Below, piece by piece: positions 1 to 64,000 of a stretch of 64,000 bases of DNA. The notes beneath the pieces are model-generated. The model saw only the letters and a list, made by a program, of their open reading frames with translations. It did not search any database and was not told where the DNA came from. Source of the DNA: an uncultured Bdellovibrio sp. (GTDB taxonomy: Bacteria; Bdellovibrionota; Bdellovibrionia; Bdellovibrionales; Bdellovibrionaceae). The position numbers and the translations under genes are program-made. The DNA is taken from assembly GCA_963932905.1 (NCBI GenBank), contig CAWVRN010000011.1, forward strand, positions 1 to 64,000, in the 5' to 3' direction. Every line of letters starts with the position of its first letter. The stretch's first letter is position 1.

Positions 1-93
1 ACTGTCTTTCCAATAGATTTTAGCTTCTTAGCCGCAAGCTAAGGAGCCAGTTCTTGAATATGTTGACGGACAGGACAAAACCCAGGTTTAATT

Positions 94-924
94 TTGGTAA
101 CGATACAAATAGGGGGCGTGGTGATTCGACATATTCTTTTAGTATTATTATTTTCTGGTTTTGCATTTTCGGCGGGATTAAATCCATTCTATAGAGCGGG
201 AATTATCGGTGGCGACACAGTTAAAGACATAGACCCCGTTGCTAAAAGTACTGTGTTATTAATTGGAAAAATTGGACGTGGTTCATTTACATGTTCTGCG
301 GTTTTGATTGAACGCGATATACTTTTAACTGCTGGTCATTGCTTGGGCGCGCCGGGATGGGCAAAACTAGAGGCCCATTTCAAATTGGATAAAAAAAATA
401 GTGGACCGGTGATTCCAGTTGTTAAACAACTGCGTCCGTTTGTGACTCAAGCATTTGATCGCGCATCAGATCAGGATGATATTGCCGTGTTGAAATTAAA
501 AACACCAGCGCCAGCCAACTATCAGGTGGCAACAATGATTACAGACCCAAGCTTAATTAAAAACGGAATGACATTAATTCAAGCGGGCTATGGACGAAAC
601 GTAGTGAAAGATGGATTCATGGGAAAAACGGGCATCGGTACATTACGCCAGAAAAAACAAACAGTTATAAATTCCCATTACGGTCAAAAAGAGTTTCTAA
701 TGAGTATCGAGGGTGGAGGGGCATGCAAAGGGGATTCGGGTGGTCCAGCCTATTTGGAAATGAACGGACAACTGTATCTGGCTGGAATTGCTTCGCGCAT
801 GTCTAAAAATAATCGCGTCATGGAAAATGGTAAAGAAGAGTACTACTGTACCAAAGACATGATCTTTACATTCGTTCCAACTCAAATGAATTGGATTCAG
901 TCGAATATCCAAGCCATGAAATAA
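94..924 (+). CDS. Secreted trypsin-like serine protease (S1 family)
   Basis: Catalytic triad motifs LTAGHC, DDIAVLKL and GDSGGP; signal peptide followed by IIGG mature N-terminus. True start is probably GTG at ~118-121. Confidence 0.95.
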   Translation: MVTIQIGGVVIRHILLVLLFSGFAFSAGLNPFYRAGIIGGDTVKDIDPVAKSTVLLIGKIGRGSFTCSAVLIERDILLTAGHCLGAPGWAKLEAHFKLDKKNSGPVIPVVKQLRPFVTQAFDRASDQDDIAVLKLKTPAPANYQVATMITDPSLIKNGMTLIQAGYGRNVVKDGFMGKTGIGTLRQKKQTVINSHYGQKEFLMSIEGGGACKGDSGGPAYLEMNGQLYLAGIASRMSKNNRVMENGKEEYYCTKDMIFTFVPTQMNWIQSNIQAMK

Positions 925-979
925 ATTTCAGAGGGAAACTTGACAGTTAATCCATGCGCCTCAAGTTTAGAAGAAAGAG

Positions 980-1219
980 GTGTTCATGGATTACGTTTTA
1001 GCCGCCGTATTTATTGTATTAGTGATGTACGTATTTGATAAGGCGTGCCTATGGTTAGAACGTAAAGGTTGGCTGAATTACTCTCAGACCAAAAAATGTA
1101 ATGGTAAAAGTGTATTTAGTGATCTTAGTGACTATATGCAGCCTAAACATCAGACATGTAAAGCCAATGGGAAGCCCGAAGACGAGCGTCCCATTCCGAC
1201 ACGTTATTATTTAGAATAG
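980..1219 (+). CDS. Small membrane-anchored hypothetical protein
   Basis: 79-aa ORF with N-terminal hydrophobic helix; GAGG upstream of ATG 986. Confidence 0.7.
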   Translation: MFMDYVLAAVFIVLVMYVFDKACLWLERKGWLNYSQTKKCNGKSVFSDLSDYMQPKHQTCKANGKPEDERPIPTRYYLE

Positions 1220-1243
1220 TTTTTATAAGATAATAGGGGGCTA

Positions 1244-3634
1244 TTACTGGAATAGCACCCAAACGTCTGACAGCTCTCTAGAACCGCCGCAATCCAGAGC
1301 TCTAATATCAAGCATATAATCCAAATTTGTATCGGCTGCGCGAACGATATCGAGTGGAGCCACTGTAGCAGTTCCTGAAGGACCGAATGGTTTTAAAACT
1401 ACGGGCGAGTTTTTATATTTAATAGTCATAGCCTTTGAATCGACCACAGAATCGGCCGTACCATGAGCGCTGAAATGGGCTGGTTCTGGTGCCACTGCTT
1501 TTGGATAAAGACCAATCAAGGCAAAGTTATCAATCAAAATTGGGCTTGTATCATTAGAACCACCAGATAATTTAACTACGCGTGGACCAGCGAGCTTGAA
1601 ATTCAACAGGTCTTTGCTCATCGAATATGGATTTCTGGTCCCGCCACCATCATCGTGGTTGCGTGATACAACGTCGTTATCGAATGTCGTTGTTAAGTCC
1701 GATTCACCATTTTCAATTCCGCTGAAGATCTTCATCGCATAACAAATACCATTACCAGTACGCGCCGGAATTGATAGTGTTTTTGTGTAAGTGAGTTTTT
1801 GAATTGATAAACATTTAAAGTCGACACATTTGCCGTTCTCTTTAATTTTGTTGCCGCAATTAACTTCCGCTAGCACGGAAACTTTCATTGGCTGATCTAG
1901 TTTATCGAAACCTGTAATATCGCATCGAATATCTTCACTGACGACAAAGTTAACCGCGGATACGGCATCTTTAATAGTATCTGCAACGACGGCACTGCTA
2001 TCTGATGCCTTAACACATTTATAGCTTGGACTATACACTTGGGTTAATGAAATATTCAAAGTGCCTTTTCCATCCAACGCCACTGGGTTTTGTTGCATGC
2101 TTGCTAAGATTTTAGAATCTGGTGTGTTGTCGATAACCCAATAAATAGGGGCCGTGGTTGTTGTGTTACCAGCGCCATCAGTCGCAACAGCGATGAATGT
2201 GTATTTTATGTTTTGGTCAGACAGATTATTGTAAATAATTGTTTTGTTCGAACAGTCGGATACAGCGCCATTTAAACTACATTTGATATTGTTAATACCA
2301 TTAAGATCGGCGGCGCTTAAAACTATTGTTACCGATGTTGTTTTAATTCGGCCAGTTGGCGCAGATAAAATGGAAAGAGCGGGAGGCGTTGTATCAACAC
2401 TGAATTTATAACTTTGAGCTACTGATGCCACATTCGCAGAATTGATACCGTAAACAGAGAATAAATGCTCCTTGTCGGCTAAACCTTTATAACTAAACGG
2501 AGATGAACACGAAACCGCATCGGAACCATTTAGCGAACACATAAATTTAGTGATCGATTTACTGCCGCTAACACCAGTAAATTCAAAAGAAACATCTTTT
2601 AAATTACCCAATATTAATGGTGATTTTGTAATTGTAACTGATGGGACGCTGAGATCATTTTCATAGGACAAATTGGCACTAGCAGAATTGCCCGCCATAT
2701 CTACGGCCGCAACTTCAAATTTATAAATTCCGGAAGCTAAATCTTTATAATTAACTGTCAGGGATGAGCAATCTTTATAAGCCGTTTCTAATGGAGATAA
2801 ACGGCAACCTAGATTTTTAAGACCATTAGCTTCTACAATTGAAATTTTATACTGAGGACTACCGTTGGCAACGATCCCCACCGGTCCATTAATAGTGATA
2901 ACGGGAGCCGTACGATCAACGATAAATGATTCGATCACAGGAGTTGATTCATTGCCGGCCCGGTCGACCGCGCGAATAGATGCTGAATAACTATTCTCGG
3001 ATAAAGAATAAAAAGCAACCGCACTTGTGCATTCAGCTTCGGCACCATTCGAGCGTTTGCAGTACACTTTGCTTACACCACTGCCGTTTAAATCCGTCGC
3101 GTTAAAACCAATTTGTACGGATGCTGCCGTAGTGTACTTAGGTGCTGGGACTTCGATAGCAATCGTTGGAGCAATGTTATCGTGAATGATGCTGGCTTTG
3201 ATGCAATCAGATTCTGGAGCGCCAATTTTTCTGAATTTAGCGTACACAGAAACTTCTTTGTTTTCGGCAGATAGTACCCATGCTGATTTTTGTGAAAATG
3301 GAACCCAACCTCTTTCAGATTTACAATCAGCAGTATTTGAAATAATCATTTCTTCCGCGCCGACCGTGCCGGAACGTAACATGACATCAGTTGATTTTGT
3401 GAAGGCTTCGCCATTATTTATAACAAGTGAAGGATTTGAAATTAAAGTGACCGAATCAGGTGTATCAGAGCCGGGGGGATTGGTTGCTAAATCGCCAACC
3501 GCGGGATCTTCTTTAAGCGTGCTTTGCAAAGCGATTTCGCCTGGTTGCCCGCAGTTCTGGAAAAAAACTGCTAGGAATAAAAACGACCACAAAGTAGCAC
3601 AAATTCGCATTAGTAGTTTTTTATGTATTTTCAT
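1244..3634 (-). CDS. Ig-like repeat lipoprotein
   Basis: Lipobox-like FFQNC; repeated D.TAP...A.D.AGN bacterial Ig-like motifs; Cys-paired repeats. Confidence 0.85.
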   Translation of the reverse strand: MKIHKKLLMRICATLWSFLFLAVFFQNCGQPGEIALQSTLKEDPAVGDLATNPPGSDTPDSVTLISNPSLVINNGEAFTKSTDVMLRSGTVGAEEMIISNTADCKSERGWVPFSQKSAWVLSAENKEVSVYAKFRKIGAPESDCIKASIIHDNIAPTIAIEVPAPKYTTAASVQIGFNATDLNGSGVSKVYCKRSNGAEAECTSAVAFYSLSENSYSASIRAVDRAGNESTPVIESFIVDRTAPVITINGPVGIVANGSPQYKISIVEANGLKNLGCRLSPLETAYKDCSSLTVNYKDLASGIYKFEVAAVDMAGNSASANLSYENDLSVPSVTITKSPLILGNLKDVSFEFTGVSGSKSITKFMCSLNGSDAVSCSSPFSYKGLADKEHLFSVYGINSANVASVAQSYKFSVDTTPPALSILSAPTGRIKTTSVTIVLSAADLNGINNIKCSLNGAVSDCSNKTIIYNNLSDQNIKYTFIAVATDGAGNTTTTAPIYWVIDNTPDSKILASMQQNPVALDGKGTLNISLTQVYSPSYKCVKASDSSAVVADTIKDAVSAVNFVVSEDIRCDITGFDKLDQPMKVSVLAEVNCGNKIKENGKCVDFKCLSIQKLTYTKTLSIPARTGNGICYAMKIFSGIENGESDLTTTFDNDVVSRNHDDGGGTRNPYSMSKDLLNFKLAGPRVVKLSGGSNDTSPILIDNFALIGLYPKAVAPEPAHFSAHGTADSVVDSKAMTIKYKNSPVVLKPFGPSGTATVAPLDIVRAADTNLDYMLDIRALDCGGSRELSDVWVLFQ

Positions 3635-3837
3635 TTCCCACCCAGTAATAGGATAGCGCTAGTTATTGATTTTTCGTAATTTTTTGCCGACAAATACAAG
3701 TATGAGACGCCAATTTTTCTATGCTGTCTCGATACGAGATGTTCATTTAAATATTTTATTTCAAATGACAATCATATTTCTAGAAGTGAATAAAAATCAT
3801 TCAAAACGAGTTGAACTAAATTGGCGTACGGACTAAG

Positions 3838-4497
3838 TTGAGGTTCGTGGCTTCCATCAATTTATATCCAACGTTTACCTATTCGCAGCCTAAGGAATAT
3901 CATTTTTCCCACGACTCGGTATTTTTAGCTCGGCGAGCATTCGAATATCTTCGTGAAAACAAAATCACCGTTGCGACAGCGCTTGATTTATGTGCGGGGT
4001 GTGGAGTGATTGGCCTTGATTTCCTGTTTCATCTGCGAGCAGAGGGGATGCCAGTACCACGCGTTTTTGATTTTTTGGAAGTGCAAGATCAATATGAAAC
4101 ACATTTCAAAACTAATGTGACCACGCTTGGGGTGATTGAAACACGCCTTCAATTTATTAAAGGCAACTATGGGCAGAAGTTAAATTCTGACTTATCGACT
4201 TACTACGATTTGATTGTATGTAATCCGCCGTATTTTTCAAAAGAGCAGGGGAAACTGCCGACGTCTGATTTGAAATTGCGATCCCGTTTTTTTATCGATT
4301 CCGATTTGCCCTCGCTAATTGAATTCATATATGAACGACTGTCACCGACGGGTAAGGCATTCGTGCTGATTCGCAACCAGCTTGAACATAAGCAAGATCA
4401 GTTAGCTGCCGTATTGGGACTGTGCAAAGAAAAGCTGAATATTCAATTGATGGATGATGTTCGAGGCACTAACGTGGTTCTACTGTCAAAGATTTAA
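3838..4497 (+). CDS. SAM-dependent N6-adenine methyltransferase, TrmN6/YfiC-like
   Basis: Motif I LDLCAGCGVIG, motif IV NPPYF, N-terminal QP..Y.FS.DSV.LA typical of tRNA1(Val) m6A37 methylases. Confidence 0.8.
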   Translation: MRFVASINLYPTFTYSQPKEYHFSHDSVFLARRAFEYLRENKITVATALDLCAGCGVIGLDFLFHLRAEGMPVPRVFDFLEVQDQYETHFKTNVTTLGVIETRLQFIKGNYGQKLNSDLSTYYDLIVCNPPYFSKEQGKLPTSDLKLRSRFFIDSDLPSLIEFIYERLSPTGKAFVLIRNQLEHKQDQLAAVLGLCKEKLNIQLMDDVRGTNVVLLSKI

Positions 4498-4532
4498 TAT
4501 GGAGCAGAGTCGGGGATGGGCCTGACAAAAAG

Positions 4533-4763
4533 TTAGCTTTCGATTTTTTCTTTTTCAGGTGTTTTGTTCGGGATCTGTTGAACCGGAGTATGGGATATTT
4601 CTTTTACCTCCGGTTTTTGGTTATCGATATCAGAAATACCTTTTTTGAAATCTCGGATAGCTTCCCCTAAAGATTTACCGAGGCCTGGCAGTTTTGATGG
4701 CCCGAAAAAAATTAATATAATGATTAGAACAATCGCCCAGTGTGTGAGACTCATTTCACCCAT
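4533..4763 (-). CDS. tatA: Twin-arginine translocase TatA/TatE subunit
   Basis: MGEMSLTHWAIVLIIILIFFGPSKLPGLGKSLGEAIRDFKK signature; GAGGT RBS before ATG at 4763. Confidence 0.93.
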   Translation of the reverse strand: MGEMSLTHWAIVLIIILIFFGPSKLPGLGKSLGEAIRDFKKGISDIDNQKPEVKEISHTPVQQIPNKTPEKEKIES

Positions 4764-4887
4764 AGTAGTAACCTCGCTGACTATCGTTGAAACCTCTATT
4801 CCAAATAGAGTCAAGTATCTGCTTATTAAGATTTCTCCTTATCCTTAGGCTGGGTAGCAGATCGGTTACGACTGTTTTAAGTCAGAA

Positions 4888-5394
4888 CTATGTTCTGAAA
4901 GGCATTTGGCCAAGATAATCTTTTTTACCGATATCGAGTCCATTGTGTCTTAGAATTTCATAGGCCACAGATATGTGGAAATACAGATTAGGGATTGTGT
5001 GTTGAATTAGGTATTCGTGTCCCAACAAATATTTGTTTTCCCAACGTGGCGTCGTGATTTTACGTTCATGTGCCCCAGCGAAGTCTTTTTCAGTGATCGT
5101 CGCTAAGAAATTAACTACATCCGCGATACGAGTTCTTAATTGAGGCAATGTCGTTTCTTTGTCGTCATGTACAGGGGCGTCTTTGCCAGTCAGTTTCGCT
5201 ACACCTATTTTCGCAGTGTCCGTGGCGATCTGAATTTGCCTTAAAAGATTAAACTGGTCTGGAGCCAAACGGGATTGAAGAAGTACTTCAATTTCGATCT
5301 TTTTAGATTCAGCATAAGGAATCGCTTTACCCAAGATGGCATCAAGGTTTTTAAGCATTTTAGTGAATTGAGGAACCGTAATTTCATAAATCAT
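4888..5394 (-). CDS. DUF1993 family protein (DinB-like fold)
   Basis: RLAPDQF.L..QIQIA.D and PN.YFH...AY.ILRHNG.DIGK.DYLG motifs; GGAG RBS supports ATG at 5394. Confidence 0.9.
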   Translation of the reverse strand: MIYEITVPQFTKMLKNLDAILGKAIPYAESKKIEIEVLLQSRLAPDQFNLLRQIQIATDTAKIGVAKLTGKDAPVHDDKETTLPQLRTRIADVVNFLATITEKDFAGAHERKITTPRWENKYLLGHEYLIQHTIPNLYFHISVAYEILRHNGLDIGKKDYLGQMPFRT

Positions 5395-5489
5395 TGAAGT
5401 GGTCTCCAGTTTAGGTTTGGTTGGTATAGATTTCATACTATATAGGCCAGGGAATAGCTAGAAGCATTTGAAAGTTTAATTGCACCGGA

Positions 5490-7064
5490 CTAAGAAGAAA
5501 TCGTCAAACTTCCGGAACGAAAATTGACTCGAATGATCTCTCTAAATGCTATTTTTAGATTTACATTGGCATCAATAGAGTTAGTTTTTTTTATCTGATA
5601 TCCAATTTCAAATAAAAGACTCCATTGCTTAAACAGAACCTTATAGGCGTCTAAAAGTTTAGTGTTAGAATCCCAAATATGAGTTGCTTCAGATCCGGCT
5701 CCGTTGATTTCAACAATTTCAAATTTTCCATTTTTCAGGGCGACGGAATTTTCGTAACGGACATCGAAGCGTCCGAAATAGAAATGGGGGATGCTTTGGG
5801 AAATAACCTCTACCGCGTCCAAAAGTTTTTCGGTCATTAAATGATTTCCATTTTTAAAAATAGCACCTTGGCAATGATTTCCGCATTCGGACAAAAATAC
5901 GACAGAGTTTTCTTTTGGAACTTCATCCAATCGGTTTCGCCAGCGACTGAAGTAAGTCGAAGCGATGATTCGTGCGCGTGGGTCTTTTAAAATAAGCTCA
6001 CCCAATGAATTTTTTCCGTTAGCCAAAACAAAGGGAAATTCTTTATCTGTAATTGAAAAAAGGAAACCTTTTTCTGCGGATGGATCACGGACATAAAAAA
6101 TTCCAGCCTCTTTTGGTAAACGACTTAGCTTTTGAGCGATCAGATCAAATTGGCTTTGTAGTAAATATTCCGCTAAGTCAAATTCATCTTTGATGATTCT
6201 GACCGCAAAGCCACGTTGCCCCACATCCGGCTTCAAAATAAATGGAAAACTGAAGTCATTGTTAGCAAGAAGTTGCATGAATTCGTTAAAATTAGTACCT
6301 GCTGAAACTTTGAACGCTCGTAACGTCGATAATTGGTTTGGATCTAAATATTTTAGAAAATCCCATTTGGATTCGCCGATCAGACCGGAATTTAATATTT
6401 TAGGATTGGTATAAAAAGGATTCAAAAAGCTCCGATAGCGGAAAGAAAAATAGACATAATAAAACACGACGGGAATATAGAAAAACCATGCGGGCCAAAA
6501 CTCAAAATGAAGCCATTTTCGCCAAGAGTGCATTAGAGCTTTGCGTTCCCATTTATCGGCTAATTTTGGAATCAAAATTTTTGCGCAGTAAAGTATTGTA
6601 GTCAGGACAAGCAAACTTAACCAAAAATAGTCCATCAGGAAATAATGAACTGTTTTACCGGCCGCCAAAGCGACGGCTACCCAAATGCCAACGCTGATAA
6701 AAGTTAAATAGGAAAACCGGAGTGCTGAATACTTTATAATTCCGGCCGCAACATAGGTAGGTAGTCGAGCTCCAGGAATTAATCTTGAAATGAATATCAA
6801 ATAGTTAAGCGCATTTGATGATTTGATTTTTAATAGGGCTGCTTGTATGTTCGGCGACGAATTGATTTTTTTACCTAAACCAATTTGTGAAGCGTGTCGT
6901 CCCAAAAAATAAAGTCCAATGTCACCGATTGAGATCCCTAAAAAACAGGCTAAAAATCCACTTGTCGTACTAATTTTTCCTTCGCTGATTAAAGCAATGC
7001 AACTAACCAGTGCGACGTCTTCTAAAATGAAAGTTCCTATAAATAGACTTAACAGATATTCCAT
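5490..7064 (-). CDS. DedA/VTT membrane domain fused to ATP-grasp (carboxylate-amine ligase-like) domain
   Basis: N-terminal TFILED...GDIGLY.LGR...SRLIPGARLPTY.AAG (DedA); C-terminal FPFILKPDVGQRG, FGRFDVRY, EINGAGSE (ATP-grasp). Start taken at ATG 7064. Confidence 0.85.
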   Translation of the reverse strand: MEYLLSLFIGTFILEDVALVSCIALISEGKISTTSGFLACFLGISIGDIGLYFLGRHASQIGLGKKINSSPNIQAALLKIKSSNALNYLIFISRLIPGARLPTYVAAGIIKYSALRFSYLTFISVGIWVAVALAAGKTVHYFLMDYFWLSLLVLTTILYCAKILIPKLADKWERKALMHSWRKWLHFEFWPAWFFYIPVVFYYVYFSFRYRSFLNPFYTNPKILNSGLIGESKWDFLKYLDPNQLSTLRAFKVSAGTNFNEFMQLLANNDFSFPFILKPDVGQRGFAVRIIKDEFDLAEYLLQSQFDLIAQKLSRLPKEAGIFYVRDPSAEKGFLFSITDKEFPFVLANGKNSLGELILKDPRARIIASTYFSRWRNRLDEVPKENSVVFLSECGNHCQGAIFKNGNHLMTEKLLDAVEVISQSIPHFYFGRFDVRYENSVALKNGKFEIVEINGAGSEATHIWDSNTKLLDAYKVLFKQWSLLFEIGYQIKKTNSIDANVNLKIAFREIIRVNFRSGSLTISS

Positions 7065-7074
7065 ACTTCCTATG

Positions 7075-7101
7075 AGTGTTGCAGAGGTTACTTTCGTTAC
7101 A
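7075..7101 (-). promoter_or_regulatory. Putative ECF-sigma promoter for the DedA-ATP-grasp gene
   Basis: TGTAA-N17-ACACT on the minus strand; identical boxes and spacing to the motif at 7162-7188. Confidence 0.6.
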
Positions 7102-7161
7102 AAAACAACCAAATTTAAAAAAAGTGAGCTATATTAGGCTGTTAGGATCACAAAATATCTT

Positions 7162-7188
7162 TGTAATGTTTTGGGGGCCACCGACACT
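7162..7188 (+). promoter_or_regulatory. Putative ECF-sigma promoter for the YHS-DoxX-CDO/decarboxylase-sigma operon
   Basis: TGTAA(7162-66)-N17-ACACT(7184-88), 32 nt upstream of the first gene. Confidence 0.6.
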
Positions 7189-7220
7189 AACCTCCATATA
7201 ATGTAGAATGGAGGAATTCT

Positions 7221-7685
7221 TTGAGACAACTTTTGGTGGTATTTGCGTTTTTTTTATCACTATGTGCTTATTCGAAATCAGTCGCGAACCTCAACAAAGA
7301 GGGCGTGATTCTAAATGGATATGATGTGGTATCTTACTTTCAAGGTGATCAACCTAAATTAGGGGTACCTCAATATCAAACGACCCATGACGAAGCGATC
7401 TATTGGTTTGAGAGTCATGAAAACAAATCTCGGTTTTTAAAAGACCCCAATAAATATACCCCCCAATTTGGAGGATGGTGTGCCTATGCTGTTGCGGATT
7501 CAAAATCTAAAGTCGAGGTCGATCCAAAGAGCTTTTTAATTCAAGACGGTAGATTGCTAGTTTTTTATAATGGCTTTTTGGCCGATACTCGAAAAAAATG
7601 GCAAAACACCAAAAATAAAGATCCAAAAACATTTCTGAGAGAAGCTGATGCCAATTGGCCGTCTGTAAAATCAAAGGAGCCATAA
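7221..7685 (+). CDS. Periplasmic YHS-domain protein (YHS selenoprotein-like family, Cys form)
   Basis: Signal peptide; GYDVVSYF, F..DP.KY.PQFGGWCAYAV, IQDGRL..F, ADANWP motifs; GGAGG RBS with TTG start. Confidence 0.88.
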   Translation: MRQLLVVFAFFLSLCAYSKSVANLNKEGVILNGYDVVSYFQGDQPKLGVPQYQTTHDEAIYWFESHENKSRFLKDPNKYTPQFGGWCAYAVADSKSKVEVDPKSFLIQDGRLLVFYNGFLADTRKKWQNTKNKDPKTFLREADANWPSVKSKEP

Positions 7686-7687
7686 AT

Positions 7688-8101
7688 ATGAAAGCGAAAG
7701 TCTTACTTGTGTTACGAGTTGTGGCCGCGATTATTTTGCTTCAAACTCTGTATTTTAAATTTACGGGAGCTCCCGAATCTATCTTTATATTTACAAAAAT
7801 GGGTATTGAGCCTTGGGGCCGCTGGTTTTCAGGAATTATCGAGTTGGTAGCCGCGGCATTGCTGGTCCTGCCGGGAACTCAAATGCTTGGGGCACTGATA
7901 TCTTTAGGTGTAATGTCCGGTGCGATTATGAGCCATCTCCTTGTTTTAGGTTTAGTGATTGAAGATGATGGTGGATTGTTGTTTGGTTTGGCGTGCACGG
8001 TGTTTATTTTTAGCCTATTGGTCCTTGTTGTCAAAAGAGACCAATTGAAAATTTTGGTTAATCGATTGGCTAAATTAATTCTTAAAAAGAAAACAGAATA
8101 A
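7688..8101 (+). CDS. DoxX-family membrane protein
   Basis: ILLQTLYFKFTGAPES..IF..MG.EPWGR...G.IEL, GAI.SHL..LG; four hydrophobic segments; AAGGAG RBS before ATG 7688. Confidence 0.88.
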   Translation: MKAKVLLVLRVVAAIILLQTLYFKFTGAPESIFIFTKMGIEPWGRWFSGIIELVAAALLVLPGTQMLGALISLGVMSGAIMSHLLVLGLVIEDDGGLLFGLACTVFIFSLLVLVVKRDQLKILVNRLAKLILKKKTE

Positions 8102-8109
8102 GAGGATTT

Positions 8110-9741
8110 ATGGCAGAACATAGTTATGACAATAGTTATAAACGGACTGTGCTATTTGAATCAGATGCTTTTGAAGTCGTTTCGATTGAATGGTTCAAGG
8201 ACAGTTTTTCGCCAGAACATAATCATGGTTGGAGTCAGTGTTCCGTTCTGGTTCAAGACGGTTTGTTTGAAAATACTTTGGACATGGGTGGGAAAATTGA
8301 AATTCAATTGGCTGAGGTTGGTCAAGTGATTACAACCCCTATCGGCGCTAAACATGGGCTACGCTGTCTTTCTAATGGTGGAAAAACTTTGCATGTGTAC
8401 ACACCAAAAATCGAGTCACGTAAAATCGAAGGTCGATTTCACGCGCCTATTCAGAATTTGAATGCCAGTGAACTAAAACTATCGGAACCCATGCGAATCA
8501 ATGAATTGAAATCCCTTCTAAATCGGATTCAAAGTCTTTCCATTTCAACACATTCGCCTTACTTTATGAATCAGCTTTTTTCTGGGATTATGCCTCAGAT
8601 GTTGATGGCCGAGTCTTTAATCGCTCAAACACGAACGACGTTGGCGACTCAAGAAGCCAGTCCGGTATTTTCAAAAATTGAAGAAGAAGTGATTGATGAG
8701 CTTGGCAATTTAATTGGGTGGCCAAAAACAAAACGCGACGGTGTCAACGTGCCCGGAGGTAGTGCCGCTAATTTTATGGCGATTCACTGCGCGCGCCAAA
8801 AAAAGTTTCCAGAATACAAAAAAACGGGAACCACCAGCGGCGGGCTACGAATATATGTCTCTGATCAGGCCCATTACTCGTTTAAAAAAGCTGCTGTGAC
8901 TTTGGGTATAGGCTCTGACAACGTCATTTCAATTGGCTCTGATGAGAGAGGTCGATTGCGGGTTGAGCTTTTAGCCAAACAAATCAAAGCCGACATAGAA
9001 GCTGGAAAAACTCCGTTGATTGTCGTCGCAACGGCAGGTACAACAGTTTTAGGGGCGTTCGATCCTATCGAGGAAATAGAAAAAATTTGTCGTGCTCATT
9101 CTATCTGGTTACATGTTGATGGAGCCTGGGGTGGTCCCGCGTTATTTTCTGACAATACTAAACAGTTGTTAAGTGGAATTAGTTTAGCGGATTCCGTTAC
9201 CTTTGATGCTCACAAATTGTTTGGGGCGAGTTTAACATGTAGTTTTATACTTACTAAGCACGTCGGTCTTTTGCGGGAGTCCAATGATGTTTCCGGTGGC
9301 GATTATCTGTTTCATCCAACCGACACTTCTGTTGATCGAGGAAAATTGTCTTGGCAATGTGGTCGCGGTGCCGACGCTATGAGTTTTTGGACCATTTGGA
9401 AAAGTTACGGAACTCAAGGTTTAGGTAACTTGGTCGATAGTCTAATTCAAATCAGACAAGAAACTGAAAGCTGGGTTAAGGAACAGCCGAGGTTAGAACT
9501 CGTCGCAGAGGCATCATTTCTAAATTTATGCGTGCGAATTAGACCGCCCATTGATCAAGCTGTATTAGATGCAAAGCAGTGGTCTAAAACCGTTCGGGAA
9601 AAGCTAATAAAAGATGATTTAGCCATGGTGAATTACTCTGAAAATGAAAATGGCACATTTCTGAGATTGATTTATGCTCACCCTGAATTAGAATTTGAGC
9701 ATGTGAAGCAAATATTAAAATGGTCGTTAGAGGTGAAATGA
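8110..9741 (+). CDS. Cysteine dioxygenase-like cupin fused to group II PLP-dependent decarboxylase (CSAD/GAD-like)
   Basis: First ~100 aa: YKR, HNHGWSQC, H, LHVYTP (CDO-type motifs). Remainder: NQLFSG, PGGSAAN, HYS, TAGTT..GAFDP, HVDGAWGG, DAHK (PLP lysine). Confidence 0.85.
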   Translation: MAEHSYDNSYKRTVLFESDAFEVVSIEWFKDSFSPEHNHGWSQCSVLVQDGLFENTLDMGGKIEIQLAEVGQVITTPIGAKHGLRCLSNGGKTLHVYTPKIESRKIEGRFHAPIQNLNASELKLSEPMRINELKSLLNRIQSLSISTHSPYFMNQLFSGIMPQMLMAESLIAQTRTTLATQEASPVFSKIEEEVIDELGNLIGWPKTKRDGVNVPGGSAANFMAIHCARQKKFPEYKKTGTTSGGLRIYVSDQAHYSFKKAAVTLGIGSDNVISIGSDERGRLRVELLAKQIKADIEAGKTPLIVVATAGTTVLGAFDPIEEIEKICRAHSIWLHVDGAWGGPALFSDNTKQLLSGISLADSVTFDAHKLFGASLTCSFILTKHVGLLRESNDVSGGDYLFHPTDTSVDRGKLSWQCGRGADAMSFWTIWKSYGTQGLGNLVDSLIQIRQETESWVKEQPRLELVAEASFLNLCVRIRPPIDQAVLDAKQWSKTVREKLIKDDLAMVNYSENENGTFLRLIYAHPELEFEHVKQILKWSLEVK

Positions 9742-10349
9742 ACCACAAAAACAGAAGCACGATTGAGTACATTACTGAGGATGTCAGGGAACGATTGAAA
9801 AATAGGGACCCCGTATTGTTATCGCAGTTGTTCACTGAAGTGAATCCCTATCTGATTCGTGTCTGTGGAGCCAGTGGCGTTTATAAAGAACATGCCGATG
9901 AAGTCGTTCATGAAACGTGGCTGGTTTTTTTCGGTGGTTTAGATAAATATGAGGAGCGTTCAAAAATTAGAACCTATATTTGTGGAATTCTTTTCAACAA
10001 AATAAAAGAATTTCGACGAGCGCAAAATAGATTAGTTTTTGAAGAAGATTCCGCCGGCAGTATAGAAAAATCTTTTTCTCAGGACGGGTGGTGGAAGCGA
10101 GAGCCAACTGATCCACACAAAATATCGGAATTGAATCAGGCTTCGAAATTCATATCTGATTGTATGGATGGATTGAGTGAACAACAGAAAACCGCATTTA
10201 TCTTGCGCGAAGTTGACGATGAAAGTTCGGAAGATATTTGCAACACATTAGGAGTCAGTTTAGCCAATCTACGTGTACTTATTTTCAGAGCAAAGGATAA
10301 ACTAAAGCAGTGCCTAGAGGGAAAAATGGCAACGAAAGGAGTTCCATAG
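9738..10349 (+). CDS. ECF RNA polymerase sigma factor
   Basis: Region 2 (ADEVVHETW...RSKIRTYICGILFNK) and region 4 (AFILREVD...EDICNTLG.S..N.RVLIFRAK.KL); ATGA overlap with upstream stop. Confidence 0.92.
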   Translation: MNHKNRSTIEYITEDVRERLKNRDPVLLSQLFTEVNPYLIRVCGASGVYKEHADEVVHETWLVFFGGLDKYEERSKIRTYICGILFNKIKEFRRAQNRLVFEEDSAGSIEKSFSQDGWWKREPTDPHKISELNQASKFISDCMDGLSEQQKTAFILREVDDESSEDICNTLGVSLANLRVLIFRAKDKLKQCLEGKMATKGVP

Positions 10350-10678
10350 TGAGAGACTTTTTTACAAACTGTATTCGGTTGGTATGGCATGCCCTCTACT
10401 ATGGTTTAACATTCAAACCAGGCGTTGAGTTTGCCTTAAGATGTAAAGAGGCCACTGAGAAGATAGATTTGCCGGATCAGGTGCGCACTCCCCGCGAGGA
10501 ATTCCGATTGAAATTACATTTAAGTCTATGTCAAGCCTGTCATGGCTATTACAAGACGACTGTCATTTTAAGAGCCGCCGTCAGACAGCGTTGGAACAAA
10601 TACACCCGTTCTGAAACAGAGATGGAAAATTTAAATCAGAAACTGTTAAGTAGCTTCAGCAAGCCAATAGTTAAATGA
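10349..10678 (+). CDS. Zinc-binding anti-sigma factor (ZAS)
   Basis: C...(CKEAT)...HLSLCQAC matches the HxxxCxxC ZAS motif; GTG start overlaps the sigma stop codon. Confidence 0.8.
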   Translation: MRDFFTNCIRLVWHALYYGLTFKPGVEFALRCKEATEKIDLPDQVRTPREEFRLKLHLSLCQACHGYYKTTVILRAAVRQRWNKYTRSETEMENLNQKLLSSFSKPIVK

Positions 10679-10712
10679 TGAGATCACACTTATTGCGATA
10701 ATTACCTTTTAT

Positions 10713-11960
10713 TCAGAACACCTTTGGCGTCAATCGATGCGTCAGTAGAAAGCCGCCGTCGTAAATAATGTATCCGTCTTTATCGCGGTTAGGTGATTCC
10801 ATAAGTTTGTTAAACAAATTGTCATCGACAATTTTTCCAGTAGGTACCTTGCCACCCCAGCTGGCGATAATCGAGACTTTTTGTTCTGTTGTATACGTTG
10901 AGGGGTATGGTTTTCCAGCTAAGTCGGGCGAAAAGGGCAGATTATAGAAGTTGTTAAAATTATTTCCGCCGAGGTAAATGGCATTGGACCCCTCATCGCC
11001 GCGGTTTCTTGAGCTGGCCAAATGTGTATTTTTAAAATAAACCCAATCACCGGGAACAAAATTAAATTTAGATACTTCGATAGTGGCGTCTAGGAATTTA
11101 CCTTCCATTCTGGATAGTTCGGCTTGTGTGGTGTCTCTGAAATCTTTCCAAATATAACCCGGTTCTGGATCTTGCAATGGTTCGCCGTAAGCGAACAACG
11201 ATTCGATTGCTTTCTTCAGTTTGATTTCATCAGGGCGAATGCGTGTGTAGTAATCTGTAATTCCATGAAGCATGGAAATTTTAGCAGCAGTTAAGCAGCC
11301 CATTCGATATCCACGGCTTGTGAAAATATCGTGGATAGCTTGAACAGCGATGGGTCCATATTTACTAGGATCTGTTTTCCATTTCGAATAGTCTTTCCAA
11401 TAAACTGGATTAAATGCCGCTGGATTTTTACCAGGAAAAATGAATTGTTTTTTCTCGATCCACGCCACGATATTTTGTCTGATTCCAATGTGGTCTTTGA
11501 AATTTTGAATATCACAGCCTTCATTTTTAAATTCTGTCAGACGGCCATGTTGCAAGAGCGATAAAACGATTTCTTTTTTTGAAACGACGGGTTTGTCTTT
11601 TGAATTAATGGGTAAGCGAATCCAATCGGGCTTGATGTTATATTCGGGTCTTTGACTTAATTTCAAAGTGTTGTGATCATCGGCCGGAGTCGATAGTACG
11701 AATCCCAATTGATCACCTGAACCTGAAAAATAGAGAGAGTAATGTTGTCGACTGATTTGCAGTTCGTCGAAATATTCAATTATTTGTTTGAACAATATCT
11801 GGTTTGTGGATCTGCCGCAGGTGAATAATACTCCATCTTTAAAAGACCTAGGGGCAGCGCCAGCAGTATGGAACTGAAATAGGATAAATACGGCAGCAAG
11901 GGCTTTGGCAAATATTAGGGGACGACTCATGGATAGACCAATGTCCAAGTTCTGGGCCAA
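10713..11960 (-). CDS. Secreted Tgl-like protein-glutamine gamma-glutamyltransferase (transglutaminase)
   Basis: Y.MGCLTA, PGDWVYFKN and EGSNAIYLG resemble Bacillus Tgl motifs; signal peptide from Met at 11930. Confidence 0.7.
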   Translation of the reverse strand: MAQNLDIGLSMSRPLIFAKALAAVFILFQFHTAGAAPRSFKDGVLFTCGRSTNQILFKQIIEYFDELQISRQHYSLYFSGSGDQLGFVLSTPADDHNTLKLSQRPEYNIKPDWIRLPINSKDKPVVSKKEIVLSLLQHGRLTEFKNEGCDIQNFKDHIGIRQNIVAWIEKKQFIFPGKNPAAFNPVYWKDYSKWKTDPSKYGPIAVQAIHDIFTSRGYRMGCLTAAKISMLHGITDYYTRIRPDEIKLKKAIESLFAYGEPLQDPEPGYIWKDFRDTTQAELSRMEGKFLDATIEVSKFNFVPGDWVYFKNTHLASSRNRGDEGSNAIYLGGNNFNNFYNLPFSPDLAGKPYPSTYTTEQKVSIIASWGGKVPTGKIVDDNLFNKLMESPNRDKDGYIIYDGGFLLTHRLTPKVF

Positions 11961-12168
11961 GGCTACTTGGCCTCAATTCTACTAAAAAGCCTTATAGACA
12001 GATGGATCTCGCCAATGACAATTTATGAATACAGCTGAATACCCAAGCTTGCTCTTTTTAATTATTTGGAGTTTTTAAAGGGCATTAAATCGATTTAGCT
12101 GCTGTATTTGGGTTGTAAAATCGTCATCTCGTTTGCAGTAGGTTTTAAAGTCTAATTTAGGAGATTTT

Positions 12169-14625
12169 ATGAGCTATCACTCGAAAGCTACGATTGCTAT
12201 TTTGGTTTTTTCTTTGTCATTTAATGCTGCCTACGCAGGACCATTATGTATAGAGGTGTATTCCCAAAACATTAGAGACGCCAAGCCAATCGAAGTTCCT
12301 GGATTGGGTGGAGCGATCTTTAAAGGTGGTTGGAAAGGTTATGAAAAAAGAAAGCAAATTATTCGTAGCAATCAAGCTTTAGAAACAGCTAAGGCAAATT
12401 TGCAGAAACGAAGTACTTTACAAGCTAGTGAGCTGACGATTTTAATTGCTGATAGTGTGGCAAAGGTATCTCCCCAGTTTCAAACTAAACTAAATTCAGA
12501 AGTCGAGCCATTCACGAAAATGATTGAAAAAGCAACTTCAGAGGCCGCAGTGACCGTGTTGGTTAATAAAGCAAGACAAAAACACGACGGTATAGTTTCA
12601 GAAAACAAATCTGTTGGTGAAGTCGCCAAACAGGCTCGAATCGATTTTGTTGCCAAATTAGAAAGTGTACCACGTTATAAACATAAAGACACCGTGGAGC
12701 CCATCAATCAATTACTTGCTAAAATTGCAGGAGCTGGCTCTGGCGAAATAGCAAAAAAAATGGCTACTGATGGTATGTCCGAACTTAGCCGAAAAATGGT
12801 GGAATTTTCTGAAAAAGAATCTGTTCGTAAAGTGGCCGAAAAACGGTTGGGTGAACAGGATTTGCAAAACGCTGAATTGGTTATGAATGGCTATGTGGAG
12901 TCGATTAGAAGAATCGATCCTGCCTTTGAAAACTTGTCCCAGCAAGCTTTGGGGTCTTTAAACATTCTAAAGGTGAGCCCAGAATTTAGAAAATTCATTT
13001 ACAACGAAATGCAATTTTTGCGTCGTGCACAGCGTTTTGGAATTCAAAATCGTACTGCAAGTCTTGAGCTAAGAATCAGGAACAATTTAGAAATTCAAAG
13101 ACAGTATGAGGTTAGTTACTCGTCAAATCCGGCCGCTGCAGAATCGGCATTGAAAATGAAATTGGCGCTTCGATCGAAAATTAAGGAACTTTTTTCACCG
13201 GCTAAGATCAGTGTTATCAATGAAGATTTTCGTCATTTAAAATTAAATCACGATGTTCGCGAGAATATTTTGAAAGATTCGATCCGCCAACCCGAGTTGT
13301 TAGCGACGTTGCTGACATTAACGATGAAATACCCCGAACTACCTGCCGAACCAGTGAAGCCTTCGGCACCAGTGAAGCCCAATCTCTACACTAAAAGGGA
13401 TTTTAGAGGTAAATCTCCCTCTACAATTAAGACAATGGTTGCGTCTATGAAGCGCGATATAGCGAAGTTTTCAGAACAAGCCAAAGCCTATCCAGGAAAA
13501 ATTTCGGCTTATTCTGAAGCTAAAGCTGCTCACAAAATCAAAGTAAAAGAAGTGATGCAGCTTCAACATCGAATCAAAACTGCCCGCGCCAGTTTTGCAT
13601 CTTATTTGTCATTAACGGCTCCGCAAATTTTCAATGGTAAAGCGGCAATGGTGCAACAGGCTCAGGCGAAAAATAAAATTGGTCGTCAAGTTCAACATAA
13701 CATCAAATCGCTTTCGAAAGCTAACTACCAGCGTTTAGTTGATAGATACCCACAATATTCAAATCGTTTTTCGCGTTATAGAAATGAATCTAGTTCCGTA
13801 TTTCAAGGGGACAATATGTCCTTCTTTGATATTTGGTTGATGGCATCCATTACTAACAATCCTATGTGGTTTATTTCACCGACGTTCGCAAGAGTTCAAC
13901 TATTTATAGATTTGATGTCCAACGGCACCATAGATCACAACCATCCTGAACGTGATCCTGTTGTCAGCGGTTATATTGCCGATGTGAATCTGCAGCACCC
14001 TAACGATCAAATTCAAATAGATACGAGTCCAAATGGAATCAAAGAACGCTATGAAGAAATTCGTCAAGCTCATGCAGAAGAAGTGAATTCAGCCACAAGG
14101 GCCGAGGCTCAGCTACTTACATTCGACACAGCAATCATCGACAATCAATCAAAACATCCTGTTGTTGAGCAAATTGATCCTTTGTTGCGTGAGGAAACCA
14201 TCAATGAATTGGATAGTGCCGATGCGCTTTTAAAAGATGTTCGCAGCCAGGAAGAAATTGAAGCCAATTTGCGTGCGGCTGATCAAGATGCTATAGAGGC
14301 TCAACGCATTCAAGAGGAAGCCGACTTAGCGGCCCGTGAAGCGGAACAAGCACAACGAGAAGCTGAACAGGCCGAACGTGAAGCACAGCAAGCCCAACAA
14401 GAAGCCGAGCAAGCGCAACGGGAAGCAGAACAAGCAGCTCGAGAAGCCGAGCAAGCCCAACAAGAAGCAGAACAAGCACAACGAGAAGCCGAACAGGCAC
14501 AACGCGAAGCGGAGCAAGCAGCTCGAGATGCCCAGGAAGCTGCCGACCAAGCAGCTAGGGATGCACAAGCCGCAGCCGATTCAGCTGCCTCAGAATCCTA
14601 TTCATCCTCAAACAATGATTACTAG
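12169..14625 (+). CDS. Secreted helical protein with C-terminal heptad-repeat tail
   Basis: 818-aa ORF, AGGAG RBS, signal peptide, EAEQAQR repeats and Ser-rich end; no recognisable family. Confidence 0.8.
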   Translation: MSYHSKATIAILVFSLSFNAAYAGPLCIEVYSQNIRDAKPIEVPGLGGAIFKGGWKGYEKRKQIIRSNQALETAKANLQKRSTLQASELTILIADSVAKVSPQFQTKLNSEVEPFTKMIEKATSEAAVTVLVNKARQKHDGIVSENKSVGEVAKQARIDFVAKLESVPRYKHKDTVEPINQLLAKIAGAGSGEIAKKMATDGMSELSRKMVEFSEKESVRKVAEKRLGEQDLQNAELVMNGYVESIRRIDPAFENLSQQALGSLNILKVSPEFRKFIYNEMQFLRRAQRFGIQNRTASLELRIRNNLEIQRQYEVSYSSNPAAAESALKMKLALRSKIKELFSPAKISVINEDFRHLKLNHDVRENILKDSIRQPELLATLLTLTMKYPELPAEPVKPSAPVKPNLYTKRDFRGKSPSTIKTMVASMKRDIAKFSEQAKAYPGKISAYSEAKAAHKIKVKEVMQLQHRIKTARASFASYLSLTAPQIFNGKAAMVQQAQAKNKIGRQVQHNIKSLSKANYQRLVDRYPQYSNRFSRYRNESSSVFQGDNMSFFDIWLMASITNNPMWFISPTFARVQLFIDLMSNGTIDHNHPERDPVVSGYIADVNLQHPNDQIQIDTSPNGIKERYEEIRQAHAEEVNSATRAEAQLLTFDTAIIDNQSKHPVVEQIDPLLREETINELDSADALLKDVRSQEEIEANLRAADQDAIEAQRIQEEADLAAREAEQAQREAEQAEREAQQAQQEAEQAQREAEQAAREAEQAQQEAEQAQREAEQAQREAEQAARDAQEAADQAARDAQAAADSAASESYSSSNNDY
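14317..14526 (+). repeat. Intragenic 21-bp tandem repeat, ~10 degenerate units encoding EAEQA(Q/A/E)(R/Q)
   Basis: Directly visible units such as gaagcggaacaagcacaacga and gaagcagaacaagcacaacga with synonymous variation. Confidence 0.9.
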
Positions 14626-14661
14626 GAGGGTTAGAGGTAGCCTTATATTAAGTCTATGATG

Positions 14662-15069
14662 CTACCTGCTACGAATCAAAGCACAAAGCTCATCACAGCG
14701 TTCATTGAACTTGTTCCCATTGTGGGCTTTTATCCAGCGCCAATTGATCCTATGTATCTGAGTCAATGGAACAAGGCGATCGATTTGAGATTGAAAAGAG
14801 GCATGGGCTGTTCCGGAAATCATGGCGTCGACCAGTATTTTTGAGTCGGTAAACAAAGTTACATTTGATCCCGGTGGAATTGATCGCAAGGCTTCGATCG
14901 CCGCCTGAAATTCCATAGCGTTACTGCTAGCGCGTAGAACGCGTCCTGAATTTTCAACAAGACATCGTCCACGACGGGAAATGACATACGCCCAGCTTCC
15001 GACGCCATCTTTGCTGCTGCCGTCAGTGTAAATATCAAGTCTGAAGAAGCGTTGAAAAAAAATGAACAT
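14662..15069 (-). CDS. rnhA: Ribonuclease HI
   Basis: YTDGS, N.ME..A, TDS, W.W.KAH.G...NERCD.L motifs. Confidence 0.9.
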   Translation of the reverse strand: MFIFFQRFFRLDIYTDGSSKDGVGSWAYVISRRGRCLVENSGRVLRASSNAMEFQAAIEALRSIPPGSNVTLFTDSKILVDAMISGTAHASFQSQIDRLVPLTQIHRINWRWIKAHNGNKFNERCDELCALIRSR

Positions 15070-15074
15070 GAAAG

Positions 15075-15629
15075 TTAGCTCGTTAGTTTTTGATACAGTT
15101 TAAGACCTATCCACGCGTCGGTGGCGGCGTAAAGGATTTGCTCGGGTGACAGCACTTTTACTTCCCAATTAGAAATTTTTGCTTTCTTTGATAGACTAGA
15201 TTGCAAGACTTCTTCGGTCATTCCACGTAGTCCCATATTTTTGAGACCTTTTTCTTTGGCTACAGTTTGCAGCTCGATAAAATTTTCTGGAATGAATTTG
15301 AAGGTCTTTTGTAGTGTTTTTAAATCATCGCGAATAGCGACGCCCACTTTGGGAATGTTTGGATTTTCCAAAATTCGGGCGATGGGTTCGAAGTTTTGTA
15401 TACCATGCAGGCGAATCAGATAGGCATCCATTTCCGTTGCGAGCTGAAGAAGCGCGACTTTGTAAACTTCACCAACCTTGAAGCTGGCTCTTGTTTCTGT
15501 GTCGAATCCCAAAATATGAGCCGATTGTAGGCTAGAGATTGCGGTCGCCAGCTCCTGATCGTTAGTGATTAGGTGTATTTTTCCAGTGAAATTAATTCTT
15601 GGGTAAGTGATTTTGGGTTGTGCGTCCAT
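15075..15629 (-). CDS. DnaQ-superfamily 3'-5' exonuclease (RNase D/WRN-like)
   Basis: GFDTE, LLQLA, KVGV.I.DD, SNWE...LS..QI.YAATDA motifs. Confidence 0.92.
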   Translation of the reverse strand: MDAQPKITYPRINFTGKIHLITNDQELATAISSLQSAHILGFDTETRASFKVGEVYKVALLQLATEMDAYLIRLHGIQNFEPIARILENPNIPKVGVAIRDDLKTLQKTFKFIPENFIELQTVAKEKGLKNMGLRGMTEEVLQSSLSKKAKISNWEVKVLSPEQILYAATDAWIGLKLYQKLTS

Positions 15630-15753
15630 GCTTGAGTTTTACTATAATCGGAAGTGGGCTTTGCCCACAACAATTCTTATCTATCTTCTTTCAAAAAAAC
15701 GCCTGTCCTGGTATAGACTTAGCACGCCAAAAAGCGGCGTATGTGAGGCCCCA

Positions 15754-16992
15754 TTGAAATTTGATAAGTTTTTTCTATCTGATGATCTTTTGCGTAATTT
15801 GAACGACAATGGATTTTTCCGTACCACCGATATTCAATTTAAAGCGATTCCTTCCATAATGAAGGGGGAAGACGTATTGGCCATTGCGCAGACGGGTACG
15901 GGTAAAACAGCGGCTTTTGCGATTCCGATTATTAATGCCATTCATGTGCAAAAAACCAGTAAACGATCGATAGGCGTTAAGTGTTTAGTGATGGTGCCGA
16001 CGCGCGAGTTAGCTCAACAAATTGGTGAAGTGTTTAATATGTTATGCAAGCACACCAAGGTAAAAGCCTTTGCGGTATACGGCGGCGTGGAACATGATCG
16101 TCAAATTGAAAAATTGCAAGACGGCCTTGATATCGTAATTGCGACCCCGGGACGCATGGCTGATTTGATTCATCACGGACATCTGGATCTGCGTTATGTG
16201 AATATTCTGGTATTGGATGAAGCGGACCGTATGCTTGATTTAGGCTTTATCGACGAAGTTAAAATTATTAAACGCAAACTGGTGCAGCGTCATCAAACAT
16301 TGTTCTTTTCTGCGACGATCAATCCTGAAATTAAAAAACTGGCGTATTCGCAAGTGAATTCAAATGCGATCAGAATTCAGATTGCTCCGGAAGATCCTAT
16401 TTCAAAGAATGTAACTCATTTTGTGATGTTTGTTGAAACCGATGATAAACGTTTTTTCTTGGCTGAATATTTGAATCAAAACCCGGACGGGAAATTTGTT
16501 ATTTTCGTACGCACGCGCGTACGCGCAGAACGCGTGGCTAATGCCTTAGCGAAGGCTGGCATCAATGCACTCACTATTCATGGTGATAAAGAACAACAAG
16601 AGCGCAGTGATGTGATGAAACAGTTTCGCGCGAATGAAAGTCGTATCCTAATTGCTACAGATATTAGTGCACGCGGTATTGATATCAACGATGTAACCCA
16701 CGTAATTAATTACGATCTTCCTGAAAAACCAGAAAACTATGTTCACCGCATCGGTCGTACAGGACGGGGAATGAACAAAGGCATAGCCGTTTCCTTCTGC
16801 AGCAAAGAAGAAAAACCACTTTTGGAAGAAATAGAAAAACTCATTGGTAAAGAAATCACCGTATTCAATGTCAGTAAGAATGAATACAAAACTGTGATTG
16901 CAGCTCCTCCGAAAAAGGAAATGAACTTTCAGGAATTGATCGAGTATGAAGAGAGCCTAATGCAACCGAGACGGAAGAAGAAGCGGAAGTAG
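15754..16992 (+). CDS. DEAD-box RNA helicase (RhlE-like)
   Basis: Q motif, AQTGTGKT, PTRELA, TPGR, DEAD, SAT, ARGID, HRIGRTGR; likely TTG start at 15754 after GAGG. Confidence 0.95.
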   Translation: MKFDKFFLSDDLLRNLNDNGFFRTTDIQFKAIPSIMKGEDVLAIAQTGTGKTAAFAIPIINAIHVQKTSKRSIGVKCLVMVPTRELAQQIGEVFNMLCKHTKVKAFAVYGGVEHDRQIEKLQDGLDIVIATPGRMADLIHHGHLDLRYVNILVLDEADRMLDLGFIDEVKIIKRKLVQRHQTLFFSATINPEIKKLAYSQVNSNAIRIQIAPEDPISKNVTHFVMFVETDDKRFFLAEYLNQNPDGKFVIFVRTRVRAERVANALAKAGINALTIHGDKEQQERSDVMKQFRANESRILIATDISARGIDINDVTHVINYDLPEKPENYVHRIGRTGRGMNKGIAVSFCSKEEKPLLEEIEKLIGKEITVFNVSKNEYKTVIAAPPKKEMNFQELIEYEESLMQPRRKKKRK

Positions 16993-17216
16993 AAGTAGAA
17001 TTGAAAAACTGAAGTAGCTCATACTTTGACTCAAATAAAGACATGCGTTTCTAATGATGTATCATTTTGATTCGTAACTATTTGAAACACCTTTGAGTGA
17101 CCTGTGTAAAGTTTAATTGATAATACAAACTAGGCTAAAGTTTTATTTATATGTTTCTGGTTTTAGTCGACAATATTTCTATAGACGAATTGTTTGTGTA
17201 ATTAATTGAAACTAGT

Positions 17217-18236
17217 ATGAAATTTAAAAATCGCTCGAGAATTTTAGTCATTTTGTTTTGTTTACTTGGAATTACGATTCTAGGTATCGCTGACACGTAC
17301 ACCGTTAAACGTGGCGATTTTTTGTCAAAAATTCTTTATAAAAAAAAATTGACTCCAGTTTATGGAAAATTCGGAACGTTGCAAAAAGTCGTAGGTATAA
17401 ACAGTCAATTAAAGGCATCCAATGGAAATATTATTTATCCTGGAATGAGGTTAAACCTTAAAATTTCAGACGTCGCTCCTCCTATTGTTGTTACCGCAGA
17501 TCAAATCTCTGCTCCGACAAAACAGAGTGAACCCCTGGAAATATCAAAACGCACTCTTGCTAGCGACAATTTTTTAAGTCGCAGCGACATAAGTTTATAT
17601 GGGATAAGCGAATTTGTTCGGATTAAAGCATCTGATTCAGCAAGCGGTGCTAGTGCTACGCTTTTGTCTGATGCAGGCACTGGTTACAGATTTTCATGGG
17701 GACAAAATTGGACAGAAAACCTAAGATCTAGTTTGAGCTATCAATCCGTAACAATTGCTATACAAGACTCTTCCTCAACGACTAAATCCCTGACCAACAA
17801 AGTAAATACCCTTACTAGCTACGAAATTGGATTAGATTACAAGTATACTCCGAATTTAAAGTTTATTAATTCGTTAAGCTACAGTGAGAGTTTAGTAAGT
17901 CGTTCGGCGAATTCTTCAACGATCGCAATTGAAAAGTTTTTAACTCCCTCTCTATCCGCCGGCATAGAATATAGAATTCATCAAATAGACACCCTTTCGC
18001 TAAGAGCTTTTGCGACTTTAAGAGCTGTTTTTCCTTCTAAGCAAGAAAACTATGATTCTAAATTTGGCCTAGGTAAAAAAATTGGAATTGGCCTTAACGA
18101 TTCCTTGGGGACTTTTAAAATTGATGGCGAACTTTATTTTCAAAACACTGATTTGAAAATGGAAGGCGCCGGATATGATCAATCGAGCCTTGGAATAATG
18201 ATCGGAATTAAAAAAAAATTTGGTTTGTTTGAATGA
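17217..18236 (+). CDS. LysM-domain protein with probable C-terminal outer-membrane beta-barrel
   Basis: YTVKRGDFLSKI...N...IYPGMRL LysM; alternating amphipathic strands and aromatic-near C-terminus. Confidence 0.75.
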   Translation: MKFKNRSRILVILFCLLGITILGIADTYTVKRGDFLSKILYKKKLTPVYGKFGTLQKVVGINSQLKASNGNIIYPGMRLNLKISDVAPPIVVTADQISAPTKQSEPLEISKRTLASDNFLSRSDISLYGISEFVRIKASDSASGASATLLSDAGTGYRFSWGQNWTENLRSSLSYQSVTIAIQDSSSTTKSLTNKVNTLTSYEIGLDYKYTPNLKFINSLSYSESLVSRSANSSTIAIEKFLTPSLSAGIEYRIHQIDTLSLRAFATLRAVFPSKQENYDSKFGLGKKIGIGLNDSLGTFKIDGELYFQNTDLKMEGAGYDQSSLGIMIGIKKKFGLFE

Positions 18237-21200
18237 AAACAATTAGCCTGTTAGCTATTATATCATTTTTATTTACTTTGAGTGGGTGTAAAAATCCGCT
18301 TGATGAGTCTGGTTACTACAAGTCGACGATTGACGACGCTTATAATGCTCTTTTGCGCCTTCCAGGAAATTTTAACTTTTTAACATATGAAATGCAGTCG
18401 TCCCAGGTGACACTATCTTGGGAACCGTCAGAACGCGCAGATCGTTACCAAGTTAAATATGGCACAACAAGTGGTTCCTATTCTACAACCGCAAGTTGTA
18501 TTGAATCGCCTTGCACGATTGCGGGCCTAGACAATGGCGTGACTTACTATTTTACTGTGCTCGCCATAAACCCCCGAGGATCTACGAGTGTGTCGTCGGA
18601 GTTAGTTATAACGAATTCTTTTTCCATCTCTTCGGTCGTAGTCAATGGTGCCAATTCTTTGACTGTAGCATGGACAAGTTTGCCCGGGGCTACATCCTAT
18701 AGTTTAAAATATGGCACAGCTTCAGGTAGCTATTCAACTACGTTAACGAATCAAACAAGTCCCACTACAGTCAGCGGTCTAACGGCGGGAACAACCTATT
18801 ATTTCATGCTGACAGCAAACAACTTGGCAGGCTCTGTAAACGCATCCGCTGAAGTACAAGGTATACCGATTGGAAGTTTTAATTTAAGCAGTCTAGCCCC
18901 ACAAACCGGAGCAGCAAGCCTCACTTGGGGAAGCGCAACGGGAGCAACCACATACGACATTCTTTTGGGCACAGCCTCTGGAGCATACTCGACAACCTTT
19001 TCAAATCGAACATCACCGTCGACAGTTAATTCTTTAACAGCCGGAGTCACATATTATTTTAAAGTCCGAGCCAATAATGCCTATGGATCCTTAACGACAA
19101 CGAACGAGCTTAGCGGCGCCGTTTATCAATCTCTGAGTCTTAATATTCCATTTTCCGTAGGGACAGATTCGAGTTATATATTTTCAAACTCGAGTATAAC
19201 TGATTTCACTGGTGGATTGTTCAGATTAAAACCGGCAGATCAAACAGACGATGATTCATCATCTAGTGGCTTTGGTGGAGCCACTCACACTGGAACACAA
19301 TATGACTCAGTAAATAGTTATGTCAGATTAAATACTACGACTAACAATTCATTTCTAGATTCAAGTTGGACGCCCCAGTGGAATAGTCTCATAGGCTATT
19401 GGAAAATGGAAAACAATTGGAATGATACGAAAAATTCAAACCATGGGACAAGCACTGGAGTTACGTATTCGACACCTGGAAAAATCGGCAGCCATCATTC
19501 AGTTTTTAATGGATCTGCGTATGTAACTATTCCGAGTATTAATTTAAACGGTAATTTTACCGCCTGTACATGGGTGAACGTAAATTCGACCGCGACCAAC
19601 ATTCAAACCATTTTTAGCAATTCTGCGGGAAGCATTTCAGACGGATTTAAATTTTATATAAATACATACAACACAACAGATAAAAAAATATGCTTTGAAA
19701 CAGGTAATGGTTCCACAATTATTAACACGTCGACAGCATCTAATATTTTTGCATTTGACAAATGGAACCACGTTTGTGTCTCTGCAGTAAAATCTACAGC
19801 TAAAGTATCTATTTTCTTGAACGGTGATCGGGTGCTAGATTCTGGAACTACACTCAGTGCATATAATACATCGGCAGCTTTACATTTTGGGCAGATGGCA
19901 AATAATTCGTGGCGATTTAACGGTAAAATGGATGATTTTGCGCTATGGAGTGTAAACTTATCTGCTTCAGAAATAAAAAACATTTATGAACGACAATTCG
20001 CTAAGTACACTGGAATAATCGAATCCCGAGTGATCGATGCGTTTTCTTCTCAGTCCTGGACCAACTATACTGTCACAACGACGTTACCATTTTACAAAGA
20101 ACTTCCAGGACAGTCCGGCAATGAATCGTCCGGTCAGTATCCAAGCTTAGTTGGGTCAGCCGGGAGTACCAGTGATAATAATTTAATGAGCGGCTTAGTT
20201 GCCTTGTGGCATTTAAATGAAAATGCCGGGTCAACATTTGCCGACGTCTCGGGAAATGGAAACCACGGAACAGGGTACGGCAATTTAACCAACACTGAAT
20301 GCAGCGGCTTATCTACCGTCGATAATTGCGCCGGCAATACTGGGGTGTTTGGCCGAAGTGTGACTTTTAATGGTACAACCGCTTCATCCCATTATATAGA
20401 TATACCTAACTCAGCGACTTTAGAAAATATTCAAGAAAGTTCTTCAACGTATTCAATTTGGTTTAAACAATTAAGATATCAAAGTGGATCTATTTTTGTA
20501 AAACAAGGATACAACCTTGGCTTTAGACAGCTTAGCGATGGCCGCGTCGGTTTTGATATCTATAGTAGCTCAAATGCCTATTCTGGAATATACACATCGG
20601 CGGCCGGAACCGACGAATGGAGAAATCTAACAGTCACGCTCGATTATACCACAGGGTTTATCAGACTCTATTTAGATGGAAACTTGGTTCAGTCAGTTAA
20701 TATTGGCGTCGGTTATACTATGCGCGAATACGGTACGAACGGTTGGCGGGTGGGAACAGCCGTCGCCTGCTCAGCTGGAACTGCGGGATACTGTTCTCCC
20801 GCCAGCGGATCAGTCGATGAAGTAGCTCTTTGGAATAGAGTTTTAAATGCCACCGAAATCAAGCAGCTCTATCGACGTGGGGCAAATAGAATCAAATACC
20901 AAATTCGCTCATGCACTTCGTCGGACTGCTCTGACCAAGAGGCCTTACTAACCAATTATAAAGGTTGGAAAGGTCCAAATGGCTCGGGTCTAACGTATTT
21001 TAGTGAACTTTACAATACGACTTCAAACTCAACAACAGGAGCTATCCAAACAAGTAATTTGGCAATAGCGTTCTCTAACTTTTCAGGAAGTGGCCTAAAC
21101 ATAACAAACAACCGCTATTTTCAGTATCGAGCTATTCTTGAGAGCGACGATTCCAATGCATTATGTAGTTACGATGGTGGATCGACGTCTACGGCCTGTT

Positions 21201-21580
21201 CTCCCGAATTAAAATCAGTCGTCATCGGACCCAATCACTATTCAACCACGAACGCCTACGTAACAAATAAATCATCGCTCGGATCGCTCTATCAGACCCT
21301 CAGCGGTTTTACAGCGACACTCGGAGGTAATAGCTGCAGTGGTGATCGCTACTCGGTTTCGAGTGATGGTACAAATTTTTGGTATCACAACGGATCTGGA
21401 TGGACCTTGTCAGATGGAACGTATGCAAAAACAAGCACAGCAGCTCAAATCAACTTAAATATAAGTACACTTGTTGCCGCTATGGGCGTTGGCACACTAC
21501 AGGTCAGAACTTATCTGAACTCTGACGGAGCGACTCCGTGTGAGATTGATAATATACTGATTCAAGGACAGAAAAATTAG
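18233..21580 (+). CDS. Large lipoprotein with three FN3 repeats and two LamG/concanavalin-like domains
   Basis: Lipobox LSGC; three W...A..Y...YGT.SG.YS...GL..G.TYYF repeats; two LamG blocks (YWKME.../F.G.MDDFALW; LWHLNE.../GSVDEVALWNRVL). Start overlaps the upstream stop. Confidence 0.88.
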   Translation: MKTISLLAIISFLFTLSGCKNPLDESGYYKSTIDDAYNALLRLPGNFNFLTYEMQSSQVTLSWEPSERADRYQVKYGTTSGSYSTTASCIESPCTIAGLDNGVTYYFTVLAINPRGSTSVSSELVITNSFSISSVVVNGANSLTVAWTSLPGATSYSLKYGTASGSYSTTLTNQTSPTTVSGLTAGTTYYFMLTANNLAGSVNASAEVQGIPIGSFNLSSLAPQTGAASLTWGSATGATTYDILLGTASGAYSTTFSNRTSPSTVNSLTAGVTYYFKVRANNAYGSLTTTNELSGAVYQSLSLNIPFSVGTDSSYIFSNSSITDFTGGLFRLKPADQTDDDSSSSGFGGATHTGTQYDSVNSYVRLNTTTNNSFLDSSWTPQWNSLIGYWKMENNWNDTKNSNHGTSTGVTYSTPGKIGSHHSVFNGSAYVTIPSINLNGNFTACTWVNVNSTATNIQTIFSNSAGSISDGFKFYINTYNTTDKKICFETGNGSTIINTSTASNIFAFDKWNHVCVSAVKSTAKVSIFLNGDRVLDSGTTLSAYNTSAALHFGQMANNSWRFNGKMDDFALWSVNLSASEIKNIYERQFAKYTGIIESRVIDAFSSQSWTNYTVTTTLPFYKELPGQSGNESSGQYPSLVGSAGSTSDNNLMSGLVALWHLNENAGSTFADVSGNGNHGTGYGNLTNTECSGLSTVDNCAGNTGVFGRSVTFNGTTASSHYIDIPNSATLENIQESSSTYSIWFKQLRYQSGSIFVKQGYNLGFRQLSDGRVGFDIYSSSNAYSGIYTSAAGTDEWRNLTVTLDYTTGFIRLYLDGNLVQSVNIGVGYTMREYGTNGWRVGTAVACSAGTAGYCSPASGSVDEVALWNRVLNATEIKQLYRRGANRIKYQIRSCTSSDCSDQEALLTNYKGWKGPNGSGLTYFSELYNTTSNSTTGAIQTSNLAIAFSNFSGSGLNITNNRYFQYRAILESDDSNALCSYDGGSTSTACSPELKSVVIGPNHYSTTNAYVTNKSSLGSLYQTLSGFTATLGGNSCSGDRYSVSSDGTNFWYHNGSGWTLSDGTYAKTSTAAQINLNISTLVAAMGVGTLQVRTYLNSDGATPCEIDNILIQGQKN

Positions 21581-21661
21581 AACCGTAGAACTTTTATTAA
21601 CGGGGATTATTATGTCTTTGTATTCAAGCAAGAGACCACTGAATACTAATTAAATTTGCCT

Positions 21662-22209
21662 CTAGCGATATTTTCCATCCCGCTCCTGATTGTTAATGTA
21701 AGCGGACTTTTCGTATCCCAAATCGTCTCTTTGTATCCTGACTTTTTCCAAAAGAGACACCAAATCTTCGATTGAAACGGTTAGATCTAGAAAGTGAACG
21801 TTTCCGTGTTCATCGATATCTTCTAAAATATATTCTATGATATCAATTAATGAATCTGGGCAAACGCAGAAATTTTTAAAGCGGTCGCGCCAATTTCTCT
21901 ATCGCTTTTAAAAGCAGTCGATAGAGAGCTTATCATTTCAGCCTCATTTTTTAGAAGAGCCTGGCAAGCGGCCCGGTATAAATGAGGATAAGCGGCATTC
22001 TGACCGTATTTTTCAATTCGTTCTTCGAAAATAGAGAGTGCTTCGACAGCATTACCCATGGCCAACAGAGTTTTTCCTTTTGTCATTAATAGTGAGTGAT
22101 TGTTTTTGTAAAGTTTAAGACCGGCCTCTGCGATGGCTAAAGATTCTGCATAGAGTCCTTTATAAAACTTTTCGTCTGCAACCATTTCAAATTCTATGCT
22201 GTCTTTCAA
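21662..22209 (-). pseudogene. TPR-repeat protein, apparently frameshifted or truncated
   Basis: 21847-22209 encodes TPR-like helices and stops abruptly; a further ~60-codon open frame (DIIEYILEDIDEHG...) without a start runs to 21662 in another frame. Confidence 0.45.
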
Positions 22210-22287
22210 TTTGGGGTTCCTTAAATAACGTTTGGTTGGATGCGATCACTGGTAAATGTCAACACTCGTAAGTCAGTTTTTAAAAAA

Positions 22288-24783
22288 TTAAATCCCATTT
22301 GTTGGATACGAATACATAATAACATTTGTGACCGTTCCGTTTTGGAAGGTGCATGTTCCGTTTGTTTTGTAATTCCCTTGTCCTTGGTAGGCCCCGAAGT
22401 TAGGTGAATAGATGCAGGCTTCGTACGATTCGCAAAGTCCGTTGTCGTTACCGATATCATCGTCCATGATCTCGGTAGCGTTAATTAAAAAAGTTCTAGG
22501 TGATGTGGCAGAATCCGTGAGTGCTTTATTTCCATGAATTGCCGACGGACATGCCGCTCCGGCAACGAATGGATCGTTGCTACTGACACCATTGCCACTT
22601 TTATTCAAAATGTAGGTGTCTGTTGAATTTAGGCGCGTATCAATTATTTGACAGCTTCCGGAAATGCATTGGCTTGTGTCATTGAGATTTGATGTGCTCC
22701 AGCCTCGAAATATATTATCAAAATTAAGCCAGTCATTGATAGCTCCATAAGCGGCCGGAGCTCCCGTATCGGAACTATTGGCCGTGTCATTCGTACTCAA
22801 AAGACCTATCATGGAAGGGTAAAGGTTCGTTGTGCCTAGAAGGGTCCATGTTGCATCCGAGGCACCCTGATTTACACAACCACTAGTCAAACCAGGATTG
22901 GTACCACCACTTACATCGCAAGCTAAAGACGATCCAGCGATCAGCATGTTATTAGTAAACTTGTTATTGCTTGAGCTGTACATCGAAATGGCAGTTGGGA
23001 TACCATTATTTGTATCTGTTGCGATTTGAGATAAGGTGTTATGAGATGGACCGTTATCTATCCAAATCTGTGTGTAGGTGTTGGAACAAAGAACTTGATT
23101 GATCGTATTATAACTAACATAGGTATCCAGAAGACTTAAGCAATCTGCGTAGTTATAAGCGACCGTTGCGTGGTTCAACGTATTCCCTGTTGTGGGAGTG
23201 TTAGCTCCTCCTAATTTAATAACATGAGAATGAATAGATTGAATATTATTTGCAATATTATCCCTAGCGCCGCCTTCCCATCCACCAATGTTAAGGCTTC
23301 CATAACTTCGTGCAGTTTTAATATCGTTAAGAACATTTCTAGAACCTTGTAAGAGCAGCGTTGATGCGTAATTTAATTCAGTTTCATTAGCTATGTGGAC
23401 ATCTGAAAAAAGATTATCATTACCGGTAATCCATATAAATGCGTAATCTCTGTTTTTATAGGTATGCATTTTTAAAGATTTGATAATGTTATTGCTGCTA
23501 CTCAAAAGATAGAACGTGTCACCGTACGTGTTGTTGATTGTGATATTCTGAAATCTTGAGAAAGTGACAGAAAAAATATCCAGGCCCAGTACCATACGGG
23601 TGGGGGTAGTGAGTTCGCCTTCAACCCAAAGATACTTCTGGGACCCGGCGGCGACGACACACTCCCAATTCGGGGACGACATCGTGCCATCGGTCCAGTT
23701 ACAGTTAGAAGCGCTTCCACTATAGTTCAGTACCTGCCCAGATTTGATGACCAGACCAACCTTTGACTGACTTAAGTTGACGCCTTCAGTATTGGCACTA
23801 GTTCCAACGACTAAGAGAGTTCCTGGCGTAAGGCCATTGATATTTTTTACTCCTGGGGTAACGTCTAAATTTTGAATCGTATTTGTCCACCACTTTGATG
23901 GTGTTGTGGCACCAAGAGTATTGACTCCGTTCGTCACTGTCACCGAATTGTCCAAAAAAACTAACATTGGAAAATCAATCAAATCGCTTAATCCTTTGCC
24001 GTGTTTAAGACCCGTCGAAAAAAAGGTGGCTTCACCAGAAACTACTTCACAAATCCAATCAAAAGCGCCGAGCAAATCGGAGGCGGAGAGCCCCGTACAC
24101 GAAGTATAGCCAGGAATTCGGACTTTTAGTTTTTCTCCCCCGTGAATACAGCCATAGTAACCGGTCTCTGTACCAACACAGGCCACATCATTCTGAGCAT
24201 GTCGGCTTTTATTAGCATCCGAGTTGGCGACGTAATCCAGGAAATTAGTACCATTGGTAGGATAAACTTTTTCTACCAAGATACTTACAGGTGCAGGGTC
24301 GTCGTCAATGATCGTAAATATATGTGTTTCTTGGGAACCCAGTGTTGCATTTGTTTGCGGCGTTCCTAATGTGAAGATAATCGTTTCCGGTCCTTCATAG
24401 GTGCTGTCATTTAATAAGGTGAGGCTAATCGAGGCTGTTGTTTGGCCAGCAGGAATAGTAATGGGAGTGGTGGCTGATAGAGTAAAATCGACAGATTGCG
24501 TGGCTGTACCAGACAGAGAGAAAGGAATGACAACGTTTTGAGTTGTGGTGGCAGACAAAACTAAAGATAGGGTGGCAGAAGAAGAATTTTCTAAACCACT
24601 TGAGGCTGCTGTGGAAAAAATCACTGTGGGCACGGTGGGCAATGTCGGCGCTAGATCATCGCCTTCTTGGCTACTTGATGAGTCTGGCGTTTGAAACGAT
24701 GCTATTTTTGCATTCAAAAAACACACGATGTTACTCACGGCAAATAATAGGATGATTAGGCAGCGTGTTTTAAATTGAGACAT
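22288..24783 (-). CDS. Surface protein with Calx-beta domain and right-handed beta-helix
   Basis: V.F.......E......L.LS...IP..LSGTAT...DF...D..YEG.ETI...L...TI.DDD (Calx-beta); Asn-rich beta-helix repeats; Cys-rich C-terminal cap (GNDNGLCES.EAC.YSPNFGAYQG). Confidence 0.8.
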   Translation of the reverse strand: MSQFKTRCLIILLFAVSNIVCFLNAKIASFQTPDSSSSQEGDDLAPTLPTVPTVIFSTAASSGLENSSSATLSLVLSATTTQNVVIPFSLSGTATQSVDFTLSATTPITIPAGQTTASISLTLLNDSTYEGPETIIFTLGTPQTNATLGSQETHIFTIIDDDPAPVSILVEKVYPTNGTNFLDYVANSDANKSRHAQNDVACVGTETGYYGCIHGGEKLKVRIPGYTSCTGLSASDLLGAFDWICEVVSGEATFFSTGLKHGKGLSDLIDFPMLVFLDNSVTVTNGVNTLGATTPSKWWTNTIQNLDVTPGVKNINGLTPGTLLVVGTSANTEGVNLSQSKVGLVIKSGQVLNYSGSASNCNWTDGTMSSPNWECVVAAGSQKYLWVEGELTTPTRMVLGLDIFSVTFSRFQNITINNTYGDTFYLLSSSNNIIKSLKMHTYKNRDYAFIWITGNDNLFSDVHIANETELNYASTLLLQGSRNVLNDIKTARSYGSLNIGGWEGGARDNIANNIQSIHSHVIKLGGANTPTTGNTLNHATVAYNYADCLSLLDTYVSYNTINQVLCSNTYTQIWIDNGPSHNTLSQIATDTNNGIPTAISMYSSSNNKFTNNMLIAGSSLACDVSGGTNPGLTSGCVNQGASDATWTLLGTTNLYPSMIGLLSTNDTANSSDTGAPAAYGAINDWLNFDNIFRGWSTSNLNDTSQCISGSCQIIDTRLNSTDTYILNKSGNGVSSNDPFVAGAACPSAIHGNKALTDSATSPRTFLINATEIMDDDIGNDNGLCESYEACIYSPNFGAYQGQGNYKTNGTCTFQNGTVTNVIMYSYPTNGI

Positions 24784-24813
24784 AAACCTCTTAAAATATT
24801 TTTTACAGTATTT

Positions 24814-24840
24814 TAATCGGCAGATTCAAGAAAACCCTTA
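24814..24840 (-). promoter_or_regulatory. sigma28 (FliA)-like promoter
   Basis: TAAG-N15-GCCGATTA, 30 nt upstream of the Calx-beta gene start; consensus is TAAA-N15-GCCGATAA. Confidence 0.7.
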
Positions 24841-24955
24841 AGTGAAGGTTTCTCAAAATGATATGAAAACGTAGCATGTTCTTGAAATTCAGAGTTTTAT
24901 ATTTAATATTCATACTAATTTGTGGCTTTGTATGCCGACAATTTTATAGACTTCT

Positions 24956-26599
24956 TTAATTCACTATAGGTATGGAAAGCCGGAAGCAGCTCCCTTTGCC
25001 AGGTTGTGATCGTACTAGTTCCAATTGCCCCCCGATAGATTGAGCTAGTTTTTTGGATACGATAAGTCCCAGACCTAAACCGCCTTGAGACCGTGTTAAC
25101 GAACCATCTATTTGCCCAAATATCTGATAGAGTGAATTTGTCTTTTCCGAATCTATACCAATTCCTGTATCTTCCACTTCAAAAATTATTTTGCCCTTGC
25201 TTCCACTTTTTAAATCGGGTTCGGAAAACGCACGCATCTTTACTAGCCCCGTTGTAGTAAATTTTATGGCATTATCTAACAAATGCATTAGTATTTTTTC
25301 CGCTTGCGAAACAAATGTATAAACAGAATTAGGAAAACCGTTTTCATATGAAAGTACTAGGTTCAATCCCTTTCTAGCCGCTTTAGGTTTAAAAAAAATC
25401 GCAATGTTTTCGAAAAATTGATCAACATCTAAAGCATCTTTAAGAGTCGATTTATCGGTCATTTCGGCTTCGGATATAGACATTATGTCGGCCAGTATAT
25501 CCGCTAGCCTTTTTGCATTCTCGCGAATCCGACTCAAATATAGAGTTTGTTCACTTTGACATTCTGACAACAGAATCTCGCTAAACCCCAAGATGGCGGT
25601 CAAAGGGGTCCGTAATTCATGGCTAACATTATTTAAGAATTCTGTCTTTGATCGGGATAGCGACTCGGATTCCTCTTTCAAAAGGCGTAACGTGCTTTCT
25701 GATCTTTTTTGATCTGAAATATCGGTCGCAGTCGTAAACCAACTCGCATCGTTTACCACCAAACCGGGAATGAAGACCGCAGATATTAAATGATGTATAT
25801 AGACATTGTCTGCCGCTCGTTTTAACCTGGTTTCGCATTGAAAGGACACGTTCTTGGAAAATGCCCATTCAATAGTTTTCATCACTTCGGGTTTGTCGTC
25901 AGGATGGATGAAACGGCTTAAACTATCTAGGTTAATGGGACCTGTACTTATGGATGTAAAATCCGTAAATCTACGATTTCCATATTCTATGCATCCCTCC
26001 TGGTCCATTTTCCAGGCCAGCTGAGGAATCGAGTCGAGCAAAGCTTTAAAAAATGATTTCGATTGCAATGCTTCATGCTCGGCTCGAATACGATTCTGTA
26101 TCTCTTTACTTAGTTGATGATTGAACTGTTCAAGCTCCAATACCTTCTTTGAAAGCTGATTGGTTAAAATTCTTAGATGCTCCCGTTCGTAGCGAGGACC
26201 AATTTCAGAGTTAGTCCCACTCACAGAAGACAATGCCGCTGTGACCGCGTTCAAAATCTCGTCGGGTTCGGCCGGTTTTATTAAAACGGCAGATACTCCG
26301 CCTGATTTGGCCAACGCAATTTCTTCATAACCCGAATAGGTACCTGTATAAAAAATCACTTTTAAATGGGGATAGGTGGAACTTAGGCGAATGTTTCTTA
26401 GAAACTCGTAACCATCCATGATTGGCATTAAAACATCGGTAATAACGAGATCTGGTTTGTGCTGCTGGATCAGATCGAGTCCTTCCTTCCCATTGCTGCC
26501 TTCCAAAACTAAATAGCCTCGCTCAAGCAAAATATTTTTGGTAATCATTCTAAAAAGTAAATTGTCGTCTAATATCAATATATTTTGTTGTTCAACCAT
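24956..26599 (-). CDS. Cytoplasmic REC-PAS-histidine kinase
   Basis: N-terminal receiver (LDD, D-VLMP, KP), PAS/PAC, H-box SHELRTPL, N/G1/F/G2 boxes. Confidence 0.93.
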   Translation of the reverse strand: MVEQQNILILDDNLLFRMITKNILLERGYLVLEGSNGKEGLDLIQQHKPDLVITDVLMPIMDGYEFLRNIRLSSTYPHLKVIFYTGTYSGYEEIALAKSGGVSAVLIKPAEPDEILNAVTAALSSVSGTNSEIGPRYEREHLRILTNQLSKKVLELEQFNHQLSKEIQNRIRAEHEALQSKSFFKALLDSIPQLAWKMDQEGCIEYGNRRFTDFTSISTGPINLDSLSRFIHPDDKPEVMKTIEWAFSKNVSFQCETRLKRAADNVYIHHLISAVFIPGLVVNDASWFTTATDISDQKRSESTLRLLKEESESLSRSKTEFLNNVSHELRTPLTAILGFSEILLSECQSEQTLYLSRIRENAKRLADILADIMSISEAEMTDKSTLKDALDVDQFFENIAIFFKPKAARKGLNLVLSYENGFPNSVYTFVSQAEKILMHLLDNAIKFTTTGLVKMRAFSEPDLKSGSKGKIIFEVEDTGIGIDSEKTNSLYQIFGQIDGSLTRSQGGLGLGLIVSKKLAQSIGGQLELVRSQPGKGSCFRLSIPIVN

Positions 26600-26658
26600 A
26601 TTGATTTAGTTAACAAGAATTGATAATTAAAACCAGACAAATTTCAGAAAGAAACAAT

Positions 26659-28974
26659 ATGATGAAAAACATGTCCGTTAAAGAAATGGGAAATGACTTA
26701 TTCGATAAGCTAATTGAGGTCGCTCCAAGTGCTATGATTATGATCGACGAGGACGGGCAAATTCTTCTTGCAAATTTACAAGCGGAAAGACTTTTTGGAT
26801 ACTCAAAAGTCGAGCTACTTGATTTAAAAATTGAAAGTTTAGTTCCTGATCGATTTAAATCGCATCACCCTCATTTACGAAAGTCTTTTTTTGAAAAGCC
26901 GCAAAATCGGGCTATGGGCGCGGGACGGGAACTTTTTGGAAAGCGCAAAGACGCGACCGAGCTGCCTATTGAAATCGGTTTAAACCCACTCGATATTAAG
27001 GGAAAAACGTACGTGCTGGCATCGATTATCGATATAAGTGAACGGAAAAAATCGGAAGATAGGTTTCGCTTAGCGGTGGAGGCGGCACCGAATGCCATGA
27101 TTATGATCGATACTGACGGAAAAATTGTTATGGTTAATAAACAAACCGAGCATTTGTTTTTATACGAAAGAGCCCAGCTATTGGGGCAGCCGATAGAAGC
27201 ATTAGTTCCTGAAAGATTTAGACATCACCATCCCGATCTTCGCAGTGGGTTTGCAAAAGACCCCAAAATTCGCTCGATGGGCGCCGGACGAGATCTGTTT
27301 GGACGCCGTTCTGACGGAACAGAAATTCCGATAGAAATCGGGTTAACTCCTGTCGGTGAGAAACCGACGTTGTTTGTTCTGGCCTCCATCATAGATATTA
27401 CAGAAAGAAAGAAAAACGAGCAGTTAATTGCGGCCAAAGAAGCCGCCCTGGAAGCTTCGCGCATTAAGTCTCAGTTCTTGGCAACTATGAGCCACGAAAT
27501 TAGAACTCCTCTAAATGGAATCGTTGGTCTTACTAATTTGTTATTCAATATGGAGATGAGTGAACAGCAAAAGGAACACCTGATAGGGATTCGCGCGTCG
27601 ACAGATACCCTCCTCAGTTTAATAAATGATATTTTAGATCTCTCTAAAATTGAAGCGGGCAGAATGGAAATTGAAATCACTGATTTCAATGTTGGGCAGA
27701 TAATATCCGATGCGGTAAGTGTCATAAGTCCAGCGGCTAAAACAAAAGGACTCTATTTAAAAACTGAAATTGATGAAAGTCTTCCGACCTGGCTTAAAGG
27801 AGACATGGCTAAGCTTAAGCAAGTGCTAATTAATTTGTTAGGAAATGCGACAAAATTCACGGAAAAGGGCGGGATCACCGTTCGAGTCAAAAAAATCTCG
27901 TCGTCAAATGGAATAGTTTTTATTCGATTTGAAGTGGAAGATACAGGAATTGGTATTTTAGAAGCCACTAAAGACCGTCTTTTTGAAGTTTTCTCTCAAG
28001 GCGATAATTCCACAAGCCGCAAATATGGTGGAACTGGCCTAGGTCTTTCTATTAGCAAAAAGTTGATTGAAATTATGAATGGAGAAATAGGTGTTACTGG
28101 AACTCCCGGCCATGGCAGTTGTTTTTGGATTACTGTTTCTTTATCTGAAGGTGTTGAAATCAAAAAAGCTCTGAAGCAACCTAAGAGCTTGGTTCTTCGC
28201 GACCAGGCGAAAAAATTTAATGTCCTTGTGGCTGAAGACAATGTGATAAATCAAAAAGTGGCTTTGGGGACGCTAAAAAACTTCGGAATTGATGGGCAGG
28301 TTGTCGGTAATGGAATTGAAGCTATTGAGATTCTCAATAGAATTCCATTTGATATCATTTTGATGGACTGCCAGATGCCAGAAATGGATGGATTTGAAGC
28401 CACTTCAAAAATACGACAAAGTGAAACTCCGCGCATAAGAAAGATTCCTATTGTGGCAATGACGGCAAATGTGATGCAAGGTGATCGCGAGCGGTGTTTA
28501 GAGGTCGGAATGAACGACTATATTTCTAAACCGATTGACCAAAACGATTTAGAAAGAATTCTTTTACGTTGGCTTCCCATTGACCCAGAAAACTTAATGC
28601 CTGAACAATCTGATAGTCAGGTTTTAGCGGTTTCAGATGCTCTAGTTAAACTAAGAAACACCTACAATGATGGATTAGTGAAAGATTTAATTAATACGTT
28701 TGTAATGACGACTCCTCAGAATTTGAACAAATTGGAAAAGGCGTTTCAGCGTTTTGATTTCAAAACTATTTTAATGGAATCGCATACAATTAAATCAACT
28801 AGTCTTTTACTTGGTTTGACCGATTTCTCGTCTTTAGCTTTTCAAGTTGAAAAAACATGTCGCCAAGAAAACAAAAATCATTTGGAAATTCAGATTCCGA
28901 TCCTTATAAAAGGATTTTCCGTGGCAGTCATGAAACTGAAAGAAGCCGCAGAGAATCTTAATTTAAAAAGTTAG
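26659..28974 (+). CDS. Hybrid histidine kinase PAS-PAS-HisKA-HATPase-REC-Hpt
   Basis: Two near-duplicate PAS domains, SHEIRTPLNG, GGTGLGL, receiver DCQMPEMDG, C-terminal HTIKS Hpt motif. Start uncertain (26620-26686). Confidence 0.93.
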   Translation: MMKNMSVKEMGNDLFDKLIEVAPSAMIMIDEDGQILLANLQAERLFGYSKVELLDLKIESLVPDRFKSHHPHLRKSFFEKPQNRAMGAGRELFGKRKDATELPIEIGLNPLDIKGKTYVLASIIDISERKKSEDRFRLAVEAAPNAMIMIDTDGKIVMVNKQTEHLFLYERAQLLGQPIEALVPERFRHHHPDLRSGFAKDPKIRSMGAGRDLFGRRSDGTEIPIEIGLTPVGEKPTLFVLASIIDITERKKNEQLIAAKEAALEASRIKSQFLATMSHEIRTPLNGIVGLTNLLFNMEMSEQQKEHLIGIRASTDTLLSLINDILDLSKIEAGRMEIEITDFNVGQIISDAVSVISPAAKTKGLYLKTEIDESLPTWLKGDMAKLKQVLINLLGNATKFTEKGGITVRVKKISSSNGIVFIRFEVEDTGIGILEATKDRLFEVFSQGDNSTSRKYGGTGLGLSISKKLIEIMNGEIGVTGTPGHGSCFWITVSLSEGVEIKKALKQPKSLVLRDQAKKFNVLVAEDNVINQKVALGTLKNFGIDGQVVGNGIEAIEILNRIPFDIILMDCQMPEMDGFEATSKIRQSETPRIRKIPIVAMTANVMQGDRERCLEVGMNDYISKPIDQNDLERILLRWLPIDPENLMPEQSDSQVLAVSDALVKLRNTYNDGLVKDLINTFVMTTPQNLNKLEKAFQRFDFKTILMESHTIKSTSLLLGLTDFSSLAFQVEKTCRQENKNHLEIQIPILIKGFSVAVMKLKEAAENLNLKS

Positions 28975-29091
28975 TTATTGGGTAGTATAAAGTAGCTGTT
29001 TTTGAAGGGGTGGCTGAATAGAGCCTCGACTATCGGCTCAGTTCGCAAATGATTTACGGATTTCATATTATTTTCGGGTTACTATATATCT

Positions 29092-29535
29092 ATGAAGTCT
29101 ATCGTAATTTTGCTCGGAGCTGTATTTATTAGTCTATTTTCCTATTCAGAAGTAATGTGGGTAGGTGATCCAAATTTTGAGGCCCGCGGCTGCTCTGCTT
29201 TTGGGGATGCCCCACTTGAAGAAATAAATTTTTTTCCCAAATGTAAAATGACAAATTACTGTGTGGGGAAAGTTTCCTGCTACTTCATCCACAAAGATAG
29301 ACTTAGAAACGTTTCAGATTGGAGAACAATAATAGATAAGTATCCTGCTGGTATTGATACTTGGATTAAAGGTGATTCTGGCGTCCTATGTTCTGCGGCT
29401 TTTAACGGCAAGTGCGATATAGTCAATATTGATACCTGTGCAAATATGTCGGGTAGTGCGATGAACTGCACAATGAAAACAGTAGTCTCTCCTTCAATTC
29501 AACTGATTCCCAAAGAAGAAGGAAATGTAAAATGA
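29092..29535 (+). CDS. Secreted Cys-rich hypothetical protein
   Basis: Signal peptide; eight Cys in the mature region. Confidence 0.7.
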   Translation: MKSIVILLGAVFISLFSYSEVMWVGDPNFEARGCSAFGDAPLEEINFFPKCKMTNYCVGKVSCYFIHKDRLRNVSDWRTIIDKYPAGIDTWIKGDSGVLCSAAFNGKCDIVNIDTCANMSGSAMNCTMKTVVSPSIQLIPKEEGNVK

Positions 29536-29798
29536 AAATTTTTATCTGTATCGTACTTTTGATTAGTTTATTTTCACAAAAAAATCACGCCGCCTTAATG
29601 GAAAATTTCTATTTTACTGGAATCGTAAAGGCCGTAAAAAAAGAAAAACTCACAGTGCTTTGCCAGGGCCAAAAATTTCAAATTGCAAAAACAGACGTAC
29701 TTAGTGGTATCGTTAGTCCTGGCGAACCAATTTATTTCCAGATAAAGGCCGATCAAATGCAAAACACATTTTTTAAACGAAAACCGTCTAATAAATAG
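29532..29798 (+). CDS. Small secreted hypothetical protein
   Basis: Signal peptide; start overlaps the end of the upstream ORF. Confidence 0.6.
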   Translation: MKIFICIVLLISLFSQKNHAALMENFYFTGIVKAVKKEKLTVLCQGQKFQIAKTDVLSGIVSPGEPIYFQIKADQMQNTFFKRKPSNK

Positions 29799-29809
29799 TG
29801 TGCTACCCC

Positions 29810-29899
29810 CAGATCATACTCGGCTTGTATTCGAACCCACATTCCAACGGTTGTCCCTAAGACTTTTTCAACAGTGATGGCAAACTCTGGAGAAATAGC
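29810..29899 (-). pseudogene. HigA-family antitoxin C-terminal remnant
   Basis: Manual translation AISPEFAITVEKVLGTTVGMWVRIQAEYDL matches the HigA C-terminal pattern; no upstream in-frame start before a stop. Confidence 0.65.
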
Positions 29900-30084
29900 A
29901 GGCTGTATTTGCCGCGCGCTATTTAAAAATTTGGCCCAGCTAAGTTCTGTCTCATTTTGAAATACCTTTCATTTATGAAATGGCTTACGGCTTGCACCTC
30001 ACTTTCCTTAAAGTTGAGATTCAAATTATCTCGTTAAAACTGGATAGCTCGGGACCTGTCTAACAAATTTGAGCTTACTGGAAT

Positions 30085-31989
30085 ATGAAAATGAAACTTC
30101 GAATATTTTTAAATTTATTGATAATTTGCTTCGGCGCCTTGTCTTGGGCTGATGAAACCTATTTGAAATATGATGAAGTTCAGTGGACGCAAAATAAACC
30201 CGGCTACTTAGACGTCATTGATACCCTAGATTCTTTGAAAGCAAATTCAGGATATGAAATCAGTTGGGGTGAATTTAGAACATTTGAATTCAGAGAAAGC
30301 GTCTATCATATTTCGAAGCTTAGAAAAGCAAAAACAACTCTCGTTTTTATTCACGGTCTGTACGGTGGCGCCCATCAGTTCAACTCATTCTTTAATAGCA
30401 TGGATAAAAACGGATCGGACGCAAACGCGGTACTGTTAACATTGCCTGGCCATTATAGACAAGGAAATATCGACAAACCAATCAAAGAAGCCACAAAGGA
30501 AGATTGGATTGAAGCTCTTCAAAATACGATTAGAGTTGCAAAATCACTTAGCGACAGAGTGGTGGTTATAGGCCAATCGACTGGGGGCCTGCTGGCAGTA
30601 TATTCTGCAATTAACTTTCCAAAAATAGTTGATGGAGTCATATTACTTGAACCTGCTTTAAAAGTTCACAAGCGAATTGATATTGCAACCTGCTTAGGTA
30701 AATACTTTGTTAAAGAAGCATCTTCACTAAGCTTTCTGGCTAAGCTTATTGGAATGGATGCCCCTAAAGGAATTTCTGTTGCCATGGGCTGTGAGGTCGC
30801 AAACTTTGCAAGTCAACTTTTAGATCGCAAGCTCGTTGAGCCCAGTCCATACCAAGATTTCCAAAGCATGAAAGAAGAACCTCTTGAAAAAGCCATGTCC
30901 CGCCTAGCGGAGCAGATTAAAATTCCTGTACTTTTGGTAAATAATCTGTCGGATCACGTTGTTGATCCTAGTTACAACAAAGTATTTGCGAATTCATTGG
31001 CGAAAAAAATGTATTTAGAAATTAATTCAGATGGAAAAACTCAACATGGATCGATGGCTACTTTAAAAACGGAGTATCAAAATAATTCATTTTACCAATA
31101 TGCTTGCGATTTTTTAGTTCAAAACTTTGGTGAACGAAACTGCGCAAAAGTATACTTTGAAGAAAAGATGAAGCCTTATATCTATCCATATTATGTTGGC
31201 CAGAGTGGAAAAGAAATTAAAGAATCTTTTGAAAAAATAAAAGATGATCATGTTTCTCAAGCAATTTGCAAAGTCTTTGAGAAGAACTATTCGAATCCGC
31301 AACTCTGTTCACAATTTAAAGAAATGATACAAATGCATATTGAATTTTGGCAAGGTGTATGGCGATCATATCAAGCAAATCCGGATGGGTTCAAAAGTTT
31401 TGACACTTTTGTCACTGCCTATAGGAAAAGATATTCAGATGATGATCGAGCAAAAGTAAAAAAGTTGGTAGATACTGCCGATTACTTTAGAGGATTGTTA
31501 GAAGGAACTGAGTTTTATGATTTGGGTTATATTTACAGAGAAAAGTATAGTGAATTTCAAAGAAGATTGGAATTCGTTACAAGTCTAGAAAAAAATAAAA
31601 CCGAACTTGAAAGCGATTGCGCTTTACTGAAAAAGAATTTTTCAAATGAAAATAAGCGGGATGAAGTGGCAAGGGTACTCTACGGAAAAATACCGGGAGT
31701 TATGTTCTCTGATATCCATGATACTCTTAGATTGATCGAAAAAAGCCATCAGATTGATGAAGAAATCGTGGCACAACGAGCTTATCTTGAGACACTTAAA
31801 AATTATCTTCAACGCGTTTACGCCGCAAAAAATCAACAACTCCCAGATCCAGCCGAGTTGTATTATATCATGAAAAACAATCACCAATTGAAAGATAATA
31901 GCTATTTTAGATACGGCTTTGAAATTCAAAAAATTAGGGTGGTAATTTCGTATCTATTGCGGAACAACTCGAACATCGCCCCTCTCTGA
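30085..31989 (+). CDS. Secreted alpha/beta hydrolase (esterase/lipase-like) with long helical C-terminal extension
   Basis: Signal peptide; FIHGL, LPGH, GQSTGG nucleophile elbow, D.VV and H motifs. Confidence 0.85.
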   Translation: MKMKLRIFLNLLIICFGALSWADETYLKYDEVQWTQNKPGYLDVIDTLDSLKANSGYEISWGEFRTFEFRESVYHISKLRKAKTTLVFIHGLYGGAHQFNSFFNSMDKNGSDANAVLLTLPGHYRQGNIDKPIKEATKEDWIEALQNTIRVAKSLSDRVVVIGQSTGGLLAVYSAINFPKIVDGVILLEPALKVHKRIDIATCLGKYFVKEASSLSFLAKLIGMDAPKGISVAMGCEVANFASQLLDRKLVEPSPYQDFQSMKEEPLEKAMSRLAEQIKIPVLLVNNLSDHVVDPSYNKVFANSLAKKMYLEINSDGKTQHGSMATLKTEYQNNSFYQYACDFLVQNFGERNCAKVYFEEKMKPYIYPYYVGQSGKEIKESFEKIKDDHVSQAICKVFEKNYSNPQLCSQFKEMIQMHIEFWQGVWRSYQANPDGFKSFDTFVTAYRKRYSDDDRAKVKKLVDTADYFRGLLEGTEFYDLGYIYREKYSEFQRRLEFVTSLEKNKTELESDCALLKKNFSNENKRDEVARVLYGKIPGVMFSDIHDTLRLIEKSHQIDEEIVAQRAYLETLKNYLQRVYAAKNQQLPDPAELYYIMKNNHQLKDNSYFRYGFEIQKIRVVISYLLRNNSNIAPL

Positions 31990-32326
31990 ACGCGAAATTT
32001 GGTGCCAAAAACAATCAACTCGTTTCAAAGGAAAGTACTTCAAAGATGGCCGCTCCACCGCCCAAATTGCGGAGGAAACTCTTTCATCGCGATTTGCGGT
32101 TAAGGACGCCTTGATCGGTTAAGGATCATTTGTGGCTGAACCAAAAATGGGAAAGAAAAGCGCAGTTGAAAACGCGGCTAAAAGATTTGAAAAACCCTAT
32201 CGTCAGCCCGTGAGTAAGCGCATCTCTGATTTTTTAAAAGAAGAAGGCAAAAAAAGAACGCCAGCAATCTGAAAATCAAAAAAAGAAAATCGCTCAGCCC
32301 ACAAGTTCACGCGATTTGGAAGTCTA

Positions 32327-32920
32327 GTGCCCATCATCGATGAAAAAGTTCCGCTCTATACGAACGTGAATATTCGTTCGGAGTTCATCAATCAAGCTCG
32401 CAAGGTTGTTGTTGTTCACGCGCTTCTTGATCTCTTCAGCGACGCTGGTACTGATCTTCCCGTTGAAGTTTACAATAAACTTCGATCCTTAAAAACTAGG
32501 TCCGACGGTAAAGAAACTGCTAATCTGCTATTTAAAATTAATGATGATGAAATTGAGCAAATCAGAAATTTGCTAACAAAATATAGTCCAACACCGACGC
32601 AAGACCTCTGGGACTGGTTCTGTGAGGACTATTTCAAAGGTAAACTTGCTGCCGAATGGGATTGGGTCGAAAAAGATTTTGGAATCAATTTTTTAACCCT
32701 TCGTTATTCTGAAGATTCCGCTCATCTTGAAAATGGACTCAGCTGGAACGACGCCATAGCCATCGTTGAAAAAACAGGTATCGGTTCAGCGGATGCGATG
32801 ATCGTGAACCTTCTTACTCAGTCAAAGTATCAGTTTCTTGCCAGCGCCGACTCCGATATCGCCTTTGCGATGAAAAAACTTAGTCTGCGAGATAAGTTTG
32901 TCGTTGTTCCTCAAAACTGA
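32327..32920 (+). CDS. PIN-like domain protein, possibly N-terminally truncated
   Basis: C-terminal G.GSADAMI...FLASADSD fits PIN acidic motifs; the first D-containing strand is not evident. A 46-codon ORF with an RBS lies at 32132-32272. Confidence 0.5.
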   Translation: MPIIDEKVPLYTNVNIRSEFINQARKVVVVHALLDLFSDAGTDLPVEVYNKLRSLKTRSDGKETANLLFKINDDEIEQIRNLLTKYSPTPTQDLWDWFCEDYFKGKLAAEWDWVEKDFGINFLTLRYSEDSAHLENGLSWNDAIAIVEKTGIGSADAMIVNLLTQSKYQFLASADSDIAFAMKKLSLRDKFVVVPQN

Positions 32921-32958
32921 ATAGTTGCAACGAATTACAATTTTTGGCAATTGTCTAG

Positions 32959-32985
32959 ATTAGGTTAACTGGGGGTTAACCTAAT
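32959..32985. promoter_or_regulatory. Perfect 11-bp inverted repeat, candidate operator
   Basis: ATTAGGTTAAC-TGGGG-GTTAACCTAAT immediately upstream of the TIGR02147-type regulator. Confidence 0.6.
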
Positions 32986-33024
32986 GGTTAAAAAGCTGTA
33001 TGTAACTTGCATCCTATAGAGCTG

Positions 33025-33858
33025 ATGAGTGCACAAGCTATTTCCCCCAAAGATCAAGTCGTCGAGTTTCTTCGAGGATGCTTAACTGAAAAGATACAAA
33101 AGAATTCTCGATATTCTTCGCGTGCTTTTGCTAGGGACATTGGAGTTAGTCCCGCCTTTGTAAGTATGCTTCTTGCCGGTAAGAAAAAACTCTCTCTAGA
33201 TCGCGCTAAAAAGATAGTTATTGCCCTGGACATGTCAGAACGGCAAAGCAGTCAGTTCTTGCGTGCGGTAGCTTTATCAAGTCTACCATCCGATTCACAT
33301 TCTTCAGAAGATCTAGAGAATCTTTTATTTAATCGACGTGAGCGCAAGGATATTTATGCGATGGAAGTCGACCAATTCAAATTTTTCAGTAATTGGTATA
33401 ATGTAGCTATTTTGGACCTAACGACATGTAGTAATTTTCAATCTGACATTAACTGGATTGCTAATCGCCTTCAAATTTCGCCAATAGTTGTTCAGGATGC
33501 AACAGATAGGTTGCTCCGCTTAGGACTGCTAAAAAAAGAAAAAGGTATTCTGAAAAAAACTAACAAGCACATTGCGATTCCCACCAGTGCGCCGGCCAGT
33601 ACTATCCGAAATTTTCATCAACAAATGATTGAAAAAGCCAAAGACCACCTCAATTCTCAAGAAGCATCCGATTTTATTCGTCGAGATATTTCCAGTATTA
33701 CTTTTTCCATTGATGCTCGTAAAGTTGAAGAAGCTAAAAAATTAATAAATGATTTTAAAAATCAAATGGCCGATTTTTTGACTGAAGGTCAATGTAACGA
33801 TGTTTATCAAATGAATATTCAATTTTTCCCTTTAACAAAAAGCGAGGCGAAAAAATGA
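33025..33858 (+). CDS. TIGR02147-family HTH protein with DUF4423 domain
   Basis: KNSRYS.RAFARDIGVSP..VS..L.GKK.LS HTH; WY..AIL.L, IRNFH.Q.I.KA, R..SSIT, VYQMN.QFFPLT. Confidence 0.9.
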   Translation: MSAQAISPKDQVVEFLRGCLTEKIQKNSRYSSRAFARDIGVSPAFVSMLLAGKKKLSLDRAKKIVIALDMSERQSSQFLRAVALSSLPSDSHSSEDLENLLFNRRERKDIYAMEVDQFKFFSNWYNVAILDLTTCSNFQSDINWIANRLQISPIVVQDATDRLLRLGLLKKEKGILKKTNKHIAIPTSAPASTIRNFHQQMIEKAKDHLNSQEASDFIRRDISSITFSIDARKVEEAKKLINDFKNQMADFLTEGQCNDVYQMNIQFFPLTKSEAKK

Positions 33859-35609
33859 GCTTATGGCGATGGATTATTTTTTCTTTAACCTTATTGCTTT
33901 TTTTAAGTTGTTCACCGAAAAAATCTGATCCCGGTGGCCCAGCGGCAGACACCCCACCAGCTCCTGAAGGCGACGGTTCAAAATCTTATGGTGGCAGCAC
34001 TAACATTGGTGGTGGTGGCAATGGACTTGAGGCGGAATGGAAATATATAGCTCAAGAATTAGAAAAAAATCTTCGTCGATTGGTGGTTAGCCATGTTGAT
34101 GCGACCATCTTTAAAAAAATTCGTTCTCAATTACCTGAGCTAATTCAAAAAGCAAAAATCGAATTTAAAGATTACCCTTTGATTTTAGGAACCGAATTAT
34201 CCGATCAGGATAATCCATCTAATTTGAAAACAAATCCGTCAACCCAATGTGAACAAGTGCTTTCAGAGAAAAACCTTGAAAAGGAACGGGACGCAATTAA
34301 CTTTAAGGACTCCGTAAAAATTAAAGTAAGCCGTCAGCGCTTCCAATGTTATGCAACTCAGTCGATGGCCATAAAACGATTAGTCCTGCATGAATATTTA
34401 GGTTTACTGGGCATCTATGAAAAGACCGGTGCTCAAACAGATTACAAAGTCACAAACTTGCTTTTGGCGGAAATGGACAAACTTGATACCGTCGATAGTG
34501 GATTAGAAAAAGTAGAAGTTAAAACGTGCGACGACGTACAAAAAATCGGTTTAGATCCTAAAGACATAAAAGTTACGGATCAGTTTGAACCTTGGGAATT
34601 TCCAGAGAAACGTTGGATTTTGATGAGCGACCTAGATTGTACTTCGTCCCGCCAATGGGATGATGGCCGAGGGTTTAAAGCACGCGTATTAAATGGCGTT
34701 TTTGATGGCAATGGTTTTAAGATATCAAATTTATATTTAGGCCAAAGAAATGAAATCACTGGGCCAACGGCGACCGTTGTCTCTACAAAAATGGGACGAA
34801 TAACTGCCCTTCAACAGCCAGCGCATATGACGGCTTTATTTAGTTATGTGTGTACACGATGCTCGATAGTAAATCTTCAATTAGAAAATGCCGACTTTGT
34901 ATCACAGGCACTACTCGTAGTACAAAATAGCGGTCGTATCTCGAATGTTCGGGTCAGTGGTAAAATTCGAACGGCTGAAGTAACCAAGACTACCTGGGAT
35001 GTGGAGCTCAATGTCATGGCGGGGCTTGTGTCATACAATTACGGCACAATCAAAAACACGTCAGCCGATGTAGATATTTCTAACCCTCGAATTTCAAATG
35101 TTCTGACTTCAATGGGCGGCTTAGTGGGAAATAACTTAGGAATTATCGTTGATTCCTCAGCGACATCAAGAATTATCGGCGAAGGCATTGTCGGTGGGTT
35201 AGTTGGTGATAATCAAGGTGCTATACAAAATAGCAGTGCTAAATCAAATATAACTTCTCGATCGGTATTAATAGTGGGTGGACTTGTTGGCGCAAATCGT
35301 CCAACGGGTTCAATCATAAAATCGTCTTCTACTGGAAAAATTGAAGTGAAAAAATTCGAAAAAGCGCTACCAAGCGCGGGAGTCCTGGAGCCCAGAATTC
35401 CATTCGGCGGATTAGTTGGCGATAACTCTGGCACAGTATCAGAATCTACAGCAAATGTTGAAATTTGTGGAAATTTTTCAGGAATGCCAAAGTTGTATAA
35501 TATGCAGTTAGAAGTCGAGTCGAATCCTTTGGTTACAAGAACCCATGACGGCGGCTCGGTAGTAAACTCGAATGGAAATGGAAAAACTGTGCCTGAATGT
35601 CCAAATTAA
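33855..35609 (+). CDS. Lipoprotein with GLUG-motif beta-helix
   Basis: Lipobox FLSC; GGGGNG, LVLHEYLGL segment; repeated (V)GGLVG.N.G.I..S motifs. Confidence 0.8.
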   Translation: MSLWRWIIFSLTLLLFLSCSPKKSDPGGPAADTPPAPEGDGSKSYGGSTNIGGGGNGLEAEWKYIAQELEKNLRRLVVSHVDATIFKKIRSQLPELIQKAKIEFKDYPLILGTELSDQDNPSNLKTNPSTQCEQVLSEKNLEKERDAINFKDSVKIKVSRQRFQCYATQSMAIKRLVLHEYLGLLGIYEKTGAQTDYKVTNLLLAEMDKLDTVDSGLEKVEVKTCDDVQKIGLDPKDIKVTDQFEPWEFPEKRWILMSDLDCTSSRQWDDGRGFKARVLNGVFDGNGFKISNLYLGQRNEITGPTATVVSTKMGRITALQQPAHMTALFSYVCTRCSIVNLQLENADFVSQALLVVQNSGRISNVRVSGKIRTAEVTKTTWDVELNVMAGLVSYNYGTIKNTSADVDISNPRISNVLTSMGGLVGNNLGIIVDSSATSRIIGEGIVGGLVGDNQGAIQNSSAKSNITSRSVLIVGGLVGANRPTGSIIKSSSTGKIEVKKFEKALPSAGVLEPRIPFGGLVGDNSGTVSESTANVEICGNFSGMPKLYNMQLEVESNPLVTRTHDGGSVVNSNGNGKTVPECPN

Positions 35610-35738
35610 TTGGCATTGTTAACCTGTTGGTAATCACTTAACCTAAATAACGAGGCTAAACGTTTATAATTTTCTCCAATAACGATAAAGTGGCCAAAAC
35701 CATTTATTCACCTGGCTGAGCCGGGTATAGGAGATTTT

Positions 35739-36068
35739 ATGTTTACTAAATTAATTTTGAGTTTATCCCTTGTGACTTCATTTTCTGCGCTAGCGTCAGA
35801 TATATCTAGTTGTGCAACAGCAGCGGGACGAGCCCAACTCGTATCAGAATATGTAAAAGAAGGGGTTGTGCCATCTTGCGGTCCACAGTGTGCTGAAGAT
35901 TTCATTCTATCTCAAGTTTGCGAAATGAAAGTAAAACCAAACTGCCATACTCAAGTGGGAAAAACGTTACTTGTAAAAAATTATGTCGAGTCTGGAAAAC
36001 CGGTCCCAGCTTGCGGTCTGCAATGTGCTCAAGAATTTATTCTCTCCCAAGTGTGTCCTAAGCCGTAA
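35739..36068 (+). CDS. Small secreted protein with two 4-Cys repeats
   Basis: AGGAG RBS, signal peptide, duplicated C...G...LV..YV..G..VP.CG.QCA..FILSQVC unit. Confidence 0.8.
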   Translation: MFTKLILSLSLVTSFSALASDISSCATAAGRAQLVSEYVKEGVVPSCGPQCAEDFILSQVCEMKVKPNCHTQVGKTLLVKNYVESGKPVPACGLQCAQEFILSQVCPKP

Positions 36069-36109
36069 ACCTAAATTAATCAGTTCTGCGAGGAAAGGGT
36101 CCGTTTTCA

Positions 36110-36628
36110 ATGTTTATTGGGGGGCAATTTAGAAGATTGGCGGGCCAGATCGCGACGGGACGAAAAGTTTCCTCCAAAGCCACAATAGAGGCGCAAGTCA
36201 TTGACACCATTGATATTAATTTTGAGCCACTTTGGAAAGACAAACATTTCCTCCATCAAAAATACGTCCTTGAAGGGTGTTCAATAGCCCAAATTGCGGC
36301 TGAAATACTTTCCTCCAGGGAGGCTGTTCGCATGGGTTTAATTGAATTTGGGATCAAGCGAAAAAAGCGGGGAGAGCCGGGATTGAATCCATCCCAAGCT
36401 CCTTATGGTTTTAGAAAAGTCGAAGGCAAACTGATCACACATCTTGGTGAGCAGCGAGTTATAGAATCGATCAAAAAAATGTCTGAAAGTGGGCTGTCCT
36501 ATCGGACAATATGTGAGTTTTTGACCAGCATAAATGTACCGACGAAAAATCGTGGAAAGAGCTGGCAGCCGGAGATGATTCGTCGGATATTATCTAGATC
36601 TTCGGTGCAAGATATAAAGACTTCATAA
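36110..36628 (+). CDS. Stand-alone serine-recombinase DNA-binding (Recombinase) domain protein, no catalytic domain
   Basis: APYGF......L.....EQ.VI..I......G.S...I...L....VPT......W....I.RIL; true start uncertain. Confidence 0.75.
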   Translation: MFIGGQFRRLAGQIATGRKVSSKATIEAQVIDTIDINFEPLWKDKHFLHQKYVLEGCSIAQIAAEILSSREAVRMGLIEFGIKRKKRGEPGLNPSQAPYGFRKVEGKLITHLGEQRVIESIKKMSESGLSYRTICEFLTSINVPTKNRGKSWQPEMIRRILSRSSVQDIKTS

Positions 36629-36776
36629 ATAAAAGTACAATGACCAGAAATGTTTTTTACGCCTTAATCTATTGGTCTAGTTGTGACGTCCTGTTAAAGT
36701 AATTTTATTTAGTCACTGCACCTTTCCACGACTAATTTACCGTTTAAAAAGTAGACGATCTTCCGAAAATCTACTT

Positions 36777-38318
36777 ATGAAAATTGATAAAAATAAAAAT
36801 TACATTTTTTGCGGTGATAACTTAGATTGGCTCCAGCAAGTACCAGATGAATCGGTCGATTTGTGTTACATTGATCCCCCATTTTTTTCTAATAGAAACT
36901 ATGAAGTTATTTGGGGTAACGGATACGAGCTTAGGTCTTTTGGCGATAGATTCGCGGGTGGAATTGGACATTATATTGAATGGATGCGCCCACGAATTGA
37001 GTTGATTCATTCTAAATTGAAAAAAACTGGAAGTATCTTTTTGCATTGTGACTGGCACGCATCTCACAAATTACGTTGTGTTCTCGATGACATATTTGAT
37101 GAAAGTAATTTTAGAAATGAAATAATCTGGAAGAGAAAAAATGGTAGTAACTCAACTGAAGAGGCGCCTCGTACAATGGCAAATGCGACTGATACAATAT
37201 TCTTTTATTCAAAAACAAAAGAATACTTTTTCAAACTCCCTTATGCCGCTTACGAAGAGGCTTATATTGAAAAAACATATAAAAGTAAAGATTCTAATGG
37301 CGATCGCTACACTTCATCCGATTTAAGGTCGCCAAGTCCACGGCCAAACTTAGTGTATAATTATAAAGGTTATAAACCACATCCGAACGGTTGGTCAGTT
37401 GAGTTAGAAAAAATGAAAGAGTTCGATCGACTTGGACTGTTGCTTTTTCCAAAAGATAAGAACGGTAGAATTAGGAAAAAGAATTATCTTAAAGATAGAA
37501 AAGGTGTGCCTTTGACTAATCAATGGTCCGATATTCCATTTTTGCAAGAAAAGTCGCCTGAGAAGTTGGGCTATCCTACGCAGAAACCGGAGGCTCTAAT
37601 TAGAAGAATAATTGAGACTGGTTCAAAAAAGGGTGATGTTGTGCTAGATTGTTTTGGAGGCGGTGGGACCACTGCCAAAGTATGCGCCGATTTAGGTAGA
37701 ACTTTTATTACGGGCGATGTTTCTCCTGTTGCTGTAAAAATTATGTCAGAAAGGCTTTTGTTCGATTGTGAAGGTATTAAATTTGAAACGAAAAACCTTC
37801 CACAGTCTGAAAAAGAATTGAAAAACTTGAACGGTCATCTATTTGCAGAAATCGTATGTGAAGTTATGGGCTGGGAAGTAAACGAAAAGAAATCAGGTGA
37901 CGGCGGTATCGACGGTTGGACTAGTGAGGGACTTCCAATACAAATTAAAAACCATAATACTACGGCAGCAGGCAGACCTGATATACAAAAGTTTTTCGGA
38001 GCACTAGCAAAAGAAAAGAAAAAGACCGGCATTTTTGTAGCTTGGCGTTTTGCAGGTGAAGCATACGAATATATTGCTGATATGAAGCGCGATCACAAAA
38101 TTGAAATCAAGGCGATAGAGTGTTCAAAAATATTTGGTGGACTGCTACTGGATTCTTCAAAAAGTAAAGAAATTGACGAATTGTACTTAGAGCGTAGACC
38201 TAAAGCGTGGGCATCAAATCAAGCCAAAGCAGAAGCGCATAGAAAGACTGTTGAAAAAATTAATGATGCGAAGAATAAAACTAAAAGAAAGAAAAAATCA
38301 GACGCAGAGGTTAGCTAA
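36777..38318 (+). CDS. Beta-class N6-adenine DNA methyltransferase fused to Mrr-like restriction endonuclease domain
   Basis: YIDPPF, YPTQKP, DCFGGGGTT; C-terminal GDGGIDG...IQIK and following alpha/beta Mrr-type pattern. Confidence 0.88.
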   Translation: MKIDKNKNYIFCGDNLDWLQQVPDESVDLCYIDPPFFSNRNYEVIWGNGYELRSFGDRFAGGIGHYIEWMRPRIELIHSKLKKTGSIFLHCDWHASHKLRCVLDDIFDESNFRNEIIWKRKNGSNSTEEAPRTMANATDTIFFYSKTKEYFFKLPYAAYEEAYIEKTYKSKDSNGDRYTSSDLRSPSPRPNLVYNYKGYKPHPNGWSVELEKMKEFDRLGLLLFPKDKNGRIRKKNYLKDRKGVPLTNQWSDIPFLQEKSPEKLGYPTQKPEALIRRIIETGSKKGDVVLDCFGGGGTTAKVCADLGRTFITGDVSPVAVKIMSERLLFDCEGIKFETKNLPQSEKELKNLNGHLFAEIVCEVMGWEVNEKKSGDGGIDGWTSEGLPIQIKNHNTTAAGRPDIQKFFGALAKEKKKTGIFVAWRFAGEAYEYIADMKRDHKIEIKAIECSKIFGGLLLDSSKSKEIDELYLERRPKAWASNQAKAEAHRKTVEKINDAKNKTKRKKKSDAEVS

Positions 38319-38565
38319 TTAGCCTTAAATTTGATTCGGAAATACGGGCTTTCTTAAGTGAAGAATTAAGAAGGCCTAAATAAAAATCTAATATTTCTTC
38401 GTACCTAGCAAGCTTTTGAGAGTCCTCGAAAATTTCAGAATTTAAAGAATCGCACTTCATAGAAATTTGTTCTATTTTCTGGTCGATTTGGTGTATTTCT
38501 AAGTTTGTAAGTATATTATTTTGCATTTGAAGTTTGTTGTTAAAAGCAAAAATCCTCCTTATCAA
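38311..38565 (-). CDS. Small coiled-coil hypothetical protein
   Basis: Heptad-like composition; start may be ATG at 38526. Confidence 0.5.
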   Translation of the reverse strand: MIRRIFAFNNKLQMQNNILTNLEIHQIDQKIEQISMKCDSLNSEIFEDSQKLARYEEILDFYLGLLNSSLKKARISESNLRLIS

Positions 38566-38826
38566 ATGAATAATACGAATCTGCCTAATACGCAGCGTTA
38601 ACCTATTGAAATTACAAATTCAAAACTGATTGTTGACCTTGAAAAAGTGTAATCAGCCTGGCCTGTAACGCGGCCTAGTTAAGGTGGTATGGAGTCGACC
38701 ACCGGATATAAAAAAACCAAATCGTCTTCAGAGTAGTTTATATATTGTAGGACACAATAGAGTTTGACTGCGAGATTCTGGAAGAGTTTTATAAAGTAGA
38801 TCTGGATCCTTCAGAAGAAGCCAGAC

Positions 38827-38976
38827 CTACCCAGCTTTACGAGCGGCTTTGACCATCTTCGATCCAGCATTTAAACTGTCACATAGGTGATCTTTATAAA
38901 CAGTTACTAAGATTGAAATAAAGTGCTCGGAATATTCAAAATAATGGATAGCGACCCTAGAGTTTGAAATGGGCAT
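38827..38976 (-). CDS. 49-aa hypothetical ORF (not in track)
   Basis: GAGGA RBS 9 nt before ATG; MPISNSRVAIHYFEYSEHF...KAARKAG*. Confidence 0.3.
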   Translation of the reverse strand: MPISNSRVAIHYFEYSEHFISILVTVYKDHLCDSLNAGSKMVKAARKAG

Positions 38977-39204
38977 TTTGCTAGTCCTCTTTCAATTGAA
39001 CTCACAAAATTGTTTCGGTAATCTTAGCGGTAAGGATGCACTTTTTATTTCTAATGAGTAACTGATTTTTTGAAACTCGTATATTAGTACTCCACATATT
39101 TAACTTCTTAAATAATCCCACTTTGTTAAATTGGCCCTATCATCCTGAAACATTTTCCGTATCTGCTTTGGTGTGGTTGACGGTTTGTAATAGGACCAAT
39201 ATCG

Positions 39205-39571
39205 CCGATTTGGAAGTCCCATGGGCCAGGCTTAAATGGGCTCGTGCTCAATGAAAATTGACGACTTAAATTGTCGTCGAAATTTGCTCTTGCAAAGAAG
39301 CTTTTCTGAGTGGTCTAATTCGATTTGGAATTGTCCCACGTCCTAATAAACAATGTCGAGAGAGTCCTTCTTAGCCAAATTTGGGTGGAGGCGAGTAAGA
39401 GACTTCTTATCGCCGCGTCTTGGCGAAAACAAAGTGGACAAAAGGGTCTGCAGGTATCTATCATAAGGATTTCCGCTGTGAAAAATTGCAGATGACCTAA
39501 GTCGGCTCGGAATTCTGACGAAGAATCGCCAAAGTCGGTCACACACAGACATGGTAAGTAGAATTTTACTG
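39205..39571 (+). pseudogene. Degenerate paralog of the 36110 Recombinase-domain gene
   Basis: Manual translation EICSCKEAFLSGLIRFGI / FGWRRVRDFLSPRLGENKV...GFPL*KIADDLSRLGILTKNRQSRSHTDMVSRIL aligns collinearly with the 36110 protein; internal stops and a frameshift. Confidence 0.75.
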
Positions 39572-39746
39572 GGGCAAAAAAATCTAAAAAAACCAGCTAC
39601 TGCCTTGACATAGAGCAATTAAACGTCACATTTTGAGTGGACAGGTTCGCCCTCCGGGGTACTCGCGCTGGAGGGAATTTTATTTTTAAACACCAATCAA
39701 CAACACGCCTATTTACACAAACAGAATATCTCCCAGGTGCCTTCCG

Positions 39747-42700
39747 ATGACTTCATTTCAACGAGGAGTCATTGAGTTAAAGATTGAAGGTATGGAAGGG
39801 GGCCGATTCCAAGAGTTTGTTTTACGCTTTCTGCCTCTTTATAGCCCGTCGTATGATGGAATTGTTCGCAACGGTCATACTGAATTGGGCAAAACAAAAG
39901 CAGGTGTTCCTGATCTCTTGAAAACTCTCGATAATGGCGACCAGATTGGTGCCGAATGCGGAACTGGTGAAGATTACTGGAAACCACCAGAGGACGTGAA
40001 GAAGTATCCCGAATGGAAACCGATTGAAGATGCTGAGAAGTCCATTCAGAAAATGGCAAGACCCGTTGAGATCATCCTCGCATCAAGTCGTCCGATACCA
40101 GCCAACTATCCAAATGTTAAGACAGCAATAATCGACTACTTTGCGAGTAAAACCAATGCTCGAATCATTCTTTTAACTTGTACTGATTTGGCATCGTGGA
40201 TTGAAAGAAATCTGAAGAGAGCTGACATCTTTGAACTTTCTAAAGAGTTTTTCCCCGAGGTGGTCGAAAATCAAACTCTGATAGACGAACGGGACGCTCT
40301 TGCCTCAGTAATCGATTATGGCGACAAGTTTGGATTTCCCACAAAAGATATACTTCAAATTCTCAAAGCATCGGGGATCACGGATCCAGTTCTTCTTGAA
40401 CAGCAAATTGCAACTGAGATTTTCGGTGACGACACGAGATTCAGTTTAGAACATCCTGCCAGCTTTAATGGAATACCCAGATGCTCAAAGCATCTTCCAC
40501 TAATTTTGAACCCCTTTGGCAAAATAGTTCAGCTACTTGGGGTTCCCAAGATAGGCAAGTCCAACCTTTGCTGGGAAGCGATTACCCAGGCAAAGTACAA
40601 GTACAAATGGCTGTCGGTTCCTATTGATGAACAACAGCATACTGATTTTGTAGATGCCCTTCTGATCTTATTATACTCTCAGTTTATTTCTGTTTCCGAA
40701 GCGGTTAAAAAAGTTAAGGCCCTTGTTTCCACAAACGTGAGATTGCAAGAAAAAGAAATATCTCCCCTATATCTCGTGATAGACAACGCTCACTTTCTAA
40801 ACCTGAACCAACTCAAAAGACTAGACTTTGCTTTGAAAGAACTTCGATCACTGAGTCTTCTTTCAAAAATTGCAATCGTATTGATGACAAACAAAAATTT
40901 ATCTCAAGCGGTTTCGTCACTAGACACAGCGGCGGTTGCTCCGGCTTGGACAAGTGAAGAACTCAAGGAACTCATCACTCGAAAGAACCTGTTAGTAAGT
41001 GACCCGAAGCCCGACGAATACTTTGAGCTTCTTCAGTCCCAATGTAACGGCCACCCCTTATTTGCAGTGGCTCTGGCAGGAAAATATAGTGACCGCACCA
41101 AACTGATCTTAAATAAAATTGAGAGCCCAAAAGCTGACGACTCAGAATTATCAAATGAAATAAAATCCGTCCTTTATCAGGATATTTTAACAACCCCTGA
41201 CCAGCAAAATTTTGTTCAACGACTGTCCATTCTAACTGGAAAATCGAGTCAATCTGTTCTTGATGCTCTTAGAAAAGATGTCCAACCACAGATTCACACA
41301 ACCGTATCCAACCTTTCTGAACAAATTGGTCCAGCCGTATTGGAGGGATCTATTGAAGGTGGATTGCAAGTAAGCCCTGCCTTCAAAGAGGTCGCTAACA
41401 AAAAAATTGGCACCACCGAAAAAAATGAAACTTTCATTGCGGCAGCAAATACATTGCTCAAGTTTGAAGGTAAAACTTTATATGCCGATCATTGGATTGA
41501 TGGCATCTTCTACCTAATACTGGCAGACAATATTCCAAAAGCCGCTGCTTCTGCATTGCTCCTTCTAAATGGGATAAGCAACAACGATGAAAATAGAGAG
41601 CTAAATCTTAAATATACGCTTGATAGGTTGTTTTATTTCAAATTCTTAAAGAACAAAACATTAGATGGGATGGACTATCTTACCCTTTGCTCACTTCGAT
41701 TAATGATGGGACATCATCACGCAAGTTTAAACAATTTGAAGGAATCCGCTGAGTACCTCGAAGAAATTGATGTTGAAAAAATACAAAGTATCAAAGTTGA
41801 CTTTGATGGTGTTGAGGAAATGAAGCGATATCTTGTGATGGCTGTGCTGAGCTCCAGAGTCCTTGCCCTTGGCGAAATGAAAGACCCCGTAAAAACACTG
41901 GTCACCTACTTGGACTATCTGTCAAAAGCTCCTCCCGACGGCCCAAAATTTGAAGTGTATGAAATACTTCCGGGCTTAATCACTCGACTTAAAATTGATC
42001 AATTAAGGACCTTTAGTTTTTCAGTTTTAGCTGAACGACTTTATCCTGAGAGACTTTCTGATCTCGTGAAAGTGGCTATATCTATTGGGTATGCAGCTAG
42101 AAATGATGATCTTTTGCAAAAGAATATATTTTCTTTGCGTGTGGACATTCCAAGCAGCAACCTATTTCTGGAGCTTGCTCGTTCATCATTGCTTTCAAAT
42201 ACAGATAAATATCCAGAAGCATTGGGGCTGATTTTAAAAATTGAGAAAAGCATTGCTGATAGAGGCAAAGATCCAAATAAACTGGGTGGAACTTTCTATC
42301 AACATTTTGCTGACACAGTATGGGGAACCAAAGACCATCAAGGTTCGATCGCATACTACAAAAAGTCTTCCGAACTAGAGCCAAACGAGTCTGAGTCATT
42401 TTTAGCTTGGAACCAGTACAAAATCGGTTTTGCGAGTACCGATGAAAACGAAATCATAACCAACTTCACAGAATCGATAGCTAAATTTATCAGTGTTGAA
42501 AATTATGATCAAGGCAGTAGAGCATTGGGGGCTTTAGCGGCCTTTCACATTTCTAAGAAAAACTATGCTGAAGGAATTAAGACTGGATTTCGTTTGGCCG
42601 AATGGTTCCATAAAGATAAGAAATCTGAAGCAGGTCCCTCTTTACGCTTACTACTGGCACAAATGCTTAGATCCAAACACGACATCACGGGAGAGTCACT

Positions 42701-43685
42701 TTCCCATCCAGGCATGAATTTCCCTTTACCGGAAAGACAATTCTATTTAACAATTCAATCTGAAGTGACACCTGAAGCTGGTGGAGTAATTACCTATCAA
42801 GTAATTTCAAACTTTGCAAAAACCGTAGGTGAAAATGGCCTCGCAATAGAAGCGCTAAAAAGTGCAATTTACTCTGATGTCACTGTAGAGATGGATCGAA
42901 ATACGCTAATTATAAATTGGTTCGACCTTTTTGGACTCTTATCTCCAGAGGATTTTAACGAATATGAGGTATCTCTTTTTATAAAAAAATTGTTGCAGTA
43001 TCAGCCGATACCTGCGGCAAAAAATGAAGCAGCCTATATGCAAGGCTTCTTTGTGCCATTTGAAAACAGAGCTAAAAAGGAACCTTCGGTTTGGTCTCCC
43101 ATTCTTTCAAAAGTTGTTGAGATTACTCGAAATATCGTCAGTGACATTGACAGTACCCTGGCGGATAGATGGTCTGCTCGCCTGGATTATTACGAAGGAC
43201 TTTCGTGTCTTCTTTCAGGTGCCTCACATAGGGCTTACAACCTATTTAGACGTGCTTGTAGAGATGCACTTTCAAAGGAAATCTGGGACATAGGAGAAAG
43301 TGCGGCATTTTCAGCTTCATTTGAACTGTGGCAACAGCATCCATCCTTGCTCGATGCTGGAACGGCCAGTTTTGATCTTCTAAAAGTGATTGAAGCGCAA
43401 AGTCCAAACGCAGATAAAATTAGAGTTTTAGGAATCAATCTTTATAAATTTTGGTCTGTCTGTTCCTGGGGCAGATTAAGTACATCCGACTATCAAATAA
43501 AAGATAGGTTATTCGACGGAGCCAAGGTTTTAAAAAGTCACTCTTTTACAGAGGAAGAAGCTAGTCCGGTCATGGTTGCTCTTTTAAAAAAATCATTTGG
43601 TGATTACGATTCAACCAAACCAACAATCAGTTCCAAAAAAATTCCAGATGAAGTTCTTAAAATTCTTGAAAAAGAAAGCCGATGA
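39747..43685 (+). CDS. Avs-like STAND NTPase: N-terminal PD-(D/E)xK-type nuclease, P-loop, helical/TPR sensor
   Basis: N-terminal RFQEF...GKTKAGVPD...NG...AEC; Walker A GVPKIGKS; Walker B LVIDNAH; GHPL (STAND GxP motif); ~700-aa alpha-helical TPR-like C-terminus. Confidence 0.72.
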   Translation: MTSFQRGVIELKIEGMEGGRFQEFVLRFLPLYSPSYDGIVRNGHTELGKTKAGVPDLLKTLDNGDQIGAECGTGEDYWKPPEDVKKYPEWKPIEDAEKSIQKMARPVEIILASSRPIPANYPNVKTAIIDYFASKTNARIILLTCTDLASWIERNLKRADIFELSKEFFPEVVENQTLIDERDALASVIDYGDKFGFPTKDILQILKASGITDPVLLEQQIATEIFGDDTRFSLEHPASFNGIPRCSKHLPLILNPFGKIVQLLGVPKIGKSNLCWEAITQAKYKYKWLSVPIDEQQHTDFVDALLILLYSQFISVSEAVKKVKALVSTNVRLQEKEISPLYLVIDNAHFLNLNQLKRLDFALKELRSLSLLSKIAIVLMTNKNLSQAVSSLDTAAVAPAWTSEELKELITRKNLLVSDPKPDEYFELLQSQCNGHPLFAVALAGKYSDRTKLILNKIESPKADDSELSNEIKSVLYQDILTTPDQQNFVQRLSILTGKSSQSVLDALRKDVQPQIHTTVSNLSEQIGPAVLEGSIEGGLQVSPAFKEVANKKIGTTEKNETFIAAANTLLKFEGKTLYADHWIDGIFYLILADNIPKAAASALLLLNGISNNDENRELNLKYTLDRLFYFKFLKNKTLDGMDYLTLCSLRLMMGHHHASLNNLKESAEYLEEIDVEKIQSIKVDFDGVEEMKRYLVMAVLSSRVLALGEMKDPVKTLVTYLDYLSKAPPDGPKFEVYEILPGLITRLKIDQLRTFSFSVLAERLYPERLSDLVKVAISIGYAARNDDLLQKNIFSLRVDIPSSNLFLELARSSLLSNTDKYPEALGLILKIEKSIADRGKDPNKLGGTFYQHFADTVWGTKDHQGSIAYYKKSSELEPNESESFLAWNQYKIGFASTDENEIITNFTESIAKFISVENYDQGSRALGALAAFHISKKNYAEGIKTGFRLAEWFHKDKKSEAGPSLRLLLAQMLRSKHDITGESLSHPGMNFPLPERQFYLTIQSEVTPEAGGVITYQVISNFAKTVGENGLAIEALKSAIYSDVTVEMDRNTLIINWFDLFGLLSPEDFNEYEVSLFIKKLLQYQPIPAAKNEAAYMQGFFVPFENRAKKEPSVWSPILSKVVEITRNIVSDIDSTLADRWSARLDYYEGLSCLLSGASHRAYNLFRRACRDALSKEIWDIGESAAFSASFELWQQHPSLLDAGTASFDLLKVIEAQSPNADKIRVLGINLYKFWSVCSWGRLSTSDYQIKDRLFDGAKVLKSHSFTEEEASPVMVALLKKSFGDYDSTKPTISSKKIPDEVLKILEKESR

Positions 43686-43810
43686 AAGTCTTCATGAGAT
43701 ACAGCAACAGCGATCTGGAGTTTGCTAAGGGAGTTGCTACAACGATTAATTCTGGAGTGCGGAATGCCCAAAAAAGTTTCCAATCATATGCTCGTAGGGT
43801 GGAACTATAG
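43682..43810 (+). pseudogene. 42-aa ORF resembling a TIR-domain N-terminus
   Basis: ATGA-coupled to the STAND gene; MKVFMRYSNSDLEFAKGVA resembles TIR consensus (K)VFISYS..D..FA..L. Confidence 0.4.
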
Positions 43811-43850
43811 ATATTATTTTCAAGTATTGATTTCCATAAATTTTTGATAA

Positions 43851-44414
43851 TTACTTTTTGATTACGCCCTGATAGTCTAAAAGTAGCTTTTTCATCGGGA
43901 TAAGTACTCTATTTTCTTTCCGAACTTCGGATAGATTCCCAAGATACTCAAAAATACTTCCGCCTTGCTTATTTTCAACAGAAGTTTCATACTTGGAAGT
44001 CGTTGCACCCGTTGTTGGATCTTGTATCTCTAATAAAGAAGGGCATTTTTTAATATCTCCCGTAGCAACAATACCAAATGAAAAAATCCGAATTACCATA
44101 TTTAACTGATTTGAATCAGATGGAAAGTGTCCGGTTGTTTCACATTTTAAATATGTAAACTTCAACTTTGATTTTTGTGACAATTCGTTTCCTCTCTTAT
44201 TTTGTCTTATTACTTCATTTTCTATTGTTTTCTTAATATCTATGTAATCGAAATCGTGATTTGCAATCCCTGTTTTGTCTTCAACTTCGATAACAGCTGA
44301 AATCCCATCCATATATTCAAGATCGGCCACGGCAATTCTTTCCAATCTCGTTGGACCAGTTATTACACATCCACTAACGGACAAAGCCAGAACAATTGAA
44401 AATATTTTTCTCAA
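43851..44414 (-). CDS. Hypothetical lipoprotein
   Basis: LRKIFSIVLALSVSGC lipoprotein signal from TTG at 44414. Confidence 0.65.
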   Translation of the reverse strand: MRKIFSIVLALSVSGCVITGPTRLERIAVADLEYMDGISAVIEVEDKTGIANHDFDYIDIKKTIENEVIRQNKRGNELSQKSKLKFTYLKCETTGHFPSDSNQLNMVIRIFSFGIVATGDIKKCPSLLEIQDPTTGATTSKYETSVENKQGGSIFEYLGNLSEVRKENRVLIPMKKLLLDYQGVIKK

Positions 44415-44561
44415 GTCTTCCCCAATTAAAAAATCATTATCATTCCACCGTATATTATTCCATGGCCCCAAAGAGTTTTTTCATCTTGGGACATTCTTGC
44501 AACCTGCATTTTTCTAATATAACGGTTGAGGTTTTTATTACTAAAGTAATATAGTTTAAGT

Positions 44562-45323
44562 ATGTTTAGCAACTATATTAGAATAGCCGTCTTTCTTATA
44601 TCAGTACTATTTTCAAGCCCTAGTTGGTCTTCTTTGGCTTATAGGTTAGATGATAACCAAGTCAAAATTATGTTTTGGCCTGAAGTAGAACCCAGAAAAT
44701 CTGTTCAAATAGATTTTGAGACTTCTGGTATTGAAGAAAAAGTGAATAGCTCTATAGATGGAACGGAGGTCACCGTAAAAGAACTTCCAACATATGCTAT
44801 TAGCGCAGGAGCCGGTTTACTCAAAGACTTAAGAGGCGGCATACAGTTTGGCCCAACGCGAGTTGTTTTTTTGAATTTTTCTTTAAATTTCAATTTACAA
44901 TACGACCTTTACAAAAATGAATCCTTCTTAGTAGCAGTGGTGGCGATGTATGGAGGCGTACTTTTTCCAGGAGAGCGCTATGGAGGCAAAGCGCTCCTTT
45001 CCATGGAAAAAAACAACTCTATCTACTATTTTAGTGCTGAGCGAATAAAAAGTTCTCGATACTTTCAATATGCTTTCAGAGACGAAGATGCATTTAAGCT
45101 TCATAACAAGCTAGAGTATAATCTGATAAACGATCTTTTTATAGTCGGAGTCAGGTCTTATAAGATAGGCGAACTCTTGGGCAATAATAATACGGCTTTG
45201 GATTTAAGTATTGGAGTCAGCAACGACGTTGATTTGAGTTACCACAACGCACATTACGAACCGGCTAATTTCCATAGAATAAACGGCTATATTTTGTCAG
45301 CGTCTTGGATAATTTTATATTAA
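44562..45323 (+). CDS. Exported hypothetical protein, possible outer-membrane beta-barrel
   Basis: Signal peptide; amphipathic strands; aromatic C-terminus. Confidence 0.6.
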   Translation: MFSNYIRIAVFLISVLFSSPSWSSLAYRLDDNQVKIMFWPEVEPRKSVQIDFETSGIEEKVNSSIDGTEVTVKELPTYAISAGAGLLKDLRGGIQFGPTRVVFLNFSLNFNLQYDLYKNESFLVAVVAMYGGVLFPGERYGGKALLSMEKNNSIYYFSAERIKSSRYFQYAFRDEDAFKLHNKLEYNLINDLFIVGVRSYKIGELLGNNNTALDLSIGVSNDVDLSYHNAHYEPANFHRINGYILSASWIILY

Positions 45324-45407
45324 AAAAATTCAAAAAACTCACGCATGAAATTGAAAGAGCCTTTTGCAAAGGCCCAAAAATGTTTGAATTCAATATATAT
45401 ACAAAGT

Positions 45408-45842
45408 TTAATATTCTGGTGGTTTCGTTGGCATGTCGTCTTTCTTTAAATCAAAAATAATCAATGAATATAGATAGTCTCGATCGGTTTGAAGCGATTT
45501 GTACTTACTTAGAGTTTCTTCGCTACAGCTGTACAAATCTCCCTTTGCCAAAGGGAAATCTTTGTCTGTCATATGAATATTAAAAATTGCATTGGTGGAA
45601 TCAAACTTGGACCTTGCAATCTCTTTTTTAAGAACATTTATTGCCGCTATGGCAGCATGCTCACTCTTTTTAGAATTTGGAGCATACCAAGTCGATACTG
45701 TTCCAAGCAGCTTGCAGTCGTTGACATCTTTTACTATTATATATTTTGAATCTCTAATAGCGCTACCCATAGAGTTTGCAAACATGTGTCCGCAACCCAC
45801 CGATAGCAGCATAATATAAACGGCAAAAATGGTTTTTTTCAT
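45408..45842 (-). CDS. Lipoprotein, candidate immunity protein of the upstream Rhs toxin
   Basis: AAGGA RBS and ATG 10 nt after the Rhs stop; MKKTIFAVYIMLLSVGC lipobox. Confidence 0.65.
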   Translation of the reverse strand: MKKTIFAVYIMLLSVGCGHMFANSMGSAIRDSKYIIVKDVNDCKLLGTVSTWYAPNSKKSEHAAIAAINVLKKEIARSKFDSTNAIFNIHMTDKDFPLAKGDLYSCSEETLSKYKSLQTDRDYLYSLIIFDLKKDDMPTKPPEY

Positions 45843-45852
45843 TATATCCTTA

Positions 45853-48800
45853 CTATTTGTCAAAAATACTATCGGGTAAGCCAAATACTCTTTCTTTACT
45901 TCCCGTATCCCAATTATACACGTCCGAGAAGAATAGCCAACCAACAATAGCTGTAGTTTCATTTCTAGGGATTCCGATTGCATTGTGAGCAATTTCCCAA
46001 CCCACGTTAATAGCAAAATTCGTAGTTCCTGCGTTTATACCTGTCCCAATCGCATACCCAAGCCCTTGGGCCTCGAGTGGAGGTATGAAGTTCACCCCGA
46101 GAACAAATTGGGTAAATGCTCCCATCGCAAGTGCTACAGCAAAATTCATCACAAAGGTGTTAAGAATATTTTGATTACCTTTTAGGCCTCCAAAAGTTAC
46201 CTGATAGTAAGTAGTAATTGCTGCAGACACCAATGCGAATACCACGAAGAACCAGAACTTTCCAGATGGATCGACTAGATGAGACGGAGAATTTCCCGCA
46301 TACGAATATTTATTGATTAAGCTGTTAGGCATATTGATTTTACCTGGATCTGGATCCTTCTGGAGGAAACGACCCAAGTTCGCGTCATACATCCTTGCTC
46401 TGTAAAAATATAGCCCAGTTTCGCCATCAAATTCACGCCCACTAAAAGTATAGGACGTGTTTATTTTTGGATTTGAAATCACTGAGTTATTTCCGCCGTC
46501 AAATATTCCAACAATTTTTCCGTAAGCGGAATACTGATAAGACTGTATAACGCTTCCACTCAAATCAACGACTTTAGCAATAGAACCAATATTATCCTTA
46601 AGATAAAAATATTTTCCAGCAGAGTATGCAAGATTTGCAGATTGACCAGAACTGGTAATATTTGCGGAAAGTACGTCATCGGTTCTTAAGTTCGAATGCG
46701 TGTAGGTGGCCAATAGATTATTCGAATCATTGTATTCCGCTATTATGCTGTCTCGATCATAAACGTAAGATCGAGAAAACGACTTCGAAGAATCTATATA
46801 GTTGGTAATTTGTTTTTTTAACCTTCTTCCTTGGGGATCGTAAAAATACAGAGCAATCATTTTTACAGAGTTGTCTTGGCCTGAAATCCTCACTTCTTTG
46901 AGTTGATTCATCGAAGTATATAGATAATTGTATTTGTCACCCAAATTGTCTTTGGGGAATTTACCTATTAAATTACCGTTGCTGTCGTGAGTGTAAATAA
47001 ACTGATAGTCTTGCTCAATGATCTTTCTGACCGGCTCATAGATAAAATTACCGGTTTGATCCGAAACTCTATTTCCAATTTCATCATAGGAAAACGATTC
47101 ACTTTGCTGAGAAGAATTCGCTGAAATAAGCTGGCCGTTGGTGTCGTAACCGTAGTCGATGCTGCCAGCAATACTTCGTTTTTGAACAGGGAAATTTCTT
47201 TGATCATAACTTAACTGGCTATAATCAATTGTGCCAGATGAATTTGAATGAACAATATTTTCAAGCGCTCCACCAGAATTATACGTGAAATTTGAAATAG
47301 ATCCGGGGCGCGAAATTCGCGTAATTTTATTGGATAAATCGAAATCAAAATTAAATGTGTCTCCAAACGAATTGGAAACCTGTTTTAATCTATCCGACTG
47401 ATCATATGAAAAAGCTAAACTGATTGGAGCGGACTGCATAGTTTCCATATTTCCATTTTGGTCATATGAATAACTTAAGTTAACTGCGGGATAGGAACCG
47501 AGGCTAGGTTTTCCCGAAACCAAATGGGTAAGTTCTCTACTTTTAGTGTCAAAAGTTTTAGAGATTGTGGAATAATGATTTGAAACTGAGATTGTTTCTC
47601 CTTTGGCCGAATAAGTAAAGATCATTTCATCATCTGGCAATTCAATCTTAGTTATCTGATTCAGTTCGTTTAAGGAATAAGACTTAAAATTCCCGTTAGG
47701 ATCGGTTTCAAATTTTAGATTTCCGTTTTCGTCATAAGTATAAGTATATATTTTCGACCCTGGCTCCGTTTTTTTGGAAAGCAGATCTCTTTCGTTATAC
47801 TCAAAAATGGTTTGGCTATTTTGTGGATCAATTATTTTTGATAGCTTACCAGTGTTAGTATATGTGTATTCGGTAATTTCATTTTTAGGAGAAGTGACTT
47901 GGGTTAACCTGTTAAATTTGTCGTAGCTATATTTGGTAACCTCTTCTGCCGTAGAACTAATTCTCCTAGTTCGCTGAGTAACATTTCCGGCGCTGTCATA
48001 CAGGAACGATACAGATTTACCATCGGCAAACAATATTTTACTTTGATTCCCGTTTGAATCGTATTCATATGTGGTGGTTTCGGTAATATTTCCGGAAATA
48101 GTTCTAGTCGAAGTAATCGGGAGTCCGAAACTGTTGTAAGAAAAAGATCTAAGTTGCGAATTTGGCGCGCTCTCCTGAAGCAAAAGGCCTTTTAAAGAAT
48201 CATACTGTCTATATCTTGTAAAACCTCGTCCGTTAGTGTTCGAAGTAGGCTGGCCGTATTGGTTAAACGTTTGTGACTCCGTGATTCCAGTACCGGAATC
48301 AGACTTTTTCAATAAGTCTTTCGTCACCGGGTCATATTCAAATACAATTTCAGATAGATCCGGGAAGATGATTTTGTTAGTGTATCCATCTAAATCCCGT
48401 TCAATAGAGGTAATTTGACCTTTACCGTCTTTAATTTTAACAATGTTACCGTTGAAATCGCTAGTGACCTCCGAAGTTACTTCTTTAGCGTCAATAATAC
48501 GATCATGGAACTGTGTTGGTCCCTGGCCCTGACTGTTTAAGTTTCCGATATTTTGTCCCGTATAGTTATTTGACATCGAACCACTCAAAACATCATTTAT
48601 TTGTACTGATTTATTTGCCTCGTCTGTTATTGCTGAAAGGCGATTGTATTCATTGTATGAATATTTTTTAGAATTTCCCCGCTGATTTATTTCTTTTGTT
48701 AGAAGGCCTTCGCTATTGTATTCAAAACTTTGACTTGTCCCATCAGGAAAATTCACAGCATTTAAATTTCCGAATGAGTAGCTAAAAGTAGTAGTTCGTC

Positions 48801-51800
48801 CTGCCGGATCTTGGATAGATGAGAGTAAACCGCCAGAATAGTTAAGCTGAGTAATCTGCCCAATTGAATCTCTGATTTCGCTTAAATTTCCGTCTGAATT
48901 ATAGCTGTAAACTAATTGATTTCCAATTCGATCTACAGATTTTGTCTGTTGGCCTTTCAAGTTAAAGTAAGTAACTGTTCCGTTGCGTAGGACACGCGAC
49001 CAACTATTATCGTTATATCTATATAGTACAGAACCATCTTTTGAATTAGGAGAGAAGGCTAGCGTTCCAGTATTTGTATAATTAAAATTTATTTTTCTAA
49101 TTCTGTTGTGACCAGTATCCACAAACACAAGATTTTGATTTGAATCTAACCCAAGATATTTTGGGCTGCACAAGTTTGAATTTAGTGCGGCAACGTTGTC
49201 GTTAACTTGGTTTGTATTGCAGCTTCCAGTTCCCGCAACGGTACTTGCAACTTCAGTGTTTAGGTCAAATCGGACAATTCTATGATTTCCCGTATCTGCA
49301 ACATATAGGTATTGATTAGTTTTATCAAATACCATGTCAGACGGTTGATAAAGCGGCATAGATTTAAATGGAGCTTCGAATACTGCGCCCCCTTGAGCCG
49401 GCGGCACCCCTCCGAAATGAGTCATAAAACCACTTGAATCAACTTTTCGAATATAGCCGTTTTGAGTTAAAATATATAAGTTTCCATTATTATCATAGAC
49501 TGCGCTGACTGGGTGGAAGATTTTTCCCTGCAGTGCAGGTACTCCGTCGCCTTGATCCAAATTACTTCCGTCACCTGCGATGGTAGTTACCGAATTGTTA
49601 ACTAGATCGACTTTTTTGACCATGTTATTGCCAGTGTTAGCAATAACAAGGGTGCCATCTGGCGCAATCGTCAATGAAGACGGATTGAAAATTCCAGAAG
49701 AATTATAAGTTGGGTATTCCCCAAAGGCAATATCTTTAGGATATCCAGAGCAACCACCTTTTGGGCTGCAAAAAACTGAACTACAGTTGTAAGGGCTTAG
49801 TATATGCTTCTCGCATTTATCTCCCGACATTGCTTGGCACTGCAAGTCTATTGAATAGTCTGGCACCGCATTGAAGTCGGGTTGATAGTCTATTACTTGT
49901 CCTGTTGCCCCGATATGTTTTGTAAAGACACCATTTTTAAAACTAAACAAACTGTGCTCGAGTGAATTTACAGCGTAGATATCTCCATTTGAGTTCCTCA
50001 CTATTCCTTTTAGTTGGGCTTGAGACTTATAGGTATAGAATCGATTATTCACAACATCACTTGCGTTTTCGATACAGTCACCAGATTCCAAGGCATTGTA
50101 CGGAATCCCCCCTTCAATTTGCGGTATTTTACCAAGAAGGGAGGGGCTTGGATTTGGTTGACTCAAATCTAACTCAACAAGATAGTTATTTTTTGCAGAG
50201 TCTTTCGATACACCAACAACCTTTGGAAATTTTGAGTAGTCGAAACTATAGTTTGTATCTACGCCCGTATTTGTTGAATTATATAGTGAAGAGATTGTAT
50301 TGTTCACGGCATAAGTGGCCAGCTCTCCAGAAGATTCTTCAATAAGTATTTTATTACTATTTGGACTTAGAATGCTTTGAGTAAGTCCTAAATGCCAGCC
50401 TCTTCCAGCAGATGATTTTACTTTATTCTGAACTAAAATAGGAGAAACTACGTCTGATGGAAAAACCTGATCCAAAACTGAAGACGTCTTTGTAGTTTCG
50501 CTAGTATAGGTAACATTAGATTGATTGTACTCCGCAAATTTAGAATCATAAAAAATTCTAGATGAGGCACGATAGCTTGTCGTAGACCTTAAAATCATGT
50601 TTTTTATTTTAAGTTCAAATCTGGTAAGTGTCGGATAAATTCCTGAAGCTAGATACTCTCCAGTTGAATTATTTTTTAAAGGGACCGCGTACGAAATCAA
50701 CGAGCGATTAGGAATCCCAGTGTAGTTTACAATTCCAGAGCCGAAGCCACCAGTAAAAACAGGGCCAGATAATATAGCACTCGGATCTGCCCCGGGTGTA
50801 TTATAATCCTGAGTCGTATTGTCTATAAATTGAATTGGCCCCGAAGTTAGATTTCCCACAAAAAATTGTGATTTAATCGATTCAGGTTGGTACCACGAAG
50901 TTAAATCCAAAGTGTCCTTCGCTTCAGCGGAAAGAACATATTCATCGTAAGTGTTATAACATCTAATTGTGACCATTAAAAATTTTTCGCAGTATCGCCC
51001 TTTGATGGCTTTGATCTCAGAAGAAGAAGATGAGTTTTCCTTTGAAATTGTGTATTCTTGTTTTGGTACATCTATATAATTCGATACATACGCGGTAGGA
51101 TTCGCCCAGTTACTTTTGTAAATTAAATTTGGAGCAACATCTACACCTAGCGATTTCCAACTAGGAAGGCTAATTTTTGTAGTTAGTGAGCCTTGCGAAA
51201 TGTCAATTCCACCCAGCTTCGGGTTGTCCACGGCTGCCATTATTGGTTTGGCGGGAACTGCATAAATCAGACTAAAATGCGAAATTCCTTCTCCTTCTTT
51301 TGACTTAATTGTACTTCCGTCTTCAGATACCACTGCGGTTCCGTCAACGGACCACGTCCCTTTAGAGCTATCCATTGATAGGATAAACATTTCTACCCCA
51401 GCAGGAAGTTCGTAATCATTTGGAAGTGTAACTGGAACTCTCGTCGAAAATTTGAGGCCTGACGGTTCAAGTGCAATAACGTTCTTCGGAACGATATTTT
51501 GTGGAACCGGAACTGTAGCTTTGTCGGCCTCTATTGCTGCGATATTTATCGCCCCATTGCTTCCTCCGTTCGGGAAGACCGCAGAGTTAGAAGAAATATT
51601 TAATTGTACTCCGGGTGCAGCAGGATTTGTAACTGTTGCTGCTTGGCCGTTAGAAACAATCGTTTCTGATCCGTCTAAATATAATGGAGCCAAAAATATT
51701 GGTCGCTCCAAAACATTTTCCTGGCCAAGACCAATATTGATTTGAATTTTCGTTGCAGAAAACTTTCGATTAGGACCCGTAACAGTCTGAGGAATCGTTG

Positions 51801-53754
51801 AGCCATCAATCGTTAAAGTTTGATCTCCTATGATAGGACTATTAATATTAAAAACTCCAGATCCATCAGTTTGCACCACAATGTTGCTTGAAGAAATCTT
51901 TACTGACGCTCCAGGAAGCGGGTTCCCTTGGGTGTCTTTGACTAAGCCAGATAATCTGGTGATAGTTTGGTAACTAAGTTCGAGAGTGGCCTCTTCGTTG
52001 TTCTGATGATCTTTTACTTTCAAAGTTGCTGTGGAGAATGGAGTAAGCTTTAGTAAAAAACTTCCATCAGAAGCAGATTCACCTGAATCCGAATTAAATC
52101 CCAAAAGCCCAGCACTTACTGAAACGGATACATTGGATCGTAAACTTCCCGCAGCACCGACTATATTTAAATGTTCTCGGTCAGAATTTGGAGAAATACT
52201 AACAAGTTCAGGAATCAAAAGTCTGTTGTCGATATTTATAATAACAGTCGCATTTGCCAAGTTGCCTGCTAAATCTTTCGCGGTGAAATTCAGAGTCTCG
52301 GTTCCATTTTGAGCGGCTACGTAGCTTCCAATAAAAGTTTTTGCGGATGGATCTAGAGAAAGTCGAAGCCCGTTTACCTCTATCTCTTTAAGTGGTTCGT
52401 TGGAAATACCCGAAACTTGAAACATCAATCTGTCTATTCTTCTATTATTTTGTGGCGTGAAATTGGAAAGAAAAGGTGGTGTAGTGTCTTTAATAATACT
52501 CAGGGTTACTGAAATGGACGCATTTCCTGCAATATCTGTACTAACAATTTGAATTTGATTTTCGCCTTCTATTAAAAGGCTTGCTTCAAAGCTAAAGTCT
52601 TTGGCACCCGTTCTTAAGGCATCGACGCCGTTAACTTTAATTATAGAATGAACATCATGTTCTTCCGATATAGTTATTGGAATTGAAATTAAACTCTGGT
52701 TCGTTAATAAGTTTTGCTGGACACCAAAAGAAATTACTGGAGCGATGTTGTCTAGAATTACCGAAAGCGCCAAATTTTGATTTGATACATTTCCCGCTAG
52801 ATCCGTCGATTGAACGGCGACACCATTGGCGCCAGATTGCAAAATGCTTAAATTATAGACGCCGATCTTTCCGCTCTCATCAAGCGAAGCCTGATTTGAA
52901 TTCACAAGAAGCGATTTCAATGCCTCGTTTGAGATCAGCTGGACCGCTTGAGTTTTAGGTAGCGAATTAACATAAATAGGAGCATTCGAAGATAGAGAAA
53001 TATCTGGGTTTGTTTGATCCAAAACCACATTTGAAATAAGTACTGGCGAAGCCGAGTTGTTAAACTGGTCTTGAGATTTGATTTCAATATTATTGTTTCC
53101 ATTTGCAAGATCGAAGGTAAAACTTTTTGCCGTTGACGATTTAATTACGGCCCCATTGATGGAAACTGTGGATGTGACATTGGAAATATCCTGAATTTCC
53201 ACGGCCACCGATTTTTGATTTGTGAATGTGCTACTACGGAGCTGAGTCAGTATCGTCGGCGCTGTAGTGTCCTTCGGAGAAGAAGGGCGATATATTCCAA
53301 GGGTCAAAGACGAAGTAGGCAGTCCTTTATATTTGATAACTAAGGAATTGCTTAGCTCGGGTTTCACAGAGATTGAAACAGCGACTACGTTTCTATTGAA
53401 TGCATTGGCATCGACCACTTTTTTTCCGTTCCAAGTGATTTCTGCGTATTCTACACGAAACAACTCTCTATAGAGAAGGTTGGCGAGATTCTTAAGGCCG
53501 CATGATAATCTTTGAAATAGTCCGCCCGTGCAGACGACATTTTCATGATTCTGGCCATCGGCGTTTTTTATCTTAATTATGAAATCATTTTTGATTGCGT
53601 CTGAAGTGACACCTACTGTCTCGGTAACTTGATTGACCGATTTGAAGGAGCCACGGTAGGTCTTATCTGGAAAGACGTTGACCTGATCGGCGGTGTTTTG
53701 AGCAAAGACGAACTGAGCAAAAAATAGAATAGCGATAGCCGTTAAGCGATACAT
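45853..53754 (-). CDS. Teneurin-like Rhs/YD-repeat protein with Ig-like stalk, NHL propeller and hydrophobic C-terminal domain
   Basis: Sec signal; D.T.P...D.AGN Ig repeats; carboxypeptidase-regulatory-like domain; L.Y.S and G.GW.L segments; NHL repeats (ADTGNHRI); YD repeats; core FSGREFD.ETGLY.YRARMYD..LGRFLQ.DP...DPSG. Confidence 0.92.
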   Translation of the reverse strand: MYRLTAIAILFFAQFVFAQNTADQVNVFPDKTYRGSFKSVNQVTETVGVTSDAIKNDFIIKIKNADGQNHENVVCTGGLFQRLSCGLKNLANLLYRELFRVEYAEITWNGKKVVDANAFNRNVVAVSISVKPELSNSLVIKYKGLPTSSLTLGIYRPSSPKDTTAPTILTQLRSSTFTNQKSVAVEIQDISNVTSTVSINGAVIKSSTAKSFTFDLANGNNNIEIKSQDQFNNSASPVLISNVVLDQTNPDISLSSNAPIYVNSLPKTQAVQLISNEALKSLLVNSNQASLDESGKIGVYNLSILQSGANGVAVQSTDLAGNVSNQNLALSVILDNIAPVISFGVQQNLLTNQSLISIPITISEEHDVHSIIKVNGVDALRTGAKDFSFEASLLIEGENQIQIVSTDIAGNASISVTLSIIKDTTPPFLSNFTPQNNRRIDRLMFQVSGISNEPLKEIEVNGLRLSLDPSAKTFIGSYVAAQNGTETLNFTAKDLAGNLANATVIINIDNRLLIPELVSISPNSDREHLNIVGAAGSLRSNVSVSVSAGLLGFNSDSGESASDGSFLLKLTPFSTATLKVKDHQNNEEATLELSYQTITRLSGLVKDTQGNPLPGASVKISSSNIVVQTDGSGVFNINSPIIGDQTLTIDGSTIPQTVTGPNRKFSATKIQINIGLGQENVLERPIFLAPLYLDGSETIVSNGQAATVTNPAAPGVQLNISSNSAVFPNGGSNGAINIAAIEADKATVPVPQNIVPKNVIALEPSGLKFSTRVPVTLPNDYELPAGVEMFILSMDSSKGTWSVDGTAVVSEDGSTIKSKEGEGISHFSLIYAVPAKPIMAAVDNPKLGGIDISQGSLTTKISLPSWKSLGVDVAPNLIYKSNWANPTAYVSNYIDVPKQEYTISKENSSSSSEIKAIKGRYCEKFLMVTIRCYNTYDEYVLSAEAKDTLDLTSWYQPESIKSQFFVGNLTSGPIQFIDNTTQDYNTPGADPSAILSGPVFTGGFGSGIVNYTGIPNRSLISYAVPLKNNSTGEYLASGIYPTLTRFELKIKNMILRSTTSYRASSRIFYDSKFAEYNQSNVTYTSETTKTSSVLDQVFPSDVVSPILVQNKVKSSAGRGWHLGLTQSILSPNSNKILIEESSGELATYAVNNTISSLYNSTNTGVDTNYSFDYSKFPKVVGVSKDSAKNNYLVELDLSQPNPSPSLLGKIPQIEGGIPYNALESGDCIENASDVVNNRFYTYKSQAQLKGIVRNSNGDIYAVNSLEHSLFSFKNGVFTKHIGATGQVIDYQPDFNAVPDYSIDLQCQAMSGDKCEKHILSPYNCSSVFCSPKGGCSGYPKDIAFGEYPTYNSSGIFNPSSLTIAPDGTLVIANTGNNMVKKVDLVNNSVTTIAGDGSNLDQGDGVPALQGKIFHPVSAVYDNNGNLYILTQNGYIRKVDSSGFMTHFGGVPPAQGGAVFEAPFKSMPLYQPSDMVFDKTNQYLYVADTGNHRIVRFDLNTEVASTVAGTGSCNTNQVNDNVAALNSNLCSPKYLGLDSNQNLVFVDTGHNRIRKINFNYTNTGTLAFSPNSKDGSVLYRYNDNSWSRVLRNGTVTYFNLKGQQTKSVDRIGNQLVYSYNSDGNLSEIRDSIGQITQLNYSGGLLSSIQDPAGRTTTFSYSFGNLNAVNFPDGTSQSFEYNSEGLLTKEINQRGNSKKYSYNEYNRLSAITDEANKSVQINDVLSGSMSNNYTGQNIGNLNSQGQGPTQFHDRIIDAKEVTSEVTSDFNGNIVKIKDGKGQITSIERDLDGYTNKIIFPDLSEIVFEYDPVTKDLLKKSDSGTGITESQTFNQYGQPTSNTNGRGFTRYRQYDSLKGLLLQESAPNSQLRSFSYNSFGLPITSTRTISGNITETTTYEYDSNGNQSKILFADGKSVSFLYDSAGNVTQRTRRISSTAEEVTKYSYDKFNRLTQVTSPKNEITEYTYTNTGKLSKIIDPQNSQTIFEYNERDLLSKKTEPGSKIYTYTYDENGNLKFETDPNGNFKSYSLNELNQITKIELPDDEMIFTYSAKGETISVSNHYSTISKTFDTKSRELTHLVSGKPSLGSYPAVNLSYSYDQNGNMETMQSAPISLAFSYDQSDRLKQVSNSFGDTFNFDFDLSNKITRISRPGSISNFTYNSGGALENIVHSNSSGTIDYSQLSYDQRNFPVQKRSIAGSIDYGYDTNGQLISANSSQQSESFSYDEIGNRVSDQTGNFIYEPVRKIIEQDYQFIYTHDSNGNLIGKFPKDNLGDKYNYLYTSMNQLKEVRISGQDNSVKMIALYFYDPQGRRLKKQITNYIDSSKSFSRSYVYDRDSIIAEYNDSNNLLATYTHSNLRTDDVLSANITSSGQSANLAYSAGKYFYLKDNIGSIAKVVDLSGSVIQSYQYSAYGKIVGIFDGGNNSVISNPKINTSYTFSGREFDGETGLYFYRARMYDANLGRFLQKDPDPGKINMPNSLINKYSYAGNSPSHLVDPSGKFWFFVVFALVSAAITTYYQVTFGGLKGNQNILNTFVMNFAVALAMGAFTQFVLGVNFIPPLEAQGLGYAIGTGINAGTTNFAINVGWEIAHNAIGIPRNETTAIVGWLFFSDVYNWDTGSKERVFGLPDSIFDK

Positions 53755-53787
53755 GAGATGGCTCCCCTTAAAATTGGTTCGCTAAAA

Positions 53788-53814
53788 GTCTCGGTGTTCT
53801 AAATCCAAGACTTA
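53788..53814 (-). promoter_or_regulatory. sigma28-like promoter of the Rhs gene
   Basis: TAAG-N15-ACCGAGAC, 33 nt upstream of ATG; GGGGAG RBS follows. Confidence 0.55.
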
Positions 53815-53919
53815 AGGGAAAACAATTTTTATTATATCTAAAAATGAGATTTTAGGCGGTTACCTCGGCGAGCTAAACTAAATTGCTATATCAACTATTA
53901 AACTAGAGTTTGTCATCGC

Positions 53920-53950
53920 TTCTAATTTGATAAAAGATATCAAATTAGAA
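53920..53950. repeat. Perfect 13-bp inverted repeat
   Basis: TTCTAATTTGATA-AAAGA-TATCAAATTAGAA. Confidence 0.85.
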
Positions 53951-54072
53951 CACTGGCAACCTTAATAAAAATGAACTTAAGTTTTTATTGTAAGTGTCGA
54001 AAGAATACTTAGGTGAAAACCTTTTACATTCAACGTCTTATCTAGGACACCCATCTTAGATGAGTTTCAAGG

Positions 54073-54102
54073 GGCTCAATCAATTGAGCCTTTTGTTTTT
54101 TT
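54073..54102 (+). terminator. Intrinsic terminator
   Basis: GGCTCAA-TCAA-TTGAGCC hairpin followed by TTTTGTTTTTTT. Confidence 0.7.
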
Positions 54103-54143
54103 GAATATCAACTGCCATGAATAAGGTTATCCGCATCTTGTCT

Positions 54144-54683
54144 CTAACGGGAGACATGTTGAAAGATGTTAATCACTCGCGCTGCTAGATCATTCTCTTC
54201 TTCGTTTCTAAAATACTCCAGTAAATCTTCACGGGTTATTAAATCGCCTTCTTCTAAGCCGATTGAAGCGAATAATGAACCAGGAATCAATTTTGTGATT
54301 TTCCAACCTCGATCTTCTTGTCGAATTTCCACCTGTTGTGGAAGTTCAGACCATGCTTGCTCTAAGTCTTCAATATTTTGAGGAGAGAGTGAAATCACAA
54401 TCTTATTTTTAATAATTTTAGAATTTGGTTCAGGTCTAGGCTGAGGTTCAATGGCGACAATAGGGGTGTTAAGATTAGTGACAGAATTTTTAGGAATTGG
54501 ATCGGCAATGAATTTTTCGTTTTTTACAGAAGTTGGCTTTGATTTAATTTGGGGGAGAGCTGCTACTGGGATCTTTCTGGTCGTAACTTCGCTTTCCGTT
54601 TTTTCTCGTTTTCCAATGGAAGGAGAAAAGAAAAAATAGACGACGACGGCTCCGGTAAAAGTTCCTAAAATGAAATTTCGCAT
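54144..54683 (-). CDS. Membrane-anchored protein with GspC-like PDZ-type C-terminus
   Basis: N-terminal TM, Pro-rich linker, GWKITKLIPGSLFASIGLEEGDLIT; AGGAG RBS. Confidence 0.6.
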   Translation of the reverse strand: MRNFILGTFTGAVVVYFFFSPSIGKREKTESEVTTRKIPVAALPQIKSKPTSVKNEKFIADPIPKNSVTNLNTPIVAIEPQPRPEPNSKIIKNKIVISLSPQNIEDLEQAWSELPQQVEIRQEDRGWKITKLIPGSLFASIGLEEGDLITREDLLEYFRNEEENDLAARVINIFQHVSR

Positions 54684-54821
54684 TCTTTTCTCCTAAGCCG
54701 AAGTATAAACTTAATTCAATCAAAAACATGAAATGCCTGCAAGTCTAGATCTTGGATTGAATCCGATTGTGCTTTCGGATAGTCCGCAGTTTCCTGGCCG
54801 ACGACAATTATTTTGGTTCAT

Positions 54822-55050
54822 CTACATATTGACGGCCTTCGACAGCTCTTCTGAAACCCGTTTCAATCTCTTGCTCATTCTGACAAGCGATAAACTCAGT
54901 CCGTAAAATTCGTCGGCGTTGATGTCGCTCTTTTCCATATTTCTAAATAAAGCGGCTAAAGCCGATAGCTCCGCACTCAGTTCCCAGACATAAAGTTCAT
55001 TTTTGCTGATTACCTTCTTTGAATCAATGCTGTTGTGTAAGAAGTAAACG
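54822..55050 (-). pseudogene. 5'-truncated helical hypothetical gene
   Basis: Open frame KKVISKNELYVWELSAELSALAALF...KAVNM* without a plausible N-terminal start codon. Confidence 0.4.
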
Positions 55051-55633
55051 AGCTGTAATTGTTAAACTTCCAGGAATTCAAAAAATCGATCGGCGCAGGT
55101 CGGGGCAAATTCCTCCGGCCAGCATGATAAAAGCCATTTTACTATCGGGAGCATCCAACGGTCCTGTTCGAGTGGAAGTCACTGAATCTTTGAGAATTCA
55201 GGGTGAAACTTTGATTCCCGTAGGCGCAACCATGTTTGGATCTGGGCAGTCCACTGAAGAGCGACTAATAATTAGATTTTCAAAAGTCATATTTAAAGAC
55301 GGCAGTTTTGAAGACATTAGTGCACAAGCTGCCGATATTGAGGATAAAACCATCGGTCTTCGTGGATCAAGAGTTGGCAAATACGCAATGAAGTATGCGG
55401 CAGCGGTGGGACTTAATTTTGCCGGAGGTATGGCCGAAGGACTACAAGATCGAGAGGTCGTCGGTCAACAGGTAGTAACAAAGCCAAGTGCTAGAAATAC
55501 CTTACTCAACGGTGCCAGCAAAGCGACTTTAGAAATGGCTAATGATTCGATGACTGAACTTAGAAACAATGCACCCATCATACATATTCCTGTTGGAACT
55601 GAAATCTATGTGATGTTTGAGAGTGGGCTGTAG
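55050..55633 (+). pseudogene. TrbI/VirB10-like conjugation protein, C-terminal domain only
   Basis: IP...MIKA.L..G.SNGPV.V.V.E......LIP.GA...G.....ER..I.F...I.IP.GT.I.V beta domain; no TM anchor, RBS or credible start. Confidence 0.7.
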
Positions 55634-55951
55634 GCAATAAACGCAGAGGCTTAAAATTGAATTTACAAATTTTGTAGACAGGACTCGCAACTAGATCGAC
55701 AATTTCTAACCTTTTTTTAGAATAATGTCACTTATTTCCAAAAAAAGTATTCATGTATGGGGATCGTGCTTGTTTGGCAGCGTCCCACTCTGTATGATTG
55801 CAATTCAAAAATCCACAAGTGCCTCCGCGAATAGTGAGTTTGAAGTATTAGAGGCAGCGGACTAAGTTTCAAATTATGTTTTGGAACTCATCGTCAATTT
55901 GAATGACGAAAATAGAGGCCAAATTTACTAGTTTGTTGCTATCATATTTTC

Positions 55952-56908
55952 ATGTCAACATTTGCATTGCAGCTTAAAATCATTCAAAGTCATCCTCGTT
56001 TTAGCATCAATATTTTTTCTGAATTTGAACAAATTGCTGCCGCATATTCCGATGCCGACCTCCTCGAATATTTGCTGCCAATGTTTTGTTTACCTGATAT
56101 GTCGGACCAAGTTATTAAAAACATGGAACTTCAAGAGATGGCAACTAACTCGTGGCTAATGTCTCATAAACCAAAGTTTCTGATTGATTTAAGATTAAGG
56201 CTTTTTACTTCTTCGATAGAGGGGCAATTAAAACTTCTTTTTGATATTTTGTCTGACTGGCTAGTAGCAACTCACTCTGTCACTGCACGAAAGCAGGATA
56301 CGCTAGGAGTGGTATTCAAACATATCGAAACGAATAAAATGTTTTTGCCTCCTAACACATTGGCATACGTCAACGGCTTCAGTAACATTATCGAGATAAG
56401 AAACGCCATTTCACACAACTCTTATCTAATCTGCATTGAAACAGTCCCACTAACACCCAATCAACTGGTTTCAATAATTCAAAGTAAACTGTCAGCTAAG
56501 GCGCTGATAATGTTCAATGCGTTCATAGCAGGAGTTCATCCTACTAACTTAGGTAAAACTTTGAAAATCACAGAGTTGATCGGAAAGGTAATTGGGTTTA
56601 AACCTGATATTTCTGTGCTTGAATCGGTAGACAATAATAAATCAAATGTCGTCTATGAGAATTATCCACCTGGAAAATGGAGACCAATCACGAAAACAAG
56701 TCCAACAATTTCGCTTTCTGATTTAACAAAAGCGCTTAATACATTTGATGAGTTTTCGTTTGCAGCATTTTTTGGATTAATGGCCGAGTTTGACAGGAGA
56801 TTTAAATCTGGTAGTTATTTAGAACGATTTTGCGGATGTAAGGCCGCAAATTATTTGTTAATCGGAACAGTAAATTTTGATTGTTGGTATTGCGGCGCTC
56901 ACAACTAA
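55952..56908 (+). CDS. Hypothetical protein with HEPN-like RxxxxH motif and C-terminal Cys cluster
   Basis: EIRNAISHN within a helical context; terminal CGC...CWYCG. Confidence 0.55.
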   Translation: MSTFALQLKIIQSHPRFSINIFSEFEQIAAAYSDADLLEYLLPMFCLPDMSDQVIKNMELQEMATNSWLMSHKPKFLIDLRLRLFTSSIEGQLKLLFDILSDWLVATHSVTARKQDTLGVVFKHIETNKMFLPPNTLAYVNGFSNIIEIRNAISHNSYLICIETVPLTPNQLVSIIQSKLSAKALIMFNAFIAGVHPTNLGKTLKITELIGKVIGFKPDISVLESVDNNKSNVVYENYPPGKWRPITKTSPTISLSDLTKALNTFDEFSFAAFFGLMAEFDRRFKSGSYLERFCGCKAANYLLIGTVNFDCWYCGAHN

Positions 56909-57123
56909 GAATTGCCTATTATTCTTCATCCGCTAGTAGAATAACCTGACCTTATGGGAAATAACGCTGATAATTAAATAAAAGTATCTGATGGAAATAT
57001 TTGCAATTATTTTCTGTCATCGGTATGCACGAAAAGTGTATGCTATGCCTTTAAATCCAAGTACTGAATATTGTAATCAGGTTTCACGACCGCCTAATAT
57101 ATAAACCACAATAGCCTCCCAAA

Positions 57124-58587
57124 ATGAAAAAACAAAACGACCTTCATGAGCGTATTCAAGCGACGCTCAAAAATATTTCGCTACTTCTTGAACCCATCAA
57201 AGAACTGATTCGAGGGATGAAAACCAATACCATTCCCTGGCACATATGCGCGGGTTGGACGGTGGGCTCTGTGTTGGTGCTCTTTTTTAAAATTGATCTA
57301 TTCGTTCTTAGCCATACACGGTTCAGTGGTCTGTACCCTTATCATCCAATCCTTTACAAGATTTATGCTTTTTCTTTTTCGACTTTAGGTTTTTGGGTTT
57401 GGGCCTGGGCCGAGGTCAGAAAGAAAAGAAACAAGCTTAAAATTCTCACTAATGCGTTAAAGAACGCCGGGCTTGAGTCAAAAATTGGCCGTCTTCCCAA
57501 TCTCATTTCAGATTATCCACTCGATCCTTTGACCCGAAAGATGCGTCTTACCAATGCAGGATTTCCGGTCTCAAGTTTTCGTGATCAGTCGAAGTATATT
57601 GAATCTGAACTTGGCGTTTTCATTGACGAGATCAAAGAAAATCGCGAAAGACGTGCTGTCGACATCATCTATTCGCATTTTCCAATGGCAAATGAGGTTT
57701 TGTATTCTCAAAATTCAACTGCACGTTCTTATGAATTTCTAGTAGGACAAACAAGAGCCCATGCAATCACGGCGACACTTCGAGATACGCCGCACTTGCT
57801 CGTGGCCGGACAAACGGGGGGTGGTAAGTCGACATTTCTTCGGCAATTGATCGTGCATCTTTATATTCATGAGAAGGGATGTAAATTTTTACTAATTGAT
57901 CTTAAAGGCGGTCTTGAGTTTTCGATGTTTGAAAATCGTAAGTCATTCGTAGTTGTTCCTCATGTGCTGGCGGCAGTTGAACAGCTTCAACATATTAATA
58001 CTCTACTTGATGAGCGAATGGTTTTCTTAAAAGAAAATCAATGCAAAGACATCGACAGCTATTTCAAAAAAGAAAAGAAGGCCGAAAAGCCTATCAATTT
58101 ATCACGCCAGATCGTGGTCGTTGATGAAGCTGCAGAAATGTTTTTGGCTGGTCATCACGCAAAGTCCATCGAGGTTCAAGCCGCTCGCGCCATCTTGAGT
58201 CGAATTGCGAGGCAAGGTCGAGCAGTTGGTATTCATATAATTGTGGCAACCCAGCGTCCTGATAGTCGATCACTTGATCCTCAGGTTAAAGCCAATCTCA
58301 CAGGTGTTATTTGTTTTCAAATGATGAACGATGCTTCAAGTATCGCGGTCCTAGGAAATGGACGTGCTACGGATCTGCCAAAAATTCCAGGTCGCGCTAT
58401 TTGGAAGAATGGAATCGAAATGATCGAAGTTCAAACTCCGTTTTTGTCTGTCGAAGCGGCAGAGATTCTTCTGGGTGCTCCAGACAATGTGCAGAAAGAT
58501 AAAACAAAAGACAGCCAAGACAATTCCAAATCGGTTTCTTGTTCGAGTGATGCTGACCAAACACTGGATCCATCCCTTACTGAATAA
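57124..58587 (+). CDS. FtsK/SpoIIIE-family DNA translocase / coupling protein
   Basis: Two N-terminal TMs; PHLLVAGQTGGGKS, IDLKGGLEF, VVVDEAAE, ARQGRAVGIH...ATQRP. Confidence 0.92.
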   Translation: MKKQNDLHERIQATLKNISLLLEPIKELIRGMKTNTIPWHICAGWTVGSVLVLFFKIDLFVLSHTRFSGLYPYHPILYKIYAFSFSTLGFWVWAWAEVRKKRNKLKILTNALKNAGLESKIGRLPNLISDYPLDPLTRKMRLTNAGFPVSSFRDQSKYIESELGVFIDEIKENRERRAVDIIYSHFPMANEVLYSQNSTARSYEFLVGQTRAHAITATLRDTPHLLVAGQTGGGKSTFLRQLIVHLYIHEKGCKFLLIDLKGGLEFSMFENRKSFVVVPHVLAAVEQLQHINTLLDERMVFLKENQCKDIDSYFKKEKKAEKPINLSRQIVVVDEAAEMFLAGHHAKSIEVQAARAILSRIARQGRAVGIHIIVATQRPDSRSLDPQVKANLTGVICFQMMNDASSIAVLGNGRATDLPKIPGRAIWKNGIEMIEVQTPFLSVEAAEILLGAPDNVQKDKTKDSQDNSKSVSCSSDADQTLDPSLTE

Positions 58588-58611
58588 TTTAGGCCGTCGA
58601 AAGGTACTTCA

Positions 58612-59493
58612 ATGAAAAATAAAAAACATTGTGAAATTACTGATCGTGATTACAAACTTCTGAGATTTCTCTGGAAATGGAAAGTAGTTTCAACTAAAGC
58701 CCTTGCAAAAAAGTTTTTCTATGAAGCCAATGCTTTCACAGCATATCGTCGTCTGCTTCACTTAGAAAGTGATGGATTCATTGGTGCCTATCCTGTTGAT
58801 GGACGATTCAATGAAGCGTGGATTTTGAAAGAAAAGGGATTCAAATATATTCTTCCGCATCTTGGAGATTTACAATCGAAGGGGTACAAGTCTGCGAATT
58901 ATCCCCACGACTTCTTGGCGACAGCTTTCCATCTCGGTGATTGGCTAACCCAGCAGCCAGGAAATACTCAAACCTACAGTGAACAGCAACTTCGGTGTTA
59001 TCCTGCGGACCTTTGGCCACCTTGGATACCGCGATCAGCACTGCATAGACCTGATGGGTATTCGGCGTATCAGTCGAGTGAAAAACGAGTCGTTGTTGCG
59101 TTTGAAGCCGAGATCTCACCCAAGGCCAAGAAACGTTATGAAAGAGTCGTTACTTTCTACGATAACCAACCCGGTATTCATTATGTCTTTTGGTTGGTTG
59201 ATTCAAAAGGCACGTTGAATAGTGTTCGACGTAATTTTGAAAAGCTTCAGGTGCGTGAGTGGTCCAAACACCAGTTCATTCTTCTCTCAGAATTTAAACA
59301 GAAAGGCTGGTTGGCTCAGTTTATTGAGGGCAAATCAACAGGTGGAAGCCCTTTTCAGTTTCTTTGTCCGAATCCACACTCAATCCCCCCTCAATCCTCA
59401 CTCAGCTGTGGGACCCTGGCACTTCTCGATTCCCGCAGAAGACCAATCAATTCAACAACCTGCCCCTTCAAGCCAAATGCCCAAAAAGCCTGA
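58612..59493 (+). CDS. Replication-relaxation (Replic_Relax) family protein
   Basis: ITDRD..LL..L winged-helix start, HD motif, RPDG...AFE.E...K...RY nuclease-like motif; directly after FtsK. Confidence 0.75.
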   Translation: MKNKKHCEITDRDYKLLRFLWKWKVVSTKALAKKFFYEANAFTAYRRLLHLESDGFIGAYPVDGRFNEAWILKEKGFKYILPHLGDLQSKGYKSANYPHDFLATAFHLGDWLTQQPGNTQTYSEQQLRCYPADLWPPWIPRSALHRPDGYSAYQSSEKRVVVAFEAEISPKAKKRYERVVTFYDNQPGIHYVFWLVDSKGTLNSVRRNFEKLQVREWSKHQFILLSEFKQKGWLAQFIEGKSTGGSPFQFLCPNPHSIPPQSSLSCGTLALLDSRRRPINSTTCPFKPNAQKA

Positions 59494-59620
59494 CATACTT
59501 AAGCAGCCTTATAGTCTGCTTGGTCCCGCTAAACCCTATCGCCTCCATATTACCAAACTCACTACCTATTCCTTTTAAAAAATAAAAGTCTCTAAACAAT
59601 TAAACTAAGGAAGTAAAGTT

Positions 59621-60025
59621 ATGGAGTTAAAAGAATTAGCGGCATTATTTGTTCTGCCCCTTTTACATAATGCCTGTTCAACTGCGCCAAAGTCAGTTCT
59701 CACTGGGGCCGTCATTGGTGGAGTGGCGGGCGCGGGTTTGGGCCAATCTCAAAATTCTCAAGCGACCGCCATTGGTGCATTGGTCGGAGCTGGTATTGGA
59801 TCTCTAATTGGTTACTCGGCATTTAACGATAAACAAAAAAAGTCGGTCGTCAATACTAGTGCTAAAAATGAAAACAAAAACGAAAGTACCGAGGATTACA
59901 CACCGTTTATCACAAGGCCTAAAATCAGATCTTATATTGTGCCCGATACCATTGAAGGAAACAAATTTATTAAATCCCACCGAATTTTCATCTTAGACGA
60001 CGCGGGGTCTTGGTCAAAAGACTGA
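59621..60025 (+). CDS. Glycine-zipper lipoprotein with TraV-like C-terminus
   Basis: Lipobox NAC; GAVIGGVAGAGLG zipper; P.IR.Y.VPD.IEG...I..H..F......W. Confidence 0.65.
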   Translation: MELKELAALFVLPLLHNACSTAPKSVLTGAVIGGVAGAGLGQSQNSQATAIGALVGAGIGSLIGYSAFNDKQKKSVVNTSAKNENKNESTEDYTPFITRPKIRSYIVPDTIEGNKFIKSHRIFILDDAGSWSKD

Positions 60026-60086
60026 TTCAGTTTAGCTAGTCAGAATAATTTTTTAAGAGACACGAATTTTTATCAAAGGACAATTC

Positions 60087-61448
60087 GTGAATTTTCAAAC
60101 ACACTTAGGCGACTCACTAGAAATTTTAAAAAAGATTCCCTCAAACTCTGTTGATTCTCTTGTTACTGATCCTCCTGCTGGAATTGGTCTGCTGGGTCTT
60201 GACTGGGATAAGGACAAGGGCGGAAGAAAAGAATGGATCGCATGGCTCACACGGATCATGACCGAGTGCCATCGTATTCTAAAACCCGGTGCTCATGGAT
60301 TTGTCTGGGCTATCCCGCGAACGTCCCACTGGACAGGAGCGGCGTTGGAAGATGCTGGCTTTCAGGTTAAGGATGTCATCACCCATATCTTTGGAAGTGG
60401 CTTTCCTAAAAGTGTTGCAATTGATAAGGCCATCGACCGAGCAAAATACACAAACACAGATGAGCTTTTCAAAGTGACCGATTGGATCAGATCACGACGC
60501 AATGAACTTGGCATCACCAACAAACAGCTCGATGAAATAGCCGGAGTTAAAGGCGGAGCTTGTCATTGGACAGCGAAACTTCCACATCGACAACCACACA
60601 TTCCAACAAAAGAGCGATGGGAAAAATTGGAAGCTGTTTTGGGTCCAGCACCAGATTGGGTGAACGGCATGATCAGGCCTTCCCATGAACTCGGTGAGAA
60701 TTGGTCCAAACGAAACGTTGTTGGGCAGTATAAAAAAGATGCAGGTGGAGTTGGAGGTGTGGCTTTTAAAAGTACACATAACAGTATGACCGAGCCAGTG
60801 TCAGATTTGTCAAAACCATGGCAAGGGTGGGGTACCGCTTTGAAGCCAGCAAGTGAACACTGGATTCTAGTCCAAAAACCAATTTCGGAGCATAATATTG
60901 CGGCCAACATATTAAAGCATAGAGTAGGCGGAATTAATATCGATGATTCTAGAATTCCCACAAAAGAAAAAATACCATCTACATCCAATTTAGATTTTAA
61001 AGACGGCAGGTTTATTTGGGAAACTGGAGAGCGAAGTCAAAACTCTGTTTATCATCAACACCCAAACGGGCGGTTCCCAGCTAATATCATTGTAACTAGA
61101 TCAAACGAACTAAACTGTCCCGCACGGATAATGAATGATCAAAGTGAACTTGAAACTGAGGTCGCAGGATATTTTAAAAATTTCAAACCTGAAGTTCCCT
61201 TCTTTTATAGTAAAAAGCCGAGTAAAGGTGAGCGAGGTGAAAACAATATTCATCCTACAGTAAAACCGCTCAGACTCATGCGGTACTTATGCAAAATGGT
61301 GACCCCTATGGATGGAACCGTGCTTGATCCTTTTATGGGATCGGGTACCACCGGTGTGGCAGCATTATTTGAGAAGTATAGTTTTATCGGAATCGAACGT
61401 GACGAGAATTATTTTAAAATCGCAAGAAATCGTTTAAAAGGAGTTTAA
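60087..61448 (+). CDS. Phage/ICE-type N4/N6 DNA methyltransferase with inserted HTH domain
   Basis: VTDPPAG, GSGFPKS, GWGTALKPA, GRFPAN, HPTVKP, LDPFMGSGTTG; internal WIRSRRNELGITNKQLDEIAG XRE-like HTH. Confidence 0.88.
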   Translation: MNFQTHLGDSLEILKKIPSNSVDSLVTDPPAGIGLLGLDWDKDKGGRKEWIAWLTRIMTECHRILKPGAHGFVWAIPRTSHWTGAALEDAGFQVKDVITHIFGSGFPKSVAIDKAIDRAKYTNTDELFKVTDWIRSRRNELGITNKQLDEIAGVKGGACHWTAKLPHRQPHIPTKERWEKLEAVLGPAPDWVNGMIRPSHELGENWSKRNVVGQYKKDAGGVGGVAFKSTHNSMTEPVSDLSKPWQGWGTALKPASEHWILVQKPISEHNIAANILKHRVGGINIDDSRIPTKEKIPSTSNLDFKDGRFIWETGERSQNSVYHQHPNGRFPANIIVTRSNELNCPARIMNDQSELETEVAGYFKNFKPEVPFFYSKKPSKGERGENNIHPTVKPLRLMRYLCKMVTPMDGTVLDPFMGSGTTGVAALFEKYSFIGIERDENYFKIARNRLKGV

Positions 61449-61449
61449 C

Positions 61450-61848
61450 ATGAGCGAAAATGAATTAGAAAAAAAGCCAAACCTGAAATATGAGCATATT
61501 GCCCTATCTGAAACTTCGAGTTTAAAAATTAATAACTGGTTAGATCAGGTCGCGCTAAAGAAAAAAGGTGTTAAGATAACCAGAAAACAATTTGTTAATT
61601 GGTTGATTGAAAAAATGCCTGATAATTTAAGCGGTGGCGATTTAGCATCACTTATTGATCGTTTCTATGACGAAGTGAAATTTTTACGGCATTTATTGCG
61701 CGAGGCAAATCAAGCTAAAGCCGAAGGCAAATCTGAAACCGGATACGAATTCGTGGTTAAAACTAAAAGACAGGAAGTTAAGCGCGAGCTAATTGAAGAC
61801 CAGTCCGAAGGGGATTCTGATCCTGTGTCTGAGTCCACGCTAAGGTAA
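61450..61848 (+). CDS. Hypothetical protein, possible DNA-binding regulator
   Basis: AGGAG RBS; co-oriented 1 nt after the MTase stop. Confidence 0.65.
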   Translation: MSENELEKKPNLKYEHIALSETSSLKINNWLDQVALKKKGVKITRKQFVNWLIEKMPDNLSGGDLASLIDRFYDEVKFLRHLLREANQAKAEGKSETGYEFVVKTKRQEVKRELIEDQSEGDSDPVSESTLR

Positions 61849-61879
61849 AAAAATCCGTTTTTAGAAAATTAAATCGATA

Positions 61880-61926
61880 CAAATTAAAAGCCCGATGTGC
61901 AGATGCACAAAGGGCTTTTTAATTTG
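61880..61926 (+). terminator. Long hairpin, probable intrinsic terminator
   Basis: CAAATTAAAAGCCC-GATGTGCA-GA-TGCACAAA-GGGCTTTTTAATTTG. Confidence 0.65.
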
Positions 61927-61982
61927 ATCTAAGCATAGCCATTTTAAGATGCACTGGACTCTTTTTCACAGAGAGTTAAATT

Positions 61983-62303
61983 ATGTCTAACGAAGAAATT
62001 TCGGATCTTGGGCGATATTGCAGTAAATGCAGTTCGTTTAAATCTTGGGATCATTTTGATAAAAAGTCGACGGGTATTAATGGAAGGCATAGTAGATGCA
62101 AATCATGTATAAAATTTCAAAAGAAAAAATGGTGGAGAAAGAAGAATACTCGAAAAATTTCATCGCCAGAGGTTTTGATATATTCCAAATCCGATTTAGA
62201 AATTTTAGAAATTCCTCTCATAGGTCAGGAAAAACGAGATTTAGAAAATATTTTCCGTCGCTTGATATTTCAATCTTTGATTTCAGAAAAGGAGAATAAG
62301 TAA
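61983..62303 (+). CDS. Small zinc-finger protein
   Basis: CSKC...K....F......G....CKSC, as found at the N-terminus of phage HNH/endonuclease VII proteins; stop overlaps the recombinase ATG. Confidence 0.7.
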   Translation: MSNEEISDLGRYCSKCSSFKSWDHFDKKSTGINGRHSRCKSCIKFQKKKWWRKKNTRKISSPEVLIYSKSDLEILEIPLIGQEKRDLENIFRRLIFQSLISEKENK

Positions 62304-64000
62304 TGAATTCAGAATTGTCGCCGATCGTAGGAAAAATGAAAATTGGCTGGGCATTGATTAGGGTGTCGACAAAAAATCAGGCCGAGGTTCAGCATGGATC
62401 GCTTGAACAACAGAGACATATGCTGGAAAGGTGGTCGACTCAGCAAAGTGAAGCTTCTGGCCGTCACTATGAAATTACAAGATTCTTTGAGGAAGATATT
62501 AGTGGTCGCGGAAAGGCCATCCATAAACGAATGGCCTTGATGGAAATAGATCGAGCCATCGAATCTAAAACAATCGATTTTATCGTTTTTGAAAAAGTGG
62601 ATCGGTTAGCTCGAGATATGATCTATAATTTGGGACTTGTAAAAAAGGCCCAGGAATATGGAGTGGAGGTTCACGAGTTTGAATCTGGTCAAATTGATCT
62701 AAGAGATCGTGGTAGTCGGTTAGGTTTTAATATTAAAAATCTCTTAGCCGAAGAATACAGTTTAGACCTTGAAGAAAAAATTACTAAAAAACAGAGGGAA
62801 GCAAGAGTCAATAATGGTAAAGATACGTCAACATGTCCAGTTTTAGGATTGGATGCTCATCCAGCTAAGAGAGGAATGTATGTCGTTAACAAAAACGAGC
62901 AAAAAATCGTAATCGATATTTTTAAGAAATTTGTCGAATGTGGATCTGTCAAAGAAACGTCGAAGTATTGTATTCAAAAAGGATATCGAAATAAAATTCG
63001 TCTTACGAAAGAAAAGGTGGATAAAAACGGAAATATTATTCCACCAAAACAAGTTGGAGGGGAACTGTTAGAACCTAGGCGGGTGCGGTATTTATTAAAC
63101 AATCAAAAAATCCGAGGCTATAGCTTTTTTCAAGATACCTGGAATCAATTCAAAAAAGAACAAAATGAAAAAGGGTTTGTGAGATGGGATTACCCACACG
63201 GACCAGTGGTTCCGTCGGAGTTATATGAGGAAGCTCAGCGCGTTTTGGGGAAGAATCAAAAATTTGATGCTCGAACGCGAGCTAGTGTGTATTTGCTGAC
63301 GGGAATATTGGAATATGAAGATGGGACTAGGTTTTCGGGAGCGGGTGCTGGCGGCAGAAATAGTCATTACGAGTATTATCATTGCCGAAAGCAAAAACTC
63401 CGAATACCAAAAACAAAAGTGGAAAACTTAATTCTAAAAAGAATTAAAGACTATATGAAAAACTCAGAACTGCTGACTAAACTTCTAGCCGATGTAAAAC
63501 CAATGGCTGAAATGGGAATACCATTTTTGAAAGAGGAAATACGGCAGATTAAGCAAAAGATCAATGACAACCGCAAAGTGATTGACGGTTTTACAAATTA
63601 CCTAAGACAGTCGGCGCTGACTGATCCGACCAACCTTGAAAAGGTAATTCGTACGATAAGTATAGAAAGGGATAAAGCCGAGACAGAAACTCAATTTTTA
63701 GAACGCGATTTGGTGAATAAAGAAAATCAACTCCGTGAGTTATCTTCTGAACATCAGGAGAAGGGTCTTCGGGATTACTTGGAACAAGTCTTGGAAAATT
63801 TTGACAACTTAGACGACAATAAAAAAAGGGAAATCATTCATACGATTATTCCTAAAATAGAAGTGGTTCCAAAGAACAAACTGCGCCTTCATATTCGCAC
63901 CGACTTTCGAGGTGATTCCAGAAAATGGAACGACGGCAAACGTAGCGAGTCAAATTTTGGGCATGAGGTAGCCTCCTACCGACCGCCGGTCGGCATGGAA
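62303..64000 (+). CDS. Large serine recombinase (integrase), partial, runs off the window end
   Basis: Not in the ORF track because it has no stop in the window. Manual translation MNSELSPIVGKMKIGWALIRVSTKNQ...SLEQQ...EEDISGRG...DRLARD; AAGGAG RBS; later YLLTGIL and coiled coil. Confidence 0.92.
   Translation, partial: MNSELSPIVGKMKIGWALIRVSTKNQAEVQHGSLEQQRHMLERWSTQQSEASGRHYEITRFFEEDISGRGKAIHKRMALMEIDRAIESKTIDFIVFEKVDRLARDMIYNLGLVKKAQEYGVEVHEFESGQIDLRDRGSRLGFNIKNLLAEEYSLDLEEKITKKQREARVNNGKDTSTCPVLGLDAHPAKRGMYVVNKNEQKIVIDIFKKFVECGSVKETSKYCIQKGYRNKIRLTKEKVDKNGNIIPPKQVGGELLEPRRVRYLLNNQKIRGYSFFQDTWNQFKKEQNEKGFVRWDYPHGPVVPSELYEEAQRVLGKNQKFDARTRASVYLLTGILEYEDGTRFSGAGAGGRNSHYEYYHCRKQKLRIPKTKVENLILKRIKDYMKNSELLTKLLADVKPMAEMGIPFLKEEIRQIKQKINDNRKVIDGFTNYLRQSALTDPTNLEKVIRTISIERDKAETETQFLERDLVNKENQLRELSSEHQEKGLRDYLEQVLENFDNLDDNKKREIIHTIIPKIEVVPKNKLRLHIRTDFRGDSRKWNDGKRSESNFGHEVASYRPPVGME

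What the first reader, a model, noticed from the sequence alone, without database searches (positions are those of the whole stretch)
8110..9741. Single-polypeptide cysteine dioxygenase-decarboxylase fusion with eukaryote-like Cys-Tyr residues
Seen: the N-terminal cupin has Y-K-R, W, H-N-H-G-W-S-Q-C, a third His and L-H-V-Y-T-P. Established: mammalian CDO has Y58/R60, H86-x-H88, C93, H140 and H155/Y157; most bacterial CDOs have Gly in place of C93. Here Arg (cysteine-type specificity) and Cys are both kept at the same spacing. The decarboxylase has the CSAD-like NQLFSG rather than GAD-like NQLSTG, but reads RTTLATQE where CSAD has NTSQYTYE, so its substrate pocket diverges. Inference: a two-step cysteine to hypotaurine enzyme, possibly channelling the intermediate or with altered specificity. 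The known bacterial examples I recall are two separate genes.
Basis: partly seen in the sequence, partly recalled or inferred. Interest (0 to 1): 0.78.

Follow-up and report, generated by a model that had tools for sequence, protein, structure and literature searches.

The report
Fused cysteine dioxygenase–sulfinate decarboxylase gene
One gene of a predatory-type bacterium joins a miniature cysteine dioxygenase to a cysteine-sulfinate-type decarboxylase, so a single protein probably turns cysteine into hypotaurine, a pathway otherwise known in bacteria only as two separate genes.

Summary
ORF 8110-9741 (+) encodes 543 aa: a ~105-aa cupin joined to a group II PLP decarboxylase (Pyridoxal_deC, 262 bits). 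The fusion recurs: 120 listed full-length homologues (53-74% identity) and 34 of 49 fetched genome loci, the named ones mostly Bdellovibrionota. Three His, Arg12, Cys44, Thr93-His95-Tyr97 and the decarboxylase catalytic residues are (near-)invariant. The window's cupin alone misses Pfam CDO_I. A fused-only profile still hits B. subtilis CDO at 8e-10, and its nearest non-fused relatives are true CDO_I proteins. In 7 related loci the decarboxylase is unfused, with a separate CDO_I gene upstream (abutting in 6). The best solved relatives are CSAD, GAD and GADL1, with CSAD first. The Phe that excludes glutamate is kept. CSAD Ser114/Tyr116 are Thr/Ala across the clade, fused or split, so the divergent pocket did not come from fusion. 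The genome has its own PanD. Cys at the crosslink position is not exclusive (35 of 75 nearby standalone CDO-like proteins). The gene sits in a conserved cluster of unknown role (DoxX, YHS protein, DedA-ATP-grasp, often ECF sigma). Verdict: a probable bifunctional cysteine-to-hypotaurine enzyme, a new variant of a known pathway. No activity was tested.

The parts
8110..9741 (+). Whole fused gene, 543 aa: minimal CDO-type cupin plus CSAD/GAD-clade PLP decarboxylase
   Evidence: ORF. 120 listed homologues of 494-560 aa covering 91-100% of the query. AlphaFold2 full-length model: mean pLDDT 89.1, pTM 0.88.
8110..8424 (+). Cupin domain, residues 1-105: nine beta-strands, His37/His39/His82 metal site, Arg12, Cys44, Thr93-His95-Tyr97; fused-form-specific Cys86
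   Evidence: Conservation. Fused-only profile hits B. subtilis CDO at 8e-10. Model has pLDDT 95-98 over residues 11-100. Foldseek top hit is 4qm9 B. subtilis CDO, with generic cupins nearly tied.
8425..8544 (+). Linker and start of the decarboxylase N-terminal segment, residues ~106-145; poorly conserved up to ~117, then helical
   Evidence: Low conservation. pLDDT dips to 71 in block 101-110, helices at 119-122 and 130-143. The GAD65/67 alignments start at query residue ~109-110.
8545..9738 (+). PLP decarboxylase core, residues 146-543: Phe157, Thr177, Ala179 (pocket); His255, Lys369 (PLP lysine), Tyr399 (catalytic loop), Arg519
   Evidence: PF00282 at 7e-78, 262 bits, residues 146-477. Human CSAD 2jis at 5e-80. 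Residue mapping and bioRxiv 10.1101/2020.09.25.308866. All invariant in A1.
7655..8101 (+). DoxX-family membrane protein gene directly upstream (8-base gap); conserved neighbour
   Evidence: Pfam DoxX_2 at 27.3 bits. Directly upstream on the same strand within 150 bp in 22 of 40 loci, and within 5 kb in 30 of 40.
7221..7685 (+). YHS-domain (seleno)protein gene with a signal-peptide-like N-terminus; conserved neighbour
   Evidence: NCBIfam NF041384 at 111 bits, cut-off 70. Within 5 kb in 30 of 40 loci.
5490..7112 (-). DedA/VTT membrane domain fused to an ATP-grasp-like ligase; divergent conserved partner gene
   Evidence: VTT_dom at 41.5 bits. The homologue in L037 reaches RimK at 25 bits, cut-off 21. 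ESM Atlas nearest clusters are RimK-type ATP-grasp. Within 5 kb in 33 of 40 loci. Co-occurs across genomes.
9738..10349 (+). ECF sigma factor gene; its likely ATG (9738) overlaps the fused gene's TGA stop (ATGA)
   Evidence: Sigma70_r2/r4_2. Junction sequence. A sigma homologue lies within 5 kb in 19 of 40 loci.
10310..10678 (+). Anti-sigma factor with an HxxxCxxC (HLSLCQAC) zinc-anti-sigma-type motif
   Evidence: NCBIfam NF052368 at 27 bits, below its cut-off of 50. Motif read from the translation. Homologues in 21 of 49 loci.

Best explanation
The gene encodes a bifunctional enzyme. The N-terminal minimal cupin is an iron-dependent, Arg-type thiol dioxygenase that oxidises L-cysteine with O2 to cysteine sulfinate. 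The C-terminal PLP decarboxylase removes the alpha-carboxyl group to give hypotaurine, which can oxidise further to taurine. Shown here: the fusion and its conservation, homology of each half, retention of every catalytic residue, and the same pair as neighbouring genes in relatives. Inferred: the substrates, the product, formation of a Cys44-Tyr97 crosslink, and any advantage of fusion such as stoichiometry or channelling. The gene appears to be co-transcribed with DoxX and a secreted YHS protein. It is often linked to an ECF sigma/anti-sigma pair and a membrane DedA-ATP-grasp ligase. So the physiological role is probably cysteine disposal or hypotaurine supply within an envelope or redox-stress module; that role is inference.
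For: Fusion: one ORF; 120 listed homologues of 494-560 aa; fused in 34 of 49 genome loci. Cupin is CDO-like: the fused-only profile A3 hits B. subtilis CDO at 8e-10, with the next hit at 4e-4. Profile A2 gives B. subtilis CDO 3e-16 and mammalian CDO1 4e-15, against 3-mercaptopropionate dioxygenase 7e-4 and generic cupins >=3e-3. Searching 1.84 billion representatives with A3 finds true CDO_I proteins as the nearest non-fused hits. Active site: H37/H39/H82, R12, C44 and T93-H95-Y97 are kept in 114-120 of 120; PMC8050391 (passages read) gives the roles of Arg60, Tyr157 and C93-Y157 in CDO. Rosetta-stone evidence: in 7 loci the orthologous decarboxylase is unfused with a separate gene upstream (abutting or overlapping in 6, about 1 kb away in L041) that passes Pfam CDO_I (49-80 bits, cut-off 23). 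Decarboxylase: PF00282 at 262 bits; the best solved relatives by sequence and fold are human and mouse CSAD; F157 equals CSAD Phe94, which excludes glutamate (bioRxiv 10.1101/2020.09.25.308866, passages); H255, K369, Y399 and R519 are invariant. Beta-alanine is supplied by a separate PanD, with PanC nearby. A bacterial CDO+CSAD operon precedent is cited.
Confidence: 0.65

Rival explanations
1. The two halves act on a different thiol and sulfinic amino acid than cysteine and cysteine sulfinate (for example homocysteine, a cysteine derivative or a peptide-bound cysteine). Alternatively the decarboxylase prefers cysteate or another small acidic amino acid. The product would then be a relative of hypotaurine.
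For: The pocket positions equivalent to CSAD Ser114/Tyr116 are Thr/Ala throughout the fused and split clade, while three outgroup decarboxylases keep the canonical Ser/Tyr. Tyr to Ala should enlarge the pocket (inference). The Tyr58 equivalent is variable. The cupin is divergent and truncated. Other thiol dioxygenases, such as ergothioneine dioxygenase and ADO, appear among profile and fold matches.
Against: Arg12, the carboxylate-binding Arg of cysteine-type enzymes, is kept in 114 of 120. The family profile scores true CDOs far above 3-mercaptopropionate dioxygenase and ergothioneine dioxygenase. Phe157 is invariant, as in CSAD. Thr keeps the hydroxyl of Ser114.
Confidence: 0.15
2. The decarboxylase is the only catalytic part and acts on aspartate, glutamate or another non-sulfur acid. 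The cupin is a regulatory, metal- or O2-sensing or structural appendage rather than a working dioxygenase.
For: CSAD, GADL1 and GAD score within ~30 bits of each other, and CSAD and GADL1 also accept Asp (passages). Cupin-less relatives exist and L032 carries a degenerate cupin with an intact decarboxylase. The cupin fold matches non-enzymatic and generic cupins equally well.
Against: A complete thiol-dioxygenase site (3 His, Arg, Cys, Thr-His-Tyr) is under strong purifying selection in 33 of 34 fused genome copies. The split relatives have a Pfam-valid CDO_I upstream. The genome has PanD and PanC for beta-alanine. Phe157 argues against glutamate.
Confidence: 0.1
3. The order of reactions is reversed: the decarboxylase makes cysteamine from cysteine, and the cupin then acts as a cysteamine (ADO-like) dioxygenase to give hypotaurine.
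Against: The conserved Arg12 fits a substrate with a carboxylate (PMC8050391 passages). The sequence profile favours CDO. The decarboxylase belongs to the acidic-amino-acid clade with its pocket Phe. From recall, no PLP cysteine decarboxylase of this clade is known.
Confidence: 0.04

Closest known systems
Bacterial two-gene CDO + CSAD taurine pathway (Synechococcus sp. and a few marine bacteria; Agnello et al. 2013, known to me only through citing papers and recall)
   Same: The same two enzyme families in the same order: cysteine dioxygenase, then a group II PLP decarboxylase of the CSAD/GAD clade, genetically linked (passages). Seven relatives found here have this two-gene layout.
   Different: Here the two are one polypeptide. 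The dioxygenase is cut down to ~105 residues. Two of the three positions of the reported CSAD selectivity motif differ (Thr/Ala for Ser/Tyr; motif positions recalled, Phe94). The host is Bdellovibrionota, not cyanobacteria or other marine bacteria. The gene sits in a DoxX/YHS/DedA-ATP-grasp cluster.
Bacillus subtilis cysteine dioxygenase YubC (PDB 3eqe, 4qm8, 4qm9), an Arg-type bacterial CDO
   Same: It is the best solved relative of the cupin by profile (8e-10 fused-only, 3e-16 with split forms) and the Foldseek top hit. The 3-His site, Arg and Ser/Thr-His-Tyr all align.
   Different: The B. subtilis enzyme has ~50 more N-terminal residues (the alignment starts at chain residue ~51-55). In the alignment it has no Cys at the crosslink position, and PMC8050391 states that bacterial forms use an unmodified Tyr. 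The window protein has Cys44 and a fused decarboxylase.
Mammalian cysteine dioxygenase CDO1 (for example PDB 2b5h, 4yyo)
   Same: Y-x-R, H-x-H, Cys five residues after the second His, a third His and an H-x-Y-[ST]-P motif all align. The Cys/Tyr pair needed for the C93-Y157 crosslink is present.
   Different: About 200 aa against ~105. The loops between the metal ligands are longer. The fused-only profile reaches it only at 4e-4. Crosslink formation here is unproven.
Mammalian cysteine sulfinic acid decarboxylase CSAD (PDB 2jis, 6zek) and its paralogues GADL1, GAD65 and GAD67
   Same: Best solved sequence and fold relatives: 5e-80 and 33-34% identity over ~450 columns, TM 0.83. Phe94, His191, Lys305, Tyr335 and Arg466 equivalents are all kept.
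   Different: Ser114 and Tyr116 are replaced by Thr177 and Ala179. The Tyr118 equivalent is variable. The variable N-terminal extension is replaced by a cupin domain. The score margin over GAD and GADL1 is small.

Membership tests
Cysteine dioxygenase type I (Pfam PF05995; Arg-type thiol dioxygenase) | Single-sequence match to the Pfam CDO_I model above its gathering score (23 bits) | tested here: not met
   No CDO_I hit for the window's cupin at E<=10 and none in the whole genome at E<=1. 19 of 61 family members hit at E<=1, best 1.1e-5. All 7 split relatives pass at 49-80 bits.
Cysteine dioxygenase type I (Pfam PF05995; Arg-type thiol dioxygenase) | Profile-level homology to experimentally solved CDOs, above other cupins | tested here: met
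   Fused-only profile: B. subtilis CDO at 8e-10, next hit 4e-4. With split forms added: 3e-16 and mammalian CDO1 4e-15, generic cupins >=3e-3. Nearest non-fused representatives are CDO_I proteins.
Cysteine dioxygenase type I (Pfam PF05995; Arg-type thiol dioxygenase) | Three-histidine iron site | tested here: met
   H37 117/120, H39 117/120, H82 120/120. They align to H86/H88/H140 (rat numbering recalled).
Cysteine dioxygenase type I (Pfam PF05995; Arg-type thiol dioxygenase) | Arg at the Arg60 position (cysteine carboxylate binding) rather than Gln | tested here: met
   R12 in 114/120, with 5 gaps and 1 Lys. Its role is given in PMC8050391.
Cysteine dioxygenase type I (Pfam PF05995; Arg-type thiol dioxygenase) | Ser-His-Tyr second-sphere triad | tested here: met
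   T93 119/120 (Thr in place of Ser), H95 120/120, Y97 120/120.
Cysteine dioxygenase type I (Pfam PF05995; Arg-type thiol dioxygenase) | Full CDO fold including the ~50-residue N-terminal segment | tested here: not met
   Alignments to solved CDOs begin at chain residue ~51-59. The ORF starts 9 residues before the first barrel strand.
Cysteine dioxygenase type I (Pfam PF05995; Arg-type thiol dioxygenase) | Cys-Tyr thioether crosslink (mammalian type) | not testable with these tools
   Both residues are present (C44 115/120, Y97 120/120). Model coordinates are not exposed, so not even the distance could be measured. Mass spectrometry is needed.
Cysteine dioxygenase type I (Pfam PF05995; Arg-type thiol dioxygenase) | O2-dependent conversion of L-cysteine to cysteine sulfinate | not testable with these tools
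   An enzyme assay is required.
Cysteine sulfinic acid decarboxylase (group II PLP decarboxylase, CSAD/GADL1/GAD clade) | Pyridoxal_deC domain above the gathering score | tested here: met
   PF00282 at 262.4 bits, cut-off 27.
Cysteine sulfinic acid decarboxylase (group II PLP decarboxylase, CSAD/GADL1/GAD clade) | PLP lysine, stacking His, catalytic-loop Tyr and carboxylate Arg | tested here: met
   K369, H255, Y399 and R519 are invariant in 61 sequences. They map to mouse CSAD Lys305, His191, Tyr335 and Arg466.
Cysteine sulfinic acid decarboxylase (group II PLP decarboxylase, CSAD/GADL1/GAD clade) | Pocket Phe (CSAD Phe94) instead of the GAD Ser | tested here: met
   F157 is invariant. NQLFSG or NQLFAG in all 49 locus proteins plus the window's.
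Cysteine sulfinic acid decarboxylase (group II PLP decarboxylase, CSAD/GADL1/GAD clade) | Ser114 and Tyr116 of the reported CSAD selectivity motif (positions recalled from Agnello 2013, paper not held) | tested here: not met
   Thr177 and Ala179 here. Ala in 34/34 fused, 7/7 split and 5 cupin-less relatives. Ser/Tyr only in L044, L045 and L048.
Cysteine sulfinic acid decarboxylase (group II PLP decarboxylase, CSAD/GADL1/GAD clade) | Closer to CSAD than to the GAD or GADL1 paralogues | tested here: inconclusive
   CSAD is first by sequence (273 and 268 bits) and by fold, but GAD67 (256), GADL1 (253) and GAD65 (246) are close. No tree with the animal enzymes was built.
Cysteine sulfinic acid decarboxylase (group II PLP decarboxylase, CSAD/GADL1/GAD clade) | Decarboxylation of cysteine sulfinate to hypotaurine | not testable with these tools
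   An enzyme assay is required.
Linked bacterial CDO-CSAD taurine/hypotaurine pathway | Genetic linkage of a CDO and a CSAD-type decarboxylase | tested here: met
   Fused in 34 of 49 loci; a separate CDO_I gene upstream in 7 of 49 (abutting in 6); no cupin found nearby in 8 of 49.

The most novel reading that the evidence does not exclude
The fused enzyme is the precursor-supplying step of a previously undescribed, stress-regulated envelope module: ECF sigma/zinc-type anti-sigma, a secreted YHS protein, DoxX, and a membrane DedA-ATP-grasp ligase. In this reading hypotaurine, or a related sulfinate amine made by the altered Thr/Ala pocket, is not an end product. The ATP-grasp ligase joins its amine to a carboxylate acceptor and the DedA domain moves the product across the membrane, giving a new sulfinate- or sulfonate-bearing lipid, peptide or envelope modification. 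The fusion would also be the smallest natural thiol dioxygenase with a Cys-Tyr cofactor, possibly handing its product directly to the PLP site.
Probability: 0.15. Interest if true: 0.8.

Novelty: new variant of a known kind. Interest (0 to 1): 0.55.

Why it matters
Taurine and hypotaurine synthesis from cysteine is regarded as mainly an animal and algal trait. The papers I could read credit only a few marine bacteria with it, as two separate genes. A natural single-chain version has several implications. It extends the pathway to a whole lineage of Bdellovibrionota. It shows that ~105 residues may be enough for a cysteine-type thiol dioxygenase with the Cys/Tyr pair, which matters for mechanistic work on the crosslink. 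It provides a compact part for engineered taurine or hypotaurine production. It also shows that the published three-residue CSAD motif may not capture all CDO-linked decarboxylases, so motif-based surveys would miss this clade. Sources label these proteins 'glutamate decarboxylase', 'pyridoxal-dependent decarboxylase' or 'decarboxylase/quercetin dioxygenase-like cupin', so the likely function is hidden in current annotation. The tight linkage to DoxX, YHS and a DedA-ATP-grasp protein also gives a handle on three poorly understood protein families.

Tried and rejected
1. Pfam on the cupin alone gave only Cupin_2 at E 0.097. A single-sequence PDB search gave generic cupins at 0.015-0.09 and CDO at 0.27. 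Both were too weak, so I moved to profiles.
2. Fold comparison of the cupin model cannot separate CDO from generic small cupins. I did not use it for membership.
3. Complex prediction on the cupin half against the decarboxylase half scored 0.28, below the mark of 0.32, so there is no verdict and the controls were not run. It says nothing either way about an interface or channelling.
4. Model coordinates are not exposed, so I could not measure the Cys44-Tyr97 distance, place Cys86 or inspect pocket geometry.
5. I considered the beta-alanine hypothesis (aspartate decarboxylase for CoA synthesis) and set it aside because PanD (156 bits) and PanC are present.
6. I looked for taurine catabolism. 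The one TauD-family gene in the genome resembles gamma-butyrobetaine/TmpA-type dioxygenases, all below cut-off. No conclusion.
7. Rfam on 4500-12500 found no RNA family at E<=0.1. Promoter-like sites are no more frequent than in shuffles, 9 against 10.3.
8. NCBIfam has no model that the fused protein, the split decarboxylases or the split CDOs reach.
9. Earlier-findings look-ups by place, sequence and words returned nothing.
10. Searches for a published fused or bifunctional CDO-CSAD, or for Bdellovibrio with hypotaurine, found no relevant report (listings and abstracts only). Subscription journals are mostly not covered.
11. Agnello 2013, Driggers 2015 and Dominy 2006 are not held. Statements about the three-residue motif and about Gly at the C93 position in bacterial CDOs rest on recall and on citing papers.
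12. The partner's ATP-grasp half has no significant Pfam or PDB sequence hit for the window protein itself. The assignment rests on weak NCBIfam hits, the L037 homologue and Atlas neighbours.
Full report
OBSERVATION. The window has a single open reading frame at 8110-9741 on the + strand, 543 aa with an ATG start. It begins 8 bases after the stop of the upstream DoxX gene and is preceded by a GAGGA site. Its TGA stop overlaps an ATG (ATGA) that probably starts the downstream ECF sigma gene. Pfam places a Pyridoxal_deC domain at residues 146-477 (7e-78, 262 bits).

IS THE FUSION REAL AND RECURRENT? Yes. A search of the 5.8-billion-protein collection returned 824 proteins at E<=1e-5 among the 8000 candidates scored. 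The 120 listed are 494-560 aa and cover 91-100% of the query at 53-74% identity apart from the window's own protein. The few named ones are Bdellovibrio or Pseudobdellovibrionaceae, labelled 'glutamate decarboxylase', 'pyridoxal-dependent decarboxylase' or, by JGI, 'decarboxylase/quercetin dioxygenase-like cupin'. A scan of one genome per species found 49 related loci, the named ones mostly Bdellovibrionota MAGs. With HMMs built from the two halves, cupin and decarboxylase lie on one ORF in 34 loci. In 7 loci a separate cupin ORF lies upstream, abutting or overlapping in six (L038, L040, L042, L043, L046, L049) and about 1 kb away in L041. In 8 loci no cupin was found nearby.

WHAT IS THE CUPIN? 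On its own the window's cupin is not recognisably a CDO. Pfam gives only Cupin_2 at E 0.097. The PF05995 model finds nothing in the whole genome at E<=1. A single-sequence PDB search puts generic cupins (0.015-0.09) ahead of B. subtilis CDO (0.27). Only 19 of 61 family members touch CDO_I at E<=1, best 1.1e-5, and 32 of 61 touch Cupin_2. Profiles settle the question:
- A profile of 34 fused cupins only (A3) hits B. subtilis CDO (4qm8, 3eqe) at 8e-10. Everything else, mammalian CDO1 and generic cupins mixed, comes at >=4e-4.
- Adding the 7 separate cupins (A2) gives 3e-16 for B. subtilis CDO and 4e-15 to 4e-12 for mammalian CDO1. Ergothioneine dioxygenase entries score 2e-7, 3-mercaptopropionate dioxygenase 7e-4 and generic cupins >=3e-3.
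- The A3 profile run exhaustively over 1.84 billion representatives found 1205 proteins at E<=1e-3. Of the 21 I scanned with Pfam, all 15 that are not fused-family proteins or their fragments match CDO_I (26.9-369 bits).
- All 7 separate cupins upstream of unfused decarboxylases pass the Pfam CDO_I cut-off (49-80 bits against 23).

HOW SPECIAL IS THE CYS? Six of the 7 split CDOs have it. Among the 75 standalone (136-260 aa) CDO-like representatives nearest this cupin, 35 have Cys and 35 have Gly at that column. Their taxa are mostly unknown, but one Cys-bearing cluster includes a protein from a cyanobacterial MAG. One thing is specific to the fused form: a second Cys (C86, four residues after the third His) is present in 34 of 34 fused and 0 of 7 split cupins and in 120 of 120. 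I have no explanation for it.

WHAT IS THE DECARBOXYLASE? Its best solved relatives by sequence are human CSAD 2jis (5e-80, 273 bits) and mouse CSAD 6zek (268), then GAD67 (256), GADL1 (253) and GAD65 (246). Diaminobutyrate-type and aromatic decarboxylases score far lower. The fold search of the full-length model gives the same order, with 2jis first at 1.6e-43 and TM 0.83. The residues that the mouse CSAD structure paper calls central are Phe94, His191, Lys305, Tyr335 and Arg466 (bioRxiv 10.1101/2020.09.25.308866, passages). They align to F157, H255, K369, Y399 and R519, all invariant in 61 sequences. That paper argues that Phe94 blocks larger substrates such as glutamate, so a small acidic side chain (sulfinate, sulfonate or the Asp carboxylate) is expected. 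These are positions of the published selectivity motif as I recall it; the paper is not held. This is a clade trait and not a product of fusion. Ala179 is found in 34 of 34 fused, 7 of 7 split and 5 cupin-less relatives. Position 177 is Thr in 33 of 34 fused copies (Ser in L017). Three outgroup decarboxylases (L044, L045, L048) have the canonical NTS[LM]YTYE, and the flanking ORFs I scanned around them showed no CDO.

WHY THE TWO HALVES PROBABLY ACT IN SEQUENCE. Fusion in one lineage and linked genes in the collinear order CDO then decarboxylase in a sister lineage is the classic sign of consecutive steps. The known chemistry of the two families fits: cysteine to cysteine sulfinate to hypotaurine. 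The papers I could read describe exactly this pair as an operon in a few marine bacteria (passages; Chem Rev PMC13474568 passages). The main non-sulfur alternative, aspartate decarboxylation for beta-alanine, is not needed here. The genome (98.6% complete) has a pyruvoyl PanD (156 bits) close to PanC on contig C37. The fused gene is the genome's only Pyridoxal_deC member.

EVOLUTION AND DISTRIBUTION. A maximum-likelihood tree of 44 complete decarboxylase domains was built after dropping 6 partial rows (L014, L024, L029, L036, L044, L047). It has one 100/100 branch separating 30 fused plus 5 cupin-less Thr/Ala sequences from the 7 split (96/92) plus 2 canonical Ser/Tyr sequences. This fits one fusion event with later cupin losses. 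The tree is unrooted and the base of the fused clade is unresolved, so the order of events is not shown. One fused gene (L032) has a degenerate cupin (R12, H37, H39, H82 and Y97 all replaced) with an intact decarboxylase. The gene is patchy. The cupin profile matched 25 of 401 sampled genomes of the phylum at E<=1e-8 (19 of 337 high-quality ones), with 12 open frames of 540-563 aa among the 27 listed matches. It matched 0 of 3 other genomes of the window's genus, 5 of 53 in its family and 0 of 26 in genus g4.

CONTEXT. The gene belongs to a conserved cluster. Among 40 loci with at least 1.5 kb upstream, a homologue of the window's DedA/VTT-ATP-grasp protein lies within 5 kb in 33, DoxX in 30, the YHS (seleno)protein in 30 and the ECF sigma in 19. 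DoxX is directly upstream on the same strand in 22. In split loci such as L040 the order is ATP-grasp, CDO, decarboxylase, DoxX, YHS, VTT, all on one strand. The partner co-occurs at genome level. It is present and adjacent in G000, G007 and G295, and both genes are absent from 9 genomes sampled in both searches. The partner's ligase half is ATP-grasp-like: weak hits only for the window protein, RimK above cut-off for the L037 homologue and RimK-type Atlas neighbours. The anti-sigma factor has an HxxxCxxC motif (translation). L032 and four of the five cupin-less relatives lack the cluster, while L037 keeps it. From this I infer, without proof, that the product serves an envelope or redox-stress function. 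It may be cysteine disposal, hypotaurine as an antioxidant or osmolyte, or a precursor that the ATP-grasp enzyme ligates to something.

WHAT REMAINS OPEN. No activity, metabolite or expression evidence exists. Crosslink formation, the role of Cys86, the effect of the Thr/Ala pocket and any channelling are untested. The full-length model has pTM 0.88, which hints at a fixed domain arrangement, but no PAE or coordinates are available. The complex test gave no verdict. My literature searches found no report of a fused CDO-CSAD or of hypotaurine synthesis in Bdellovibrionota. They cover open-access papers and bioRxiv only, and I saw listings and abstracts only.

VERDICT. This is a real, conserved natural fusion of a minimal Arg-type cysteine-dioxygenase homologue and a CSAD-clade PLP decarboxylase. 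It most likely acts as a one-protein route from cysteine to hypotaurine (confidence about 0.65). It is a new variant of a known pathway, of moderate interest in itself. The uncharacterised gene cluster around it adds upside.

Noticed in passing
window 5490-7112 (-): A 540-aa protein with an N-terminal DedA/VTT membrane domain and a C-terminal ATP-grasp-like ligase. It is the most consistently linked neighbour of the fused gene (33 of 40 loci). Atlas structural neighbours include VTT+ATP-grasp(+alpha/beta-hydrolase) families of ~860 aa in Acidobacteriota, Planctomycetota and Balneolota. Its function is unknown.
   Followed up: partly
window 7221-8101 (+): A YHS-domain (seleno)protein (NF041384, 111 bits) with a signal-peptide-like N-terminus and a GGWCAY motif (Cys here), followed by a DoxX membrane protein. 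Both are conserved upstream of the fused gene and appear to be in one operon with it.
   Followed up: partly
window 9738-10678 (+): An ECF sigma factor whose ATG overlaps the fused gene's stop (ATGA), followed by a small anti-sigma factor with HLSLCQAC, an HxxxCxxC motif of the zinc anti-sigma type that in some systems senses thiol oxidation (recalled).
   Followed up: partly
proteins P0134, P0136, P0140, P0143, P0148: Proteins of 672-924 aa with three or four tandem CDO_I domains (318-362 bits). Source organisms are unknown.
   Followed up: no
proteins P0157, P0227, P0162: Other natural CDO_I fusions: an N-terminal CDO_I joined to an FAD/NAD(P)-binding domain (NAD_binding_9, ~640 aa), and CDO_I joined to a class I methyltransferase (636 aa).
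   Followed up: no
L032:6962-8638: A fused homologue whose cupin has lost Arg12, His37, His39, His82 and Tyr97 while the decarboxylase catalytic residues are intact. None of the usual cluster genes lie nearby.
   Followed up: partly
window 8365-8367 (Cys86 codon): Cys86 is invariant in all fused cupins (34 of 34 genome copies, 120 of 120 proteins) and absent from all 7 split CDOs. Its role is unknown.
   Followed up: partly
L044, L045, L048: Decarboxylases from MAGs labelled Dichelobacter nodosus, Nitrospinae and Sphingobacteriia carry the canonical mammalian-type CSAD motif NTS[LM]YTYE. None of the flanking ORFs I scanned is a CDO.
   Followed up: partly
L033:720-1712 and L035:441-1391: Cupin-less Thr/Ala-type decarboxylases here are preceded by an HTTM-domain membrane protein. 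L035 also has a phosphatidylserine decarboxylase gene nearby.
   Followed up: no
window 12169-14625 (+) and 10713-11960 (-): An 818-aa protein ending in a long Gln/Ala/Glu-rich repeat (QAEREAEQA-type), and a 415-aa protein with a weak protein-glutamine gamma-glutamyltransferase (TGL, PF20085, 40 bits) match. Neither is conserved next to the fused gene in other loci (0 of 49).
   Followed up: no
G000:C15:19709-20422 (L053): The genome's single TauD-family dioxygenase (170 bits to PF02668) resembles gamma-butyrobetaine/TmpA-type enzymes in NCBIfam, all below cut-off. It is not evidence for taurine use.
   Followed up: partly
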